Of a stretch of DNA of 64,000 nucleotides, positions 1-64,000 are shown piece after piece. The notes under the pieces were generated by a model. It searched no databases. It saw nothing but the letters and a program-made list of their open reading frames with translations, and was not told the origin of the DNA. The translations under genes were made by a program, and so were the position numbers. How positions within the stretch are numbered: the stretch's first letter is position 1; each line of letters begins with the position of its first letter. This stretch comes from Candidatus Marinacidobacterales bacterium (GTDB taxonomy: Bacteria > Acidobacteriota > Vicinamibacteria > Marinacidobacterales > SMYC01): the NCBI GenBank assembly GCA_965237955.1, contig OZ250169.1, forward strand, positions 640,001 through 704,000. Reading direction: 5' to 3'.

Positions 1-91
1 TACGGTTTGCCTCTACGACAACATGAAAGTGGTCGTACAGTGCTGGGATGGTGAACAGCCCATCTACAACACGCGATTCTTGGCCTTTGCG
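1..91 (+). mobile_element. IS21-family IstA transposase fragment (cut by window edge and duplication junction)
   Basis: Translates TVCLYDNMKVVVQCWDGEQPIYNTRFLAFA, the IstA 'YDNMKxxV...P.FN..F..FA' DDE-region motif. Confidence 0.7.
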
Positions 92-235
92 ACCGTGATC
101 TGGCTCCTGGAACATCCGGAGCGTACCGAGGCGATGGGAGCCTCGGGCCGGCGAGAGATGCAAGGCGTCTATTTGACGGAGCGCTATATCGAGGGCTATC
201 GGAGCCTCTTTCATCTCGCCCTTGAGGGCAACTGA
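92..235 (+). pseudogene. C-terminal remnant of GT4 glycosyltransferase
   Basis: VIWLLEHPERTEAMGASGRR...YIEGYRSLF resembles the C-terminus of the GT4 at 8560-9699 (ILWLFEHPREAEAMGARGK...YIEGYRALF). Confidence 0.75.
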
Positions 236-1906
236 TTTGAATCTCTTCGGCTTCGACATCAGCGAACTCGACCTGGCGAACTTCGTCGCGGCGATGCGTC
301 TGGTGACCATCGGGGTCGTGACGATCTCTTTTCTGCTCTTCTTCCGTCAAAAGCGCTGGACGATATTGGCGATGGGAATCGCGGTGCTCGTCGTCGTGGG
401 CTGGCTCACGACGTTCTATCCGCTGGCCCGGATCTACGGTCTCCAAGCGCCGGGCGATCGACTGCGCAACCTCAGCTGGGTCGCCTCCGTGGCCGCCGGT
501 AATTCCCCCCTGAGCACCGGCCGGGTCGGAGACGTGACCCTCGAGCCCTTGTGGGCACTGGTGGCGGGAGGCCTCTGCTTCGGACACCCCGAGTTTGCAC
601 CGGTGGTCTATGCCCTCGTGTCGCTCGTCATTCCCCTGATGCTCGGATTGGTGCTCTTTCTGCACTTCCGACGCCGGGAGGATGAAGAAAGCGGAAGCGA
701 GCTCAGAGCCTTGGTCGTGGTGGCCTTCGCTCTCCTGGTGTCGAGCGGGCCACTCGACTACTTGGCTCCCTTTCGCGACTTCTACGCCAAGAACTTCTTT
801 CTGAAGCCGAACCACACTCTCGGGTTCGTTTTCATTCCGCTGCTCATCGGGGGCATCGCCAGCCGGCGGAAGCTGTGGCTCGCAAAGGCAGCGGTTCTCC
901 TGTCACTCCTCGGCTGGGCGTTTATCGTTCACTGGGCGTTTTTCTGCTTTGGGCTCGGCATCTACCTCGTTTTGCGTTTTCTCCAACAGAGGAAGAGCTC
1001 TGGCGGCGAGCTCCGGAGCGTGCTGATTCTCTGGATATTGAGCGCCATCGCGGTTGCCCCTTACATTTCCATCATCTATCGACAGCACCCCCATGCCATC
1101 CGCATCGACTCCACGGTGGTCGATCCCGAGGTGCCCTCCCGAAGCGCCTGGGGTGACATGCGCCCGGTGGGAAGCTCACTCCTGCTGCTGGTCACGTTCG
1201 ACCGTGCGCTCCTCTTCTTTCTGGCGATCGTCGGGGCGTCGGTCTGGTGGCGGGGGGGTCTGAAGCGGGATCTGCTGTGGCTGGCACTTCTCCTCTCGGC
1301 CTACCTGCTCTGGGGCGTCAACTACGTCGGCTATCTCACCGCACAGGCGCGAGAGGCAGACGAGTTCTACTATTTTCTCGACTTCGTGCTCTCCGTTGCG
1401 GCGGGAGTGGGAGCCTGGCGGCTACTCGAACTCATCGCATCCCGGATGCCGCGGGCCAGCGTGTCGGTCGCGGCGTCGACGCTCGTGGTGATCCTCGTCG
1501 TCACGCCCCTCGTCGCTCCGTACTGGCGCAATCCGGAGATCATGGACGGGCATTTCCGCGTTGCCCGAGAGCCGTTGCCGGGCCCGGTTGTCGAGCTTCG
1601 AGACTGGGTGCTCAAGGCGACCAAAGGTACGGACGTGCTCGTTGCGGACGGCATCGCCGCGTTTTGGGTCCCGGCGCTCTGACGGGCCGTCAAGTTCTCG
1701 TGCCCTATCGGAAGGGTCGAGAGTATCTGGACGCTCTGCTCTCCTCCCCCGATGGTCAGGACGGCCTGCCGTTTCGTGTCACACACGTGGTGTACAGCCA
1801 TGAGTTAGAGGCGGCCATCGGGCTCACACGCCAGACGCTCGAATTGGAACAACGCTACGAGCGGGTGTTCGAGAACCGCCTGGTGACGATCTATCTGATC
1901 GAATAA
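222..1906 (+). pseudogene. Multipass membrane protein (GT-C-like), frameshifted copy
   Basis: Same protein as intact 31224-32906, but a 2-bp insertion near 1678 (gcgctctga vs gcgctgacg) gives a stop at 1682; the C-terminus continues in another frame to 1906. Confidence 0.85.
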
Positions 1907-2393
1907 GCTTCTAGTGCATCATCGCGCGCCCACTCCTCGTTCACGTGCGGCGCTTCGGGCATTTATCATCTCAACTCGGCTCCTCGCGGCTCGCTACCGC
2001 TTCGGGACTTCGCGCTGCTCGGCGGCTGAGGGCTTCGCTCGGTGTGCTGTCTCCCATTTTCGGCGTTAGCAGCCATTCGAAGCGGCCCGCCGACATCTCA
2101 TTCTTTCGAGTAGCCCCAACGGGACGATTGGGCCGGTCTCTCAGCAGATGCGATGGCTGCCGCTCGGCACGCGGCGGACGCGCTCATCAGCGGCCTGTCA
2201 TCAGAAGGTCTCTTCGAGCACCTCGATCGTTCTTCTCAACGTCTCGTCACAGTCGAAATCGCGCGCGCGTTCTCTGGCACGGCTCGACACTCGGCCATCG
2301 CCGCGAGCTAGACGATCGCCGACAGAGGATAGAACGTGTAGTAGCGATGAGCCGGCAAGTAGCGTAGGAGCTTTTGTACCAGTCCTGAGGTAA

Positions 2394-3012
2394 CTACCCG
2401 ATCAAAACCAGCAAAGTAAAAAGAGCGGCCGAGCTGGCGGCGAGGGTTCTCGAGAGACGGCTGCCAAAAAGCGCCACGACCATGACGTTTTCCCCCTCGT
2501 ACAGATCCGGGACGATGGCGGCGGCCGTGGCGAGGAGATAGGCGTAGCCCGTGGGGTTCGATCGAAAGATGGGATAGGCGGCGTCAACACCAACAGGTGT
2601 CTCGCTCGCTAGCCGCGTCGCCGCCCCGGCCCAGTAATAGCTGTCCGTACCGAAGGTGTTGTCCCTCACTTCCCACAGCATGGATGCCTCATAAGCGAGG
2701 ACGGCAATCAGGAAGAGCCAAAAAAAGCGTCCCTGTGGGTCGAAGCGCGAGTGGTGCGCGTCGCCGAAGACAATAGGCGGTGAGGGCGACGAAGACGATC
2801 GTAACGCCCACGAGCCAGCCCGCCGATAGAAGATTCAACGCGCGCAGGACGATGCCGAGCAGCGTCAGCCAACCCGCGCCCCACGCGATGGCGAAGGCCA
2901 CAATCTCGCCGCGACCACGGGTTTCTCCAGGTTTGGCGAAACAAAAAGCGATGAGATAGCCCGGTACGAAAAGCAAGGCCACTCCCCAGATGAGCAGCAG
3001 GAGCGGGCTCAT
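2394..3012 (-). pseudogene. Split, truncated membrane protein (possible glycosyltransferase/polymerase)
   Basis: Two adjacent hydrophobic ORFs (2689-3012 and 2394-2681; LLFVPGY, DSYYW motifs). Confidence 0.55.
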
Positions 3013-3062
3013 CGTTACCGTTCGAGCCTATCGGCGGAGCCGCATTCGAGAGGCCATCGCAT

Positions 3063-3836
3063 CATGGACTCTCCGATGGATGCTTGCGAGCGGCGACGAT
3101 GCTACCGTAACCCAAAGAGCGAAAAAAGCACGCCTCTCTCAGGCGGTCCATCTGCGACCGCATCCAAAGGGCGCCGGGGAGCACCGACGCGAGATAAGGC
3201 ACGGGGGATACTGGGAGCCTTGAATCGAAGGATCTCGTAGTCGGCCGCTTCCACCTCGTGCCGCAACACCCACGGATAGCACCACACGTGTGGCAGGTCG
3301 CTCCGCCCCACATAGCCCTCGTCGACACGGCGTACGAGTCGGAAGCGGTGAAGAAAGCCTATCTTCGGGCGCTGCCGTTCGACGACGGACGTTTCGATGT
3401 CGTGCTGTTGCTTGATGTACTCGCGCACGTCGAGCTTCTCGATCAGCTGAAGGCCCTCTCGGAGGTTGCCCGTGTGCTGACGGACGACGGGGTACTGCTG
3501 ATGAGCGTGCCCAACCTCGCGCACTTGCACAGCCGGTTAAAGCTGTTGTTCACCGGCAAGCTGATGCGGACATCCGCCGTTCACCGGCATCCCGGCGATC
3601 GGCCGCGTGCGGAGTACGAAGAGCTTCTTCATGCGGCAGGCTTCCGCATCGAGTCCCGGCGCGGCATTTTCCCGACGCTTCCGCTCGCGTTTCGGTTGGT
3701 GAACCGCCATCCTCAGTCGTGGGGGTTGGCTCGTCGGCGTGCTCGATGCGTTATTGCCTTTTCCGGGGTTGTCGTTCTTGGCGGCGATCCGGGCAAGAAA
3801 TGTCACTGCGGTGGGTTGATTCGAAAGACGGCGTAG
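3063..3836 (+). pseudogene. Class I SAM-dependent methyltransferase remnant
   Basis: LPFDDGRFDVVLLLDVLAHV...LTDDGVLLMSVPN; motif I region deleted or frameshifted. Confidence 0.7.
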
Positions 3837-4029
3837 TGGTCCTCTTCGAGCACTGGATCAAAGCAGTCACGGATCTCGGGGAAGCCGCTGTCGAACTCCA
3901 AGTGGATCGCGATCGTTAGATCCCACAGCAGGTACATGTCCGGGTACTGTCCCACCGTGCCGGGATCGCAACCGTTGGTCAAGAGCTCGTTGACGGGGGG
4001 CCGATGAGCGCCATCGACAGTTATCGCGG

Positions 4030-4210
4030 CGTCGCGCGAGAACACGGTGTGGCGGACGAACGTCTGCTGTTCTTAGACCGTGTCCCCTACGAGCAAGTAC
4101 CTCTTTGGAGCCGAGCCTTCGACGTTGCGGCGACGCCGTTTCCCGATGCCGCTGACTAGGCTGAGCCGATGTCGCCGATGAAGCTCTTCGAGTACATGGC
4201 GGCCGCTTTG
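4030..4210 (+). pseudogene. GT4 internal remnant
   Basis: DRVPYEQVPLWSRAFDVAATPFPDAAD*AEPMSPMKLFEYMAA is homologous to the GT4 at 46577-47776 and has an in-frame stop. Confidence 0.6.
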
Positions 4211-4289
4211 GGGCTGAACGCGATCAAAAGGAGTATGCTACAATCCGTGACGTTACAAGCAACCTCGAAGAGCAAAGCGTGTTCATGCT

Positions 4290-5102
4290 ATGACTTCGAC
4301 CCGAGTACCCACGCCGCCCGCTAGCACCGAGACCGCGCGGTCCCAAGCTGCTCTAAGCGAGAACGCGCTTCGGCGCTTCGTCATCGACCACCATGGGAGC
4401 TTCGATTCCGCGGGGAACGAGCGCATCTTCGAGAAATGGTTCAAAACCGCCCCCCGACACGTTTTTCAAAGAGGCCGACCGCAAATACGGTCTCACCAGG
4501 CTCCGGCTTTGCGATCTTGGGTGTAGCTACGGGATGAACTTGGTGCACTGCCACGAGGATGCCTACAGGGTGGAGTTCGACGACCGAGAGTCCGACTTCC
4601 CGCAGAGGCTGGGGCTCACCGTGTTCGAGGGCGACTTCGTCAGAAACGACGTGTTCGACCTCCCCAAAGTCGAAGCGGTTTGGTGTGGTGTGGAGCGGTG
4701 CTCGAGCACGTCGAATCGCCTCATCGGTTCCTGCGCAAAGTCCACCAGCTTCTCGAGCCGAGCGGACTCTTGGTTCTGTTCGTGCCGGCGATCTCGTCCG
4801 TCGGCGGTCTCGCTCTCCACCGGCTTCCGTGGATCGGAAGATACTTCGTCGGCTATTTGGCGAGCGACGACATCAATGCGTTCACACCGTCGACGGTCGC
4901 GTTCACGTGTGAGCGAGCCGGATTCGAGACCATCGAGACTGTCGAGGTCACGCCGTCGTTTCCCGGCCCCTCCAGCCTCTTCAACAGGGTCCCTCCGCTG
5001 GCGAGCCTCGTCGACGGCTCGACCTACATCAGTCGCGCCATCCCGAATTGGGAGTACCACCCCAAGGCGACGCGACAAGCCTCTAGTCAAGTCTCTAATT
5101 AA
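4290..5102 (+). pseudogene. Class I SAM-dependent methyltransferase, frameshifted
   Basis: LCDLGCSYG (motif I) and AVLEHVESP...LEPSGLL lie in different frames; the same lesions occur in the copy at 27155-27967. Confidence 0.8.
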
Positions 5103-5156
5103 TGATGCGGGCTTCAATTGGCGCCGCTCGCGCTAGTGCCCAACGCTTCCCCTTCG

Positions 5157-6293
5157 ATGAAAATCTTGCTCGTTACACCCTACTTCTTCGAGCCCCACCG
5201 GTGGAACATCAGCGCTTACAAGACCGCGCACAGCTTGGCCCGTATCGGCGTCAACGTCATCGTGTTCACGGCGCGCTCCGAAGGCCAGCCGTTCCTCGAA
5301 AAGGTGGGCTCTCATCTGAAAATCTACCGCTACAGAGACTTGTTCATCCCCGACCCTGCCAACTTCGGGATCATCCCGTTCTTGTCGGCGCGTCTGTGGA
5401 AAGTCGTTCTACAGGAGGTACCGACGCATTTTCTCGTGTTCACCCACATGTACCACGCGTCGCTCGCGGTGGTTTTGCTGAAAGCGATGGGCAAGCGCGT
5501 CGTTGTCGTCACCGACACGTTTCCAGGCATCGACTGGTTCAGTCGTTCACGACTCGTCAACGCGGTGCTATGGGTGTACGCGCGCACCGTTGGGTTCTTG
5601 GTGCTTCGCCTCGCCGATCACGTCGTTCTGTTGCACCGAGGGTTGGTGCCGACGGCGGAGCGGATGGGCCTTCGTTTCGTCGTGCACCCGTACGGCGTCG
5701 AGATGCATCGCTACGAGAGTCCGAGGCCGCCTGCGGATCTGGAGAAAGAGGACGGCGCGATCTGGGTCGCGTACGTGGGCCGGCTGGAGTCGGTCAAAGC
5801 GTATGACTTCATCCTCGGCGCGGCCGCAACTTTAACCGCGCGCCACGCGAACGTGCATTTTATTTTCGTGGGCGACGTCACCGGTAAGGACGATGTCGTC
5901 GAGCGCTACCAGAGTACTCGCATCCGTTTTCTCGGGCACCGTGACGACGTTCCCGGTATCCTAGTGAAGGTCGACGTCTTCGTCCTCGCTTCGTTGTCCG
6001 AAGGACTTCCGAGCGGACTCATGGAAGCGATGGCGTCCGGGTGCGCGTGCGTGGCCACAGAGGTCGGCGGTATCCCCTATCTTTTCAGCGAATCGCCCGG
6101 CGAGGCGGGGTTGCTCGTGCCGCCGGGGGATCCCAAAGCACTCGAGGAAGCGCTCGAAAAGCTTGTGAACGACGGTGAGCTCAGGCGGAGCCTGGGCGAG
6201 CGAGCCCGGCAAGTTATCCACGATCACTACCGCATGGACGAGCTCGCCAAAGAGCTCGTGACGATCCTCGAGACCACGTCGACCGAACCATGA
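5157..6293 (+). CDS. Glycosyltransferase family 4
   Basis: MKILLVTPYF; YVGRLESVK; SLSEGLPSGLMEAMASG (EX7E). Confidence 0.92.
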   Translation: MKILLVTPYFFEPHRWNISAYKTAHSLARIGVNVIVFTARSEGQPFLEKVGSHLKIYRYRDLFIPDPANFGIIPFLSARLWKVVLQEVPTHFLVFTHMYHASLAVVLLKAMGKRVVVVTDTFPGIDWFSRSRLVNAVLWVYARTVGFLVLRLADHVVLLHRGLVPTAERMGLRFVVHPYGVEMHRYESPRPPADLEKEDGAIWVAYVGRLESVKAYDFILGAAATLTARHANVHFIFVGDVTGKDDVVERYQSTRIRFLGHRDDVPGILVKVDVFVLASLSEGLPSGLMEAMASGCACVATEVGGIPYLFSESPGEAGLLVPPGDPKALEEALEKLVNDGELRRSLGERARQVIHDHYRMDELAKELVTILETTSTEP

Positions 6294-7420
6294 AGACGAT
6301 CGTCATCTTCAGCTGGTTCTACCTTCCGTTCATCGGCGGCGCCGAGCTCTTCGTCAAAGCGATTACCGACCGGCTCGGCTACCGCTTCCGCTTTGTGATC
6401 GTAACTGCGCGAGCCGACCGCAAGTTGGCGGCAATCGACGAGAGCGAGCGCGTGAGCGTCGTGCGTGTCGGCCTCGGCAATCGCTCCGACAAATTCATGT
6501 ATCCACTGTTCGCTCTCAAATGGGCGCTCGCGTCCGAGCACGTCGATCTCGTTCACGCGATCATGGTGAACGCGTCAGCGGTGGCAGCGTATTTGTTCTC
6601 GAAGATGAAACGCGTGCCCACGCTTCTGACCCTCCAAGAAGGCGACACCGAAGACTACGCCCGAGAGTACTTGCGGCTGCTGTTCCCGGTCTATCCGTGG
6701 TTGCACCGTTCGTTCGATCGGGTCCACGCGATCAGCCGTTTTCTCGAACAACAAGCGATCACCTATGGCGCCGACACCGAGACCATCCGGGTGATCCCGA
6801 ACGGTGTCGATACCGAAGTCTTCCGCCCCGGCGAAAGTGACGCGAGCGCAAAGCTTCGGACCCGGTTGGGTCTCGATGGAAAGCGCGTCGTCGTCTCAGT
6901 GTCGCGTCTCGTTTCCAAAAACGGGTTGGACACTCTCGTGGAGGCGATGCCCCGGCTGCGACGAGAGCATCCCGACGTCGCGCTCGTGCTCGTCGGCACC
7001 GGCCTGGAAAAGCGGCATCTCGAATGCAAAGCGGACGAGCTCGGTGTGAGCGACGCCGTCGTACTCGTAGGTGAGGTGCCTCACGAGGAGACGGCCGACT
7101 ATCTCCGGCTGGCCCACGCGTTCGTGCGGCCATCGCGTAGCGAAGGGCTCGGCAGTGCTTTTCTCGAAGCGATGGCGTCGGGAGTTCCTGTCGTAGCGAC
7201 ACCGGTGGGAGGTATCCCCGACTTTCTCGATCCCGAAGTGACCGGGCTTTTCTGCAAGCCTAACGATCCTGAAAGCGTAGCCGGCGCCATCGGGCGCTTG
7301 TTCACCGACCACGCTCTTTCTCAAAATCTGCGCGTCGGGGGGCTTCGCCTCGTGCAAGCGCGCTACCGTTGGGACCAGGTGGCCGATCGGATCGCTGCGG
7401 TGTACGAGGAGCTACTCTGA
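6290..7420 (+). CDS. Glycosyltransferase family 4
   Basis: IGGAE, VIPNGVD, SRSEGLGSAFLEAMASG; ATGA overlap with upstream gene. Confidence 0.93.
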   Translation: MKTIVIFSWFYLPFIGGAELFVKAITDRLGYRFRFVIVTARADRKLAAIDESERVSVVRVGLGNRSDKFMYPLFALKWALASEHVDLVHAIMVNASAVAAYLFSKMKRVPTLLTLQEGDTEDYAREYLRLLFPVYPWLHRSFDRVHAISRFLEQQAITYGADTETIRVIPNGVDTEVFRPGESDASAKLRTRLGLDGKRVVVSVSRLVSKNGLDTLVEAMPRLRREHPDVALVLVGTGLEKRHLECKADELGVSDAVVLVGEVPHEETADYLRLAHAFVRPSRSEGLGSAFLEAMASGVPVVATPVGGIPDFLDPEVTGLFCKPNDPESVAGAIGRLFTDHALSQNLRVGGLRLVQARYRWDQVADRIAAVYEELL

Positions 7421-7423
7421 GCC

Positions 7424-8587
7424 ATGAATCTCCTTCTCGCGACGGGCATCTTTCCTCCGGATATCGGGGGGCCGGCCACGTATGTGGCAGGTTTGGCTCC
7501 CGAGCTTTGTAAACGAGGCTTTGGCGTCGAGGTGGTCACCTATGGAGAGGCGTCTTCCGACGAGGTCATGTTTTCGGTGGCTCGCGTCTCCCGGAATCAA
7601 AGCTTGCCGCAACGCTACGGGTCGTATTTCGTGTCGGTGCGGAAAGCGCTCGCACGAGCCGACCTCGCCTACATTCAAGATCCGGTTAGCGTCGGCCTAC
7701 CGGCTACGCTCGCAGCGCTCTCACGGCGAAAGCCTACCGTACTCAAAGTCGTCGGCGACCTCGCGTGGGAGATCGGCCGCGCCGACGGCATCGTCGATGA
7801 CGACGTCGACGACTTCCAAACGAAGCGCTACGGAACGCTAGTGGAATCGATGCGGAAAGCCCAGCGTTTCGTCGCCCGCCGCGCCGGCGCCGTCATCACC
7901 CCGTCGCACTATCTGAAGAATCTTGTCATCGGTTGGGGCGTTCCTAGCGAGCGGGTCCACGTCATCGAGAACGGCGCCCGGCCCAAGCCGGAAACGCGCC
8001 TGACTCGAGAAGACGCGCGCGCGCGGCTAGAGCTCGACGGAGATCCGATTCTGATCAGCGCCGGCCGACTGGTGCCGTGGAAAGGGTACGAGCACATCAT
8101 CGATTCAATGCCGGCGATCTTGCGAGATCATCCACGCGCACGCCTTCTGATCGCCGGCTCGGGACCGTGCGAGACAGCTCTCCTTGAGCGCGTCCAAAAG
8201 CTCAAGCTCGACGACGCTGTTCAGCTCTTGGGCGCGCGCGCGCCGACCGACCTCGCGATGCATCTCTGCGCCAGCGACGTGTTCGTGCTGGTGTCCACCT
8301 ATGAAGGTTTTTCGCATCTGTTGTTGGAAGCGATGCAATCGGAGCTTCCCGTCGTCGCATCTCGCTGCGGGGGTAACCCCGAGCTCGTCGGAGACGCCGA
8401 CAGCGGACTCCTGGTGTCGCCGGATCCACGAGGGGCGGAAGCCGCCATCCGAAAGCTTCTCGCCGATCCGCCGCTGCGAGCACGCCTCGGCGCAAGAGGC
8501 AAACGACGCGCGGAAGATTTTACGTGGGAGAAGATGGTCGCGCGTACGGCACAACTTCTTCAAGACGCCTGGAACAACGCTCGGTAG
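7424..8587 (+). CDS. Glycosyltransferase family 4
   Basis: FPPDIGGPATY; GRLVPWKG; YEGFSHLLLEAM. Confidence 0.93.
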   Translation: MNLLLATGIFPPDIGGPATYVAGLAPELCKRGFGVEVVTYGEASSDEVMFSVARVSRNQSLPQRYGSYFVSVRKALARADLAYIQDPVSVGLPATLAALSRRKPTVLKVVGDLAWEIGRADGIVDDDVDDFQTKRYGTLVESMRKAQRFVARRAGAVITPSHYLKNLVIGWGVPSERVHVIENGARPKPETRLTREDARARLELDGDPILISAGRLVPWKGYEHIIDSMPAILRDHPRARLLIAGSGPCETALLERVQKLKLDDAVQLLGARAPTDLAMHLCASDVFVLVSTYEGFSHLLLEAMQSELPVVASRCGGNPELVGDADSGLLVSPDPRGAEAAIRKLLADPPLRARLGARGKRRAEDFTWEKMVARTAQLLQDAWNNAR

Positions 8588-9699
8588 CCTTCGATGTAGC
8601 TTTCGGTGGAGTAGAGATTTTTCGCCGATTGCTTGCCTCGGGCACCCATCGCTTCGGCCTCTCTCGGATGCTCGAACAGCCACAGGATGCGCTCGGCGAC
8701 AGCGTCCTCGTCTCCAGGAGGTACGAGAAAGCCCGTCTGCTCGTTCTCGACGAGCTCGGGGATGCCGCCGACATCGGACGCAACCACGGGAAGCCCGCAC
8801 GCCATCGCCTCCCACACGACACGCCCCAACCCTTCGGACAAAGAAGGCAGCACGAACAGTCGAGCACTGCGATACTCTTTTCGAAGATCGGTCGGTGACA
8901 ATGAGCCGAGAAGCCTGAGAGACGCTTCGACCCCGAGATGCGCCGCATGTTCACGGAGCGCGCGTTTCATCGGACCGTCGCCCGCGAGATGGAGCGTCGC
9001 CTCCGGCCGTTTAGACGTTACCTGCTTCATCGCCCGGATCAGGGTATCGAAGCCCTTCACCGGGTAGAGCGCACCCACCGACAACACCCGGGTGTCGGAA
9101 CGTGACGGCTCGGTCGCGTCGTCGAAGAGCTCGAAATCGGTGTACCCGGGAAAGCGATGCAGCGGGACTTCGGGCGCCACCGCGGCGATCCGCCGCTCCA
9201 AAAATCTAGAAATAGTACGGATGCGATCACTGCGTCGCAGAACGAAACTCGCCCACGCCGCGAGTATAGGACGAAAAACGGCACTCAACGGGACACGGTG
9301 ATAGAGAAAGGGCGATTCGCTCCAATCACCGTGGACTTCGGTGACGACGACGACACGACGACGCATCACCCATGCGACCCCCCGCACGAAAATCCCGGCG
9401 AGACCTTCGTAGGGGCTTTGACTCAAGACGAGCTGCACTTTCCCACGGTAGACGAGACGAAGCCCAAGCACCGTCGATGCGACAACAAGTAAGACGAGCC
9501 TGAGCGCGGCGATGGGGACGAACGGCAACAAGTAGAACTCGACCGGCTCGGATGCGCGCTGGTATCGGAGTGACGGCGAGAATCCGACGACGTGGAGGCT
9601 CGCCAGCCGACCGAGGTGCTCCATCTTCTTGAGCTCGGTCGGGCCGAGCGGGAGCGCGTAGCGGGTCACGCCGATGTTCACGACGCCGAGTTCTCTCAC
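8560..9699 (-). CDS. Glycosyltransferase family 4
   Basis: VGALYPVKG; SLSEGLGRVVWEAMACG; 3' end overlaps the convergent gene. Confidence 0.92.
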   Translation of the reverse strand: MRELGVVNIGVTRYALPLGPTELKKMEHLGRLASLHVVGFSPSLRYQRASEPVEFYLLPFVPIAALRLVLLVVASTVLGLRLVYRGKVQLVLSQSPYEGLAGIFVRGVAWVMRRRVVVVTEVHGDWSESPFLYHRVPLSAVFRPILAAWASFVLRRSDRIRTISRFLERRIAAVAPEVPLHRFPGYTDFELFDDATEPSRSDTRVLSVGALYPVKGFDTLIRAMKQVTSKRPEATLHLAGDGPMKRALREHAAHLGVEASLRLLGSLSPTDLRKEYRSARLFVLPSLSEGLGRVVWEAMACGLPVVASDVGGIPELVENEQTGFLVPPGDEDAVAERILWLFEHPREAEAMGARGKQSAKNLYSTESYIEGYRALFQAS

Positions 9700-9754
9700 G
9701 GGTAGCAGTCTCTCTACGAGTTGTGTAATACTACCTCAGAATTCTGAGTCGACG

Positions 9755-10519
9755 ATGTCAACGGGTGTAACAACCAACGAAACTGCGGAACGCGTCTCGT
9801 CGAAGTCGCGCCGCCGGCTTCTCGTGATCGTACCCGCGTTCAACGAGGGACCACGGCTTGTTGGAGTCGTCGAGAAAGTCTACCGCGAACACCCGCATGC
9901 CGATGTGCTCGTCGTAGACGACGGCTCTAGTGACGACACCGAGGGGCGCTCTCTCGATGCCGGAGCCATCGTCGCCCGCCATTCTTTCAACCTCGGCTAC
10001 GGTAGCGCGCTCGAGACCGGCTATCAATTCGCGGTCCAAGGCCACTACGACTATGTCGCTCAGCTCGACGGAGACGGACAACACGATCCGATCTCGCTCG
10101 CCGACGTCCTCACGCCCATCTTCGAGGATGCCGCCGACGTCACCATCGGGTCGCGGTTTCTGATCTCGTCGAGCTACCAGGCGCCTTGGGGTCGCAAGCT
10201 CGGAAACCATCTGTTCTCGTGGCTAGCGTCGCGGCTGACGGGCCGGCGGATCACCGACCCAACCTCGGGCTTGTGGGCGATGAACCGAAAAGCGACGGAG
10301 GCTCTCACCGGCGGCCAGTTCCCTCACGACTATCCCGACGCGGACGTTCTCATCGACCTCCACTACGCCGGCCTTCGTCTCACCGAAGTGCCCGTCGTCA
10401 TGCACCCGTCCCAGGGAGGCAGCTCCATGCACGACGGCGCCATGCCTCTCTACTACGTGTTCAAGATGCTCTTGTCCATGTTCTTGGCGACGTTGGGACG
10501 GAGACGCAAGTCTGTGTAG
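9755..10519 (+). CDS. Glycosyltransferase family 2 (polyprenol-phosphate glycosyltransferase-like)
   Basis: IVPAFNE, VVDDGSSD, NLGYG, QLDGDGQHDP, GSRF, DPTSG. Confidence 0.92.
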   Translation: MSTGVTTNETAERVSSKSRRRLLVIVPAFNEGPRLVGVVEKVYREHPHADVLVVDDGSSDDTEGRSLDAGAIVARHSFNLGYGSALETGYQFAVQGHYDYVAQLDGDGQHDPISLADVLTPIFEDAADVTIGSRFLISSSYQAPWGRKLGNHLFSWLASRLTGRRITDPTSGLWAMNRKATEALTGGQFPHDYPDADVLIDLHYAGLRLTEVPVVMHPSQGGSSMHDGAMPLYYVFKMLLSMFLATLGRRRKSV

Positions 10520-10873
10520 ATGCCAATCCGCCAACAAGTCGTCGCGCTGATCATCAGCGTCGCCCTCCTCGTTTTGATCGTTGAGCTAGTGCGGCGCCGC
10601 AAGCTGCGCGAGGAGTATTCTGTCCTTTGGGTCCTCACCTCGATCACGGTCTTCGTGCTCGCGGTGTGGTACGACCTGCTGGTCGTATTGACGCGCCTCA
10701 TCGGTGCTGTCCTGCCGACGTCGACGCTCTTCTTCTTCGCGCTGATCTTACTCGTGCTCGTCTGCCTGCAGTTCTCGGTCCGCATCACCAAGCTCGACGA
10801 CCAAGTGAAAAAGCTCGCGCAAGCGCTGGCGCTCAAGGAAGCCAAGGGCCAGAAACAGAAACAAGATCGGTAG
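10520..10873 (+). CDS. DUF2304-family small membrane protein
   Basis: LVRRRKLREEYSVLW, three hydrophobic helices, C-terminal KLAQALAL; directly follows GT2. Confidence 0.82.
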   Translation: MPIRQQVVALIISVALLVLIVELVRRRKLREEYSVLWVLTSITVFVLAVWYDLLVVLTRLIGAVLPTSTLFFFALILLVLVCLQFSVRITKLDDQVKKLAQALALKEAKGQKQKQDR

Positions 10874-11011
10874 CATCGAGTTTGTCTACCGAGACGGCAC
10901 CACAAGTTGGCTTGAACCGATTGCTGCGCACACTGCCATTCGAAGACCTACCCGCGACAATGCCGCTCGGGATAGATTCTATCAACGACGGCATCCCAGA
11001 ACGGCGACCCC

Positions 11012-11322
11012 GTCCTGTGCCAAAATTCGGCTCTTTGAAATAGACCATCACTCACCGCTTCTAAGACGCCGGTGGCGTCGTCGGGTCAACCATCACGAAG
11101 CCGCGGAGCATGACAGCTCTAAACCGCGCAATCAACGCTGGATCGAATTTTTGCGGAGCACAGCCGGATTAGGAACCTGGTGACCCCTCACGCGGTTGGT
11201 GCTTCCGCAGTCAAGTGTTGGCGGCCGCCGCGTAACCTGTTCGCGTGCTAGAGTTTTAGCCTGATTTCGAGAGGCGCAGTTCTTTCGCCGATGCCGGCTG
11301 GGCCGAGTTTTGGCACAGGACG
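11012..11322. mobile_element. MITE-like segment bounded by inverted CGTCCTGTGCCAAAA ends, containing ends of other elements
   Basis: cgtcctgtgccaaaattcgg at ~11011 and ccgagttttggcacaggacgg at ~11303-11323; internal TTTTTGCGGAGCACA end and GGTGCTTCCGC end. Confidence 0.55.
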
Positions 11323-11999
11323 GAGGTATCGAGTGAGTCGGAAGCGGGTGATTCGGTTGAAACAGGCAGAAGGCCTCATTGCTCGAGTACGCAAACGCTT
11401 CAAGCGCACGACGGTAAGCGGTCATGACCAGCCCGTCGCGGCCAATGTGCTCGGGCAAGACTTCGTCGCCGATGCGCCGAACCAACGGTGGGTCGGGGAC
11501 ACGACCGAGTTCGTGATCGGCAGCGGCGGGAAGCTTTATCTCGCGGCGCTCCTCGACCTCTACTCGCGATTCCTCGTTGGGTGGGCCGTAAGTGCTATTA
11601 ACGACCGTCACCTGGTTATCAAGGCGTTGCGGATGGCACTGAAACGTCGCCAACCGGCCGCGGGGCTCTTGCATCACTCCGATCAGGGCAGTCCGTATGC
11701 CAGCAAAGACTACCAACGTCTCCTTGAGACGCATGGCATGACCGGGAGCATGAGCCGACGGGGCAACTGCTACGACAACGCCGTCATCGAGAGCTGGTTC
11801 TCCACGGTCAAGCACGAGCTTGGGGAGCATTTCCTCAGTTGCGGCGAGGCCAAGATGGCCCTCTTTGACTTCATCGAGGTATTCTACAATCAGAGACGAC
11901 GACACTCGACCCTCGGCCAGGTCAGTCCGGCCGAGTTTGAACGACGGATGATGACTTCGCCAGCTTAACTAAACCGTCTACGAAGCCGGATCAAGCCCA
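11323..11999 (+). mobile_element. IS3-family orfB fragment with right end
   Basis: WVGDTTEF, LHHSDQGSPY, GNCYDNAVIESWF, FYNQRRRHSTLG; ends ...ggatcaagccca. Confidence 0.88.
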
Positions 12000-13048
12000 A
12001 TCACGGTGAAGGTCCACGCGAGGCTCTGACGACGGCGGAACGTGATGAGCTGGGTTCGCTACGACGTCGAGTGCGCACGTTGGAGCAAGAGCGAGAGATA
12101 TTAAAAAAGGCGGCGGCCTTCTTCGCGAAAGAAAGCGAATGAGATTCAATTTCATTCACGCGGAGCGGGCCAACTACCCGGTGCAGGTGATGTGCCGAGT
12201 CCTGAGGGTATCGACCAGCGGCTACTACGCTCAGATGAAGCGCTCGCCCAGCAAGCGACAGTGTGAGGATGGGAAGCTGAAGCTGCGCATCCAAGCGGTC
12301 CACGCCCATAGCCGTGGTACCTACGGCAGGGAGCGTGTACGTCGCCAGCTTGACGGAGAGAACGTCGAGGTGGGCAAGCAGCGAGTGGCACGGCTGATGC
12401 GTGAGATGGGTCTGCAGGGCCTGCCCAGCAAGCGTTTTCGCCGCATGGCCGACAGCAAGCACGATCGTCGTGTCGCACCCAACGTGCTCGGTCGGAACTT
12501 CGAAGCCGAACGACCGAACCAGTTCTGGGTGACGGACATAACCTTCATCCGGACTTGGGAAGGCTGGCTCTACTTGGCGGTCATCCTCGATCTGTTCTCG
12601 CGTCGTGTCGTCGGCTGGGCGATGCAGCTCCACCTGCGCGCGGAGCTTGCTCTCGAGGCGCTTCACATAGCCTTGGGGCGCCGCCTGCCGGAAAGTGGCT
12701 TGGTGCATCATTCAGACCGTGGTACTCAATACGCGGCTGCGACCTACCAGGCCGTGCTCGATGAGTACGGCATCGTGTGCTCGATGAGCCGCAAGGGTGA
12801 TTGCTGGGACAACGCCGTGACCGAGAGCTTCTTCGGCACGCTCAAGACCGAGCTCCTCCACCGACATAGTTGGCCAACACGACGTATGGCCAAAGACGCG
12901 GTCGCGAGCTACATCGAGGGGTTCTACAATCCGTATCGACTCCACTCGTCACTCGATTACAACAGCCCAATGGTGTTCGAACGGATTAATGACCTCAAAA
13001 CTGCTCATGCGAGATAATCAACCTGTCCACTTTTCCTGGGCAAGGTCA
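12000..13048 (+). mobile_element. 5'-truncated IS3-family element (orfA tail, orfB, IRR)
   Basis: orfA tail [17 protein letters not shown] overlaps orfB start; IRR ...cctgtccacttttcctgggcaaggtca. Confidence 0.9.
12139..13017 (+). CDS. IS3-family transposase OrfB
   Basis: [45 protein letters not shown]. Confidence 0.92.
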
Positions 13049-13075
13049 ACCTGAACTAAGGCCGACAAGAGTTCC

Positions 13076-13762
13076 TTATGTCCCATTGCCTAGGCCTTTG
13101 TTTCTAAGGGCCTCATACAGGCGCCTCGTGTCATTGTCCTCGAAGAACTCATTGCGCGGCGCGTGCGACGGCCTGAGCAATTCCTTTCTAGCTGACAATA
13201 TCTCCTTCACCGGCAGTTTGGTAAGCGTATGGAGCTTTTCAGCCCAATGGGTTTCGGCCGTGTCAATCAGCTCCTCGTAGCTTATCAAGGCTGACGGGTA
13301 GAGGCTAGCCTGTAGAAGAATGGCGTTGTTGACATCTATCCAAATGTCCCTGCTCTTCTGGTACGTATAGACTTTTTTGTGGAAAACGCTGGGCCAATAG
13401 CCGCTGAACTTGCGGTAGATTCCGATCAACCCGAACGGCTCGCCAAACCGATTTATTTCATGCACCAACCACACCAACCGGGGCGACTTAACGTAGTCAG
13501 CAGCTAGGAGGGTTCTTCTTAGAACTCGCCTACAAACGCCCATAAACGCGCCGGCTGTTCTGTCAAAGAGTAAAGAGTTCGCTATGCGCTCATGCCAGAT
13601 GTACCACTTATAAGCCTTTAAGATATATAAGCTGTCAAAAGCTCCGCCGCCAGGTCCCCAATGTTCCACCGCTGGCATTTCAAAGGAGCCACCCGCTTTG
13701 GCAATAATGGCGGAGAGGAAAGAAGAGCCACAACGTCCGGTTCCAACGATAAGAAACTTCAT
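13076..13762 (-). CDS. Sulfotransferase-like protein
   Basis: N-terminal IVGTGRCGSSFL resembles the PAPS-binding GxxRSGT loop; later ISYEELI; visibly more AT-rich than neighbours. Confidence 0.65.
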   Translation of the reverse strand: MKFLIVGTGRCGSSFLSAIIAKAGGSFEMPAVEHWGPGGGAFDSLYILKAYKWYIWHERIANSLLFDRTAGAFMGVCRRVLRRTLLAADYVKSPRLVWLVHEINRFGEPFGLIGIYRKFSGYWPSVFHKKVYTYQKSRDIWIDVNNAILLQASLYPSALISYEELIDTAETHWAEKLHTLTKLPVKEILSARKELLRPSHAPRNEFFEDNDTRRLYEALRNKGLGNGT

Positions 13763-13894
13763 CTTACAATTGAGATGATCTCTTGGTATTCATATCATAG
13801 TCCAAAAAGCGTTGTGCATCGTCAAAAAGTGCTCCGCCCACTGCGTATTCCGGGCATCGCGATCGGTACTTTCGAGTGACCGAAATCGTTCGTT

Positions 13895-14036
13895 CACTCG
13901 AAAGTACCAGTCTGCGGCCTCTAGCCTCGAAGAGGGACTGGAGGAGACCTTGACGTTGCATCGTCTTGGCGTGTACGGGGTGCTCGGTCACTTGCTAAAG
14001 ACGACGAACTGCCTCGAGTCCGTCAATGCGCTTGTC
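13895..14036 (+). mobile_element. IS256-family transposase fragment
   Basis: SAASSLEEGLEETLTLHRLG...LKTTNCLESVNA. Confidence 0.7.
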
Positions 14037-14174
14037 TGACCTTGCCCAGGAAAAGTGGACGGGTTGATTATCTCGCATGAGCAGTTTTGAGATCATGAAT
14101 CCGTTCGAACACCATTGGGCTGTTGTAATCGAGTGACGAGTGGAGTCGATACCGGATTGTAGAACCCCTCAATG
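14037..14174 (-). mobile_element. Inverted copy of the 3' end/IRR of the IS3 at 12000-13048
   Basis: tgaccttgcccaggaaaagtggac...agaacccctc is the reverse complement of ~12913-13048 with few mismatches. Confidence 0.85.
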
Positions 14175-14848
14175 GGCTTGACTCAGCAGCCGACCATGGC
14201 AGGTCTAAAACGCGCAATCAACACTGGATAGATTTTTACGGAGCACAGGTACGCGATCTTCTTTTTTGCGGGTCACAGGCCTATCGAGCCGGGGCGTCTT
14301 TCGGCGAAGCTACGAGATATGGAACTCATATTCACGCCAATTCCTCACGCGATAGGCCTTCTTCACATACTTCCGCTGAGTGCGTTTGAAAATGCTCATG
14401 GGGAACCTCGAATCCGCGAGTACAGAACAATTGTGGACCGAGATCGCGAGTTGTGCTCCAAGGCAGGGCTTTGCTAGAGTAAGGTGTAACGCGAGACGCG
14501 CGGGAAGTGCGGAACGGGCCTCATTTTCGGTCCCGGTTTCGAATCTAGATTTTCGAGGGGAGCGTTTGCGCCGACGAGAGGGGCGGGCGCTGGCGCAAGG
14601 CGTCCTCGCAGCCAGCCAGGCTGGCGGCGGGGGGGCGGCTTAGGTACTTCCGAGCGTCGGGAGCGTTGCGAACGGGCCGGCCCCGTGGAAGGCACGACGA
14701 ATCCGTTGTCGGTGATGCTGTGCGTCTCCGGCCAGAGCCCCCGGTGAGGAGTCTCACGTGAGCGGGCAACGTCAGCGGGGCGACCGGTCGACTCTGCCTC
14801 GAACAGGTAGCCCCGCCTCGCGAGAGCGTCGAGATGGAGTGTAGGTAG

Positions 14849-15031
14849 ATGTGCGTAGCAAGAACCGAGCCAGAAAACGACGGCAAACGTTTTTTCTCCA
14901 GAAGCTATCTCTCCGAGTACCGGTGGTCCAGCTACTGGCATCAGATCGAATGCGTGCTCAAGAACGTCCGCGAAGGAGACGTCTTGGAGATCGGCGTCGG
15001 CAACGGCACCGTCTCGAATTTGCTCAAGACG
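14849..15031 (+). pseudogene. SAM methyltransferase N-terminal fragment
   Basis: RWSSYWHQI...DVLEIGVGNG, cut by the CGTCCTGTGCC motif at ~15033. Confidence 0.65.
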
Positions 15032-15082
15032 CCGTCCTGTGCCAAAACTCAGCCCTTTTGAAACAGACCATAAATCAGCAGC

Positions 15083-15341
15083 TTAGCGACTGGGCCAAGG
15101 GCCCTTAGGCTCTACAGTTACCCAAAACCCGCGGTCGACGTTCGAGAGCCGCGGCCGTTTCACCGAACGGCGGAGGACGGCGAGCTGCTGCCGAAGAGCG
15201 ACATTGTCGAGAGCCAGCTCGCGACGAGCCTTGAAGGCGGAGATGAGAGCGCGAACAAACGACGAAATCAAGCAGGCATGGTGCCGGCAGACCGGAGACT
15301 AATCAAGTTTGGGGCGCCCGGATGAATAAATAGAAGGCACA
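15083..15341 (-). mobile_element. 5' fragment of TGT-ended rve/DDE element
   Basis: RELALDNVALRQQLAVLRRSVKRPRL..DRGFWV is homologous to the N-terminus of 52135-53184; end ...ggatgaataaatagaaggcaca. Confidence 0.75.
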
Positions 15342-15395
15342 GGGAGAAACAGATAGGCCGCGCCTACGGAGCACCGCGCCAGCCCTCGACCCTAC
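15342..15395 (+). ncRNA. Group II intron domain VI / 3' end relic
   Basis: Identical to ~17563-17616 (gggagaaacagataggccgcgcctacggagcaccgcgccagccctcgaccctac). Confidence 0.7.
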
Positions 15396-15455
15396 CGGGA
15401 GCGATGATATTCCCTTCTTGAAGTGACTTCCGCTGGAATTGCCTGTGCTATCCCT

Positions 15456-15989
15456 TTAGTCTTTCTTCTCATCGATTCGTCGTACAGCTCGCTTGTAAAG
15501 AAGCAAGAGCTGCGCTCCGAGAACAACGTGCCAGCATTCTCGAATGGCCAGCGATGCAGTGCCGTATAATACCCAGGCCGCTAAGTAGTAACTCCTACCG
15601 GAACTGTCCCAGGAAGACGTCGTGTCAAATACGCCGAGACCAGCAATCCCCCACAGAACGAGGCAGACCAATAGAGCCAAAACGGCAGTCTGGAAAGTGT
15701 AGACGTAGACCTCAAACCCTGCTGGATTCTTCTCAGAGAGTTTGTCGATCTCTGGAGATTGGGCAATAGCCATCGCATTGCCTACCCAGGCGAAGCTCGT
15801 TCCCACAAAGACTCCAGCCAGTGGCAACAGGACCGTTTGCGCAGCGACTTCAAGTCGAACGGGAACGAGCCCGACAGCGGCAACTCCAATGCCAGCATGG
15901 AGTACCAGCCACCTATCGACAAGCCTTCGCCATCCTGGACGCTCTCCGCGAAGGAACCAACTCCAATAGCTACTCGGGCGCTGCACCAT
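15456..15989 (-). CDS. Hypothetical membrane protein (~4 TM)
   Basis: 177-aa ORF with four hydrophobic segments; overlaps the upstream gene by 20 bp. Confidence 0.7.
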   Translation of the reverse strand: MVQRPSSYWSWFLRGERPGWRRLVDRWLVLHAGIGVAAVGLVPVRLEVAAQTVLLPLAGVFVGTSFAWVGNAMAIAQSPEIDKLSEKNPAGFEVYVYTFQTAVLALLVCLVLWGIAGLGVFDTTSSWDSSGRSYYLAAWVLYGTASLAIRECWHVVLGAQLLLLYKRAVRRIDEKKD

Positions 15990-16821
15990 CTCGTACTCGG
16001 ACCCGTCGATACTCTTTCCGCGCCCTTTGGATGGCGCCTACTTTCTCTTGTGCCGAGTCGAGTGAATCCACGCTGACACTCGCAATATTTCCCCTCAGCT
16101 TGCGCACCACAGGCGGACTCTCGGCATCCAGTTGTACACGAGCCGTGACATCGTCTCCGGTCGTGGCTGCAGATCTCGATATCTGCTCTAGAGGTGCTGC
16201 TCTTAACTGGGAGCCCCTGATCGTAGCTTGTCCAACGTTCCCGTTTGCCTCCTCAAGCAGCGCTCCGAACGGCTTAACGAAGTCCTCGTCCTCATCGAAC
16301 GGATTTCGACGCATGAATGTAAACGTGAAAGATCGAATCGAATACGCACTGGAGAGTACATTCAGAAAGTCGTCGGGACTATTCACGCGTCCAACTTCAA
16401 AGCGGACTTCATTCTCGAGAGCCGCCTTGCTGTTATTCAACAGCCGTTGGAGCGATCGAGCGATTCCGATTGTAGATGGCGACAAGGCTGTGTTCTTCGC
16501 GAGCGCACACAACTCGAGGCTAAAATCAAGGACGGCATGCGTATACGGAGCATTCGCAAGCTCAGCCTCAGTGAAGTTCCCAGTGTTATCAATTTGAGAC
16601 AGCGTGGCTCTAGACTGTTTCCCCAGTCGAAAATAGATATTACCCTCCTCAAGCTCCTCCACGTTTCCAACGTGCCAAGCCACACGTCGCGTGGTCAGAC
16701 GACTTCTTGGCTGCTCCAACATCGCCCACCGCAGCACTTCGGCTGGCTCAAGATTCTGAGTGAACAACGAACCAAGCGCGGTCTTTGGGAAGACTCTGAT
16801 CCGAAAGAGGTCAAGTTGCAT
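15970..16821 (-). CDS. Hypothetical soluble protein (DUF4747-like appearance)
   Basis: Long protein-like ORF; probable start MQLDLF at 16821 because the ORF-track start lies in an ISAzo13 end; family call tentative. Confidence 0.6.
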   Translation of the reverse strand: MQLDLFRIRVFPKTALGSLFTQNLEPAEVLRWAMLEQPRSRLTTRRVAWHVGNVEELEEGNIYFRLGKQSRATLSQIDNTGNFTEAELANAPYTHAVLDFSLELCALAKNTALSPSTIGIARSLQRLLNNSKAALENEVRFEVGRVNSPDDFLNVLSSAYSIRSFTFTFMRRNPFDEDEDFVKPFGALLEEANGNVGQATIRGSQLRAAPLEQISRSAATTGDDVTARVQLDAESPPVVRKLRGNIASVSVDSLDSAQEKVGAIQRARKEYRRVRVRDGAAPE

Positions 16822-16837
16822 GATGTTTCGTCGGTTT

Positions 16838-16913
16838 AAGGACCAGACTCTACCCAAATGGAACTACACCATCCGACCGTCTTGAAAACGGGAACTTATT
16901 TTGTCGCCGGCCC
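16838..16913 (+). mobile_element. Isolated 3' end of the ISAzo13-type element at 38720-40645
   Basis: Reverse complement of 38720-~38795; abuts TTA, the stop codon of ORF 16914-17258. Confidence 0.85.
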
Positions 16914-17258
16914 TTAGTCATCTGATTGGCTCCTTGCGTCAATGGTGTATGCCTGAACGGCTCTTCGGATTGCTTCGCACTCAGCGTCACTCTCCACCGT
17001 GTGTCCTGCTAACCCTGTCCTTATGGTTCCGTCTGATGTTTCAAACACCCGCTGGACCGTTGTGGTAAGGATCACCGAACAGCCCGAACCGTCATCTTGC
17101 TCCCCGACCAAAATCAGGTGCTCAATGTTGGCTACGAAGTTTCCCCACCGTACGAACTGCGGTTCAAAGGATGCTGCGGCCAGCAGTGCTCCCACCGTGA
17201 GCACGATCGCTGCTACTATGGTCCCACCCGCTTGAATTAGTGCATCGGCTTTTGGCAC
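16914..17258 (-). CDS. Hypothetical small protein with N-terminal hydrophobic segment
   Basis: 114-aa ORF; no family recognised. Confidence 0.4.
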   Translation of the reverse strand: MPKADALIQAGGTIVAAIVLTVGALLAAASFEPQFVRWGNFVANIEHLILVGEQDDGSGCSVILTTTVQRVFETSDGTIRTGLAGHTVESDAECEAIRRAVQAYTIDARSQSDD

Positions 17259-17399
17259 GCTGGCAGTATACCACCGGGTTGTGGTGATGACGTTTACCCC
17301 TGCTCGTTGAAGGAGGCACTGCTAATGACCATTCTGCATCCCACGTTCCCAGATAACGGTGACATTCATCCTGATCGAGTCAGCGCCTTCAAGCGTTCG

Positions 17400-17616
17400 G
17401 AGCTTGGAGGGGTAGACGCCCCGGCTCGATAGGTCACATAACCCTTCGCGGGAAGTGTGCAGGAGCGCCGCGTAGTGCGGGAAAGCCGCACGCTGCGTGC
17501 GATGTGGCGGGGGCTGGAAACGGACTTACGGTGCGGCTAGTGAGGCACTACCACAGGAAACGGGGAGAAACAGATAGGCCGCGCCTACGGAGCACCGCGC
17601 CAGCCCTCGACCCTAC
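17400..17616 (+). ncRNA. Group II intron 3' relic (domains V-VI)
   Basis: DV-like gagcgccgcgtagtgcgggaaagccgcacgctgcgtgcg with GAAA loop, long DVI, ends ...ctcgaccctac. Confidence 0.8.
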
Positions 17617-17639
17617 CGCGGTTCCGGGTAGGACGCTTC

Positions 17640-18206
17640 TGGTCATTTCGGTGAGAAGCGCCAGCAATGGCGGCAAAGAACAACTGCTCTGCTTCGCTCA
17701 CCCTTGGCCGCGCAAGACCTCGTCAACCTGCCGCGGCAGTTGAAACACCTGGCGGCGCGGAGTCGGCTCCCTCCGTGAACGTCCACTTGAGTTCCATACG
17801 CCAAGAACGGGATCGATGCTCGCAAAGCCTATGACGAGCTCGTCGCCAAGTGGACGCCTCTCGCGACGGCCGTCGTCCGAAGCCTAGAGGAGGCCGGTAA
17901 TCAGCTGCTGACCTTCTACGAATTCCCTCGTGCCATGTGGAAATCGATTCGAACGACCAATGCTCTGGAGAATCTCAACCGCGAGTTTCGACGCCGGACG
18001 AAAACCCAAGCGTCGTTCTCCAGCGAGGAGTCCGCGGTCGCTTTGCTGTTTGGGCTTATCGCCTCTGGCCAGATTCAACTACGACGCATCGACGGCTACC
18101 AACGTCTGAGCGAAGTTCTCGAACACGCGGAGGTTGCCGCCTGATCTGATACTCTGATGACGGAGTGGAGGGCGCCGTTCTTTTTCCACGGACCTCGGGA
18201 CACATC
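17640..18206 (+). mobile_element. IS256-family transposase C-terminal fragment and end
   Basis: SLEEAGNQLLTFYEFP...WKSIRTTNALENLNREFRRRTK; end ...ttccacggacctcgggacacatcc. Confidence 0.82.
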
Positions 18207-18366
18207 CGGGCGTACCCGTCGGATTCCGGCTCGGAGTACCGGTCAACATCGGCGAGCATCACCTTCACACTGCCCTGCGGGAAGATCAGGGTATCGCCAG
18301 GTTCCACCAGTATGGCCTCGCCGTTGTCACGTTCCCCGTAGTTCAGGGTTCGACCGCACACCGTAC

Positions 18367-18491
18367 TGCGTATTCCGGGGCATCGTGAACGCAGATTCCA
18401 GCCGAAGGTGAACATCCATTCCAAAGCATCGTGAACACGGATTCCGGGGATCGTGAACATCGATTCCGGGGAAGGTGAACACGGATTCCAG
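18367..18491. repeat. IS21-family terminus with tandem subterminal repeats
   Basis: Begins TGCGTATTCC; five GTGAAC-N4-ATTCC units at 20-22 bp spacing. Confidence 0.8.
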
Positions 18492-18569
18492 GCAACGTGC
18501 GTCCCGGCGAGCCGGTCTTGAGTTCGTTTGTGTTTTTGGACACGACGGGCACGATAAGCCCCAAAATCG

Positions 18570-18795
18570 GGTGCTTCCGCCATCAAGTGTTGGTGAGATG
18601 ACGCTAAGACTTTACGGTGCATTAAGTTACAGCCAAAATAGCGCTCGTGACCTTCGCTGCGCGCTAAATGGAGCGTAAGTGCCTCTTTTGCAAAGGGATG
18701 CGTACACATCACCAACAGTAAACAGCGCAAGCACCCAAACTCTAGCACACGAGCGGGTTACGCGGCAGACACCAACACTTGATTGCGGAAGCACC
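18570..18795. mobile_element. 226-bp MITE with 26-bp inverted repeats
   Basis: GGTGCTTCCGCCATCAAGTGTTGGTG ... CACCAACACTTGATTGCGGAAGCACC (25/26 match); related end at ~11198-11258. Confidence 0.7.
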
Positions 18796-18814
18796 AACAG
18801 CAAACAGCGCAAGC

Positions 18815-18930
18815 ACCCGCTTGAGAAGGACGCGCCCGAGCCTCGCCGCGTAGAGTCGCCAGCAATGGGCAAAGTGAGAGCCATTCCAAAGGTCGGTGGT
18901 CTCCATCATCAATTACACTCGACGCGCTGC
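18815..18930 (+). mobile_element. C-terminal fragment of rve/DDE element
   Basis: LEKDAPEPRRVE...GKVRAIPKVGGLHH matches the C-terminus of 52135-53184 (LDKDTP...VVALPRVGGLHH). Confidence 0.7.
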
Positions 18931-19161
18931 TTGAGTCCGACCTGCTCGGGACGGCTGCGGGACTTCGCGCCAGGTTACACCTCTGCCCCTGAGTAGAGCC
19001 GACGCCGACCCTCAAAACGTCCTACATGAAGACGACCCAAGCATCCCGATTGTAGGCAGTTCGCCAATCTCATGCAGGCTGGAGTTTATGGAAGGGGCAG
19101 GTTGGCCTTGTATCGGATCGTGAGCTGAAATAACATCGCCCACGCTAGGATAAAGTCCAAC

Positions 19162-19389
19162 GTGAAGATCATCATTACGATGCCCGCTTATCGGGCGGCA
19201 CGAACCCTGGAGAACACCTACCGTGAGATCCCCCGCGACTGCTTCGACGACGTGCTCGTCGTGGACGCCGCGAGCTCCGACGATACGGTAGCGGTTGCGC
19301 GTTCCCTCGGCCTGAAGACGAGACAGCATCCCGCCAACCGCGGAAGACAACGAGCGCTACGACGCTCAAGTTGTGGAAGAGTTCGGTAA
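19162..19389 (+). pseudogene. GT2 N-terminal fragment
   Basis: MKIIITMPAYRAARTL...VLVVDAASSDDT...HPANRG, then homology is lost. Confidence 0.75.
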
Positions 19390-19475
19390 AGCATGCGCGC
19401 ATCGGTTGAAGACTGGCGAGCTGTCGTTGTAGCGCGACGTCGCATGCGAGCTCCGCTGTTCCAACCTAGCGGGAG

Positions 19476-21140
19476 ATGCTGAGGAATCTCATCGAGCTGT
19501 GGCCCGGCGGGCCGTCGGTCACTCTGGGTGGCTACCTCGTCGGCTCCAAGTACGTTTTTTCCCTTTTGGTCCTCGCGTGGGCGGTGTCTCTCCTGCGGTG
19601 GCCGCGCCGGGCTTGGCTCGTCGCCGGTACGCTCGTGCTGGCCGCGTCGAGTCTCCTCGTGCTTCAAAAACCTCTAGGCCGCGCGTACGGAGTCGTCGAG
19701 GAAGGTCGAGGGATCGCAGAGCTCGGCGAGGTGATGGTGGTCGCCGCACGGGGTACCGCGTCCGATGGGCGGATGGTGAGCGAGCCTCACCCGAGCCCTC
19801 TCTGGGGATATTTCGTGGCAATCCTGTCCGGCTTTCGCGGCGAACGGGTGCTGTCGCTCTACCCGTGGCTTCCGCTGTTCTCGCTTCTCGGCCTAGGCGT
19901 TGCGGTGGCATGGTCGGTTGGACGGCTCCGCGAATCGGAGGATCTCCCCGCGGGTGCGCTTCCCGCTATCACCGCATTCGTCGTCCTGTTCTTGAGCTCG
20001 CATCGTTTGAGCTTTCTCCGCGATGAGGGACCGTTTTGGACCGAGTATTTTTGGCTGACACCAGGAGTCGGGATCGCCTTCGCCGCGCTTTGCGTCTGCT
20101 GGCGCTTGCTCGGAGCGAGCTCTTGGATCGGTGCCGCTATCACTTTCGGTCTTGTCACTGGCCTTGAGCCTCGTCTCGCCGTGTGCTTCGGTCTCGGTGT
20201 CGTCGCGTGGATGGTCGCGAGCCGGAAGAGTCTATGGCGCGAGGCCATGGTGCTCGCTGTCGGAGCGATCGTGCTCGTCGCGTTCGGCGGCTTCAGGCCG
20301 GTGACGCTCCCTGCCGAGTTCGGAACGTGGCACGACGGGATCAACCGCGTGCTCTCGGTTACGATCGATGCTGGTCTCGTCTTCCTTCTCGCCGCGCTCG
20401 GTGTCGGGTGGCTTTTGCGCTCCGAACGAAAAGCTGAGCTCGTGCTTGCTTGGAGCGCGAGCACAGCATTGTTGCTTTGGATCGTGGTCTCCTTCCTTCC
20501 GTGTGCCGCCGCGCTTCTCGACCCGAGAATCGTGAGCGGCTATGTGCGGCTGATGATGGCGCTCTGTGCGAGCTACGGGCTCTATCGCGCGCTTGCGGCG
20601 TGGGTCAAAGCGTTTCCGGGGATTCCGAGCGAGTGGAGGTTCGTCCCTCGCCAGCTGCGCAAGTTAGAATCGGCGCGCCTCGCGCTGATGGGTCTCGTCG
20701 TGCTCTCGTTGCCGTGGTGTTTTCCGTACTGGTGGGAGCCGGTTCGAATGGACCCGCTCTACGTCGAGAGCTTTCCCGCGGTGTCGCGCCGGTTTGTCGC
20801 GATGGGAGAGGTGCTCCGGGACACGACGGACGCCGATGCGGTGCTCGCCGCCGGGCCCAGCTATGCGCCGTGGATCCCCGCGCTCAGCGGTCGCCGCGTT
20901 CTGCTCGTGGGCGAATCGCCCGAGCGCGAACTTGCACTGGAAACGATGGTGCAATCCCGCGATCCAGATCAGATCGCGGTTGCGGTGACGGAGTGGAACG
21001 TGACCCACGTCGCATGGGGGCGACTCGACCAGCCGGAAGGCACGACGCCTGTCGATTTCGGTTTCTTCAAGCAGAGCCCGCGATTCGAGGAGCGCTATCG
21101 TGACCGTCACTGGATTCGGGTGTTCGAGTACACGCCATAG
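19476..21140 (+). CDS. Multipass membrane protein (GT-C-like), paralog of 31224-32906
   Basis: Many TM segments; shared motifs PLGRAYG/PLARIYG, PYWWEPVRMD/PYWRNPEIMD, WIPALSGRRVL/WIPALTGRQVL. Confidence 0.75.
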   Translation: MLRNLIELWPGGPSVTLGGYLVGSKYVFSLLVLAWAVSLLRWPRRAWLVAGTLVLAASSLLVLQKPLGRAYGVVEEGRGIAELGEVMVVAARGTASDGRMVSEPHPSPLWGYFVAILSGFRGERVLSLYPWLPLFSLLGLGVAVAWSVGRLRESEDLPAGALPAITAFVVLFLSSHRLSFLRDEGPFWTEYFWLTPGVGIAFAALCVCWRLLGASSWIGAAITFGLVTGLEPRLAVCFGLGVVAWMVASRKSLWREAMVLAVGAIVLVAFGGFRPVTLPAEFGTWHDGINRVLSVTIDAGLVFLLAALGVGWLLRSERKAELVLAWSASTALLLWIVVSFLPCAAALLDPRIVSGYVRLMMALCASYGLYRALAAWVKAFPGIPSEWRFVPRQLRKLESARLALMGLVVLSLPWCFPYWWEPVRMDPLYVESFPAVSRRFVAMGEVLRDTTDADAVLAAGPSYAPWIPALSGRRVLLVGESPERELALETMVQSRDPDQIAVAVTEWNVTHVAWGRLDQPEGTTPVDFGFFKQSPRFEERYRDRHWIRVFEYTP

Positions 21141-21383
21141 CGTTTCGTTTCACACGCTGGAGTCGAGCGAGGCTCGTGGGGACAACCGCACCACCGGTAG
21201 GTTTATCGAACCGCAGAGCACACAGAACTCGCAGAGAAAAGCTAGGGGGTCGCCGTTCTGGGATGCCGTCGTTGATAGAATCTATCCCGAGCGGCATTGT
21301 CGCGGGTAGGTCTTCGAATGGCAGTGTGCGCAGCAATCGGTTCAAGCCAACTTGTGGTGCCGTCTCGGTAGACAAACTCGATG

Positions 21384-21737
21384 CTACCGATCTTGTTTCT
21401 GTTTCTGGCCCTTGGCTTCCTTGAGCGCCAGCGCTTGCGCGAGCTTTTTCACTTGGTCGTCGAGCTTGGTGATGCGGACCGAGAACTGCAGGCAGACGAG
21501 CACGAGTAAGATCAGCGCGAAGAAGAAGAGCGTCGACGTCGGCAGGACAGCACCGATGAGGCGCGTCAATACGACCAGCAGGTCGTACCACACCGCGAGC
21601 ACGAAGACCGTGATCGAGGTGAGGACCCAAAGGACAGAATACTCCTCGCGCAGCTTGCGGCGCCGCACTAGCTCAACGATCAAAACGAGGAGGGCGACGC
21701 TGATGATCAGCGCGACGACTTGTTGGCGGATTGGCAT
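21384..21737 (-). CDS. DUF2304-family small membrane protein (copy 2)
   Basis: Identical protein to 10520-10873. Confidence 0.82.
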   Translation of the reverse strand: MPIRQQVVALIISVALLVLIVELVRRRKLREEYSVLWVLTSITVFVLAVWYDLLVVLTRLIGAVLPTSTLFFFALILLVLVCLQFSVRITKLDDQVKKLAQALALKEAKGQKQKQDR

Positions 21738-22502
21738 CTACACAGACTTGCGTCTCCGTCCCAACGTCGCCAAGAACATGGACAAGAGCATCTTGAACAC
21801 GTAGTAGAGAGGCATGGCGCCGTCGTGCATGGAGCTGCCTCCCTGGGACGGGTGCATGACGACGGGCACTTCGGTGAGACGAAGGCCGGCGTAGTGGAGG
21901 TCGATGAGAACGTCCGCGTCGGGATAGTCGTGAGGGAACTGGCCGCCGGTGAGAGCCTCCGTCGCTTTTCGGTTCATCGCCCACAAGCCCGAGGTTGGGT
22001 CGGTGATCCGCCGGCCCGTCAGCCGCGACGCTAGCCACGAGAACAGATGGTTTCCGAGCTTGCGACCCCAAGGCGCCTGGTAGCTCGACGAGATCAGAAA
22101 CCGCGACCCGATGGTGACGTCGGCGGCATCCTCGAAGATGGGCGTGAGGACGTCGGCGAGCGAGATCGGATCGTGTTGTCCGTCTCCGTCGAGCTGAGCG
22201 ACATAGTCGTAGTGGCCTTGGACCGCGAATTGATAGCCGGTCTCGAGCGCGCTACCGTAGCCGAGGTTGAAAGAATGGCGGGCGACGATGGCTCCGGCAT
22301 CGAGAGAGCGCCCCTCGGTGTCGTCACTAGAGCCGTCGTCTACGACGAGCACATCGGCATGCAGGTGTTCGCGGTAGACTTTCTCGACGACTCCAACAAG
22401 CCGTGGTCCCTCGTTGAACGCGGGTACGATCACGAGAAGCCGGCGGCGCGACTTCGACGAGACGCGTTCCGCAGTTTCGTTGGTTGTTACACCCGTTGAC
22501 AT
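21738..22502 (-). CDS. Glycosyltransferase family 2 (copy 2)
   Basis: As 9755-10519 with one P/L difference (REHLHA vs REHPHA). Confidence 0.92.
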   Translation of the reverse strand: MSTGVTTNETAERVSSKSRRRLLVIVPAFNEGPRLVGVVEKVYREHLHADVLVVDDGSSDDTEGRSLDAGAIVARHSFNLGYGSALETGYQFAVQGHYDYVAQLDGDGQHDPISLADVLTPIFEDAADVTIGSRFLISSSYQAPWGRKLGNHLFSWLASRLTGRRITDPTSGLWAMNRKATEALTGGQFPHDYPDADVLIDLHYAGLRLTEVPVVMHPSQGGSSMHDGAMPLYYVFKMLLSMFLATLGRRRKSV

Positions 22503-22557
22503 CGTCGACTCAGAATTCTGAGGTAGTATTACACAACTCGTAGAGAGACTGCTACCC

Positions 22558-23697
22558 GTGAGAGAACTCGGCGTCGTGAACATCGGCGTGACCCGCTACG
22601 CGCTCCCGCTCGGCCCGACCGAGCTCAAGAAGATGGAGCACCTCGGTCGGCTGGCGAGCCTCCACGTCGTCGGATTCTCGCCGTCACTCCGATACCAGCG
22701 CGCATCCGAGCCGGTCGAGTTCTACTTGTTGCCGTTCGTCCCCATCGCCGCGCTCAGGCTCGTCTTACTTGTTGTCGCATCGACGGTGCTTGGGCTTCGT
22801 CTCGTCTACCGTGGGAAAGTGCAGCTCGTCTTGAGTCAAAGCCCCTACGAAGGTCTCGCCGGGATTTTCGTGCGGGGGGTCGCATGGGTGATGCGTCGTC
22901 GTGTCGTCGTCGTCACCGAAGTCCACGGTGATTGGAGCGAATCGCCCTTTCTCTATCACCGTGTCCCGTTGAGTGCCGTTTTTCGTCCTATACTCGCGGC
23001 GTGGGCGAGTTTCGTTCTGCGACGCAGTGATCGCATCCGTACTATTTCTAGATTTTTGGAGCGGCGGATCGCCGCGGTGGCGCCCGAAGTCCCGCTGCAT
23101 CGCTTTCCCGGGTACACCGATTTCGAGCTCTTCGACGACGCGACCGAGCCGTCACGTTCCGACACCCGGGTGTTGTCGGTGGGTGCGCTCTACCCGGTGA
23201 AGGGCTTCGATACCCTGATCCGGGCGATGAAGCAGGTAACGTCTAAACGGCCGGAGGCGACGCTCCATCTCGCGGGCGACGGTCCGATGAAACGCGCGCT
23301 CCGTGAACATGCGGCGCATCTCGGGGTCGAAGCGTCTCTCAGGCTTCTCGGCTCATTGTCACCGACCGATCTTCGAAAAGAGTATCGCAGTGCTCGACTG
23401 TTCGTGCTGCCTTCTTTGTCCGAAGGGTTGGGGCGTGTCGTGTGGGAGGCGATGGCGTGCGGGCTTCCCGTGGTTGCGTCCGATGTCGGCGGCATCCCCG
23501 AGCTCGTCGAGAACGAGCAGACGGGCTTTCTCGTACCTCCTGGAGACGAGGACGCTGTCGCCGAGCGCATCCTGTGGCTGTTCGAGCATCCGAGAGAGGC
23601 CGAAGCGATGGGTGCCCGAGGCAAGCAATCGGCGAAAAATCTCTACTCCACCGAAAGCTACATCGAAGGCTACCGAGCGTTGTTCCAGGCGTCTTGA
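22558..23697 (+). CDS. Glycosyltransferase family 4 (copy 2)
   Basis: Identical protein to 8560-9699. Confidence 0.92.
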   Translation: MRELGVVNIGVTRYALPLGPTELKKMEHLGRLASLHVVGFSPSLRYQRASEPVEFYLLPFVPIAALRLVLLVVASTVLGLRLVYRGKVQLVLSQSPYEGLAGIFVRGVAWVMRRRVVVVTEVHGDWSESPFLYHRVPLSAVFRPILAAWASFVLRRSDRIRTISRFLERRIAAVAPEVPLHRFPGYTDFELFDDATEPSRSDTRVLSVGALYPVKGFDTLIRAMKQVTSKRPEATLHLAGDGPMKRALREHAAHLGVEASLRLLGSLSPTDLRKEYRSARLFVLPSLSEGLGRVVWEAMACGLPVVASDVGGIPELVENEQTGFLVPPGDEDAVAERILWLFEHPREAEAMGARGKQSAKNLYSTESYIEGYRALFQAS

Positions 23698-24833
23698 AGA
23701 AGTTGTGCCGTACGCGCGACCATCTTCTCCCACGTAAAATCTTCCGCGCGTCGTTTGCCTCTTGCGCCGAGGCGTGCTCGCAGCGGCGGATCGGCGAGAA
23801 GCTTTCGGATGGCGGCTTCCGCCCCTCGTGGATCCGGCGACACCAGGAGTCCGCTGTCGGCGTCTCCGACGAGCTCGGGGTTACCCCCGCAGCGAGATGC
23901 GACGACGGGAAGCTCCGATTGCATCGCTTCCAACAACAGATGCGAAAAACCTTCATAGGTGGACACCAGCACGAACACGTCGCTGGCGCAGAGATGCATC
24001 GCGAGGTCGGTCGGCGCGCGCGCGCCCAAGAGCTGAACAGCGTCGTCGAGCTTGAGCTTTTGGACGCGCTCAAGGAGAGCTGTCTCGCACGGTCCCGAGC
24101 CGGCGATCAGAAGGCGTGCGCGTGGATGATCTCGCAAGATCGCCGGCATTGAATCGATGATGTGCTCGTACCCTTTCCACGGCACCAGTCGGCCGGCGCT
24201 GATCAGAATCGGATCTCCGTCGAGCTCTAGCCGCGCGCGCGCGTCTTCTCGAGTCAGGCGCGTTTCCGGCTTGGGCCGGGCGCCGTTCTCGATGACGTGG
24301 ACCCGCTCGCTAGGAACGCCCCAACCGATGACAAGATTCTTCAGATAGTGCGACGGGGTGATGACGGCGCCGGCGCGGCGGGCGACGAAACGCTGGGCTT
24401 TCCGCATCGATTCCACTAGCGTTCCGTAGCGCTTCGTTTGGAAGTCGTCGACGTCGTCATCGACGATGCCGTCGGCGCGGCCGATCTCCCACGCGAGGTC
24501 GCCGACGACTTTGAGTACGGTAGGCTTTCGCCGTGAGAGCGCTGCGAGCGTAGCCGGTAGGCCGACGCTAACCGGATCTTGAATGTAGGCGAGGTCGGCT
24601 CGTGCGAGCGCTTTCCGCACCGACACGAAATACGACCCGTAGCGTTGCGGCAAGCTTTGATTCCGGGAGACGCGAGCCACCGAAAACATGACCTCGTCGG
24701 AAGACGCCTCTCCATAGGTGACCACCTCGACGCCAAAGCCTCGTTTACAAAGCTCGGGAGCCAAACCTGCCACATACGTGGCCGGCCCCCCGATATCCGG
24801 AGGAAAGATGCCCGTCGCGAGAAGGAGATTCAT
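23670..24833 (-). CDS. Glycosyltransferase family 4 (copy 2)
   Basis: Identical protein to 7424-8587. Confidence 0.93.
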   Translation of the reverse strand: MNLLLATGIFPPDIGGPATYVAGLAPELCKRGFGVEVVTYGEASSDEVMFSVARVSRNQSLPQRYGSYFVSVRKALARADLAYIQDPVSVGLPATLAALSRRKPTVLKVVGDLAWEIGRADGIVDDDVDDFQTKRYGTLVESMRKAQRFVARRAGAVITPSHYLKNLVIGWGVPSERVHVIENGARPKPETRLTREDARARLELDGDPILISAGRLVPWKGYEHIIDSMPAILRDHPRARLLIAGSGPCETALLERVQKLKLDDAVQLLGARAPTDLAMHLCASDVFVLVSTYEGFSHLLLEAMQSELPVVASRCGGNPELVGDADSGLLVSPDPRGAEAAIRKLLADPPLRARLGARGKRRAEDFTWEKMVARTAQLLQDAWNNAR

Positions 24834-24836
24834 GGC

Positions 24837-25967
24837 TCAGAGTAGCTCCTCGTACACCGCAGCGATCCGATCGGCCACCTGGTCCCAACGGTAGCGCGCT
24901 TGCACGAGGCGAAGCCCCCCGACGCGCAGATTTTGAGAAAGAGCGTGGTCGGTGAACAAGCGCCCGATGGCGCCGGCTACGCTTTCAGGATCGTTAGGCT
25001 TGCAGAAAAGCCCGGTCACTTCGGGATCGAGAAAGTCGGGGATACCTCCCACCGGTGTCGCTACGACAGGAACTCCCGACGCCATCGCTTCGAGAAAAGC
25101 ACTGCCGAGCCCTTCGCTACGCGATGGCCGCACGAACGCGTGGGCCAGCCGGAGATAGTCGGCCGTCTCCTCGTGAGGCACCTCACCTACGAGTACGACG
25201 GCGTCGCTCACACCGAGCTCGTCCGCTTTGCATTCGAGATGCCGCTTTTCCAGGCCGGTGCCGACGAGCACGAGCGCGACGTCGGGATGCTCTCGTCGCA
25301 GCCGGGGCATCGCCTCCACGAGAGTGTCCAACCCGTTTTTGGAAACGAGACGCGACACTGAGACGACGACGCGCTTTCCATCGAGACCCAACCGGGTCCG
25401 AAGCTTTGCGCTCGCGTCACTTTCGCCGGGGCGGAAGACTTCGGTATCGACACCGTTCGGGATCACCCGGATGGTCTCGGTGTCGGCGCCATAGGTGATC
25501 GCTTGTTGTTCGAGAAAACGGCTGATCGCGTGGACCCGATCGAACGAACGGTGCAACCACGGATAGACCGGGAACAGCAGCCGCAAGTACTCTCGGGCGT
25601 AGTCTTCGGTGTCGCCTTCTTGGAGGGTCAGAAGCGTGGGCACGCGTTTCATCTTCGAGAACAAATACGCTGCCACCGCTGACGCGTTCACCATGATCGC
25701 GTGAACGAGATCGACGTGCTCGGACGCGAGCGCCCATTTGAGAGCGAACAGTGGATACATGAATTTGTCGGAGCGATTGCCGAGGCCGACACGCACGACG
25801 CTCACGCGCTCGCTCTCGTCGATTGCCGCCAACTTGCGGTCGGCTCGCGCAGTTACGATCACAAAGCGGAAGCGGTAGCCGAGCCGGTCGGTAATCGCTT
25901 TGACGAAGAGCTCGGCGCCGCCGATGAACGGAAGGTAGAACCAGCTGAAGATGACGATCGTCTTCAT
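24837..25967 (-). CDS. Glycosyltransferase family 4 (copy 2)
   Basis: Identical protein to 6290-7420. Confidence 0.93.
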   Translation of the reverse strand: MKTIVIFSWFYLPFIGGAELFVKAITDRLGYRFRFVIVTARADRKLAAIDESERVSVVRVGLGNRSDKFMYPLFALKWALASEHVDLVHAIMVNASAVAAYLFSKMKRVPTLLTLQEGDTEDYAREYLRLLFPVYPWLHRSFDRVHAISRFLEQQAITYGADTETIRVIPNGVDTEVFRPGESDASAKLRTRLGLDGKRVVVSVSRLVSKNGLDTLVEAMPRLRREHPDVALVLVGTGLEKRHLECKADELGVSDAVVLVGEVPHEETADYLRLAHAFVRPSRSEGLGSAFLEAMASGVPVVATPVGGIPDFLDPEVTGLFCKPNDPESVAGAIGRLFTDHALSQNLRVGGLRLVQARYRWDQVADRIAAVYEELL

Positions 25968-27100
25968 GGTTCGGTCGACGTGGTCTCGAGGATCGTCACG
26001 AGCTCTTTGGCGAGCTCGTCCATGCGGTAGTGATCGTGGATAACTTGCCGGGCTCGCTCGCCCAGGCTCCGCCTGAGCTCACCGTCGTTCACAAGCTTTT
26101 CGAGCGCTTCCTCGAGTGCTTTGGGATCCCCCGGCGGCACGAGCAACCCCGCCTCGCCGGGCGATTCGCTGAAAAGATAGGGGATACCGCCGACCTCTGT
26201 GGCCACGCACGCGCACCCGGACGCCATCGCTTCCATGAGTCCGCTCGGAAGTCCTTCGGACAACGAAGCGAGGACGAAGACGTCGACCTTCACTAGGATA
26301 CCGGGAACGTCGTCACGGTGCCCGAGAAAACGGATGCGAGTACTCTGGTAGCGCTCGACGACATCGTCCTTACCGGTGACGTCGCCCACGAAAATAAAAT
26401 GCACGTTCGCGTGGCGCGCGGTTAAAGTTGCGGCCGCGCCGAGGATGAAGTCATACGCTTTGACCGACTCCAGCCGGCCCACGTACGCGACCCAGATCGC
26501 GCCGTCCTCTTTCTCCAGATCCGCAGGCGGCCTCGGACTCTCGTAGCGATGCATCTCGACGCCGTACGGGTGCACGACGAAACGAAGGCCCATCCGCTCC
26601 GCCGTCGGCACCAACCCTCGGTGCAACAGAACGACGTGATCGGCGAGGCGAAGCACCAAGAACCCAACGGTGCGCGCGTACACCCATAGCACCGCGTTGA
26701 CGAGTCGTGAACGACTGAACCAGTCGATGCCTGGAAACGTGTCGGTGACGACAACGACGCGCTTGCCCATCGCTTTCAGCAAAACCACCGCGAGCGACGC
26801 GTGGTACATGTGGGTGAACACGAGAAAATGCGTCGGTACCTCCTGTAGAACGACTTTCCACAGACGCGCCGACAAGAACGGGATGATCCCGAAGTTGGCA
26901 GGGTCGGGGATGAACAAGTCTCTGTAGCGGTAGATTTTCAGATGAGAGCCCACCTTTTCGAGGAACGGCTGGCCTTCGGAGCGCGCCGTGAACACGATGA
27001 CGTTGACGCCGATACGGGCCAAGCTGTGCGCGGTCTTGTAAGCGCTGATGTTCCACCGGTGGGGCTCGAAGAAGTAGGGTGTAACGAGCAAGATTTTCAT
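25964..27100 (-). CDS. Glycosyltransferase family 4 (copy 2)
   Basis: Identical protein to 5157-6293. Confidence 0.92.
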   Translation of the reverse strand: MKILLVTPYFFEPHRWNISAYKTAHSLARIGVNVIVFTARSEGQPFLEKVGSHLKIYRYRDLFIPDPANFGIIPFLSARLWKVVLQEVPTHFLVFTHMYHASLAVVLLKAMGKRVVVVTDTFPGIDWFSRSRLVNAVLWVYARTVGFLVLRLADHVVLLHRGLVPTAERMGLRFVVHPYGVEMHRYESPRPPADLEKEDGAIWVAYVGRLESVKAYDFILGAAATLTARHANVHFIFVGDVTGKDDVVERYQSTRIRFLGHRDDVPGILVKVDVFVLASLSEGLPSGLMEAMASGCACVATEVGGIPYLFSESPGEAGLLVPPGDPKALEEALEKLVNDGELRRSLGERARQVIHDHYRMDELAKELVTILETTSTEP

Positions 27101-27154
27101 CGAAGGGGAAGCGTTGGGCACTAGCGCGAGCGGCGCCAATTGAAGCCCGCATCA

Positions 27155-27967
27155 TTAATTAGAGACTTGACTAGAGGCTTGTCGCGTCGCCTTGGGGTGG
27201 TACTCCCAATTCGGGATGGCGCGACTGATGTAGGTCGAGCCGTCGACGAGGCTCGCCAGCGGAGGGACCCTGTTGAAGAGGCTGGAGGGGCCGGGAAACG
27301 ACGGCGTGACCTCGACAGTCTCGATGGTCTCGAATCCGGCTCGCTCACACGTGAACGCGACCGTCGACGGTGTGAACGCATTGATGTCGTCGCTCGCCAA
27401 ATAGCCGACGAAGTATCTTCCGATCCACGGAAGCCGGTGGAGAGCGAGACCGCCGACGGACGAGATCGCCGGCACGAACAGAACCAAGAGTCCGCTCGGC
27501 TCGAGAAGCTGGTGGACTTTGCGCAGGAACCGATGAGGCGATTCGACGTGCTCGAGCACCGCTCCACACCACACCAAACCGCTTCGACTTTGGGGAGGTC
27601 GAACACGTCGTTTCTGACGAAGTCGCCCTCGAACACGGTGAGCCCCAGCCTCTGCGGGAAGTCGGACTCTCGGTCGTCGAACTCCACCCTGTAGGCATCC
27701 TCGTGGCAGTGCACCAAGTTCATCCCGTAGCTACACCCAAGATCGCAAAGCCGGAGCCTGGTGAGACCGTATTTGCGGTCGGCCTCTTTGAAAAACGTGT
27801 CGGGGGGCGGTTTTGAACCATTTCTCGAAGATGCGCTCGTTCCCCGCGGAATCGAAGCTCCCATGGTGGTCGATGACGAAGCGCCGAAGCGCGTTCTCGC
27901 TTAGAGCAGCTTGGGACCGCGCGGTCTCGGTGCTAGCGGGCGGCGTGGGTACTCGGGTCGAAGTCAT
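27155..27967 (-). pseudogene. SAM methyltransferase, frameshifted (copy 2)
   Basis: Mirror of 4290-5102. Confidence 0.8.
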
Positions 27968-28420
27968 AGCATGAACACGCTTTGCTCTTCGAGGTTGCTT
28001 GTAACGTCACGGATTGTAGCATACTCCTTTTGATCGCGTTCAGCCCCAAAGCGGCCGCCATGTACTCGAAGAGCTTCATCGGCGACATCGGCTCAGCCTA
28101 GTCAGCGGCATCGGGAAACGGCGTCGCCGCAACGTCGAAGGCTCGGCTCCAAAGAGGTACTTGCTCGTAGGGGACACGGTCTAAGAACAGCAGACGTTCG
28201 TCCGCCACACCGTGTTCTCGCGCGACGCCGCGATAACTGTCGATGGCGCTCATCGGCCCCCCGTCAACGAGCTCTTGACCAACGGTTGCGATCCCGGCAC
28301 GGTGGGACAGTACCCGGACATGTACCTGCTGTGGGATCTAACGATCGCGATCCACTTGGAGTTCGACAGCGGCTTCCCCGAGATCCGTGACCGCTTTGAT
28401 CCAGTGTTCGAAGAGGGCCA

Positions 28421-29196
28421 CTACGCCGTCTTTCGAATCAACCCACCGCAGTGACATTTCTTGCCCGGATCGCCGCCAAGAACGACAACCCCGGAAAAGG
28501 CAATAACGCATCGAGCACGCCGACGAGCCAACCCCCACGACTGAGGATGGCGGTTCACCAACCGAAACGCGAGCGGAAGCGTCGGGAAAATGCCGCGCCG
28601 GGACTCGATGCGGAAGCCTGCCGCATGAAGAAGCTCTTCGTACTCCGCACGCGGCCGATCGCCGGGATGCCGGTGAACGGCGGATGTCCGCATCAGCTTG
28701 CCGGTGAACAACAGCTTTAACCGGCTGTGCAAGTGCGCGAGGTTGGGCACGCTCATCAGCAGTACCCCGTCGTCCGTCAGCACACGGGCAACCTCCGAGA
28801 GGGCCTTCAGCTGATCGAGAAGCTCGACGTGCGCGAGTACATCAAGCAACAGCACGACATCGAAACGTCCGTCGTCGAACGGCAGCGCCCGAAGATAGGC
28901 TTTCTTCACCGCTTCCGACTCGTACGCCGTGTCGACGAGGGCTATGTGGGGCGGAGCGACCTGCCACACGTGTGGTGCTATCCGTGGGTGTTGCGGCACG
29001 AGGTGGAAGCGGCCGACTACGAGATCCTTCGATTCAAGGCTCCCAGTATCCCCCGTGCCTTATCTCGCGTCGGTGCTCCCCGGCGCCCTTTGGATGCGGT
29101 CGCAGATCGATCGTCTGAGAGAGGCGTGCCTTTTTTTCGCTCTTTGGGTTACGGTAGCATCGTCGTCGCTCGCAAGCATCCATCGGAGAGTCCATG
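28421..29196 (-). pseudogene. SAM methyltransferase remnant (copy 2)
   Basis: Mirror of 3063-3836. Confidence 0.7.
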
Positions 29197-29246
29197 ATGC
29201 GATGGCCTCTCGAATGCGGCTCCGCCGATAGGCTCGAACGGTAACG

Positions 29247-29844
29247 ATGAGCCCGCTCCTGCTGCTCATCTGGGGAGTGGCCTTGCTTTTCGTACCGGGC
29301 TATCTCATCGCTTTTTGTTTCGCCAAACCTGGAGAGACCCATGGTCGCGGCGAGATTGTGGCCTTCGTCATCGCGTGGGGCGCGGGTTGGCTGACGCTGC
29401 TCGGCATCGTCCTGCGCGCGTTGAATCTTCTATCGGCGGGCTGGCTCGTGGGCGTTACGATCGTCTTCGTCGCCCTCACCGCCTATTGTCTTCGGCGACG
29501 CGCACCACTCGCGCTTCGACCCACAGGGACGCTTTTTTTGGCTCTTCCTGATTGCCGTCCTCGCTTATGAGGCATCCATGCTGTGGGAAGTGAGGGACAA
29601 CACCTTCGGTACGGACAGCTATTACTGGGCCGGGGCGGCGACGCGGCTAGCGAGCGAGACACCTGTTGGCGTTGACGCCGCCTATCCCATCTTTCGATCG
29701 AACCCCACGGGCTACGCCTATCTCCTCGCCACGGCCGCCGCCATCGTCCCGGATCTGTACGAGGGGGAAAACGTCGTGGTCGTGGCGCTTTTTGGCAGCC
29801 GTCTCTCGAGAACCCTCGCCGCCAGCTCGGCCGCTCTTTTTACT
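29247..29844 (+). pseudogene. Split membrane protein (copy 2), interrupted by ISL3 derivative
   Basis: Mirror of 2394-3012. Confidence 0.55.
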
Positions 29845-30505
29845 GGGTCTACGCGGATTCGTGTGGGTAAGTTCTGACGGAAAAACAGTGTAACTCATTG
29901 TGTGGAAAAGGTATCGAGTACTTCATCAGGTGCTGAAAAGTGGTCCATTTTTAGGATAGGCTAACCGAGTGAAAAATTCCCAGTCGATCCGCTCGCTGTT
30001 TGCGCTGCCAGGTTTCGTGGTGTGCCGGATTGAAGGGTCTATTCGGTGACCGATACGCCCGCGTCATCCAGCTCAAGAGGCGAAAAAAACAGCTGTGTGC
30101 TCTTACTGTGGGCAACGGTGCCGGGGGCGCTATGACAAGCAAGTGTGCCGGGTCCGCGACCTGTCGTTGGCAGGCTGGCGGATCTATCTGGAATACGAGC
30201 GTTGGCGCGTCAACTGTCCTGGGTGCGGCGGTTTGCATGTAGAACACCTGGACTGGCTGGCGAACAACTCGCGCTACACCTAGCGTTTTGCGACGCATGT
30301 GGGCAAGCTGTGCCGGACAAGGCGGTGGCCGAGATGGAACGTCTGCGCCTCCTAGTTGAAGGGGTCAACAACAAAATCCGTGTGCTGCAACGACGCGCCT
30401 ACGGCTATCGCGACGAGGAATATCTCAAGCTGAAGATCGTGGCGGCTTTCCTTCCGCCATTACCCAGAAATGCCGTCTTCAACCCACACGAATCCGCGTA
30501 GACCC
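29845..30505 (+). mobile_element. Internally deleted ISL3-family element (661 bp)
   Basis: 24-bp IR GGGTCTACGCGGATTCGTGTGGGT; 8-bp TSD TTTTTACT; zinc-finger piece CSYCG...VRDL...CPGCG joined to EGVNNKIRVLQRRAYGYRD; empty site at ~2415. Confidence 0.92.
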
Positions 30506-30638
30506 TTTTTACTTTGCTGGTTTTGATCGGGTAGTTACCTCAGGACTGGTACAAAAGCTCCTACGCTACTTGCCGGCTCATCGCTACTACACGTTCTATC
30601 CTCTGTCGGCGATCGTCTAGCTCGCGGCGATGGCCGAG

Positions 30639-30900
30639 CACGAGGCGTTCCCGCACGTCCTACTGGAAGCAGCCATGGCGGAAGGCCTCGTCCCCCGCCC
30701 CCGGTGCGAATTCCGTCGGTGGCGTGCCGGAGATCGTCGATGACGGCGTCCACAGCCTCCTAGCACCGGTCGACGAGCCGGGACGTTTTTAGAAAAAGCC
30801 GTGTCGGACCTCCTGTCGGTTCGAAACGCCGTCAGCAGCTGTCGAGCCGTGCCAGAGAACGCGCGCGCGATTTCGACTGTGACGAGACGTTGAGAAGAAC
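30639..30900 (+). pseudogene. GT4 C-terminal remnant
   Basis: HEAFPHVLLEAAMA...SVGGVPEIVDDG; 30639-30839 is missing from the left arm. Confidence 0.6.
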
Positions 30901-31223
30901 GATCGAGGTGCTCGAAGAGACCTTCTGATGACAGGCCGCTGATGAGCGCGTCCGCCGCGTGCCGAGCGGCAGCCATCGCATCTGCTGAGAGACCGGCCCA
31001 ATCGTCCCGTTGGGGCTACTCGACAGAATGAGATGTCGGCGGGCCGCTTCGAATGGCTGCTAACGCCGAAAATGGGGGAACAGCACACCGAGCGCAACCC
31101 TCAGCCGCGGAGTAGCGCGAAGTCCCGAAGCGGTAGCGAGCCGCGAGGAGCCGAGTTGAGATGATAAATGCCCGAAGCGCTGCACGTGAACGAGGAGTGG
31201 GCGCGCGATAATGCACTAGAAGC

Positions 31224-32906
31224 TTATTCGATCAGATAGATCGTCACCAGGCGGTTCTCGAACACCCGCTCGTAGCGTTGTTCCAATTCGAGCGTCTGGC
31301 GCGTGAGCCCGATGGCCGCCTCTAACTCATGGCTGTACACCACGTGTGTGACACGAAACGGCAGGCCGTCCTGACCATCGGGGGAGGAGAGCAGAGCGTC
31401 CAGATACTCTCGACCCTTCCGATAGGGCACGAGAACTTGACGGCCCGTCAGCGCCGGGATCCAAAACGCGGCGATGCCGTCCGCAACGAGCACGTCCGTA
31501 CCTTTGGTCGCCTCGAGCACCCAGTCTCGAAGCTCGACAACCGGGCCCGGCAACGGCTCTCGGGCAACGCGGAAATGCCCGTCCATGATCTCCGGATTGC
31601 GCCAGTACGGAGCGACGAGGGGCGTGACGACGAGGATCACCACGAGCGTCGACGCCGCGACCGACACGCTGGCCCGCGGCATCCGGGATGCGATGAGTTC
31701 GAGTAGCCGCCAGGCTCCCACTCCCGCCGCAACGGAGAGCACGAAGTCGAGAAAATAGTAGAACTCGTCTGCCTCTCGCGCCTGTGCGGTGAGATAGCCG
31801 ACGTAGTTGACGCCCCAGAGCAGGTAGGCCGAGAGGAGAAGTGCCAGCCACAGCAGATCCCGCTTCAGACCCCCCCGCCACCAGACCGACGCCCCGACGA
31901 TCGCCAGAAAGAAGAGGAGCGCACGGTCGAACGTGACCAGCAGCAGGAGTGAGCTTCCCACCGGGCGCATGTCACCCCAGGCGCTTCGGGAGGGCACCTC
32001 GGGATCGACCACCGTGGAGTCGATGCGGATGGCATGGGGGTGCTGTCGATAGATGATGGAAATGTAAGGGGCAACCGCGATGGCGCTCAATATCCAGAGA
32101 ATCAGCACGCTCCGGAGCTCGCCGCCAGAGCTCTTCCTCTGTTGGAGAAAATGCAAAACGAGGTAGGTGCCGAGCCCAAAGCAGAAAAACGCCCAGTGAA
32201 CGATAAACGCCCAGCCGAGGAGTGACAGGAGAACCGCTGCCTTTGCGAGCCACAGCTTCCGCCGGCTGGCGATGCCCCCGATGAGCAGCGGAATGAAAAC
32301 GAACCCGAGAGTGTGGTTCGGCTTCAGAAAGAAGTTCTTGGCGTAGAAGTCGCGAAAGGGAGCCAAGTAGTCGAGTGGCCCGCTCGACACCAGGAGAGCG
32401 AAGGCCACCACGACCAAGGCTCTGAGCTCGCTTCCGCTTTCTTCATCCTCCCGGCGTCGGAAGTGCAGAAAGAGCACCAATCCGAGCATCAGGGGAATGA
32501 CGAGCGACACGAGGGCATAGACCACCGGTGCAAACTCGGGGTGTCCGAAGCAGAGGCCTCCCGCCACCAGTGCCCACAAGGGCTCAAGGGTCAAGTCTCC
32601 GACCCGGCCGGTGCTCAGGGGGGAATTACCGGCGGCCACGGAGGCGACCCAGCTGAGATTGCGCAGTCGATCGCCCGGCGCTTGGAGACCGTAGATCCGG
32701 GCCAGCGGATAGAACGTCGTGAGCCAGCCCACGACGACGAGCACCGCGATTCCCATCGCCAATATCGTCCAGCGCTTTTGACGGAAGAAGAGCAGAAAAG
32801 AGATCGTCACGACCCCGATGGTCACCAGACGCATCGCCGCGACGAAGTTCGCCAGGTCGAGTTCGCTGATGTCGAAGCCGAAGAGATTCAAATCAGTTGC
32901 CCTCAA
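31224..32906 (-). CDS. Multipass membrane protein, GT-C-like putative glycosyltransferase (intact copy)
   Basis: 560 aa with many TM helices and a soluble C-terminal domain; sits in a glycosylation locus. Confidence 0.75.
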   Translation of the reverse strand: MRATDLNLFGFDISELDLANFVAAMRLVTIGVVTISFLLFFRQKRWTILAMGIAVLVVVGWLTTFYPLARIYGLQAPGDRLRNLSWVASVAAGNSPLSTGRVGDLTLEPLWALVAGGLCFGHPEFAPVVYALVSLVIPLMLGLVLFLHFRRREDEESGSELRALVVVAFALLVSSGPLDYLAPFRDFYAKNFFLKPNHTLGFVFIPLLIGGIASRRKLWLAKAAVLLSLLGWAFIVHWAFFCFGLGTYLVLHFLQQRKSSGGELRSVLILWILSAIAVAPYISIIYRQHPHAIRIDSTVVDPEVPSRSAWGDMRPVGSSLLLLVTFDRALLFFLAIVGASVWWRGGLKRDLLWLALLLSAYLLWGVNYVGYLTAQAREADEFYYFLDFVLSVAAGVGAWRLLELIASRMPRASVSVAASTLVVILVVTPLVAPYWRNPEIMDGHFRVAREPLPGPVVELRDWVLEATKGTDVLVADGIAAFWIPALTGRQVLVPYRKGREYLDALLSSPDGQDGLPFRVTHVVYSHELEAAIGLTRQTLELEQRYERVFENRLVTIYLIE

Positions 32907-33036
32907 GGGCGAGATGAAAGAGGCTCCGATAGCCCTCGATATAGCGCTCCGTCAAATAGACGCCTTGCATCTCTCGCCGGCCCGAGGCTCCCATCGCCTC
33001 GGTACGCTCCGGATGTTCCAGGATCCAGATCACGGT

Positions 33037-33340
33037 TGGCGGCTTTCCGAGCACGGCGAGGCTGGACGAGGTATCGAGCACATCACCATCTTGATCTACC
33101 GCGCGCCAGAGGCATTGGCCTTGGCCTTGGCCTTGGCCTTGTATCTTTATGGAAACCTCGTCCAAGTGCCACGTGTCGCCGAGAGGACCCTGTCGACGCT
33201 TTAGTCGCCGAGCGTATTCCGGCTCGAACTGGGTGCACCCAAATCGGATCGCTTCGTAAGAGAACCGTGATGCCTCGTTGGGTGAGCAGAGCTTCGACGT
33301 CTCGAAAACTCACGCAGAATCGGTGGTAGAGCCAAACGGC
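33037..33340 (-). mobile_element. IS6-family transposase fragment
   Basis: AVWLYHRFCVSFRDVEALLTQRGITV; WHLDEVSIKI...LWRAVDQDGDVLD; frameshifted. Confidence 0.82.
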
Positions 33341-33581
33341 GTCCGGCCGCCGGCCCGCGTCCCGTTCGTTTTGGCGCACCCAGTGGCGTAGCGTCTCCGA
33401 CGTGCAGCCGATCTTCTCAGCCAACGACCAGATCGCGGACCACTGCGAGTCGTGCTGGTGCTCCTGGTCGAACACCAATCGAACGGCCCGCTCCCGGACT
33501 TCCGGTGAATACTTCCTCGGTCTTACCCATGAGCTCCATCCTCCCAAGAAATGGAGTCTCTCAGAAACCCGGGGCGATTCA
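33341..33581 (-). mobile_element. IS3-family left end and orfA fragment
   Basis: IRL TGAATCGCCCCGGGTTTC; RKYSPEVRERAVRLV...IGCTSETLRHWVRQ. Confidence 0.85.
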
Positions 33582-33586
33582 CAGCG

Positions 33587-33880
33587 CCATGACGAAATAA
33601 CGTTGTGAGGTCCGACCGCGCAGTGTAAGATCGCGCCGATGGATTCCTCGCTGGCGCGCTATGACGGAAAGCTCGTTTGCGTCGCCAACCTGCGGGTGGC
33701 GAGCGAGAAGGCGCACGTCCTGCAGAGCTTCAAGATGTGTGAAGCTTGCCGCCGGCTCGGTCTCGACGTCGAGCTCACATATCCCGCTCACATATCCCCG
33801 CCGGCGAAACACCGCTGCGATGGAAGGTGTGGACGCGCTGAGCTACTACGACGTGGAGTGTCCCTTCCGGTGCTTGAAAG
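33587..33880 (+). pseudogene. GT4 N-terminal remnant; diverged inverted copy of ~43430-43698
   Basis: MDSSLARYDGKLV..ANL..SEKAHVLQSFKMCEA present at both loci. Confidence 0.7.
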
Positions 33881-34135
33881 GTTGGGTCGCCGGTAATAGG
33901 TGACTTGGAGACGCGATTGTCGAACGAAGCCGCGGTGCCGGCGCTTGCGTTATCACCGGTGCCCGTCCAACTGAGGTTGGCTCGATCCGGTTGGGGGAAT
34001 GTGCCCAACAAGGTGCACCAGGGGCAACGCGAAAACCCGAAATGCCGAGCGGCAACCAGGGGGGGGTCGGCGCGAGGCGCCGCGCCCGGCGAATATGGCG
34101 ACCGAAAAGATGTTGAGCACCGAGCAGTCGGTGTG

Positions 34136-35215
34136 TCACCGAGGCCGGTCCTTTCCCAGGCTTTCTAGAAGTTCCACAAGTCTCTCGGCAAGGCCCTCGA
34201 TGCCGTGCAAGCGCACGACCCGCTCGCGAAGGTAGAGTCCCATGTGCAGCCGCTCTTCCTCAGGGAGAGTCAGCATCTCCAGCAGGCGAGAGGATAAATC
34301 GTTCGGATCTCCTGGGCGGAAGAGTAGCTGGTCTGAGTACTGGCCGAGCGTTTCGCGGAAGTCCTCGTTCGCGGTGAGCGTAGGCCTCGCGCACGCCTGT
34401 GATTCCAGCGCGACCTTGTCCCCGAAACCCACCCCGGTCAAGTTCACATGCACAGCACACCGTCGATACCATGTCGGAAGCTCTGCTGGCGTCACGGCAT
34501 CGTGAAAATGAACGATATCCTCGACGTCGAGAGCACGCGCCAGTTCTTTCAGAGAACTCCGGTAGTCGACGTCCGAAGGCCTCGCCGGGTTGCCGAGAAT
34601 AATCACTTGGAATTGCCCGCGAAAACGTTGTCTGAGCATCGCGACCGCTTTCAGCAGCGTAACGTGATCCTTCACGGGAGAAAGTCGTCCCGCGCAGAGG
34701 ATCAGGGCAGGAAGCTGTGGCCTGGTCTTGTCGGGCGCGAACCAATCGGTATCGATCCCGTGACCGAGCACGCGGAGCTTGTCCGGGTCGTAGGGATAGC
34801 TGGAAGGGAGGCTGGTCACCATCTGAGCCGAGAGACGATGGGCGAACCTCAACTGCAGTGTGAGACTCGGGTGCGTGTACCAGGTGACGATCGGAACGCC
34901 CTTGGGCCGGAGCAGGGGCGCCGCTAGAACTGTGAAAAGTGGAAACATGTGCGAAAAACAAGCATCAACTGGCTCGTTTCGGAGGACCTCTAACAGGATC
35001 CGGTAGAACTCCACGATGCGGCGAGGCCGGCTATAACCCGCCTCCTTGCCGACGGAGTCACACCGGACGTTCTCAGGAAGCTCGATACGGCCTGCGCGCA
35101 TCGTGATGACGTGAATCCGCTCGACCTTCGTCGCAATCGCCTGAATCCACCGACTGGTGAAACCCAGCACCGGATCGTCGACGTCGGTGGCGAGATTGAA
35201 CCACAAGAGTCGCAC
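34136..35215 (-). CDS. Glycosyltransferase family 4
   Basis: MRLLWFNLATDVDDPVLGF; GHGIDT; GRLSPVK; GDKVALES. Confidence 0.88.
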   Translation of the reverse strand: MRLLWFNLATDVDDPVLGFTSRWIQAIATKVERIHVITMRAGRIELPENVRCDSVGKEAGYSRPRRIVEFYRILLEVLRNEPVDACFSHMFPLFTVLAAPLLRPKGVPIVTWYTHPSLTLQLRFAHRLSAQMVTSLPSSYPYDPDKLRVLGHGIDTDWFAPDKTRPQLPALILCAGRLSPVKDHVTLLKAVAMLRQRFRGQFQVIILGNPARPSDVDYRSSLKELARALDVEDIVHFHDAVTPAELPTWYRRCAVHVNLTGVGFGDKVALESQACARPTLTANEDFRETLGQYSDQLLFRPGDPNDLSSRLLEMLTLPEEERLHMGLYLRERVVRLHGIEGLAERLVELLESLGKDRPR

Positions 35216-35924
35216 AAGTCAGTCAGTTGCAACGCCCGATTGATGCGAGTCGAGAGCCAACGAGAAGGCTTGCCGGGTACCCCTGGACATGGCGTTCGGT
35301 CGAGAAGTAAACCCGCGCGAACTTTCTGGCCTCTCGCCCCATCTCAACGGCGAGGTCTGGGTGGGCAAGTACCCATCTCATTTGGCCCACGAGTCGATAG
35401 ATTCCGATCACCCCCGTTCGTATTTCTATAGGAACATCAAAAGCCGCATATTTTGTATCTTTGCTCATCAAAAGCTCTCTCTATCTGCCTCACGCCATGC
35501 ATCTCGTCCCATAGGAGATTTGCAAGCTCACGGCATTGCTGTTGCGTGGCCAGCTCCTCAAGACACGAAGGAACGACCACGTCGTGAAGGTTGAACGTAG
35601 AGCCGTTAAAGGAGCCGCGTGGAGATTCAAAGAAGCGCTCAATAACTCGAAGGACTTCTCGACACGGAACACCTCGTTCATTGAGCGCCTGAGTCCGACC
35701 ATAGATGCCCTCAAGCTCGCGACGGCGGACGCCTTGGCCCGGCGCCGATCACCGTGACGCCCCCGCGCTCCGCGAGATCATCCTCTACCGGCTCAAGAAG
35801 CAAAGAACGCCCCCGAGCCCCAAGTGCAGCTTCCACTCGACTATGATCCCGTCGAAGGGAATGGGTTGCGGCGTCGCTCATCTTCGGCACGATCTGCGAC
35901 GGTCAAGCCTCCGGGACTCCACGT

Positions 35925-37136
35925 TCACTGTTCTCCGTTGCGAGCGACGATGAGCAGACCATGCGTCAGCGCGCCGGGCTTTCTTCCGAGAGCGTGCAAC
36001 GTTCGGGCGAGCTGATAGGTTGCCGTCCTGGGGAAGTTCAGGTACTGTCCAGCGGGATTGGTAGGCGGTGCAGGAAGGAGCCTCGTTCCCTCGAAACCGG
36101 CGGCTTCGAAGACCGCCTCGACGCCAGGCGCATCATAGTGGACGACGTGCTCGAAAAGATCGAAGAAGCCGGGCACCTTCCCGTTTCGTTCCGATTCGAC
36201 CGGGGGGCTGTCGAACGTGGTGAAGCGCGGCAACAAGCCCGTTCGGCTCATGAGCGATACCCATCTCCACCATTTGAGATAGAACTTTACGTGGGGCACC
36301 TTGGCAAGGACGAGCCCACCGGGTCGCAGCCGTTGGCGGATTTCTCGTAAGTGGGAAACCGGGTCGGGAATGTGCTCGAGGACGTCAAACATCGATACGA
36401 CATGGAAACGCGCGTCGGCGTCGAAACTCGCATCGAAAAAGCCCAGCTCGATGGAAACGATGCCGTTCACCTCCATGGCGAAACGGTAATGGGGCGGCGA
36501 AGGCTCGATGCCCCGAACGGTCCATCCGTGCTCCTTCGCGTAGCGAAGAAAGAATCCGCAGTGAAAGCCGATATCGAGAACGGAGTAAGGAGGCTCGTAA
36601 CCCATTATCTCGAAGTGTTGCTTGGCCACGTCGAGATAGAGACGATAGTTCTCATTCTTATGAAAACCTGCTTGCGCTTCACCCTCGTATTTTCGAAGGA
36701 GGTCCTCGTACGCCGCCTCGCGGGTGGAAACGTTGTGCCGCACCAAGCGGGGTCGGGTGAAGTAGAGCTGGCATTCTGGACAGAGACTCAGTCCGACGAC
36801 TTCACTCTCCGTATATCGGTTGGATTCGTAGTAGAGCGGGTCGGGCACGCCGCGCCCACAGACCGGGCACGGTGGTAACTCGACGCCACTTTGGGCTCTC
36901 GTTCCGACCGCAGCCTTCACGCGAGTCGCGCCTCCTTTCGAGAAGACGGGATTATACTCCAGGTCGCTTCCGGCAGGTTCGGCCTCGTTCCAACCCGTGG
37001 CCGGTTTCCGGCGCCTGACCATTGACCACTTCCACTTCAGGCACTGGAATTCTCCGCGACTGCGGGAACGCCTCTTCGTTGCGCGAGCCACTCGCTCACG
37101 ACCGCAGCGATCCGCTGTGCTGCCTGCCCGTCCCAC
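35925..37136 (-). CDS. Class I SAM-dependent methyltransferase with N-terminal Cys pairs
   Basis: CPVCG..CPEC; VLDIGFHCGFFL; GIEPS; FDVLEHIPDP; LRPGG; true start probably near 37020. Confidence 0.82.
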   Translation of the reverse strand: MGRAGSTADRCGRERVARATKRRSRSRGEFQCLKWKWSMVRRRKPATGWNEAEPAGSDLEYNPVFSKGGATRVKAAVGTRAQSGVELPPCPVCGRGVPDPLYYESNRYTESEVVGLSLCPECQLYFTRPRLVRHNVSTREAAYEDLLRKYEGEAQAGFHKNENYRLYLDVAKQHFEIMGYEPPYSVLDIGFHCGFFLRYAKEHGWTVRGIEPSPPHYRFAMEVNGIVSIELGFFDASFDADARFHVVSMFDVLEHIPDPVSHLREIRQRLRPGGLVLAKVPHVKFYLKWWRWVSLMSRTGLLPRFTTFDSPPVESERNGKVPGFFDLFEHVVHYDAPGVEAVFEAAGFEGTRLLPAPPTNPAGQYLNFPRTATYQLARTLHALGRKPGALTHGLLIVARNGEQ

Positions 37137-38179
37137 AGCTCGGGCCTCCTGCCAATCTTTCCACCGTTCGCGAGAACGGCATTGACCGCAGCTTCGATGC
37201 GATCGGGATCGGAACCGACCACGGTATTCGTTCCTTCACTGACGGTAACCGGTCGCTCGGTGTTCTCGCGGAGCGTCACGCACGGGACGCCGAGCGCCGT
37301 CGTTTCCTCCTGCATCCCGCCCGAATCGGTCAGGACGACGGTGGCGTCTTTCATGAGGCCGAGCATCTCCAGGTAACTCACCGGCGGAAGCAAAGCCAAC
37401 TTCTCAGACGCGTCGATGTCGAGCTCGCGAAGACGCGCTTCGGTACGTGGGTGCACCGGAAACACCAGAGGCAGCCGCGCGCTGATGCGGCCGAGCGCTC
37501 CCATCAGTTCCGTCAACACCGATGGCTCACCAACGTTCGACGGGCGATGCAGCGTGACGACACCATACAACGAGGTATCACGTAGCAAATCATCATGGTC
37601 GTGTCGCGCGAGCGTCTTCGCCGGAGATATCGCGCGCGCTGCGTGACCCAAGAGACTATCGATCATCACGTTGCCCACGAAATGGATACGCTCGTCGGCA
37701 ATCCCCTCTTTCAACAAGTTGTCCCGTGCGTCGTCCTCCGTGGTGAAGAGAAGCTCCGAAATCCGATCGGTGAGGACCCGATTGATCTCCTCCGGCATCG
37801 AGCGGTCGAAGCTGCGGAGGCCCGCTTCAACGTGGAACACGGGAATTCCCTTCTTGACCGCAACCAGCGCACACGCGATCGTCGAGTTCACATCGCCGCC
37901 GACGACGACGGCGGTAGGAGACAAACGCTCGAGTACAGGCTCGAACCGAATCAAGATCTGCCCGGTTTGCACGGCGTGTGAGCTGGAGCCGACTTCAAGA
38001 TCAACGTCTGGCTCCGGGAGGCCGAGCTGCCGAAAAAAAGACGCCTTCATGGACGCGTCGTAGTGCTGTCCCGTGTGGACGAGATGCACTGTGATCGCAG
38101 CGCGACGAAACGCCTCGATCACAGGGGCGATCTTGATGAAATTCGGTCGCGCACCCACGACCGCTACGATTGATTCCAT
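37037..38179 (-). CDS. wecB: UDP-N-acetylglucosamine 2-epimerase (non-hydrolysing)
   Basis: GARPNFIK, HTGQHYD, GDVNST, HVEAGLRS, PEEINR, TDSGGMQEE, TERP. Confidence 0.95.
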   Translation of the reverse strand: MESIVAVVGARPNFIKIAPVIEAFRRAAITVHLVHTGQHYDASMKASFFRQLGLPEPDVDLEVGSSSHAVQTGQILIRFEPVLERLSPTAVVVGGDVNSTIACALVAVKKGIPVFHVEAGLRSFDRSMPEEINRVLTDRISELLFTTEDDARDNLLKEGIADERIHFVGNVMIDSLLGHAARAISPAKTLARHDHDDLLRDTSLYGVVTLHRPSNVGEPSVLTELMGALGRISARLPLVFPVHPRTEARLRELDIDASEKLALLPPVSYLEMLGLMKDATVVLTDSGGMQEETTALGVPCVTLRENTERPVTVSEGTNTVVGSDPDRIEAAVNAVLANGGKIGRRPELWDGQAAQRIAAVVSEWLAQRRGVPAVAENSSA

Positions 38180-38747
38180 CCCGCTAACTATAACATTTTG
38201 GGAAATTTATATACTAGAATCCGACTCGATCTCGGGCCGACGGTTAGTACTCATGGTTGGGAAAGAGAATCATATCAGATCCGGGCCGAAGGTTGGGCAC
38301 TAACTCAAACGAGATCTTGCATGATCTCGGTATAACTCCCGCGTCGCCGGACCAAGTGTGCCTCCCCGTCCGAGACGAGCACTTCGGGTGGCGAGGCGTG
38401 GCTCAAAAATCCCAACGGGCTCGCCGCGCGCGCGTAGGCGCCGGATTAAAAAACTCCGATGAGATCCTCGACTTCGATGTCGGGCAATGAAACGTTGCAT
38501 GCCAGCACGTCGAGCTGGGAAATACCCTCCGAAGACTCCGGGTTTCCCACAGCTCCCACAGGACCCTCCTCCTGGATATATACAGATCCCAGGATACGCG
38601 GCGCGGAATCATAGCTTGCCGCGCCGCGTCCGACATGCGACAACTATCCTGACACAGGGGGTGTCTCTTCCATTTAATCGATCCGAATGGATTTAGAGCC
38701 CGGACCGTCGGTCACCTAAGGGCCGGCGACAAAATAAGTTCCCGTTT

Positions 38748-39659
38748 TCAAGACGGTCGGATGGTGTAGTTCCATTTGGGTAGAGTCTGGTCCTTTGTAA
38801 CGGAAAGCACCTGCATCCGCTCGTCAGTGATTTTGACGCCCTTCGGATAACGACGCCGGATAAGGTGTGCGCGTACTCGCAAACCGGAAGAGGTGGTGGT
38901 CGTGCGGATGTATTTGAGGATGGTTTCGTAGCTGTCGAGAGGCCTGCCCGCCCAGTTCTTGCTGATCTCGCTGAACAGACGGTGCTCCACTGGATTCCAC
39001 TTGGATGTACCGGACGGATAGTGGGCTATGGTGATAGCGATGTCGTGGCGATTGCAAATCCGCGTTTGAAGCCCGTGCTTCCAACCCCGACACCGATAGC
39101 CATTGCTGCCCCCGGCGTCTGCCAATATCGCGAGGTCACGGGCTGCAGGATAGCGTCGCCGTCCTTCCGTTCGCCACCACTTCTCGATGGCATTCACGGC
39201 GAAGTCCGGGGTGTTGTACGAGGTACCAATGAACACTGTCCCGCGGTTCGCGAGCAGATCGTAGACGCCGTAGGGGATTGCGATGCCGTTCGATTCGGAA
39301 CGGAAGTCATGGTCTTTGACGAGAGTCGGCTCGCGGTTCCAGGCCTGCCCGCCGTTTTTGAATAATCCCACCAGCTCCCGTTTCTTCGTGTCTACGCTGA
39401 TGATGGGATGACCAGCTGCGGCAAAACGCTCGCGCAGTTCGGCGATACACGCGAATTGGGTATCGCGATCTTCGGACGTGGCACCGCACAGCTTCTTGTG
39501 GTTCACCCGCAACGAGAAGCCGAGCTGTTTGAGCAGTCGACCGACGGTTTTGCTGCTGACGTTCACACCGAGGCTTCTTAGCTCGCAAGCAATCTTGTCG
39601 GTGGTCCGCCGCGTCCATTTCACTCCCGTCATCGGATCGCCCGCGGTGTCGTGCTTCAT
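38748..39659 (-). CDS. ISAzo13-family transposase, catalytic part
   Basis: TAGDPM, ISVDTKKRELVG, DHDF, PYGVYD, ADAGGSNG, GTSKWNPVEHRLFS, WNYTI. Confidence 0.92.
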   Translation of the reverse strand: MKHDTAGDPMTGVKWTRRTTDKIACELRSLGVNVSSKTVGRLLKQLGFSLRVNHKKLCGATSEDRDTQFACIAELRERFAAAGHPIISVDTKKRELVGLFKNGGQAWNREPTLVKDHDFRSESNGIAIPYGVYDLLANRGTVFIGTSYNTPDFAVNAIEKWWRTEGRRRYPAARDLAILADAGGSNGYRCRGWKHGLQTRICNRHDIAITIAHYPSGTSKWNPVEHRLFSEISKNWAGRPLDSYETILKYIRTTTTSSGLRVRAHLIRRRYPKGVKITDERMQVLSVTKDQTLPKWNYTIRPS

Positions 39660-40444
39660 GAGTTCTTCGATCTTGGCGATGACTTCTGGCGTTTTTTTTG
39701 CACGGCGCGCCGTCCGCCACCCTTTCGCCGAACTCCGTCGAGCTCAACATCTCTCATTAGCAATTCCCTACGACCTCTGGCTACCGTGCTCGGATCCATC
39801 CCGAGCAGTTCGGCAATCTGTTGGTCGCCACCGTGACCGAGCTTCATGGCCTCGACTCCCGCGTAGAGACGGCGCTGCTTTTCATCGAGCAGGCTGTAGA
39901 AAAGAACGATCGCAGCCTTCAACTCCACGGGGAGCACGCGGACTCCCCCGACCCAGCCCAACGTGGAAGGTGACGCCTCATGTACCTGGCGGGCCGAGAG
40001 CTGTTGCTTGCGCGTGCTCACATCGGTGGCCAGATACAGATATCGGCCGAACACCTGCTCGCGCGCCAATCTTTTCTCTCGGACCAGTTTCAACAGAGGA
40101 GCCTTGACGTCAACCTGCACCACGTCCTCGAGCTCGTCGACGTAGTAGCCTGCCTCACAGGCCGCGACCAACGCTTTTACCGTCGCAAGCAACGTCCCGT
40201 ACTTCGAGAACCACACTGAGCGCAACGACCAAAGACCTTTTCGATCGAACTGGGCGATCTCGTCCAACGTGTAGTAGCTACCACGGTGGGAGTAGCTTGT
40301 CCGATACGCCAACTCATTGAGCTTTCGGAAGACGGTCGAGTCCACATCGGTACCCAACACTGCCTTCAAATCATCGAGGGTAGCTATTTTGTGCTTCCTC
40401 AACAGGCGGTCGAGATCTTCAGACTGATAGCTCGTAGGTCTCAT
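39656..40444 (-). CDS. ISAzo13 transposase N-terminal part with extra N-terminal domain; probably joined by frameshift
   Basis: LDEKQRRLYAG...GHGG...TVARGRREL...RRKGGGR followed by an A8 run at ~39692-39699. Confidence 0.75.
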   Translation of the reverse strand: MRPTSYQSEDLDRLLRKHKIATLDDLKAVLGTDVDSTVFRKLNELAYRTSYSHRGSYYTLDEIAQFDRKGLWSLRSVWFSKYGTLLATVKALVAACEAGYYVDELEDVVQVDVKAPLLKLVREKRLAREQVFGRYLYLATDVSTRKQQLSARQVHEASPSTLGWVGGVRVLPVELKAAIVLFYSLLDEKQRRLYAGVEAMKLGHGGDQQIAELLGMDPSTVARGRRELLMRDVELDGVRRKGGGRRAVQKKRQKSSPRSKNS

Positions 40445-40690
40445 AATAGGAGAAGTGCTCCTTGATAGGCGTAATCCTCCCTAAAATGAGGACCGTTTGT
40501 CAAACACGCGCTGGTTGCTGAAGATCTACAAATGTTCCGTTTCTAGGGAGCTTGCCAGGCTCTCGTGATGCCAGACGACATCGCGATCACGACCTGAAAC
40601 AGGAAGAGTGTGCTCAAAACTAGACAGTTATTGTGTCGGCGGCCCTAAGGGTTCGTCATGGGCACTGTGATCAAGTAACCCAACCCTTAT

Positions 40691-41311
40691 TCAACGTCGC
40701 AGACAACATGCACTGTTTTGGGGGGCAAGTGGCGACCTGCGGTGAGACAGCCCATAGGTCTCGTGGCGGCCAAAGGGATGCAGTCTGGCGGATTCAAAGT
40801 GCCGACTGGGGTTAGGCCGCGAGCCGCCTTGTAAAAAGGCGATGATTTTACCTCGGCCGTCTGGCTGAGCAGGGCGAGGCTCCAGACCATCTTTTCGAAG
40901 CGACCGATGAGTCCGGGTTCGGTGGTAATAATCGAAGTACGAGGAGAGGCTCGTACTCCGATGGCGCTCGTTCAAGACGATGACGTGACCCAGGCATTCA
41001 CGCCAGATCGACCCGATAACACGCTCGGCCAACGCATTCTGCCAAGGTGCTCTCGGCGCGGTGAGGACCTCCTATTCCCAAGATCCTGAAGCCGTTCGGA
41101 ACACAGAACCATAGGACCCATCGCGGTCACGGAGCACGGTCTCTGGCTTGACGATAACGACAGCGTCCAGGCAGCGCCGCCATATGCGGTAGAGCAGAAC
41201 CCACAAGGACCGGTCCAAGTAGAGACAATCGCATTGGGGTTCGCTGGTGGCGCCCAAGTCCAACCAAAGGATCCGCGAGAAGAGCGGCTGGGACGTGGTT
41301 GCGTGAGCCAT
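40691..41311 (-). pseudogene. Degenerate rve/DDE element transposase
   Basis: VIVKPETV, RDRDGSYG, AERVIGSIWRECLGHVIVLNERH, YYHRTRTH spread over several frames. Confidence 0.75.
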
Positions 41312-41314
41312 TCG

Positions 41315-41897
41315 TTAGATGCCCGCGTACCACAGGGTCGCCACCAGTAACATCGCCAATAAGTAATGAAGGTTGTCACGAGGCTGCCAGAGTACCCCGT
41401 GGCGGTTCGCAATCACGAGCATGACGGCGCTGCAGGCGGTGGCGACCATCAACGCGATAGCACATCCGACCGCCTGCGCGTGCGGGACGAGCAGCATCGT
41501 GAGCACCGTGAGAATCAACCTGCGGGTCCGTCAGAGAGTGCTCGATGTTCCAAAACCTCGTTGCGGGGAAAATCGAAAACACCAAAAAAGCAAGAGACAC
41601 AACGCCGAACGCGATCGCCACCTGGAACAGCAAACTGGAAAGGAAAATCTCTGCCTGCAAACGGGTGTCGTCCACGGGTGCGAACCGTCGTATCGTTAAC
41701 GTGAAATGGTTGTAAAAAGCACGGGGGAAGGCGCCGACCGCGGTAAAATATTGAACAACGCCGAAGTAGTCGACGCCGAGATAAAGAATCGTCCCGAATG
41801 CAATGACGATTAGCAACCCCTGATTGAAAGCGTCGAGGAGCAACAAGTTGGCCACGAGCTTGAGAACGTCGCGCGAGAACACCATTCTGGACGGCAC
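41315..41897 (-). pseudogene. Hydrophobic remnant, possible polysaccharide flippase
   Basis: Two out-of-frame hydrophobic ORFs (YLGVDYFGVVQYF). Confidence 0.4.
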
Positions 41898-42099
41898 GGT
41901 CTAGAGCCCAGCTTCCCTATCGCACACGAAGCCGCCCTCGACGAGCGCTCATCTCGATGAGCGGGCCTCGCCCGATACTCTCGACAAGACGCTACTCGCC
42001 ATCTCCGCCCCGGTTTCTTCCATTGACGTGTAGGTGCCCGTCGCGATATTCGATCCTCCAATCCGGAAGGGCCTCGAGCACGAGGCGGTTCGTCGCGGC

Positions 42100-42480
42100 G
42101 GCGGCCGTCATTTCTGGATCTTAGGCAACGTAGTCCACGACCTCCGGAACCACATTCGCAGCTTGCGCGTCCAAGGTGAGACCGGGCAGCCCCCGTGAGA
42201 ACATCCGCGGGAGCAATGAGCGTCCGTCGGCCGGAGTAGGTAGGGATCCACTGAAAGAGATTGCCGGCCACGAGAAAACCGCCGTCGCTCTCGCGCCGAA
42301 TCCAGTCCGTGAGGCGAAGGATGTCGCCGGGAACAGGCTCCGTGGCGATGCGAAAATGGTTATCCATCTGCGCCGTCCGCCACGTATAGGGCAACGCGAT
42401 GGGGAAGGAAATGGCAATCGCGACCGCCGTCGCGGCCTGATAGCTATGGCGCGTCCTTCGCACCAGAAAGGCCACGATCT
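42100..42480 (-). pseudogene. Remnant of another GT-C-like membrane protein paralog
   Basis: LPYTWRTAQMDNHFRIATEPVPG..RLTDWIR...WIPTYSGRRTL matches the C-terminal region of 31224-32906. Confidence 0.65.
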
Positions 42481-42699
42481 GCGCGTGATGAGCAGCGGCG
42501 TCTGCACGCACCACGACGCGGCAGTCGAGCCCGAGAGCGGCCACGTGTCGTATCGTCTCGAACGACAGGCGCGTCCAGCCGTTGCCGCCCCCCCAACGTT
42601 CCGGCGACGAAGCCGATGCGCGTCAAGAGCTGTCTCCGCAAGCGATCGCATCCGAGTTCCATCGGGCCTCTTTGTGATCCCACATGGTGGTGAGGACCA

Positions 42700-43648
42700 G
42701 ATCCATGAGCTTCGTGACAGTGTACTTGCTCCGCACCATCGCCACACCCTGCCGGCCAACGACTCGCGGGTCTCGTTATCCGCTTCCAAAAGGCGGTGCA
42801 TGCACCGAGCGACGGCGTCCAAGGAGGGCTCGCAAAGAACCCAATCACTGAGAAAGTCTCCAATGAAATCTCGGCCCGCCGGACTGGTGACGATCAACGG
42901 CGTGCCGCATGCCATGGCCTCTAGGGACGCTTTACCGACGCCCCCCATGGTTGTAAAAAGAAAGGCGCGCGTCAGGTTCAAATAGATCGGGAACTCTTCG
43001 TGGGGAACGCCCCCGGCATAGATTGCCTGGGCATCGACACCGAGTTCGCGCGCCAGCTCCTGGACCCTTTTTTTTATACGCCTTGTCGCTCTCGATATAC
43101 GTGTCTCCGCAGACGAGAGGGCTGTAGGTCTTCACCCATTCCTGCTTGCAGAGCTTCAAGCCTTCACCATGTCCTCGAAGCGCTTGGCGGGTATAAAACG
43201 TCCTAACGGTAATCAGATCATGTTTTTCTCGACGGCCTGCGGGCGGAACTGGTGACCGTCGACTCCTTGGCCCACGAGAAAGAGATTGGGGGAGGTGAAG
43301 GGAGTGATCGACCGGTTCGTATTGAACCATAGGTCCAGTGAACAGCGTCGAACGAGCCACGAACAGCATCTTTTGGATACGTGGGCTGGCGCTGAGTCTC
43401 AGTGAGTCAGGGCAATTCGTTTCGACGAGCCGGAAGGGACACTTCACGTCGTAGTAGCTCAGCGCGTCCACACCTTCCATCGCCGCGGTGTTTCGCCGAC
43501 GGGGACATGTGAGCTCGACGTCGAAACCGAGTCGGCGGAAAGCTTCACACATCTTGAAGCTTTGCAGGACGTGCGCCTTCTCGCTCGGCGCCCCCAGGTT
43601 GGCGATGTAGACGAGCTTTCCGTCATAGCGCGCCAGCGAGGAATCCAT
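42700..43648 (-). pseudogene. GT4 fragments
   Basis: N-terminal SEKAHVLQSFKMCEAF and separate GGVGKASLEAMACGTP pieces. Confidence 0.6.
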
Positions 43649-43733
43649 CGACGCGATCTTACACTGCGCGTTCGGACCTCACAACGTTGTTTCGTCATCA
43701 CCTCAAGACAGAGGATTCATAACATGGGTGATG

Positions 43734-44715
43734 GTGTGTCGTAAAGCAGACGAGGAGCGTCAGTAGGAGCTACCGTTTGCGAGTTGCACTTCTCCAGCGG
43801 GTGGAAGTCCCGTCCCGGTAAGCGCGGGAGCGCCGGGTAGCAGGCCCCGTGTATTGGAGGGAGACCTCTGTGCCCGAGCGGGGCGTCAAGAGCCTCTACG
43901 GAGGGAGCAACCACGCGGGCCGCAACATGAAGTGAAGCTTGCAGCCTCGACACATTTACAATCCGGAAGCCGAGCCGCTAATCTCACGGCGAAGGTCCAG
44001 TCAACTCCCCCAAGACCGGAGGGTGGGGTGGGTTCCGGCGGGGTATGGGGCGCGGCACGTGTGGGAGGAGGCGCGTGGAATACGAAAGACCCGTCTGTAC
44101 AGCTGTCGTCACAACGATCTGCCTCGTATAAGCCCAAGGCGAAGTCGAGCGGTGTGCAGCGGGAGTCCGAGGGGGTTGTAGTACCGTGGAAAGCTGCGCA
44201 ACAAAACGCGGACGGAGGGAAAAACCCCTGCGTTGGTCAGGCCGAAGGCGGAGGTAAGCGTGAGGGTATGGCTGGGCATGAGACTCGGTCCCACCACCCC
44301 CTCAGGAGCGAGCGTGCGGACAAAGTGCGACAACTCCAACGAGACGGCTGTGGGCGTCGGCCAAGCGGTCGCCCAAACGCTGCTTCCATGCGGTGTATGG
44401 GAATGCAGCAATGAAGTTTGTCACAGTCGACAAGTATGTGGTCTGGACGGTTCAAACGCTTCATGATTCAGCGCAAAGGCCGTCAACTCCGACCCGGCGA
44501 AGCTTCGCGCTGGACTCGCAAGTACTTCGAAGCCCTCGGTCTCTGCATCGCCTGCACGGTACAACCCGCTACGCGGGTTCTCCGTTCTAGGAGAGTGCGT
44601 AATGCTATCGCTCAAGAGACCACCGGTAAGCCGTGTGCGGGAAAACCGCACGCACGGTTTGAGAGGGGGTCCTGTCGGAAACTCCTTACAAAGAGGGAAA
44701 GTAGGATCTACCAAT
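43734..44715 (+). mobile_element. Group II intron with RT/maturase ORF internally deleted
   Basis: 5' GTGTG; DV aagccgtgtgcgggaaaaccgcacgcacggttt (44628-44660); 3' ...ctaccaat; ORF relic DKVRQLQR..WASAK..FHAVY joined to GNAAMKF..VDKYV. Confidence 0.85.
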
Positions 44716-45178
44716 GACCATGGACGGCCCCAGAAAGCCTTATTAATATGAACCTCAATGGTACGCGTCACTCAAAAAATCGCGCGATGCGACGAGGTGT
44801 CGACGACAACGTGTACTACCTGGGCTGACTCGAACGCCGGACGACGTGGCCCGCGTCTATCGGCAAGCCAAGATCATGGCCTTGTGCTCCTGCAACGAAG
44901 GCGGCCCGCGCTTGACGGCGGACGCCATGGCATGCGAAGTGCCGACGATCACGACGCCGGTCGGTGTCATGCCCGAGATCGTCCGCGAAGGAAGCTCGAT
45001 GCCACTGATGATTTGGCGCGCGGTGTACGTCAGATTCTGGAGGACCCGGCCCTGGCCCAGCGGCTCAGCGGCTCAGCGCTGCTGGTTGTGAGAGCGTGCA
45101 TTCCCGGACCTGGGACCAACGCACCGGGGCCATTCTCGAATTCGTTCATCTCCGCGGTACACCGATCCAGCGTTCCCA

Positions 45179-45392
45179 TTGAGCCCCCGTCGAGTGCGGC
45201 GCTGCCTGGTGACGGAAAGCCCCGTCCGCCTTGGCGTTTTGAATATCGGCTTCAGCCGCTACCGGCTTCCGCTCGATCCGCACCAGAAGAAAAAGTTCGA
45301 AAGCCTCTCCGAGATGGCGGAGCTTCACGTGGTGAGGCTCGCTCCAGGCCGAAGTTTTGTACCAATTCTTGTGAGAGATATTACATGCCAAC
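45179..45392 (+). pseudogene. GT4 N-terminal fragment
   Basis: RLGVLNIGFSRYRLPL...KKFESLSEMAELHVV is homologous to the start of 22558-23697. Confidence 0.65.
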
Positions 45393-45650
45393 CTGAGGCC
45401 GTAAAACTGGGGTTCCAGACAAGGGTATAGGCCCCCGGCGCCGGGGGTCTATACCCCGAGCGCCACGCGCGGCCGAACCGTGTTGTATTGCTGCCGCCAC
45501 TGTCCGATCACGCTCTGTGCTTCCTTCAGCGAATAGAAGATTTCTCCATTCAGACATTCATCCCGTAGCCGGCCGTCGAAACTTTCACCGTACCCGTTCT
45601 CCCAGAGGTTGCCGGGCTCGATATACAGTGCTCGGTTCCCAAGTGCTAGG
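45393..45650 (-). mobile_element. IS3-family orfB C-terminal fragment and end
   Basis: YIEPGNLWENGYGESFDGRLRDECLNGEIF...WRQQYNTVRP. Confidence 0.8.
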
Positions 45651-46048
45651 AACAGTCCTAGCCATGAGATTTCTTTTCTTGTACGCGTTTCCAACGTGCC
45701 CGTCCACCTTTTCGGGCGATGGACCGCCGAGAGCATCTCGGCTCGTGCCTTCCCGTCCAGGCATCCAAGCATCGCTGCGTCTGGGTTCTTACCTTTTGCC
45801 CTGGCGACGATCTCCTGGATGGCGGACTCGTCAGGGTTGGGTTCGACGTTGATGCTTTACGGCATGCGGAATAGTATACACTCACACGAGGAGTTGGAAA
45901 TCAATGAAGCAGAAGCAACAGAAGGTACCGAAGCGTGGGCCAGGATGTCCAATCACGGGATCGAACTTCATGCGACCGCCGAGCAGATCGCGAAGGCAAT
46001 GTTCGCAGCGGCCAAACCACTAGATCCAAGCAAGCGCATCGTGAAGCG

Positions 46049-46075
46049 GCCAAGGGGTTCCTAGAACCCCTTGGC
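46049..46075. terminator. Perfect 12-bp stem-loop between convergent small ORFs
   Basis: GCCAAGGGGTTC-CTA-GAACCCCTTGGC. Confidence 0.45.
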
Positions 46076-46576
46076 TAGTTTGTTGGATAATTCCTTTTTT
46101 GAAGCCAAGAGTGAAAGAAGCCCAAGACGGGGTTATCCAAATCGACCGCCTGGGTGAAAACGATTAGTCTCACTGTGGCTTCTGCTTCATCGGCGTCGAA
46201 AGGCCACGCCGAGTGATAGATTTCTATTGTACGGTCGAGCGTGAGGAGGCTACCTGGTGGGGTGCGATACCTTTCCAATGCTGGTTTCAGCCGTTCGCGA
46301 GAGTCGGTGCCGTGAACACTAGTCAACTCTGCGACCAAGGTCGCGAGGGTGCGTGTCGAGATCCCGAAGCCCGCTCCGATGCTGACCGACTCGGCTCCCT
46401 TAACTCACTCGCCGCCACGCACTGAGTGGCAGGCAGGTTTCGAGCACGTTGCTGGGATTCGGCGCAGTCTATCACGTGATCGTCCCCGGAGTGCGTCGTC
46501 GTCGAGGGATCTGGTCTCGCGATCTCGATCGGCTCACTGAAGGAATCTTGAACACGATCGATGAGGATACAGCGCG

Positions 46577-47776
46577 GTGAGCCTCAAGAAACTTGTCTAT
46601 CTCACGAGCGCGCGTCTTCCTACCGAGAAGGCGCACGGCCTGCAGATCATGAAGATGTGCGAGGCGTTCGCCGACAACGGGCTCGACGTCACCTTGCTCT
46701 ACCCCCACCGGCGGCAACCTCCGGGAATGACTTCTTCCGACGGCCCGTTCTCCTTCTATGGAGTACGTCCCGTATTCGAGGCTAAGCGCCTGCCTTGCTT
46801 CGACATCGGATTCCTCAAGCGGATCTCGGAATCGCTTTGGTTCTGGACGCTCGATTTCACCGCCACCGCCAGCATACTTCTCGAAAGCCGTCGCTTCTCC
46901 GCGACTGGAGACGTGACCTTTTACAGTCGCGACCCTCTCATGACGCTCGTCGGACTCGCCTTGTGTCGAAACATACCGAGACGGTGGGTGTTCGAGGCGC
47001 ACCGTCCCCCTTCTTCATCTCGAGTGGCGCACCGGCTGGGGAACGCGGACGCTCTCGTCGTCCTGACCGAGGGACTCAGGAAAGCTTTCGTCGCCGGCGA
47101 CGCACCGCCCGAACGTGTGCAGGTCGCACCCGACGGCGTCGATCTGACGAACTTCACCGTGGACCAAGACCGAGAGAGCTGTCGCCGCGAGCTCGGATTG
47201 CCGGTCGACGGGGCAATCGTCGGCTATGTCGGGCGATTCCAGACGATGGGGGAGGAGAAAGGGATCTCGGAGCTGATTGCTGCGATGGGCGACCGAAGCC
47301 TCAAAGATGCCATGCTCGTCTGCGTGGGTGGTCCCATGAGCGCCGTCGACCGGTACCTCAAGGTCGCTCGATTGCACCAAGTATCGAAAGAACGTCTCGA
47401 GTTCTTCGACCGTGTTCCCCACCGCGAAGTGCCGTGCTGGATCCGCGCGTTCGACGTCGCGGCCATGCCGTTTCCTGACGCTGCGCACTACTCGGAGTCG
47501 ATGTCTCCCTTGAAGCTCTTCGAGTACATGGCGGTCGAGGCACCCATCTTGGCGACCGACCTGCCTTCGGTACGGGAGGTATTGCAACACGACAAGAATG
47601 CTTGGCTCGTCGAGCCCGGCTCCGCAAAAGCGTTGGCCTCGGGGTTGTCGCACCTCCTCCACAACCGAGAGGACGCCGCGCGGCTCGGCAGACAGGCGCG
47701 GGCCGACGCAACCTTCTACACGTGGGACCGCCGAGCCAAGACCATTCTGACGACGATCGAGCAAATCCCGGAATGA
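46577..47776 (+). CDS. Glycosyltransferase family 4
   Basis: LPTEKAHGLQIMKMCEAF; APDGVD; YVGRF; MSPLKLFEYMA. Confidence 0.92.
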   Translation: MSLKKLVYLTSARLPTEKAHGLQIMKMCEAFADNGLDVTLLYPHRRQPPGMTSSDGPFSFYGVRPVFEAKRLPCFDIGFLKRISESLWFWTLDFTATASILLESRRFSATGDVTFYSRDPLMTLVGLALCRNIPRRWVFEAHRPPSSSRVAHRLGNADALVVLTEGLRKAFVAGDAPPERVQVAPDGVDLTNFTVDQDRESCRRELGLPVDGAIVGYVGRFQTMGEEKGISELIAAMGDRSLKDAMLVCVGGPMSAVDRYLKVARLHQVSKERLEFFDRVPHREVPCWIRAFDVAAMPFPDAAHYSESMSPLKLFEYMAVEAPILATDLPSVREVLQHDKNAWLVEPGSAKALASGLSHLLHNREDAARLGRQARADATFYTWDRRAKTILTTIEQIPE

Positions 47777-48855
47777 AAATCCTCTTCTACTACCCGGGCT
47801 CGCTACGCAACCGACGGCGAGGTACGCCTCTTCGCGTGTACGCCATCTACGAGTCGCTCCGAAAGCTCGCCGATGTCTACCTCGTCGCCCGTGAACTGCC
47901 CGAGGACGCACGGGAGCGCTCGATGGCGCTGGAGCCGCCGAGGAAAGGACTCGATTGGCTTCTGCAAACCCGCGTGCTGCGGCGTGCGGTGCGCGAGTTT
48001 CAGCCCGATCTTTTCTACGGTCACACCCATCTTGCGATACTCCCGTTGCTCCTTGCGGCGGGCCGCCACGCCAAAACCTGTGTCGACTTACACGGCCTGC
48101 CCCATCACGAGCTCGGCCTTCAGGGTGTCCACAAGTGGGCCACGGCAGGCTGGCATCGCATGCTCATCAAAAGGCTCACGGGTATCACCGCCGTGTGCGA
48201 CCCATTGACTCGCTTCTACCGCGGTGACGCCGCATCGGGTTTTACCTTCCACGGCGGTGTAGACGGGCAGGCGATGGAGGCATTGACCCCGGCTGCGATC
48301 GACAAGAGCGCTGGATCCGTCATCACTTATTGCGGCAACGCGAGACGTTACCAGGGCGTCGACGTTTTGCTCGCCGCGCTCGCGAAGATTCGAGAAGAGC
48401 CATGGCAACTTCTCCTCGTGTTGAGCTCGAGAGAAGCAGAGGTGATGCGGCTACTTGAGAACTACGGACTCACTGGTAGGGTGACGATCAAGCAGGATCT
48501 GGATCAAATCGAGGTCTTCGCACATCTGAAGGCCGCCGATATCGCCGTGGTCCCTCGGCCCGACATCCCTATCACCCGCTACGCCTTGCCGTCAAAGCTT
48601 CCCGAGTACCTCGCGTCGGGCACCGCGGTCGTGGCCACCGCGGTAGGAGATGCCCACCGGCTCCTCTCTGACCGGGAGACGGGGTGGCTGGTACCGCCCG
48701 GCAACGCGGAGGCGTTGGCCACCACGCTGAAACACGCGCTCCACTCGGCTCACGAGCGCGACCAATACGGCAAGCGTGCCCGCGAGCGCATGCGCGCCGA
48801 GTTCGACTGGGACGTCCTCACCGAGAGAGCGTTCGGCTTCCTGCAGACCTTATAA
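47773..48855 (+). CDS. Glycosyltransferase family 4
   Basis: Start MKILFYYPG at the ATGA overlap; YQGVD; LPSKLPEYLASG. Confidence 0.9.
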   Translation: MKILFYYPGSLRNRRRGTPLRVYAIYESLRKLADVYLVARELPEDARERSMALEPPRKGLDWLLQTRVLRRAVREFQPDLFYGHTHLAILPLLLAAGRHAKTCVDLHGLPHHELGLQGVHKWATAGWHRMLIKRLTGITAVCDPLTRFYRGDAASGFTFHGGVDGQAMEALTPAAIDKSAGSVITYCGNARRYQGVDVLLAALAKIREEPWQLLLVLSSREAEVMRLLENYGLTGRVTIKQDLDQIEVFAHLKAADIAVVPRPDIPITRYALPSKLPEYLASGTAVVATAVGDAHRLLSDRETGWLVPPGNAEALATTLKHALHSAHERDQYGKRARERMRAEFDWDVLTERAFGFLQTL

Positions 48856-48915
48856 ATAGCAGCGAACGCAATTGCGCGCCCGCCACCGGATGTAATACAG
48901 TCATTTTGGCTGACT

Positions 48916-49740
48916 ATGCCGCAGACTCACTCGTTCAAAAACGCCTACCGCGACATGTGGGAGATGTTCGGCAAGAAAAAAGCCGAGCGCTACAACCAGC
49001 AAAAGTTCCTACCCATCAACCGCGTTGGGCTCACGAACTTCATCCACGAGGAGGCGTTGCTGCGTATGGTGCTATCCGTCGAGCCCAAGACGGTGCTCGA
49101 CATCGGATGTGCCTCCGGCCAGGAGGTCTTTGCCCTCGCTCCTCACTGTGAGAAGGTTGTCGGAGTGGAATCGCTCAGAGCTTCATCGACGAGTGCGACC
49201 GGCAAAGACAGGCTCAGGGTGTCGACAAAGTTTCTTTCCGAGTCGCCACGTTCCACGATCTACCCGACGAAAGCTTCGACGTCGTCCTTTGCGGCGAGGT
49301 CTTTGAGCACGTTCCCGAACTGGACGAGGCCGTGAACGCACTTACCGAGCGATTGCGAAACGGCGGCCACGCCGTTGTCAGTGTGCCTCACTTCAACGCC
49401 GACGGTACGTGGTGGGGCCGGCTTCTGCGTCTCGTCGGGGCTCGACGCTTCCGTCCCTTGGAACAGTTCTCCATGGAAGAGATCTTGAGCCATGGAGACG
49501 CCCACATCCGCGAGTTCTCGCAGAGCAAGCTACGGGAGCTCTTCGAAAGCTACGGCTACCGAGCCTGTGAGATCGCACTGTTTCCCATCTCGATGGCCCG
49601 TGGAGCGACGTCGTGCTCTCCGGATTTCTCGAGCGCATGCCGCGGACGCGAGGACCCCTCGTTGCGCTGGAGCACGTTTCTTTGAGGGTCGCACCCCGTC
49701 TCGGAAGGCACATCGTTCTTCTTGCGGAGAAACTCTAAAC
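48916..49740 (+). pseudogene. Class I SAM methyltransferase, frameshifted
   Basis: VLDIGCASG, FDVVLCGEVFEHVP and SVPH..HIREFS in different frames. Confidence 0.75.
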
Positions 49741-49765
49741 CTTCAACCTTATCAGAAAAACTCTC

Positions 49766-50689
49766 ATGAAAATTCTTATTACCGGCGGCCTGGGGACGGT
49801 AGGCAACCATTTGGTCAAGGAGCTCCGGGCTCGCGACCACGATGTCCTCCTTTGCGATCTGCCCCATCACCACGACCCTCAGTACTACCGTTGCGACGTC
49901 GGCGAGTACCGGCAGTTCCAACGCATCTTCGATGATCACGAGGACGAGCACCCGATCGATTGCGTCTACCACCTTGCCGCCGAGTTCGGCCGGTGGAACG
50001 GCGAGGACTACTACGAGACCCTGTGGCGCACCAACACCATCGGGACGAAGCACCTCATCCGCCTCCAGGAGAAGCACGGCTTCCGGCTCGTCCACTTCTC
50101 AAGCTCCGAAGTCTACGGCGATTACGACGGCGTCATGGAAGAAGGCGTCATGGACAAGGTCGCCATCCAGCAGATGAACGACTACGCGATGACGAAGTGG
50201 GTCAACGAGATGCAGATCCGAAACTCGGAGCTGCTCAACGAGACGCAAACGGTTCGGGTACGCCTGTTCAACACCTACGGACCGGGCGAGCACTACAGCA
50301 GCTATCGGAGTGTCATTTGTTTGTTCTGCTACCACGCGCTCCACAGGCTTCCCTACACGGTGTATTTGAACCACACCCGCACCTCCACTTACATCGAAGA
50401 CACGGTGCGTGCTCTCGCGGAGATCTCCAATCATTTCACTGTGGGAGAGGTCTACAACATCGGCGGCAAGACGATTCACGACATCAAGACCGTTTCCGAT
50501 ATCGTGCTCGGGCATACCGGCGCGAGCGAAGACCTAGTAACCTACAAGGAAGCGGAAAAACTCACCACACGACACAAGCGCGTCGATATCACGAAGGCGG
50601 AAAGAGACCTGGGCTTGATGGAGACGGTGACGCTCGAGGACGGCATCGAGAGAACGCTCGAGTGGATGCGCTCCGTCTACGACGTGTAA
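49766..50689 (+). CDS. NAD-dependent nucleotide-sugar epimerase/dehydratase
   Basis: ITGGLGTVG, HLAA, SSSEVYG, YAMTK (YxxxK), RLFNTYGP. Confidence 0.93.
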   Translation: MKILITGGLGTVGNHLVKELRARDHDVLLCDLPHHHDPQYYRCDVGEYRQFQRIFDDHEDEHPIDCVYHLAAEFGRWNGEDYYETLWRTNTIGTKHLIRLQEKHGFRLVHFSSSEVYGDYDGVMEEGVMDKVAIQQMNDYAMTKWVNEMQIRNSELLNETQTVRVRLFNTYGPGEHYSSYRSVICLFCYHALHRLPYTVYLNHTRTSTYIEDTVRALAEISNHFTVGEVYNIGGKTIHDIKTVSDIVLGHTGASEDLVTYKEAEKLTTRHKRVDITKAERDLGLMETVTLEDGIERTLEWMRSVYDV

Positions 50690-50925
50690 AACTCGCACCT
50701 CTTCAAGGGATGACCTCCTGCTCTTCTTTCTGTTCTCCTCGAGCAAGTAGACGTGCTGCTCACACAGACCTCATGGACAATTGCGAGCAGGTTTTCGACG
50801 AGCCCTTGGTCTGGTGACAATCCGTGCAGGGGGACCCGCGCGTGAAGATTCGCAGCGATGGCAACTCACGGCTCGATTCGCCGCGCTCCTGACCCGCTGC
50901 GCTCTCTTGCGTTGCTCGGAGAGCC

Positions 50926-51003
50926 ATCGCGGTAGGGACCGCCCTTACGGGCGGCCCCCCGCACAGATCCCAGCGAGCGCTGCTAACGCACTGGGCTCCT
51001 ACC
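50926..51003 (-). ncRNA. Group II intron 3' relic (domains V-VI)
   Basis: Minus strand ggagcccagtgcgttagcagcgctcgctgggatctgtgcggggggccgcccgtaagggcggtccctaccgcgat. Confidence 0.78.
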
Positions 51004-51957
51004 TGTCCTTCATCATTATTGATCCAGCGGGAATGGTACCGCTGGTGGCCCTACGACGAACGAAGAAACCCGGGTCGGCGCGCGCGGGCACTTGCCGAGA
51101 TCACGCGATCAATGGGCCGCGGAGCTGGACAACGCAATCGCGAGGGACCCCAGCAATCGACGCGCAGCGACTAAACTGGCTCAGGCGGCGTCGCGCCATT
51201 CGTAGCGGTGGTGGAGCCCACCCACTCGCGGCAACGCGACGACTTTTGCGGTCGGTGATGGTCGGGGCGTGACGGGTCTTGAGTTCGGGGTGTCTTTGTC
51301 GAGACCCAAGTGGCAACGGTCCTCGTGGTAGTAGCTGATGTACAAGCGCATGAGCCGGACGAGATGCCGCTCACTGAGGACAACTACATGCTCTAACATC
51401 TCGCGGCGGCGGTTTCCGATCCAGCGTTCGGCGGTACCGTTTTGCCAAGGGCTGCGATAAGAAATGCGAACAGGCTTTGTGCCCATGGCCCTGATGAACT
51501 CCACCACTGCAGGGCTGAAAATCGCGTCGCGGTCAAAGACCAAGTATCGTGGTGCCGTGTCGTATGGGAACGCCTCGCGCAGTTGTTGAATCACCCACGC
51601 TGACGTGGGGTTGTACGTCGCGTTGAAGTGCAAGATATGGCGACGGCCGTGCTCGATGACGAAGAAGCCGTACAGCAGCCGTAGCGACGCCGTCGGTACG
51701 GCGAACAGATCCATCGCGGCGATGTCGTCCTTGTGGTTCCGCAAGAACGCAATCCATCGCTTCACTTCGTCGGGTTCGGCTCGGCGGTGCGGCATGTATC
51801 GCGATACCGTCATCTCGCTGACAACGAATCCGAGCTTCGTCAGCTCAGCGTGGATACGAGGTGCACCCCAGCCGTCTTGGGCCATCGTGCGGACGAGACA
51901 ACGAATCTCGGCATCAATCCGAGGTCGACCTGGATAGCGCGGACGGGAGATCCGAGC
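51004..51957 (-). mobile_element. rve/DDE element, partial copy 1 (5' part of transposase missing)
   Basis: Matches 51958-52911 with a few SNPs; ORF 51181-51885. Confidence 0.9.
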
Positions 51958-53303
51958 TGTCCTTCATCATTATTGATCCAGCGGGAATGGTACCGCTGGT
52001 GGCCCTACGACGAACGAAGAAACCCGGGTCGGCGCGCGCGGGCACTTGCCGAGATCACGCGATCAATGGGCCGCGGAGCTGGACAACGCAATCGCGAGGG
52101 ACCCCAGCAATCGACGCGCAGCGACTAAACTGGCTCAGGCGGCGTCGCGCCATTCGTAGCGGTGGTGGAGCCCACCCACTCGCGGCAACGCGACGACTTT
52201 TGCGGTCGGTGATGGTCGGGGCGTGACGGGTCTTGAGTTCGGGGTGTCTTTGTCGAGACCCAAGTGGCAACGGTCCTCGTGGTAGTAGCTGATGTACAAG
52301 CGCATGAGCCGGACGAGATGCCGCTCACTGAGGACAACTACATGCTCTAACATCTCGCGGCGGCAGTTTCCGATCCAGCGTTCGGCGGTACCGTTTTGCC
52401 AAGGGCTGCGATAAGAAATGCGAACAGGCTTTGTGCCCATGGCCCTGATGAACTCCACCACTGCAGGGCTGAAAATCGCGTCGCGGTCAAAGACCAAGTA
52501 TCGTGGTGCCGTGTCGTATGGGAACGCCTCGCGCAGTTGTTGAATCACCCACGCTGACGTGGGGTTGTACGTCGCGTTGAAGTGCAAGATATGGCGACGG
52601 CCGTGCTCGATGACGAAGAAGCCGTACAGCAGCCGTAGCGACGCCGTCGGTACGGCGAACAGATCCATCGCGGCGATGTCGTCCTTGTGGTTCCGCAAGA
52701 ACGCAATCCATCGCTTCACTTCGTCGGGTTCGGCTCGGCGGTGCGGCATGTATCGCGACACCGTCATCTCGCTGACAACGAATCCGAGCTTCGTCAGCTC
52801 AGCGTGGATACGAGGTGCACCCCAGCCGTCTTGGGCCATCGTGCGGACGAGACGACGAATCTCGGCATCAATCCGAGGTCGACCTGGATAGCGCGGACGG
52901 GAGATCCGAGCCCAGTATCGGCGGAACCGATCTCGATTCCACCGGGCGACCGTGTCGGCGTTCACGATAACGAGCCGGCTCGCCCACGCTGGCCACGAGC
53001 TTCGGAGCGCAACCCAGAATGCTCGGTCCGTGTCCTCGAGCGGTGGCCGGGGGCGCTCCTTCTTCAACGCCGTAACTTGCTGCCGCAGGGCCAGGTTTTC
53101 AATCACGAGGTCGGCTCGGCGCCGACACATCGCCCGGATCGCACGGGCGCCGAGTGAGACGAGGAAGATGAGGACACGGAGCATGGCGGCAGAGTTTGCC
53201 GTCTCAAGACCGGGATCTCAAGCGGGAGATGCGTTCGTTGGCCGAGGCGTGAACGGTGCGTAAGTCCTTGATTTCAGGAGCGGACGGATATTGATGATGC
53301 ACA
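51958..53303 (-). mobile_element. Complete 1346-bp TGT..ACA-ended rve/DDE element (IS481-like)
   Basis: Imperfect IRs TGTCCTTCATCATTATT / TGTGCATCATCAATATC; single transposase ORF. Confidence 0.85.
52135..53184 (-). CDS. Integrase-core (rve) DDE transposase
   Basis: ENLALRQQ, WGAPRIHAEL, AMDLF (D), FDRDAIF (D), QNGTAERW (E), GGLHHRY. Confidence 0.92.
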   Translation of the reverse strand: MLRVLIFLVSLGARAIRAMCRRRADLVIENLALRQQVTALKKERPRPPLEDTDRAFWVALRSSWPAWASRLVIVNADTVARWNRDRFRRYWARISRPRYPGRPRIDAEIRRLVRTMAQDGWGAPRIHAELTKLGFVVSEMTVSRYMPHRRAEPDEVKRWIAFLRNHKDDIAAMDLFAVPTASLRLLYGFFVIEHGRRHILHFNATYNPTSAWVIQQLREAFPYDTAPRYLVFDRDAIFSPAVVEFIRAMGTKPVRISYRSPWQNGTAERWIGNCRREMLEHVVVLSERHLVRLMRLYISYYHEDRCHLGLDKDTPNSRPVTPRPSPTAKVVALPRVGGLHHRYEWRDAA

Positions 53304-54267
53304 ACATGCTCTAACATCTCGCGGCGGCAGTTTCCGATCCAGCGTTCGGCGGTACCGTTTTGCCAAGGGCTGCGATAAGAAATGCGAACAGGCTTTGTGC
53401 CCATGGCCCTGATGAACTCCACCACTGCAGGGCTGAAAATCGCGTCGCGGTCAAAGACCAAGTATCGTGGTGCCGTGTCGTATGGGAACGCCTCGCGCAG
53501 TTGTTGAATCACCCACGCTGACGTGGGGTTGTACGTCGCGTTGAAGTGCAAGATATGGCGACGGCCGTGCTCGATGACGAAGAAGCCGTACAGCAGCCGT
53601 AGCGACGCCGTCGGTACGGCGAACAGATCCATCGCGGCGATGTCGTCCTTGTGGTTCCGCAAGAACGCAATCCATCGCTTCACTTCGTCGGGTTCGGCTC
53701 GGCGGCGCGGCATGTATCGCGACACCGTCATCTCGCTGACAACGAATCCGAGCTTCGTCAGCTCAGCGTGGATACGAGGTGCACCCCAGCCGTCTTGCGC
53801 CATCGTGCGGACGAGACGACGAATCTCGGCATCAATCCGAGGTCGACCTGGATAGCGCGGACGGGAGATCCGAGCCCAGTATCGGCGGAACCGATCTCGA
53901 TTCCACCGGGCGACCGTGTCGGCGTTCACGATAACGAGCCGGCTCGCCCACGCTGGCCACGAGCTTCGGAGCGCAACCCAGAATGCTCGGTCCGTGTCCT
54001 CGAGCGGTGGCCGGGGGCGCTCCTTCTTCAACGCCGTAACTTGCTGCCGCAGGGCCAGGTTTTCAATCACGAGGTCGGCTCGGCACCGACACATCGCCCG
54101 GATCGCACGGGCGCCGAGTGAGACGAGGAAGATGAGGACACGGAGCATGGCGGCAGAGTTTGCCGTCTCAAGACCGGGATCTCAAGCGGGAGATGCGCTC
54201 GTTGGCCGAGGCGTGAACGGTGCGTAAGTCCTTGATTTCAGGAGCGGACGGATATTGATGATGCACA
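53304..54267 (-). mobile_element. rve/DDE element, partial copy 3 (3' part missing)
   Basis: Matches 52340-53303 with a few SNPs; ORF 53204-54148. Confidence 0.9.
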
Positions 54268-54321
54268 GGAGATTCTGGCCACCAAAGCGGAAGCCGCCAG
54301 CCTGCGAGAGCGACGGATCCT

Positions 54322-54393
54322 CCGGTCGCAAACACAGACACTAAGCTGCTGATTTATGGTCTATTTCAAAAGGGCCGAGTTTTGGCACAGGAC
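54322..54393 (-). repeat. Copy of CGTCCTGTGCCAAAACTC end motif
   Basis: ctaagctgctgatttatggtctatttcaaaagggccgagttttggcacaggacg; homologous to ~15033-15086 and ~58816-58888. Confidence 0.8.
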
Positions 54394-54408
54394 GAGGTTG
54401 AGTTCGCA

Positions 54409-54909
54409 TCAGCGATGCACAGTGCAGTGGCGACGACCAAAGAACTGTTTTCTGCCATGCTTGTCGGTTGTATCGTCCGGTTTGTGGAACTTGAGCGGGA
54501 CGCTGCTTCTTGTTTGATTACTAATATTCGGCAGGACTCTGCGGTCGGCAAAGTCCTTTTGGAGATCGGAATCGCACGAAAACAAGACCGTGGCTTGGCC
54601 GGCAGCTGCCAGGGCGAGAACATGCGGATCGTTTGACCGGCGAGTCGGTCGTTCAGGAATGTCGTTGTGCGCGGCTCTAACTTCCTCCGCTGTGATACGT
54701 TCGGCCCGTCCTCTCTGCCTGAAATCGATTAGTAACGCGAGGGCAGTCTTATTTTTTCTTAGTTCATCGCCGTATTTCGAGTCTTCAGCGTAGACGACAA
54801 AACCGTAGCCATTTGTAATCCATTGCCGCAACTGATGTCCAGCCGTGTTTGTCGACTGCTCATGAAGATGGCGAAATGCGCTGGCGTCAATGATGGTCCT
54901 CACACACAT
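54409..54909 (-). CDS. PIN-domain-like putative ribonuclease
   Basis: N-terminal IIDASA and SNDPHVLALA...VLFSCDSDL give the PIN acidic-residue pattern. Confidence 0.72.
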   Translation of the reverse strand: MCVRTIIDASAFRHLHEQSTNTAGHQLRQWITNGYGFVVYAEDSKYGDELRKNKTALALLIDFRQRGRAERITAEEVRAAHNDIPERPTRRSNDPHVLALAAAGQATVLFSCDSDLQKDFADRRVLPNISNQTRSSVPLKFHKPDDTTDKHGRKQFFGRRHCTVHR

Positions 54910-54919
54910 GTCGATGATC

Positions 54920-56188
54920 TCATATGGGCAATCCCATTAGCCGGGCCGTCTCTTCCGAGAAAAACTGCCGATAGTTCTGGGGCTGCCCGCTGAGATTGCC
55001 ACTTCCGTCGAGGCGGAGCTGATACAACCGTGTTGCGGATGGATCGTCAGCACGGCGCTCCAAATACACGATGCCGACGTCCGAAGCTGCCAAGTTTCCC
55101 TCGGTGACCATGATCCGGAGCCAATCGATCACGTGATCGCTATGTGTTTCGACAATGAACGTATGGTTGCTCTCGGCCACTATCCGGACGAGCTTCGCCT
55201 GGGCGGATGGATGGATGTGGACTTCTGGTTGCTGCAGTAGGAAAAGCGTGTTTCTGGAAGCTTCCATCAGGGACTTGATCAAGGGGAGAACGTTAGTTAT
55301 ACCGTAGCCGACATCAACAAGATTGCACATCACGCCAGAAACGTCTGCCAGAATTTCGTACTGGTGTGGGCCGCGTTCCCGTACGTCGACACGGTTGAAC
55401 AGGTCCAACTTACGTCCCACATTATTGATCGCTTCCAGGTGCGTACCTCCGTCCAGAACTCCTAGTGGATCGTCAGGGTAGGAACGCCTTCGCTCGAGGC
55501 CATTTGGATCGATTGCTTTGACCGCAATGGGTGTCTCGGACGCTCGAAATTGATGCCGGAAAAAATTAATGAACTTGCCAAACATCACGAGTTCCTGATC
55601 CGTGGTACGGCCCATCCTCTTCCTGAATTGGGTAACATCGCCATCGAAAGGCAGCACGTTCCTACGTACGTATTGCGACAGCCAGGTCGTGAACTGCTTA
55701 TACGACACGACGGACTGATCAAGCTCGAACTCGAAGCCAGGGCCTTCGAAGCGCCAACGCTCCGCTCTGCCTTCGGGAGTTTCGCGGGCGATTCTCAACT
55801 GAGCCCCAGCGTGTGAAGGGTTGGCGGCTAACTCCAATTCGAGCACCCTTTCCTGCATAGCGCCATCGTGACCCGGCTCGAACTCTATCTCCAGCCGGCG
55901 AAAGCGATCATCTTCCATGCCGATGCCGACTCGAAATGACGGGTATCCCGATCGTGCGAGATTCTCAAATGAACCCATACAGAAAGGCTTTTGGTCGAAA
56001 TAGTTCGTTTGGTCGGTCAGCTCTACGAGGCCAGAAAGACGGACAAGGCCGTAGATGCAACCGAGAAACGTGGACTTGCCCGTGCTGTTTTCCCCGACAA
56101 GAAGAGTCACCTTGGAGAGTTCAGCGTGCTGCTCGCCGGCGAAACACCGAACATCCTTCAATGACAACGAAGTGATCTTACCGCTCAT
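54920..56188 (-). CDS. ABC/AAA-type ATPase (AAA_15/AAA_21 with DUF3696-like tail)
   Basis: Walker A GENSTGKS; signature-like VGYG; Walker B/D-loop LLQQPEVHIHP; H-loop IVETHS. Confidence 0.88.
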   Translation of the reverse strand: MSGKITSLSLKDVRCFAGEQHAELSKVTLLVGENSTGKSTFLGCIYGLVRLSGLVELTDQTNYFDQKPFCMGSFENLARSGYPSFRVGIGMEDDRFRRLEIEFEPGHDGAMQERVLELELAANPSHAGAQLRIARETPEGRAERWRFEGPGFEFELDQSVVSYKQFTTWLSQYVRRNVLPFDGDVTQFRKRMGRTTDQELVMFGKFINFFRHQFRASETPIAVKAIDPNGLERRRSYPDDPLGVLDGGTHLEAINNVGRKLDLFNRVDVRERGPHQYEILADVSGVMCNLVDVGYGITNVLPLIKSLMEASRNTLFLLQQPEVHIHPSAQAKLVRIVAESNHTFIVETHSDHVIDWLRIMVTEGNLAASDVGIVYLERRADDPSATRLYQLRLDGSGNLSGQPQNYRQFFSEETARLMGLPI

Positions 56189-57675
56189 GTTCGTCCTCCT
56201 CGGAGGCGCCTACCCAGGAACGACAGCCGTCGGTTCAGCCAAGACATAAAGTGGCTGCCGCCGCGTGAGGGCGGGTCTTCGCGACGGACTGGTTCATCAA
56301 TGAAGGGATATCGCCAATTGTCGCCTTGCGCGGTTCTCGCGGCGATAGTGCAGCTTGATAGGCACTCGGTAATCTGCGGCGTCAACCGACCAGATATGTA
56401 GCTGTAGTGGAACTTCGTGGGCGCAGGAGGCCACCACGCTTCGCGCAAGATAGAGCGCAGCATCTCAAGAACCATCAAGCTGCCAAGATTAGCGCTGAAT
56501 GGGAAGACGTTCTCGTTGCCAGGGACTTCCATCCCGGGACGGTCTCGCACCACATACGTTGGATCATCGAGCGATCCGTCGCGCTCCATCATGACGCTGG
56601 ACGTTGTATATTGACCGTCACAGCGAAGGCAACGCAACTCTGGACCGGCTCGAACGACGTTCCATGTTGCGTCGGCGAGGCTCCCGTTAGTTTTCGTCGC
56701 CACTCGTACGCCCCCAAAGATCACCGGAATACAGTGCAGGTAGGAGATGTTGTTGAGGATGTCCTTTGGAACCGGTCGGTCGACCGCAGCGAACAGGACG
56801 TCACAGTCCAAGGCTGCTTGATAAGCATTTCGTTCCTGAATCCAAGCACGTCGTGCATCAACGTGAAAACGCGCGGCGGTGGCGCTGCGTTTCAAGTGCT
56901 CCGCCACGAGATCGACCTTGAAGCGCCCGATGTCGCTCGTGCCGGCATAGAGAAGCCGGTCGAGGTTATGCGCTTCCACACGATCCGCATCCACCAGAAG
57001 GATATCCGTTACTCCTATGCGGGCGAGTGTCTCCGCAATGATGCAGCCTACGCTACCAACCCCCACAACACCGACTCGGAGACTAGAAAGGAGGTTCTGC
57101 CGGTCTTGCCCCCAGGTATCAACGGTACGGCGCAAACGCGTGGAGCGATCGACTGGCGCCATCTTGGACGGATTAAGGCTGAGTTGGAGTCCCTTGCCTA
57201 CGACTCTGACCTTGTCGCACCACACACGGTCGAACTTCCGGCCGTTCCAACGCCAGAATCGGGCGCTCCAGACGCCGTCTCGGCCAACGGTGAAGCCGAG
57301 AAGCGGTAATCCGGCGGCCCGGGATGGAGGTGCGATCCGGTCGCGCTCGGCAATGACGTCGTCAGGGCTCATCCCCTGCCAGCCGGCGGTGGGATGACTG
57401 TGCATAAAAGCGACGCCCATGTTCGTTTGGCATGCCCTCCGCGCTGCTCTAGCAAGGTATGCGGACTCGAAACTCACGTTGCCATGCAGACTTCGTTCGC
57501 TGCGCAGCGGAGTCAGAAGCTCGGAGACGATGCCGGTCGTTCGAGACGCGCCGGTGCTGGGGCGCCAAAGTGCGAAACAGAGATCCTCCTGCAGCTGGCC
57601 GCTGCGGATTCGACTGAGAAGGTGCTGCTTCGCCTGTTCGGCCAGAGACTCAGTCAGAACTGCGTCGAACCTCAT
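56185..57675 (-). CDS. JAB/MPN peptidase fused to ThiF/E1 ubiquitin-like activating enzyme
   Basis: QEDLCF...FMHSHP...MSPDD (JAMM motif); VGVGSVG, DADRVEAHNLDR, AVDR, CLRC; start at ATGA overlap 57675. Confidence 0.9.
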   Translation of the reverse strand: MRFDAVLTESLAEQAKQHLLSRIRSGQLQEDLCFALWRPSTGASRTTGIVSELLTPLRSERSLHGNVSFESAYLARAARRACQTNMGVAFMHSHPTAGWQGMSPDDVIAERDRIAPPSRAAGLPLLGFTVGRDGVWSARFWRWNGRKFDRVWCDKVRVVGKGLQLSLNPSKMAPVDRSTRLRRTVDTWGQDRQNLLSSLRVGVVGVGSVGCIIAETLARIGVTDILLVDADRVEAHNLDRLLYAGTSDIGRFKVDLVAEHLKRSATAARFHVDARRAWIQERNAYQAALDCDVLFAAVDRPVPKDILNNISYLHCIPVIFGGVRVATKTNGSLADATWNVVRAGPELRCLRCDGQYTTSSVMMERDGSLDDPTYVVRDRPGMEVPGNENVFPFSANLGSLMVLEMLRSILREAWWPPAPTKFHYSYISGRLTPQITECLSSCTIAARTAQGDNWRYPFIDEPVRREDPPSRGGSHFMSWLNRRLSFLGRRLRGGRT

Positions 57676-58040
57676 AGCTGGGCGAGGACACGCAGCAAGT
57701 GCCGTCTGATGTAGGTCTTCATGTTTTTTCGAGAGGAATCCAGGCGGTCCCAAAAATCACTCGGTGGAAGGCTGTATGCGAACCATCTCTCGCCCTCAAA
57801 GTCGTGTTCGAAGTGCTTCGTGATTCTGTTGGTGCTGACGGACGACTTCAAGTGGACGAAGTGCGGGGGATATTCGGGATAGGCATTCTCCTGGAAGCTC
57901 AAGCCTACTACCAGCGTCTGTCCCTTGTAACAACCATGTCCGACCGGAACATCGACAACCACCGCCGGCCCGGAGGAAAACTCGACGATTCTCGGAACAA
58001 AGCCAAGCTCGCGCAGTTCCTCGGCAACACGCTCCAACAT
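57672..58040 (-). CDS. Prokaryotic E2/UBC-like protein
   Basis: UBC hallmark AYPEYPPHFVHL, then WFAYSLPPSDFW; lies between Ubl and E1. Confidence 0.72.
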   Translation of the reverse strand: MLERVAEELRELGFVPRIVEFSSGPAVVVDVPVGHGCYKGQTLVVGLSFQENAYPEYPPHFVHLKSSVSTNRITKHFEHDFEGERWFAYSLPPSDFWDRLDSSRKNMKTYIRRHLLRVLAQL

Positions 58041-58044
58041 CGGA

Positions 58045-58509
58045 TCAGGCTACGGGTGTGCTGCCCACGTGGATCGCGATAAATTTGTCTCCGTCCGAAA
58101 TTGTCACTAGGTCGTTCAGATTCTCGTACTTGTGTCCGTCGGCGATGTTCTCTAGGTAGTAGCTACCAAGGTCGTCGAGATCTATAGCTGCTCCCAGGCC
58201 TGCGTTTCTGAGAATGGCTTCGAGCGAAAGAGGATTCACCACCGTAGTGTTCACTTCACCGTTGACCGTGTAGCGGATCGGTTTCTCCACGGGCTTCTCT
58301 GAAGAGTCACGTTTTCTTGTCTTGAAGCGTTCATCCGGGCGGATATCAATGAGCTCGTCAGGATTGCCATGTTCGACGCCGTCCTCGGAAACAAGAACAG
58401 CATCCTTGCTGGAGGTTCCAGCAAGTTGCAAGAGCAATCCGACCTTTTCTGGACTGCGTTCCAACTTATAGGGCTTGTCGTCAATAAAAAACTGGCTATC
58501 TGATGTCAT
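58045..58509 (-). CDS. Tandem (two-domain) ubiquitin-like / multi-ubiquitin domain protein
   Basis: Two similar units (FFIDDKPY..LLQLAG..DELIDIRPDERF; YTVNGE..ILRNAG..NDLVTISDGDKF); GGAG RBS before ATG 58509; ends HVGSTPVA. Confidence 0.75.
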   Translation of the reverse strand: MTSDSQFFIDDKPYKLERSPEKVGLLLQLAGTSSKDAVLVSEDGVEHGNPDELIDIRPDERFKTRKRDSSEKPVEKPIRYTVNGEVNTTVVNPLSLEAILRNAGLGAAIDLDDLGSYYLENIADGHKYENLNDLVTISDGDKFIAIHVGSTPVA

Positions 58510-58735
58510 CGGGCACTCCAGCATACACCATCTCGTACACACTCCACACGAAACACGCGGTTGAAGTCGCATGAGATGGTAGCAAATTTTCGGCCTTTCC
58601 TGAAACAGGACGGAGGTGCGTTAAAGCCGCGGGGTTCGGCAGCGACCTGCCGCCCCTTGCTACACAACACGCAGGTAAGATAGGTTCACGTTTTCAATCA
58701 GTGGAAAGGAGGTCACCCAACACTTCATCGCTTCG

Positions 58736-58809
58736 ATGAGCGTTCGGCTTCACCGGATTCGCTGTTCAGCTTGCTCTGGATTCGGCGTTCACGATGGCTG
58801 GAATACGCA
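58736..58809. repeat. IS21-family terminus relic
   Basis: Repeated GTTC units ending gttcacgatggctggaatacgca, the inverse type of 18367-18491. Confidence 0.7.
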
Positions 58810-58815
58810 CTTGAC

Positions 58816-58888
58816 CCGGTCGCAAAACACAGACTCTAAGCTGTTGATTTATGGGCTATTTCAAAAGGGCCGAGTTTTGGCACAGGAC
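58816..58888 (-). repeat. Copy of CGTCCTGTGCCAAAACTC end motif
   Basis: ~70 bp near-identical to 54322-54393. Confidence 0.8.
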
Positions 58889-59239
58889 GGGCGCGCCCTC
58901 CAAATCAGAAAGAAATGAGGTTTTCATGAAGAAGAAGACCGACGTAGAGAAGTAACATAGCTGAAGAGGCTCGATCCTGGAAGGACCGGCAAAATGAAGA
59001 GGCATTCGCGAAGGCTGACAAGAAAGCGCGCGAGAAGAAGGCGAGAGAGCTTATCGGAGTTCTCGATGATGGACTGTCTTCAATGGGTTTCTCCGAAAAT
59101 AAAAGGCGTCAGATCCTACAATCTTCTTTTCCTCCCTGCCTCATCGCTATGGGTTTCACTCGTGGCGAGGTGCAGTCACTCAGCGCATCATATTTTGAAC
59201 AGCTCGGGGAAAAGCCTGCTTAGTAACGTCTATAATCCC

Positions 59240-59272
59240 CTATTAAAAGGGGCCGAGTTTTGGCACAGGACG
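59240..59272 (-). repeat. Copy of CGTCCTGTGCCAAAACTC end motif
   Basis: aaaaggggccgagttttggcacaggacg. Confidence 0.75.
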
Positions 59273-59289
59273 GGGTCAGTTGGAGGATT

Positions 59290-59650
59290 GGAGGGCCGTC
59301 GTCGAGCTTCGAGAGCCATTTGTTTATCGAAACACCAGCCGAATCGTGTCCGTTGCGGAGAATGGATCGAAGCCGGTCGCGTATAGCCTGCGGACGTTTG
59401 CTGGACAGTCATGGTCGAGTCAGCTTCCGTCAGGCCTGGGCGGAGGCGTGCCAGCGGGTAGGTGTCTTGGGCGGATCCCTCACGATCTTCGTCGAACCGC
59501 AGTCTGAAACCTCGTGTGCGCTGGAGTATCCGAGCGGGTGACAATGCAACTGTTAGAATATAAAATTGGAGCGGTTTTTTGACCGATACGACATCGTGAA
59601 CGAGACAGATCTTTCGGCGGCGGTGAGGCGACTGTCGTCCGCTCGTGCAC
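59290..59650 (+). pseudogene. Tyrosine recombinase/phage integrase C-terminal relic
   Basis: SFRQAWAEAC..G / RIPHDLRRTAV*NLVCAGVSERVTMQL / FDRYDIVNETDL with frameshifts and a stop. Confidence 0.8.
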
Positions 59651-59745
59651 CACAGAGTCAAACGAAAGGCTCTTCATTGAGGCAGACGACTGCTGGGTCT
59701 TCGACGAGCCCCATTGGCGTGATAGGTCCGCAGCGACCTAGCCGC

Positions 59746-60855
59746 GTGAGCGCGGTCTCACTTGCCTCCGCCGAGTGGACTGGGGGCGTCTGTAACACCG
59801 AATGGACCTTTCACCAACTATCGCCGTACATCGGGAAGTCGAAGTCCTCTATGGCGGCAGCCTTGGTGAGGGAATTTGCCCTGCCGGGTCACACCGTCTA
59901 CGAGCCGTTCTCAGGCTGCGGGTCGATCGCCTTCGAAAGCTGGGCAGCCGGCTGCAACGTAATCGCAAACGACCTAAGTCCATATGCGAGGCTTCTCACT
60001 CGTGCGAAGCTCTTTCCCTATGCGTCGCTAGAACTGGCGCTGGACGATCTTCATCGTTCCGCCGGAGCTGTCAAGAAGGAGTCCAGGCCAGCTCTGCGGT
60101 CGGTGCCGAAGTGGGTTCGAGAGTTCTTTCATCCCGATACACTTCGCGAGATCCTGACCTGGACTGCGGTGCTACGGCGTCGGCGACACTGGTTCCTACT
60201 GGCGTGCTTGATGGGGATTCTGCATCATCAACGCCCAGGCTTCCTTTCCTTTCCAAGCAGTCACTCGGTACCGTACTTGCGCACGCGGAAGTTCCCCCGT
60301 GACCAGTTTCCTGAAATGTACAAGTACCGGGCGTTGATGGATCGGCTAGAGAAGAAAGTGTCGCGGGCATTTCGGCGCGTTCCAGAGCTTGATTTTGATT
60401 TGCGCCGCTCGTATTATTCGCAAGACGCCGCTCGATTCAACCCAGGCCCGGTCGATGTCATCCTCACGAGCCCGCCGTACATGCGGCAGCTCGACTACGG
60501 TCGAGACAATCGCTTGCGATTGTGGTTTCTGGGCTGTCGAGACAGCGATGCTCTCGACGAGTCCGTGTCGCCAGCCGAGAGCGATTTCCTCGCTTTGATG
60601 CGAGCGTGTTTCATGCGCTGGAAAGACGCCCTGATCTCTGGGGGCAGCTGCGTTCTAGTCATAGGTGATACGTGCAGTCGGGAGAACCGCAGCGCGCTTC
60701 CGGACGCGGTGACGCAACTCGCACGCGACACTGGCTTCGTTTTCTCCGGTCAGCGCACGGACGTCATTCCGAGCGACAGGAGGGTCAGGCGGGGGATCAC
60801 TGGCAGTTTGTCGGAGACAATTCTGGTGCTGCGCAAAGGCGGAGCCGCGCGGTAG
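59746..60855 (+). CDS. Amino-DNA methyltransferase (m4C-type SPPY motif)
   Basis: HQLSPYIGK; motif I EPFSGCGS; motif IV ILTSPPY; start uncertain (ORF-track extension to 59566 is the integrase tail). Confidence 0.88.
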   Translation: MSAVSLASAEWTGGVCNTEWTFHQLSPYIGKSKSSMAAALVREFALPGHTVYEPFSGCGSIAFESWAAGCNVIANDLSPYARLLTRAKLFPYASLELALDDLHRSAGAVKKESRPALRSVPKWVREFFHPDTLREILTWTAVLRRRRHWFLLACLMGILHHQRPGFLSFPSSHSVPYLRTRKFPRDQFPEMYKYRALMDRLEKKVSRAFRRVPELDFDLRRSYYSQDAARFNPGPVDVILTSPPYMRQLDYGRDNRLRLWFLGCRDSDALDESVSPAESDFLALMRACFMRWKDALISGGSCVLVIGDTCSRENRSALPDAVTQLARDTGFVFSGQRTDVIPSDRRVRRGITGSLSETILVLRKGGAAR

Positions 60856-60862
60856 GGGAAAC

Positions 60863-61200
60863 ATGCAGCAGCAGTTCAACACACGAAACTACAGCATCCG
60901 GGACTTTGAGGAGTGGAACAGCTTCGGAGAACTACTGCTCGCACCGAAGTTCCAGCTTCGAGTGGTATGGAACTCCAAGGCAAAGTTCTTTTGATCGACA
61001 CGATTCTCCGTGGCAAGCCGATTCCCAAGCTGTACATGCGGTAGGAAATTAATGCATCCAACGTTAGGGCCATTCGATAAATAGCCGATGGTTGGTAGTG
61101 TCTGGCAACGGCCCTGAAATTTCATTAGTGACGGGCTGACAAGATCAGTCGCGCGCCCAGCGCCGAGTTTGGGGAGAAGCAGTTCAGTAACCTGGACCTA
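60863..61200 (+). pseudogene. DUF262 (ParB-like) protein pseudogene
   Basis: MQQQFNTRNYSIRDFEEW..ELLLAPKFQLRVVW..KAK / LIDTILRGKPIPKLYMR* with frameshift and stops. Confidence 0.75.
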
Positions 61201-61336
61201 ACAACACAAGGTGAGGGGGGGCCGGGGTCGCGAGTTCCGGGTTCGGATTTCTGGTTCCTCGTGTTTCGAAAGAGTTTGTCGGATCGAAATCGCGAATGAA
61301 CGCATTTCCGCGTGGCACGCAGTTCAAGGGAAAATC

Positions 61337-63829
61337 ATGAGAAAACACCTGCCCGCACCCGAGCAGTTTGTCGGACAGCCAGTACCCGAACACCCCGAGT
61401 ACATCATCGTAAAAAAACTCGATTCTGGTTGCAACGGGCACGTGTTCGTCGCCCGTTCCGACACGCTCGGCCGAGAGATCGCGTGCAAGGTGATCCCTGT
61501 AGCGAATCTGATCGGTGCTGACCGCAGACCACCGACCTGGAGAGAAGAGATCCTCAAGGCGAATACTGTGCCGTCGAACCGAGTCGTTAAGTTCTACAGC
61601 ACTGGAACATGGTCAACCAAGGATGGCGATTGCGTATTCCTGTTGTCCGATCTGGTTCGTGGCCAAGCTTTGCGCAAATACCAGAAGAACTCATCCGTCA
61701 GCCTTCTCTTTGTGCTGGACTTCTTCAAGGAAATGCTGGATTTCCTGCGAGAGTTGCAGGAAGTCGGTCTTCAGCATGGCGATTTTCACGCGGGTAACGT
61801 GCTCGTCGAAGACCGCTCTGCATCGTTGATCGGAACTCCTTACGCGTTTCGGGTAACTGATTTCGGGGTCGCCCCGTTGACTAGCGGTGCCAATCTACTG
61901 GATGACTACGATCAGGTTGGGCTTATGCTGCGTGACCTCTTGGCTCTTGTGGATTACCAGACGTGCACGCCCGAGGACCGACATATGTTCGACGTCCTCA
62001 ACGACGACTTTCTAGCGAAGGGACTTTTTGAGCGAGACGCCGCTCACGACGAGCAGGCCCGAAACCCGCTTTTACTCTTCGAGTCACTGGAAAATGCAAA
62101 GCGGAGCTTTGCGGTCCATAACTTGAACCTCGCTCGGCGCACGCTGGTTACACCGTTCGACTACCTCAGTTGCGAACAAATCGGCGAATCTCATGCGCTC
62201 CTTAAGGAGTTGTATTCGGACAAGATGGTTGGCCTTCGTGTCATTGAGGAAACTAATAATCTAGTACTGACAGGACCGCGAGGGTGTGGCAAGACGACCG
62301 TCTTTCGGAGCCTGAGCCTGAAGCACCGGTTTTACACGGGAGATGATGCGCCGGAGTTGGTCTCGTACATTGGTGTCTACTACCGGTGCGACGACCTCTA
62401 TTTCAATTTTCCCCGGTACGTACTGCCTAAGCGCACTGGTGCGCTCGACGTACCCTTACATTTCGTTACAGCGACGTTGATGCGCGAAATGCTGGAGTCC
62501 TTAGGCCTCTGGCTCCCACGACACTTTCCCGAGGCGTGGCAGCGCGACGAGCGGAACGTCGCACGCGAACTGTGGAAAGTACTCGGTCTGAAAAAGCCAC
62601 AGCAGCCTAGCGCCGACACGTTTGCTGTGATTCAGCGCGCGCTCGGACAGGAGCGCGAGCGTGCGGCGAAGAAACAGCGGTTCGTGGACGACCCCACCCA
62701 TTCGTTCGGAGAATACTTTGGTCCGGGAGTCCTGCCGACGTTCTGCTCGATGCTTCTCGAGCGAATGTCATGCCTCGCTGGACGGCCAATCTTCTTTTTT
62801 TTTGATGACTACTCGAAGCCGAAGATTAGCAGAGATTTACAGCAGAACGCAAATCGGCTTCTGATGCAGCGTAGCCCATCGTGTTTTTTCAAGCTAGCCA
62901 CTGAGAGCCCGGCTTCATACGAGAGCAGCGACATTGATGGGAAGTCTTACGTCGAAGGACGCGAGTTTCGTCTCGTCAATCTCGGGATCGACTTTATCAA
63001 GTCAGAGAGCGATGACAAGCTGCGGTTCGTTGATGATGTCTTCGGTCGGCGGTTTCAATACACGAAAGACTATCCGGTGTCATCGCTTGAAACTCTTGTC
63101 GGCGACGAGCCGAACGAGTTTTCGCACAACGAGATGGCTAGAGCGCTTCGAGACGGCAAGCATCCAAAGATCTGGGGCCGTCGCGCGCTCGGGGAACTAT
63201 GCAGCGGCGACATCCATTTTCTTATCGAACTTGTAGGGAAGATGGTAGCAGCTACAGGCGGCGTGGACGCCTTAGTTGGCGAGCCGGCACCTGCGATCAA
63301 GGCTGAAATCCAGAACAAGGCGATCCGCGATGAGGCCGGCAAGTTCCTTCGAAACCTTCGCACACTCCCAGAAGGACAGGCGTTGGTTGAAGTCGTTGAA
63401 GCGTTTGGCAACGTGGCGTCCTCATACCTACGTTTCAAGGATTCAAAGAACGAAACATCTTGGCCGCCGCACCAGGCATCGCGAATTGAGCCATACGAAG
63501 ATCCTCACCTCACGGGCGCGGCGAAGGTGATCTACGAGAACCTTCTTCGCTATTCCGTTTTCATCGAGGATGTTCGCGGAAGGAGCCGGAGGGGAAACGT
63601 CGTCCCGCGCCTCTATTTGAGACGGTTCTTGATTCCGTTCTTCAACCTTACGTTTAGCCGCAGGGACTCCCTTGAGCTCAGCGTGGAGGATTTTAGAAGC
63701 CTCCTCCTCGATCCCAAGGAGTTCGAGAGAAAGAAGCGGCTTAAGAGTGCTGTCCCTCATGAGGCGACAGTCGAAGATGCCGGTCCACCTGCGCAGCTAC
63801 TCCTCAATTTCGTCCGCCCAAAGGAGTAG
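61337..63829 (+). CDS. Ser/Thr protein kinase fused to P-loop NTPase (ORC/CDC6- or STAND-like)
   Basis: LDSGCNGHV, IACK, HGDFHAGN, TDFG; then GPRGCGKT and FFFFDD; probable ATG 61337. Confidence 0.88.
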   Translation: MRKHLPAPEQFVGQPVPEHPEYIIVKKLDSGCNGHVFVARSDTLGREIACKVIPVANLIGADRRPPTWREEILKANTVPSNRVVKFYSTGTWSTKDGDCVFLLSDLVRGQALRKYQKNSSVSLLFVLDFFKEMLDFLRELQEVGLQHGDFHAGNVLVEDRSASLIGTPYAFRVTDFGVAPLTSGANLLDDYDQVGLMLRDLLALVDYQTCTPEDRHMFDVLNDDFLAKGLFERDAAHDEQARNPLLLFESLENAKRSFAVHNLNLARRTLVTPFDYLSCEQIGESHALLKELYSDKMVGLRVIEETNNLVLTGPRGCGKTTVFRSLSLKHRFYTGDDAPELVSYIGVYYRCDDLYFNFPRYVLPKRTGALDVPLHFVTATLMREMLESLGLWLPRHFPEAWQRDERNVARELWKVLGLKKPQQPSADTFAVIQRALGQERERAAKKQRFVDDPTHSFGEYFGPGVLPTFCSMLLERMSCLAGRPIFFFFDDYSKPKISRDLQQNANRLLMQRSPSCFFKLATESPASYESSDIDGKSYVEGREFRLVNLGIDFIKSESDDKLRFVDDVFGRRFQYTKDYPVSSLETLVGDEPNEFSHNEMARALRDGKHPKIWGRRALGELCSGDIHFLIELVGKMVAATGGVDALVGEPAPAIKAEIQNKAIRDEAGKFLRNLRTLPEGQALVEVVEAFGNVASSYLRFKDSKNETSWPPHQASRIEPYEDPHLTGAAKVIYENLLRYSVFIEDVRGRSRRGNVVPRLYLRRFLIPFFNLTFSRRDSLELSVEDFRSLLLDPKEFERKKRLKSAVPHEATVEDAGPPAQLLLNFVRPKE

Positions 63830-63831
63830 AT

Positions 63832-64000
63832 ATGCGAGTTCTTCGCATGGATGAATGGCTCCGACAATTGCCGCATCCTGAGCTTCAGGTCACTACCGCA
63901 CCAACACTCGGTTCAGATGACGTGCTGTTGACCTGTGCTGGGTTTGAGGATCGAGCGATCGAGGCACTGCGTCGGGCGGTATCGGCGGGTTGCCGTGGCT
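63832..64000 (+). CDS. Hypothetical protein, partial (partner of kinase-NTPase)
   Basis: AAGGAG RBS; ATG 2 bp after the upstream stop; MRVLRMDEW...LLTCAGFEDRA, open to window end. Confidence 0.7.
   Translation, partial: MRVLRMDEWLRQLPHPELQVTTAPTLGSDDVLLTCAGFEDRAIEALRRAVSAGCRG

Follow-up and report, generated by a model that had tools for sequence, protein, structure and literature searches.

A probable BubE-less relative of Type I Bub operons with a likely tyrosine/serine oxyester relay and an alanine-ended ubiquitin-like protein

Introduction

The Tyr/Ser oxyester chemistry of bacterial Bub operons has been published (Ye et al., PMC11601596), as the first-pass annotation of the locus described here correctly noted. 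The chemistry it had flagged is already known, and what is new is a variant with no BubE, a histidine (His60) in the E2, an alanine end on the ubiquitin-like protein (Ubl), and an ATPase–PIN pair. In Type I Bub, represented by the Citrobacter BubAB-BubCD-BubE operon (PDB 9EA4, 9EAE and 9EAV; PMC11601596), a JAB peptidase is fused to an E1 with a crossover-loop tyrosine, accompanied by a Ser-type E2 and a beta-grasp Ubl. A Ubl–E2 fusion is named as a Type I trait in the text of PMC11601596, but the two genes are separate in the first 31 rows of its Table S1, so that fusion is a weak guide to type. Type II Bub (E. coli ZDHYS365 BubA-BubBD-BubE) has the Tyr/Ser chemistry in common. Ser is the last residue of the Type II BubA that was used in vitro (Table S2, PMC11601596), and also of the Ubl of the Type II operon carried by the genome studied here. 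No Bub operon is reported to block phage in the available portions of PMC11601596 and PMC13373217.

Two further systems are relevant for comparison. According to the available portions of PMC10097602 and bioRxiv 2022.03.31.486616, Type II CBASS Cap2/Cap3 also conjugates via a C-terminal Gly or Ala, and its JAB peptidase cuts past the last residue; Ala-ended CD-NTases conjugated by Cap2 are described in the accessible part of PMC10097602. Nevertheless, Type II CBASS differs from the present locus in its cysteine thioesters, its fused E2-E1, and its CD-NTase substrate in place of a beta-grasp Ubl. Bil operons (Type I/II; layout from PMC11601596) have a separate JAB gene and an E1 with a catalytic-cysteine domain, whereas at this locus one adenylation domain of the BubCD fold carries the JAB as a fusion.

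Results and discussion

Gene layout of the locus

The window, that is, the whole stretch of DNA analysed, is 64,000 nt long and contains a five-gene cassette, all on the minus strand:

58045..58509, minus strand: Ubl (BubA-like), 154 aa from ATG 58509, for which two beta-grasp domains are predicted
57672..58040, minus strand: E2 (BubB-like), 122 aa; candidate catalytic Ser90 codon at 57773-57771, His60 codon at 57863-57861
56185..57675, minus strand: JAB peptidase–E1 fusion (BubCD-like), 496 aa; Tyr374 codon at 56556-56554
54920..56188, minus strand: ABC-type ATPase, 422 aa; Pfam AAA_15 and AAA_21
54409..54909, minus strand: predicted PIN-family nuclease, 166 aa; weak Pfam PIN match

The JAB-E1 ATG overlaps the E2 stop codon, the ATPase start overlaps the JAB-E1 stop, and the PIN gene begins 10 bp past the ATPase. 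Longer forms of JAB-E1 (from TTG 57753) and of the Ubl (from ATG 58572) were discarded, as homologues fit the shorter forms. The coordinates of the first-pass annotation left the travelling ATPase and PIN genes outside, and it did not remark on the absence of BubE.

Taken together, the order of the genes, the folds, the equivalent residues, and their conservation make it, in our view, quite probable that the locus is related to Type I Bub but lacks BubE, with a likely Tyr-then-Ser oxyester relay in which Ala154, not Gly149, is likely activated. It has the JAB-E1 fusion and gene order of Type I, with matching folds and catalytic residues at about 21% structural identity, and differs in lacking BubE, in its Ala-ended Ubl, and in the ATPase-PIN pair downstream. 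The layout departs from that of Type II, in which the E2 is fused to the E1, JAB is missing, and BubE is present.

A conserved tyrosine in the E1 crossover loop

The best PDB sequence match of JAB-E1 was BubCD, and the two folds agreed over their full length (Foldseek E 3e-35, TM 0.70-0.81). The JAB site is intact, E30/H92/H94/D106 corresponding to BubCD E28/H91/H93/D104, and the adenylation residue R240 corresponds to BubCD R227. As pairwise and profile alignments to BubCD ended before the crossover loop, the loop was aligned by proxy through the Enterobacter Type I operon L122, whose residue numbers are identical to those of the Citrobacter proteins. Tyr374 aligns there with the catalytic BubCD Tyr370. 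Because the model of the loop (residues 358-385) falls below pLDDT 50, it is the sequence alignment, gapped to either side, that places Tyr374.

Direct reading agreed with the earlier description of this segment: CLRC lies at residues 349-352, no Cys follows until C438, and Y356 and Y374 fall in between. The two tyrosines, which had been flagged together, fared differently. Tyr374 was kept in all 120 close homologues and in 83 of 85 distant rows (26-50% identity, reference row included), whereas Y356 was found in only 52/85; it aligns with BubCD Y347 and was rejected as the catalytic residue. Furthermore, a loop cysteine was present in none of the 120 close homologues and only in scattered fashion in 9/85 distant rows, so its absence is not a matter of chance. 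The invariant loop tyrosine and the lack of a conserved loop cysteine are as in Type I Bub.

A conventional thioester relay via E1 C442 or C438, or via E2 C37, would be an alternative, and C442 is invariant in 47/47 rows of a further distant alignment and better conserved than C438 (79 versus 69 of the 85 rows). However, C349/C352 and C438/C442 fit the zinc site that has a structural role in E1s of the ThiF/MoeB/UBA5 type, and probably form such a site here. The Citrobacter-like BubCD of L122 lacks all four of these cysteines, which some other Type I proteins retain. Together with the E2 data below, this makes a thioester relay highly improbable.

A serine in place of the E2 cysteine

The E2 had no match in Pfam or PADLOC, and PDB sequence searches returned nothing meaningful (Rad6/Ubc2 weakly, at E about 1). 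Its AlphaFold2 model (pLDDT 96.6) found Citrobacter BubB as the best structural match among 48,161 chains (Z 9.0, rmsd 3.6, 114 aligned). The protein has, as first described, a single Cys (C37) upstream of YPEYPPH and a serine, S90, in WFAYSLPP. This C37 is private to the locus (1/77); 77 of 120 homologues have no Cys at all, and no column contains Cys in more than 8/120. A conserved thioester at the E2 step is thus impossible, and C37 was ruled out as a catalytic residue.

Multiple alignment with BubB placed S90 at S333, H60 at D299, and P92 at H335. S90 and H60 are invariant in two overlapping sets (77/77 and 120/120), so that this UBC-fold E2 shares an invariant serine with Type I. The Type I helper residues, Asp299 and the Ser+2 His335, are replaced by H60 and P92 in 120/120 each, and with both helpers absent the reactivity of Ser90 is, as judged from the alignment, not guaranteed. 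In a loose alignment, a Type II E2 (locus L080) has a His near the position of His60; the E2 family profile did not match the Type II BubBD of the genome studied here.

The loss of both helpers would also suit a pathway in which the Ubl is adenylated without E2-dependent protein tagging, the E2 serving as a scaffold, the acceptor being a small molecule, or the Ubl regulating the ATPase-PIN pair non-covalently. According to the available portions of the PMC11601596 discussion and PMC13373217, what Bub modifies and what purpose it serves are yet to be established, which leaves room for such schemes. Nevertheless, S90, H60, and Y374 are invariant at positions that mutation proved necessary in Bub, which argues for retained catalysis, and we give these schemes a small but appreciable chance. 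The Tyr/Ser oxyester relay that the first-pass annotation had proposed is likely, because Y374 and S90 share the register of Y370 and S333 in the characterised Bub enzymes and are conserved, while the E2 cysteine is private.

The C-terminus of the Ubl

The Ubl had no Pfam or PADLOC match, and PDB sequence searches gave nothing meaningful; in language-model features, the clusters closest to it were those of Multi_ubiq PF14452 (score 0.92), which serves as a lead only. It aligns with the C-terminal domains of BubA. The chain reads IHVGSTPVA-stop (fuller F-IAIHVGSTPVA), as first given, with Gly149 encoded at 58065-58063 and Ala154 at 58050-58048.

The first idea put forward for this end was that the fused JAB trims STPVA to expose Gly149, just as BubCD cleaves BubAB past Gly229, the Tyr/Ser relay being kept. 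The intact JAB residues would allow this, a Gly equivalent to Gly149 is present in 66/77 Ubls, and the Type I BubA termini examined are Gly, or Gly then a short tail. However, the Ubl profile, which had no match from 4/80 sources, points elsewhere. VA was kept in 77/77 matches, a count biased by training on VA-ended sequences, and the chain stops at that Ala in 48/77. In the others, 23 short tails and six E2 fusions (the Ubl and E2 genes being separate here) begin directly past Ala, with 12 different first residues. Natural Ubl–E2 fusions occur at L008 and L061. The Gly is missing from 11/77, in which TxVA is nonetheless retained, and the STPVA segment that would be discarded is conserved more strongly than Gly149. 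Moreover, BubA Gly229 falls at V153 in the alignment, a position four residues past Gly149 and one ahead of Ala154, and trimming would leave an end four residues shorter than that at BubA Gly229. Trimming to Gly149 is therefore very unlikely. The fallback offered at the same time, activation of the Ala terminus itself, fits the tail statistics and the BubA alignment, has precedents in the Ala-ended CD-NTases of CBASS and the Ser-ended Type II BubA, and the mature terminus is likely Ala154; from its sequence, the Ubl does not appear to mature to a C-terminal Gly in the manner of Type I BubA.

Among actinobacterial plasmid Ubls, all five that were fetched have a VA end without a tail, and three lack any Gly among the last six residues. 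Not every member of the wider family has an Ala terminus: the second copy in the genome studied here has Ser as its last residue, and two haloarchaeal Ubls have Val. If activation of Ala154 holds, oxyester E1/E2 enzymes would accept Ala, and possibly Val, termini.

By analogy with Citrobacter Bub, the E1 domain would adenylate the Ubl C-terminus via R240, Tyr374 would then accept it as an oxyester and pass it to Ser90 of the E2, a serine that His60 probably activates, and from there the E2 would transfer the Ubl onto a target lysine with no E3. The Ubl of this locus would require no processing. In relatives with tails or E2 fusions the intact JAB would cut past Ala, and, the operon having no BubE, it would probably also remove tags.

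Complex prediction for a dimer of the E1 domain with Ubl domain 2 and ATP, taking the E2 as partner, scored 0.65 against 0.51 for the control; it gave no contacts and counts neither for nor against the relay.

The downstream ATPase-PIN pair

The ATPase has a Walker A motif GENSTGKS and a degenerate Walker B LLQQPE, and matches Pfam AAA_15 and AAA_21 above cut-off. Its PADLOC matches were NsnB (4e-37), PDC-M55A (1e-28), and a model labelled HEC-03B (8e-20), the last covering residues 281-414 only. No PADLOC model matched the PIN protein, and its Pfam match (E 0.018) lies below cut-off; acidic residues D8, E49, D94, D113, and D119 are conserved at 89-98% (64 rows). HEC-03 and Menshen NsnB/NsnC likewise have an ABC ATPase whose Walker B is degenerate and, after it, a protein of the PIN fold. 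HEC-03 phage defence requires both genes, according to the available part of bioRxiv 2024.01.29.577857, and the word 'ubiquitin' was not found in the accessible main text of the HEC-03 or Menshen paper. Menshen NsnC consists of an inactive PIN and an effector, whereas the PIN of the locus is stand-alone, carries no effector fusion, and retains its acidic residues. Furthermore, the conserved neighbours of the 79 related loci include no NsnA-type (ParB-DUF262) gene, as would be expected in Menshen.

The ATPase was present at 67/79 related loci and the ATPase-PIN pair at 65/79. As the pair is missing from 12/79 loci and from all nine plasmid loci (L082-L090), among them Nocardioides L082 and Rhodococcus sp. 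WAY2 L083, the core does not need it. The pair may be the output of the tagging operon, and, more speculatively, a defence output. A coupled pair would be an obvious read-out for Bub function and would supply candidate targets. We tentatively raise a third Bub type, which we regard as possible but doubtful as a whole: Ala-terminated and cysteine-free, with a Ser-His E2 site, JAB replacing BubE, and tagging that switches the ATPase-PIN effector on or off. If true, this type would be the first among Bub-like pathways to come with an output of its own, offering a direct route to the Bub target and function.

Absence of BubE and spread of the family

A BubE profile search detected no bubE (DUF6527) in the 64 kb window or at any of the 79 related loci, with flanks of up to 6 kb (shorter at eight loci), while annotated control loci were detected in 9/9 cases. 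Unlike Type I Bub, the operon thus has no bubE of its own; the two DUF6527 genes of the genome studied here are at distances of about 290 and 560 kb. Since the published catalogue was assembled from DUF6527-containing operons (PMC11601596), operons without BubE fall outside it.

A quick tree (midpoint-rooted, 47 chosen rows) placed the family on a branch separate from Type I. L090, which lacks BubE, is nevertheless a long branch grouped with Type I, and L128 is labelled BubE-less in the tree, yet the profile found its BubE. Among 8,000 candidates scored, 2,571 proteins reached E<=0.001, a number that includes other ThiF proteins. At E<=1e-30 the family comprised 389 clusters at 50% identity, possibly with some of Type I, and it reaches Actinobacteria and haloarchaea.

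Gene organization and protein identities

The Ubl, E2 and JAB-E1 genes are arranged in tandem on the minus strand, with a gap of 4 bp between Ubl and E2 and an ATGA overlap between E2 and JAB-E1. They open a run of five genes, in which a second ATGA overlap joins JAB-E1 to an ABC ATPase gene and 10 bp separate the latter from a PIN-like gene:

58509-58045, minus strand, Ubl
58040-57672, minus strand, E2
57675-56185, minus strand, JAB-E1
56188-54920, minus strand, ABC ATPase (422 aa), in the same run of genes
54909-54409, minus strand, PIN-like gene (166 aa), last of the run

JAB-E1 matches ThiF in Pfam. Among PDB sequences, Citrobacter BubCD comes closest to it (E 1.5e-14 with a single sequence, 5e-25 with a profile). 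Its AlphaFold2 model (mean pLDDT 87.4) matches BubCD over the full length (Foldseek E 3e-35, TM 0.70-0.81), the next family following at E 9e-16. E2 has no Pfam match; in a search of 48,161 chains with its model (pLDDT 96.6), BubB ranked top (Z 9.0, rmsd 3.6, 114 aligned), ahead of proteins with the UBC fold. For the Ubl, nothing was found in Pfam or PDB. Its language-model features adjoin Multi_ubiq clusters (0.92), which we regard as a lead, and it can be aligned with BubA domains.

Divergently upstream, at 59566-60855 and 61211-63829, lie genes for a DNA methyltransferase and for a kinase that carries a fused ORC-CDC6-like ATPase, which suggests a defence island. Three tandem, near-identical transposase-like reading frames (51181-54148) immediately follow the PIN gene.

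A predicted Tyr/Ser oxyester relay

According to the accessible text of Ye et al. (PMC11601596), Bub chemistry runs through Tyr370 of the E1 and Ser333 of the E2, and mutation shows that both are needed. Residue numbering was transferred via L122, a Type I operon on an Enterobacter plasmid. Its proteins have the same lengths as those of Citrobacter and match the corresponding PDB chains with E-values of 2e-72 or better; the residues E28/H91/H93/D104/R227/Y370 and G229/D299/S333/H335/K358 are all present in them. In multiple alignments, E30, H92, H94, D106, R240 and Y374 of the window E1 align with E28, H91, H93, D104, R227 and Y370, and Y356 with Y347; in the window E2, S90 falls on S333, H60 on D299 and P92 on H335.

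Among close homologues of the E1 (at least 55% identity), Y374 is present in 120/120 and no loop contains Cys. In a distant set of 85 rows (the 84 of 150 representatives that span the loop, plus a reference row), Y374 is kept in 83 and Y356 in 52, while loop Cys residues occur in nine rows at scattered positions. C349 and C352 (84/85), C438 (69/85) and C442 (79/85) probably make up the structural zinc site known from enzymes of this class. S90 and H60 occur in all 77 distinct E2 sequences from the loci and C37 in only one; of 787 database matches, the top 120, a set overlapping with the locus E2s, have S90, H60 and P92 without exception, and 77 of these 120 are Cys-free.

Because Y374, S90 and H60 are conserved and neither the loop nor the E2 has a conserved Cys, a Tyr/Ser relay is likely on sequence grounds, with His60 the likely base for Ser90. 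The first-pass annotation, whose sequence details on Ubl, E2 and E1 all proved correct on re-reading, had proposed this relay, and both the alignment and the conservation support it. Its weak points are that the loop is of low confidence in the E1 model and that the E2 site is without the Type I Asp/His helpers.

The Ubl terminus

Two ends had been envisaged for the Ubl, namely trimming of STPVA by the JAB to expose Gly or, as a fallback, activation of an Ala terminus. A last-domain profile, run on 80 sources (the window and 79 related loci), detected 77 Ubls, distributed over 76 of them. The profile placed V-A eleven residues past the last-strand Phe in 77/77; 48 terminate there, 23 have short variable tails and six continue into E2. 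Gly is present in 66 and absent in 11, so trimming to Gly would be impossible in the latter, and it would drop the most conserved part. As all sequences used to build the profile were VA-ended, evidence independent of it matters: in actinobacterial plasmid operons retrieved through their E1, 5/5 Ubls end in VA without a tail, and Gly229 of BubA falls, in the alignment, one residue short of Ala154 and four beyond Gly149. Sequence comparison favours the fallback, and the activated end is likely Ala. An Ala end has precedent, since in the accessible texts CBASS CD-NTases ending in Gly or Ala are both conjugated (PMC10097602) and the Type II BubA employed for in vitro work has a Ser end (Ye et al., PMC11601596). 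Against a strict Ala rule, Ser is the last residue of the Ubl of a second copy in the source genome, and Val that of two haloarchaeal Ubls. These two belong to plasmid Ubl-E2-JAB/E1 operons with the loop Tyr (L088:3969-6443 and L089:3726-6470), possibly archaeal oxyester systems.

By homology, Ala154 would be adenylated by E1, the Ubl would form an oxyester with Tyr374 and then with Ser90, and E2 would transfer it to lysine. The layout suggests that the JAB would cut after Ala and probably remove tags as well. More speculatively, tagging might control the ATPase-PIN pair.

Relation to known Bub systems

The BubE profile, which recovered 9/9 annotated control loci, found no BubE in the 64-kb window, the 79 related loci, L082-L086 or L088-L090, the haloarchaeal L088 and L089 included, whereas all Bub operons carry BubE in the accessible text of Ye et al. 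(PMC11601596). The window system would work like Type I Bub but differs in three tested defining features (BubE, the E2 helper residues and the Gly end), and for this reason we do not class it, from its sequence, as a Type I member. In a quick, effectively unrooted tree, the family stands apart from Type I with BubE on its own branch (SH-aLRT 99).

The source genome encodes BubE at two distant sites, one in a Type II Bub operon of its own and the other as an orphan gene, so that action in trans is conceivable in this genome. The Type II operon (G000:C1:132,109-133,977, L080 and upstream) encodes a 90-aa BubA ending in Ser, a 396-aa BubBD and a 145-aa BubE, and adjoins an IS6-like transposase. 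The orphan DUF6527/BubE (L081, G000:C1:402,411-405,596) lies between an IS3-like element and what repeated motifs in the translations suggest to be CRISPR repeats.

In the accessible text of Ye et al. (PMC11601596), Table S1 comprises DUF6527-containing operons with no ATPase entry, and no phage protection was found for Bub operons. The accessible parts of Gong et al. (PMC11601603) and the CapK paper (PMC13373217) describe two Bub types only, or none further. A search of open-access papers and preprints found no account of a Bub that lacks BubE, ends in Ala or is linked to ATPase-PIN.

The ATPase-PIN pair and other neighbours

The ATPase is present in 67 and the PIN gene in 65 of the 79 loci (from the best 80 of 165 matches), and Walker A lies 60-160 nt past the E1 stop in 60 of 65 measurable loci. 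Over 60 loci, pairwise identities of E1 and ATPase are correlated (Spearman 0.73, against a permutation maximum of 0.12), though related loci are not independent. The five-gene block may have had a single origin and spread among phyla, a single origin being possible since all matches used are at least 45% identical. Several of the named hosts belong to sponge-associated taxa. The pair is similar to the defence modules HEC-03 and Menshen as far as their accessible descriptions go.

In 9 of the 11 loci L069-L079 and at the second copy, the neighbour is another gene, which matches DUF2971 weakly (E 0.042, below the cut-off) and is mostly on the opposite strand; plasmid relatives have neither this neighbour nor the pair. 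The second copy (G000:C1:3,061,886-3,064,961) has an E1 42% identical, an 85-aa Ubl ending in PAS, a Ser-type E2 and a JAB-E1 that keeps the loop Tyr; next on the same strand is the DUF2971-like gene in place of ATPase-PIN. At L014:7504-9452 the ATPase-PIN pair has the reverse orientation to the core, and at L103:3161-4213 (locus-orientation coordinates) an HNH-like gene (motif by eye) fills the downstream slot. Upstream of the Ubl, the actinobacterial members L082-L086 adjoin ImmA/IrrE or HigA/RelE regulators, with DarT, ADP-ribosylglycohydrolase and Abi genes alongside in L083, surroundings consistent with defence islands. Three Type I Bub operons (L087, L126 and L127) carry a gene of 480-530 aa between BubCD and BubE, annotated as a phosphotransferase in two, which is possibly another effector slot.
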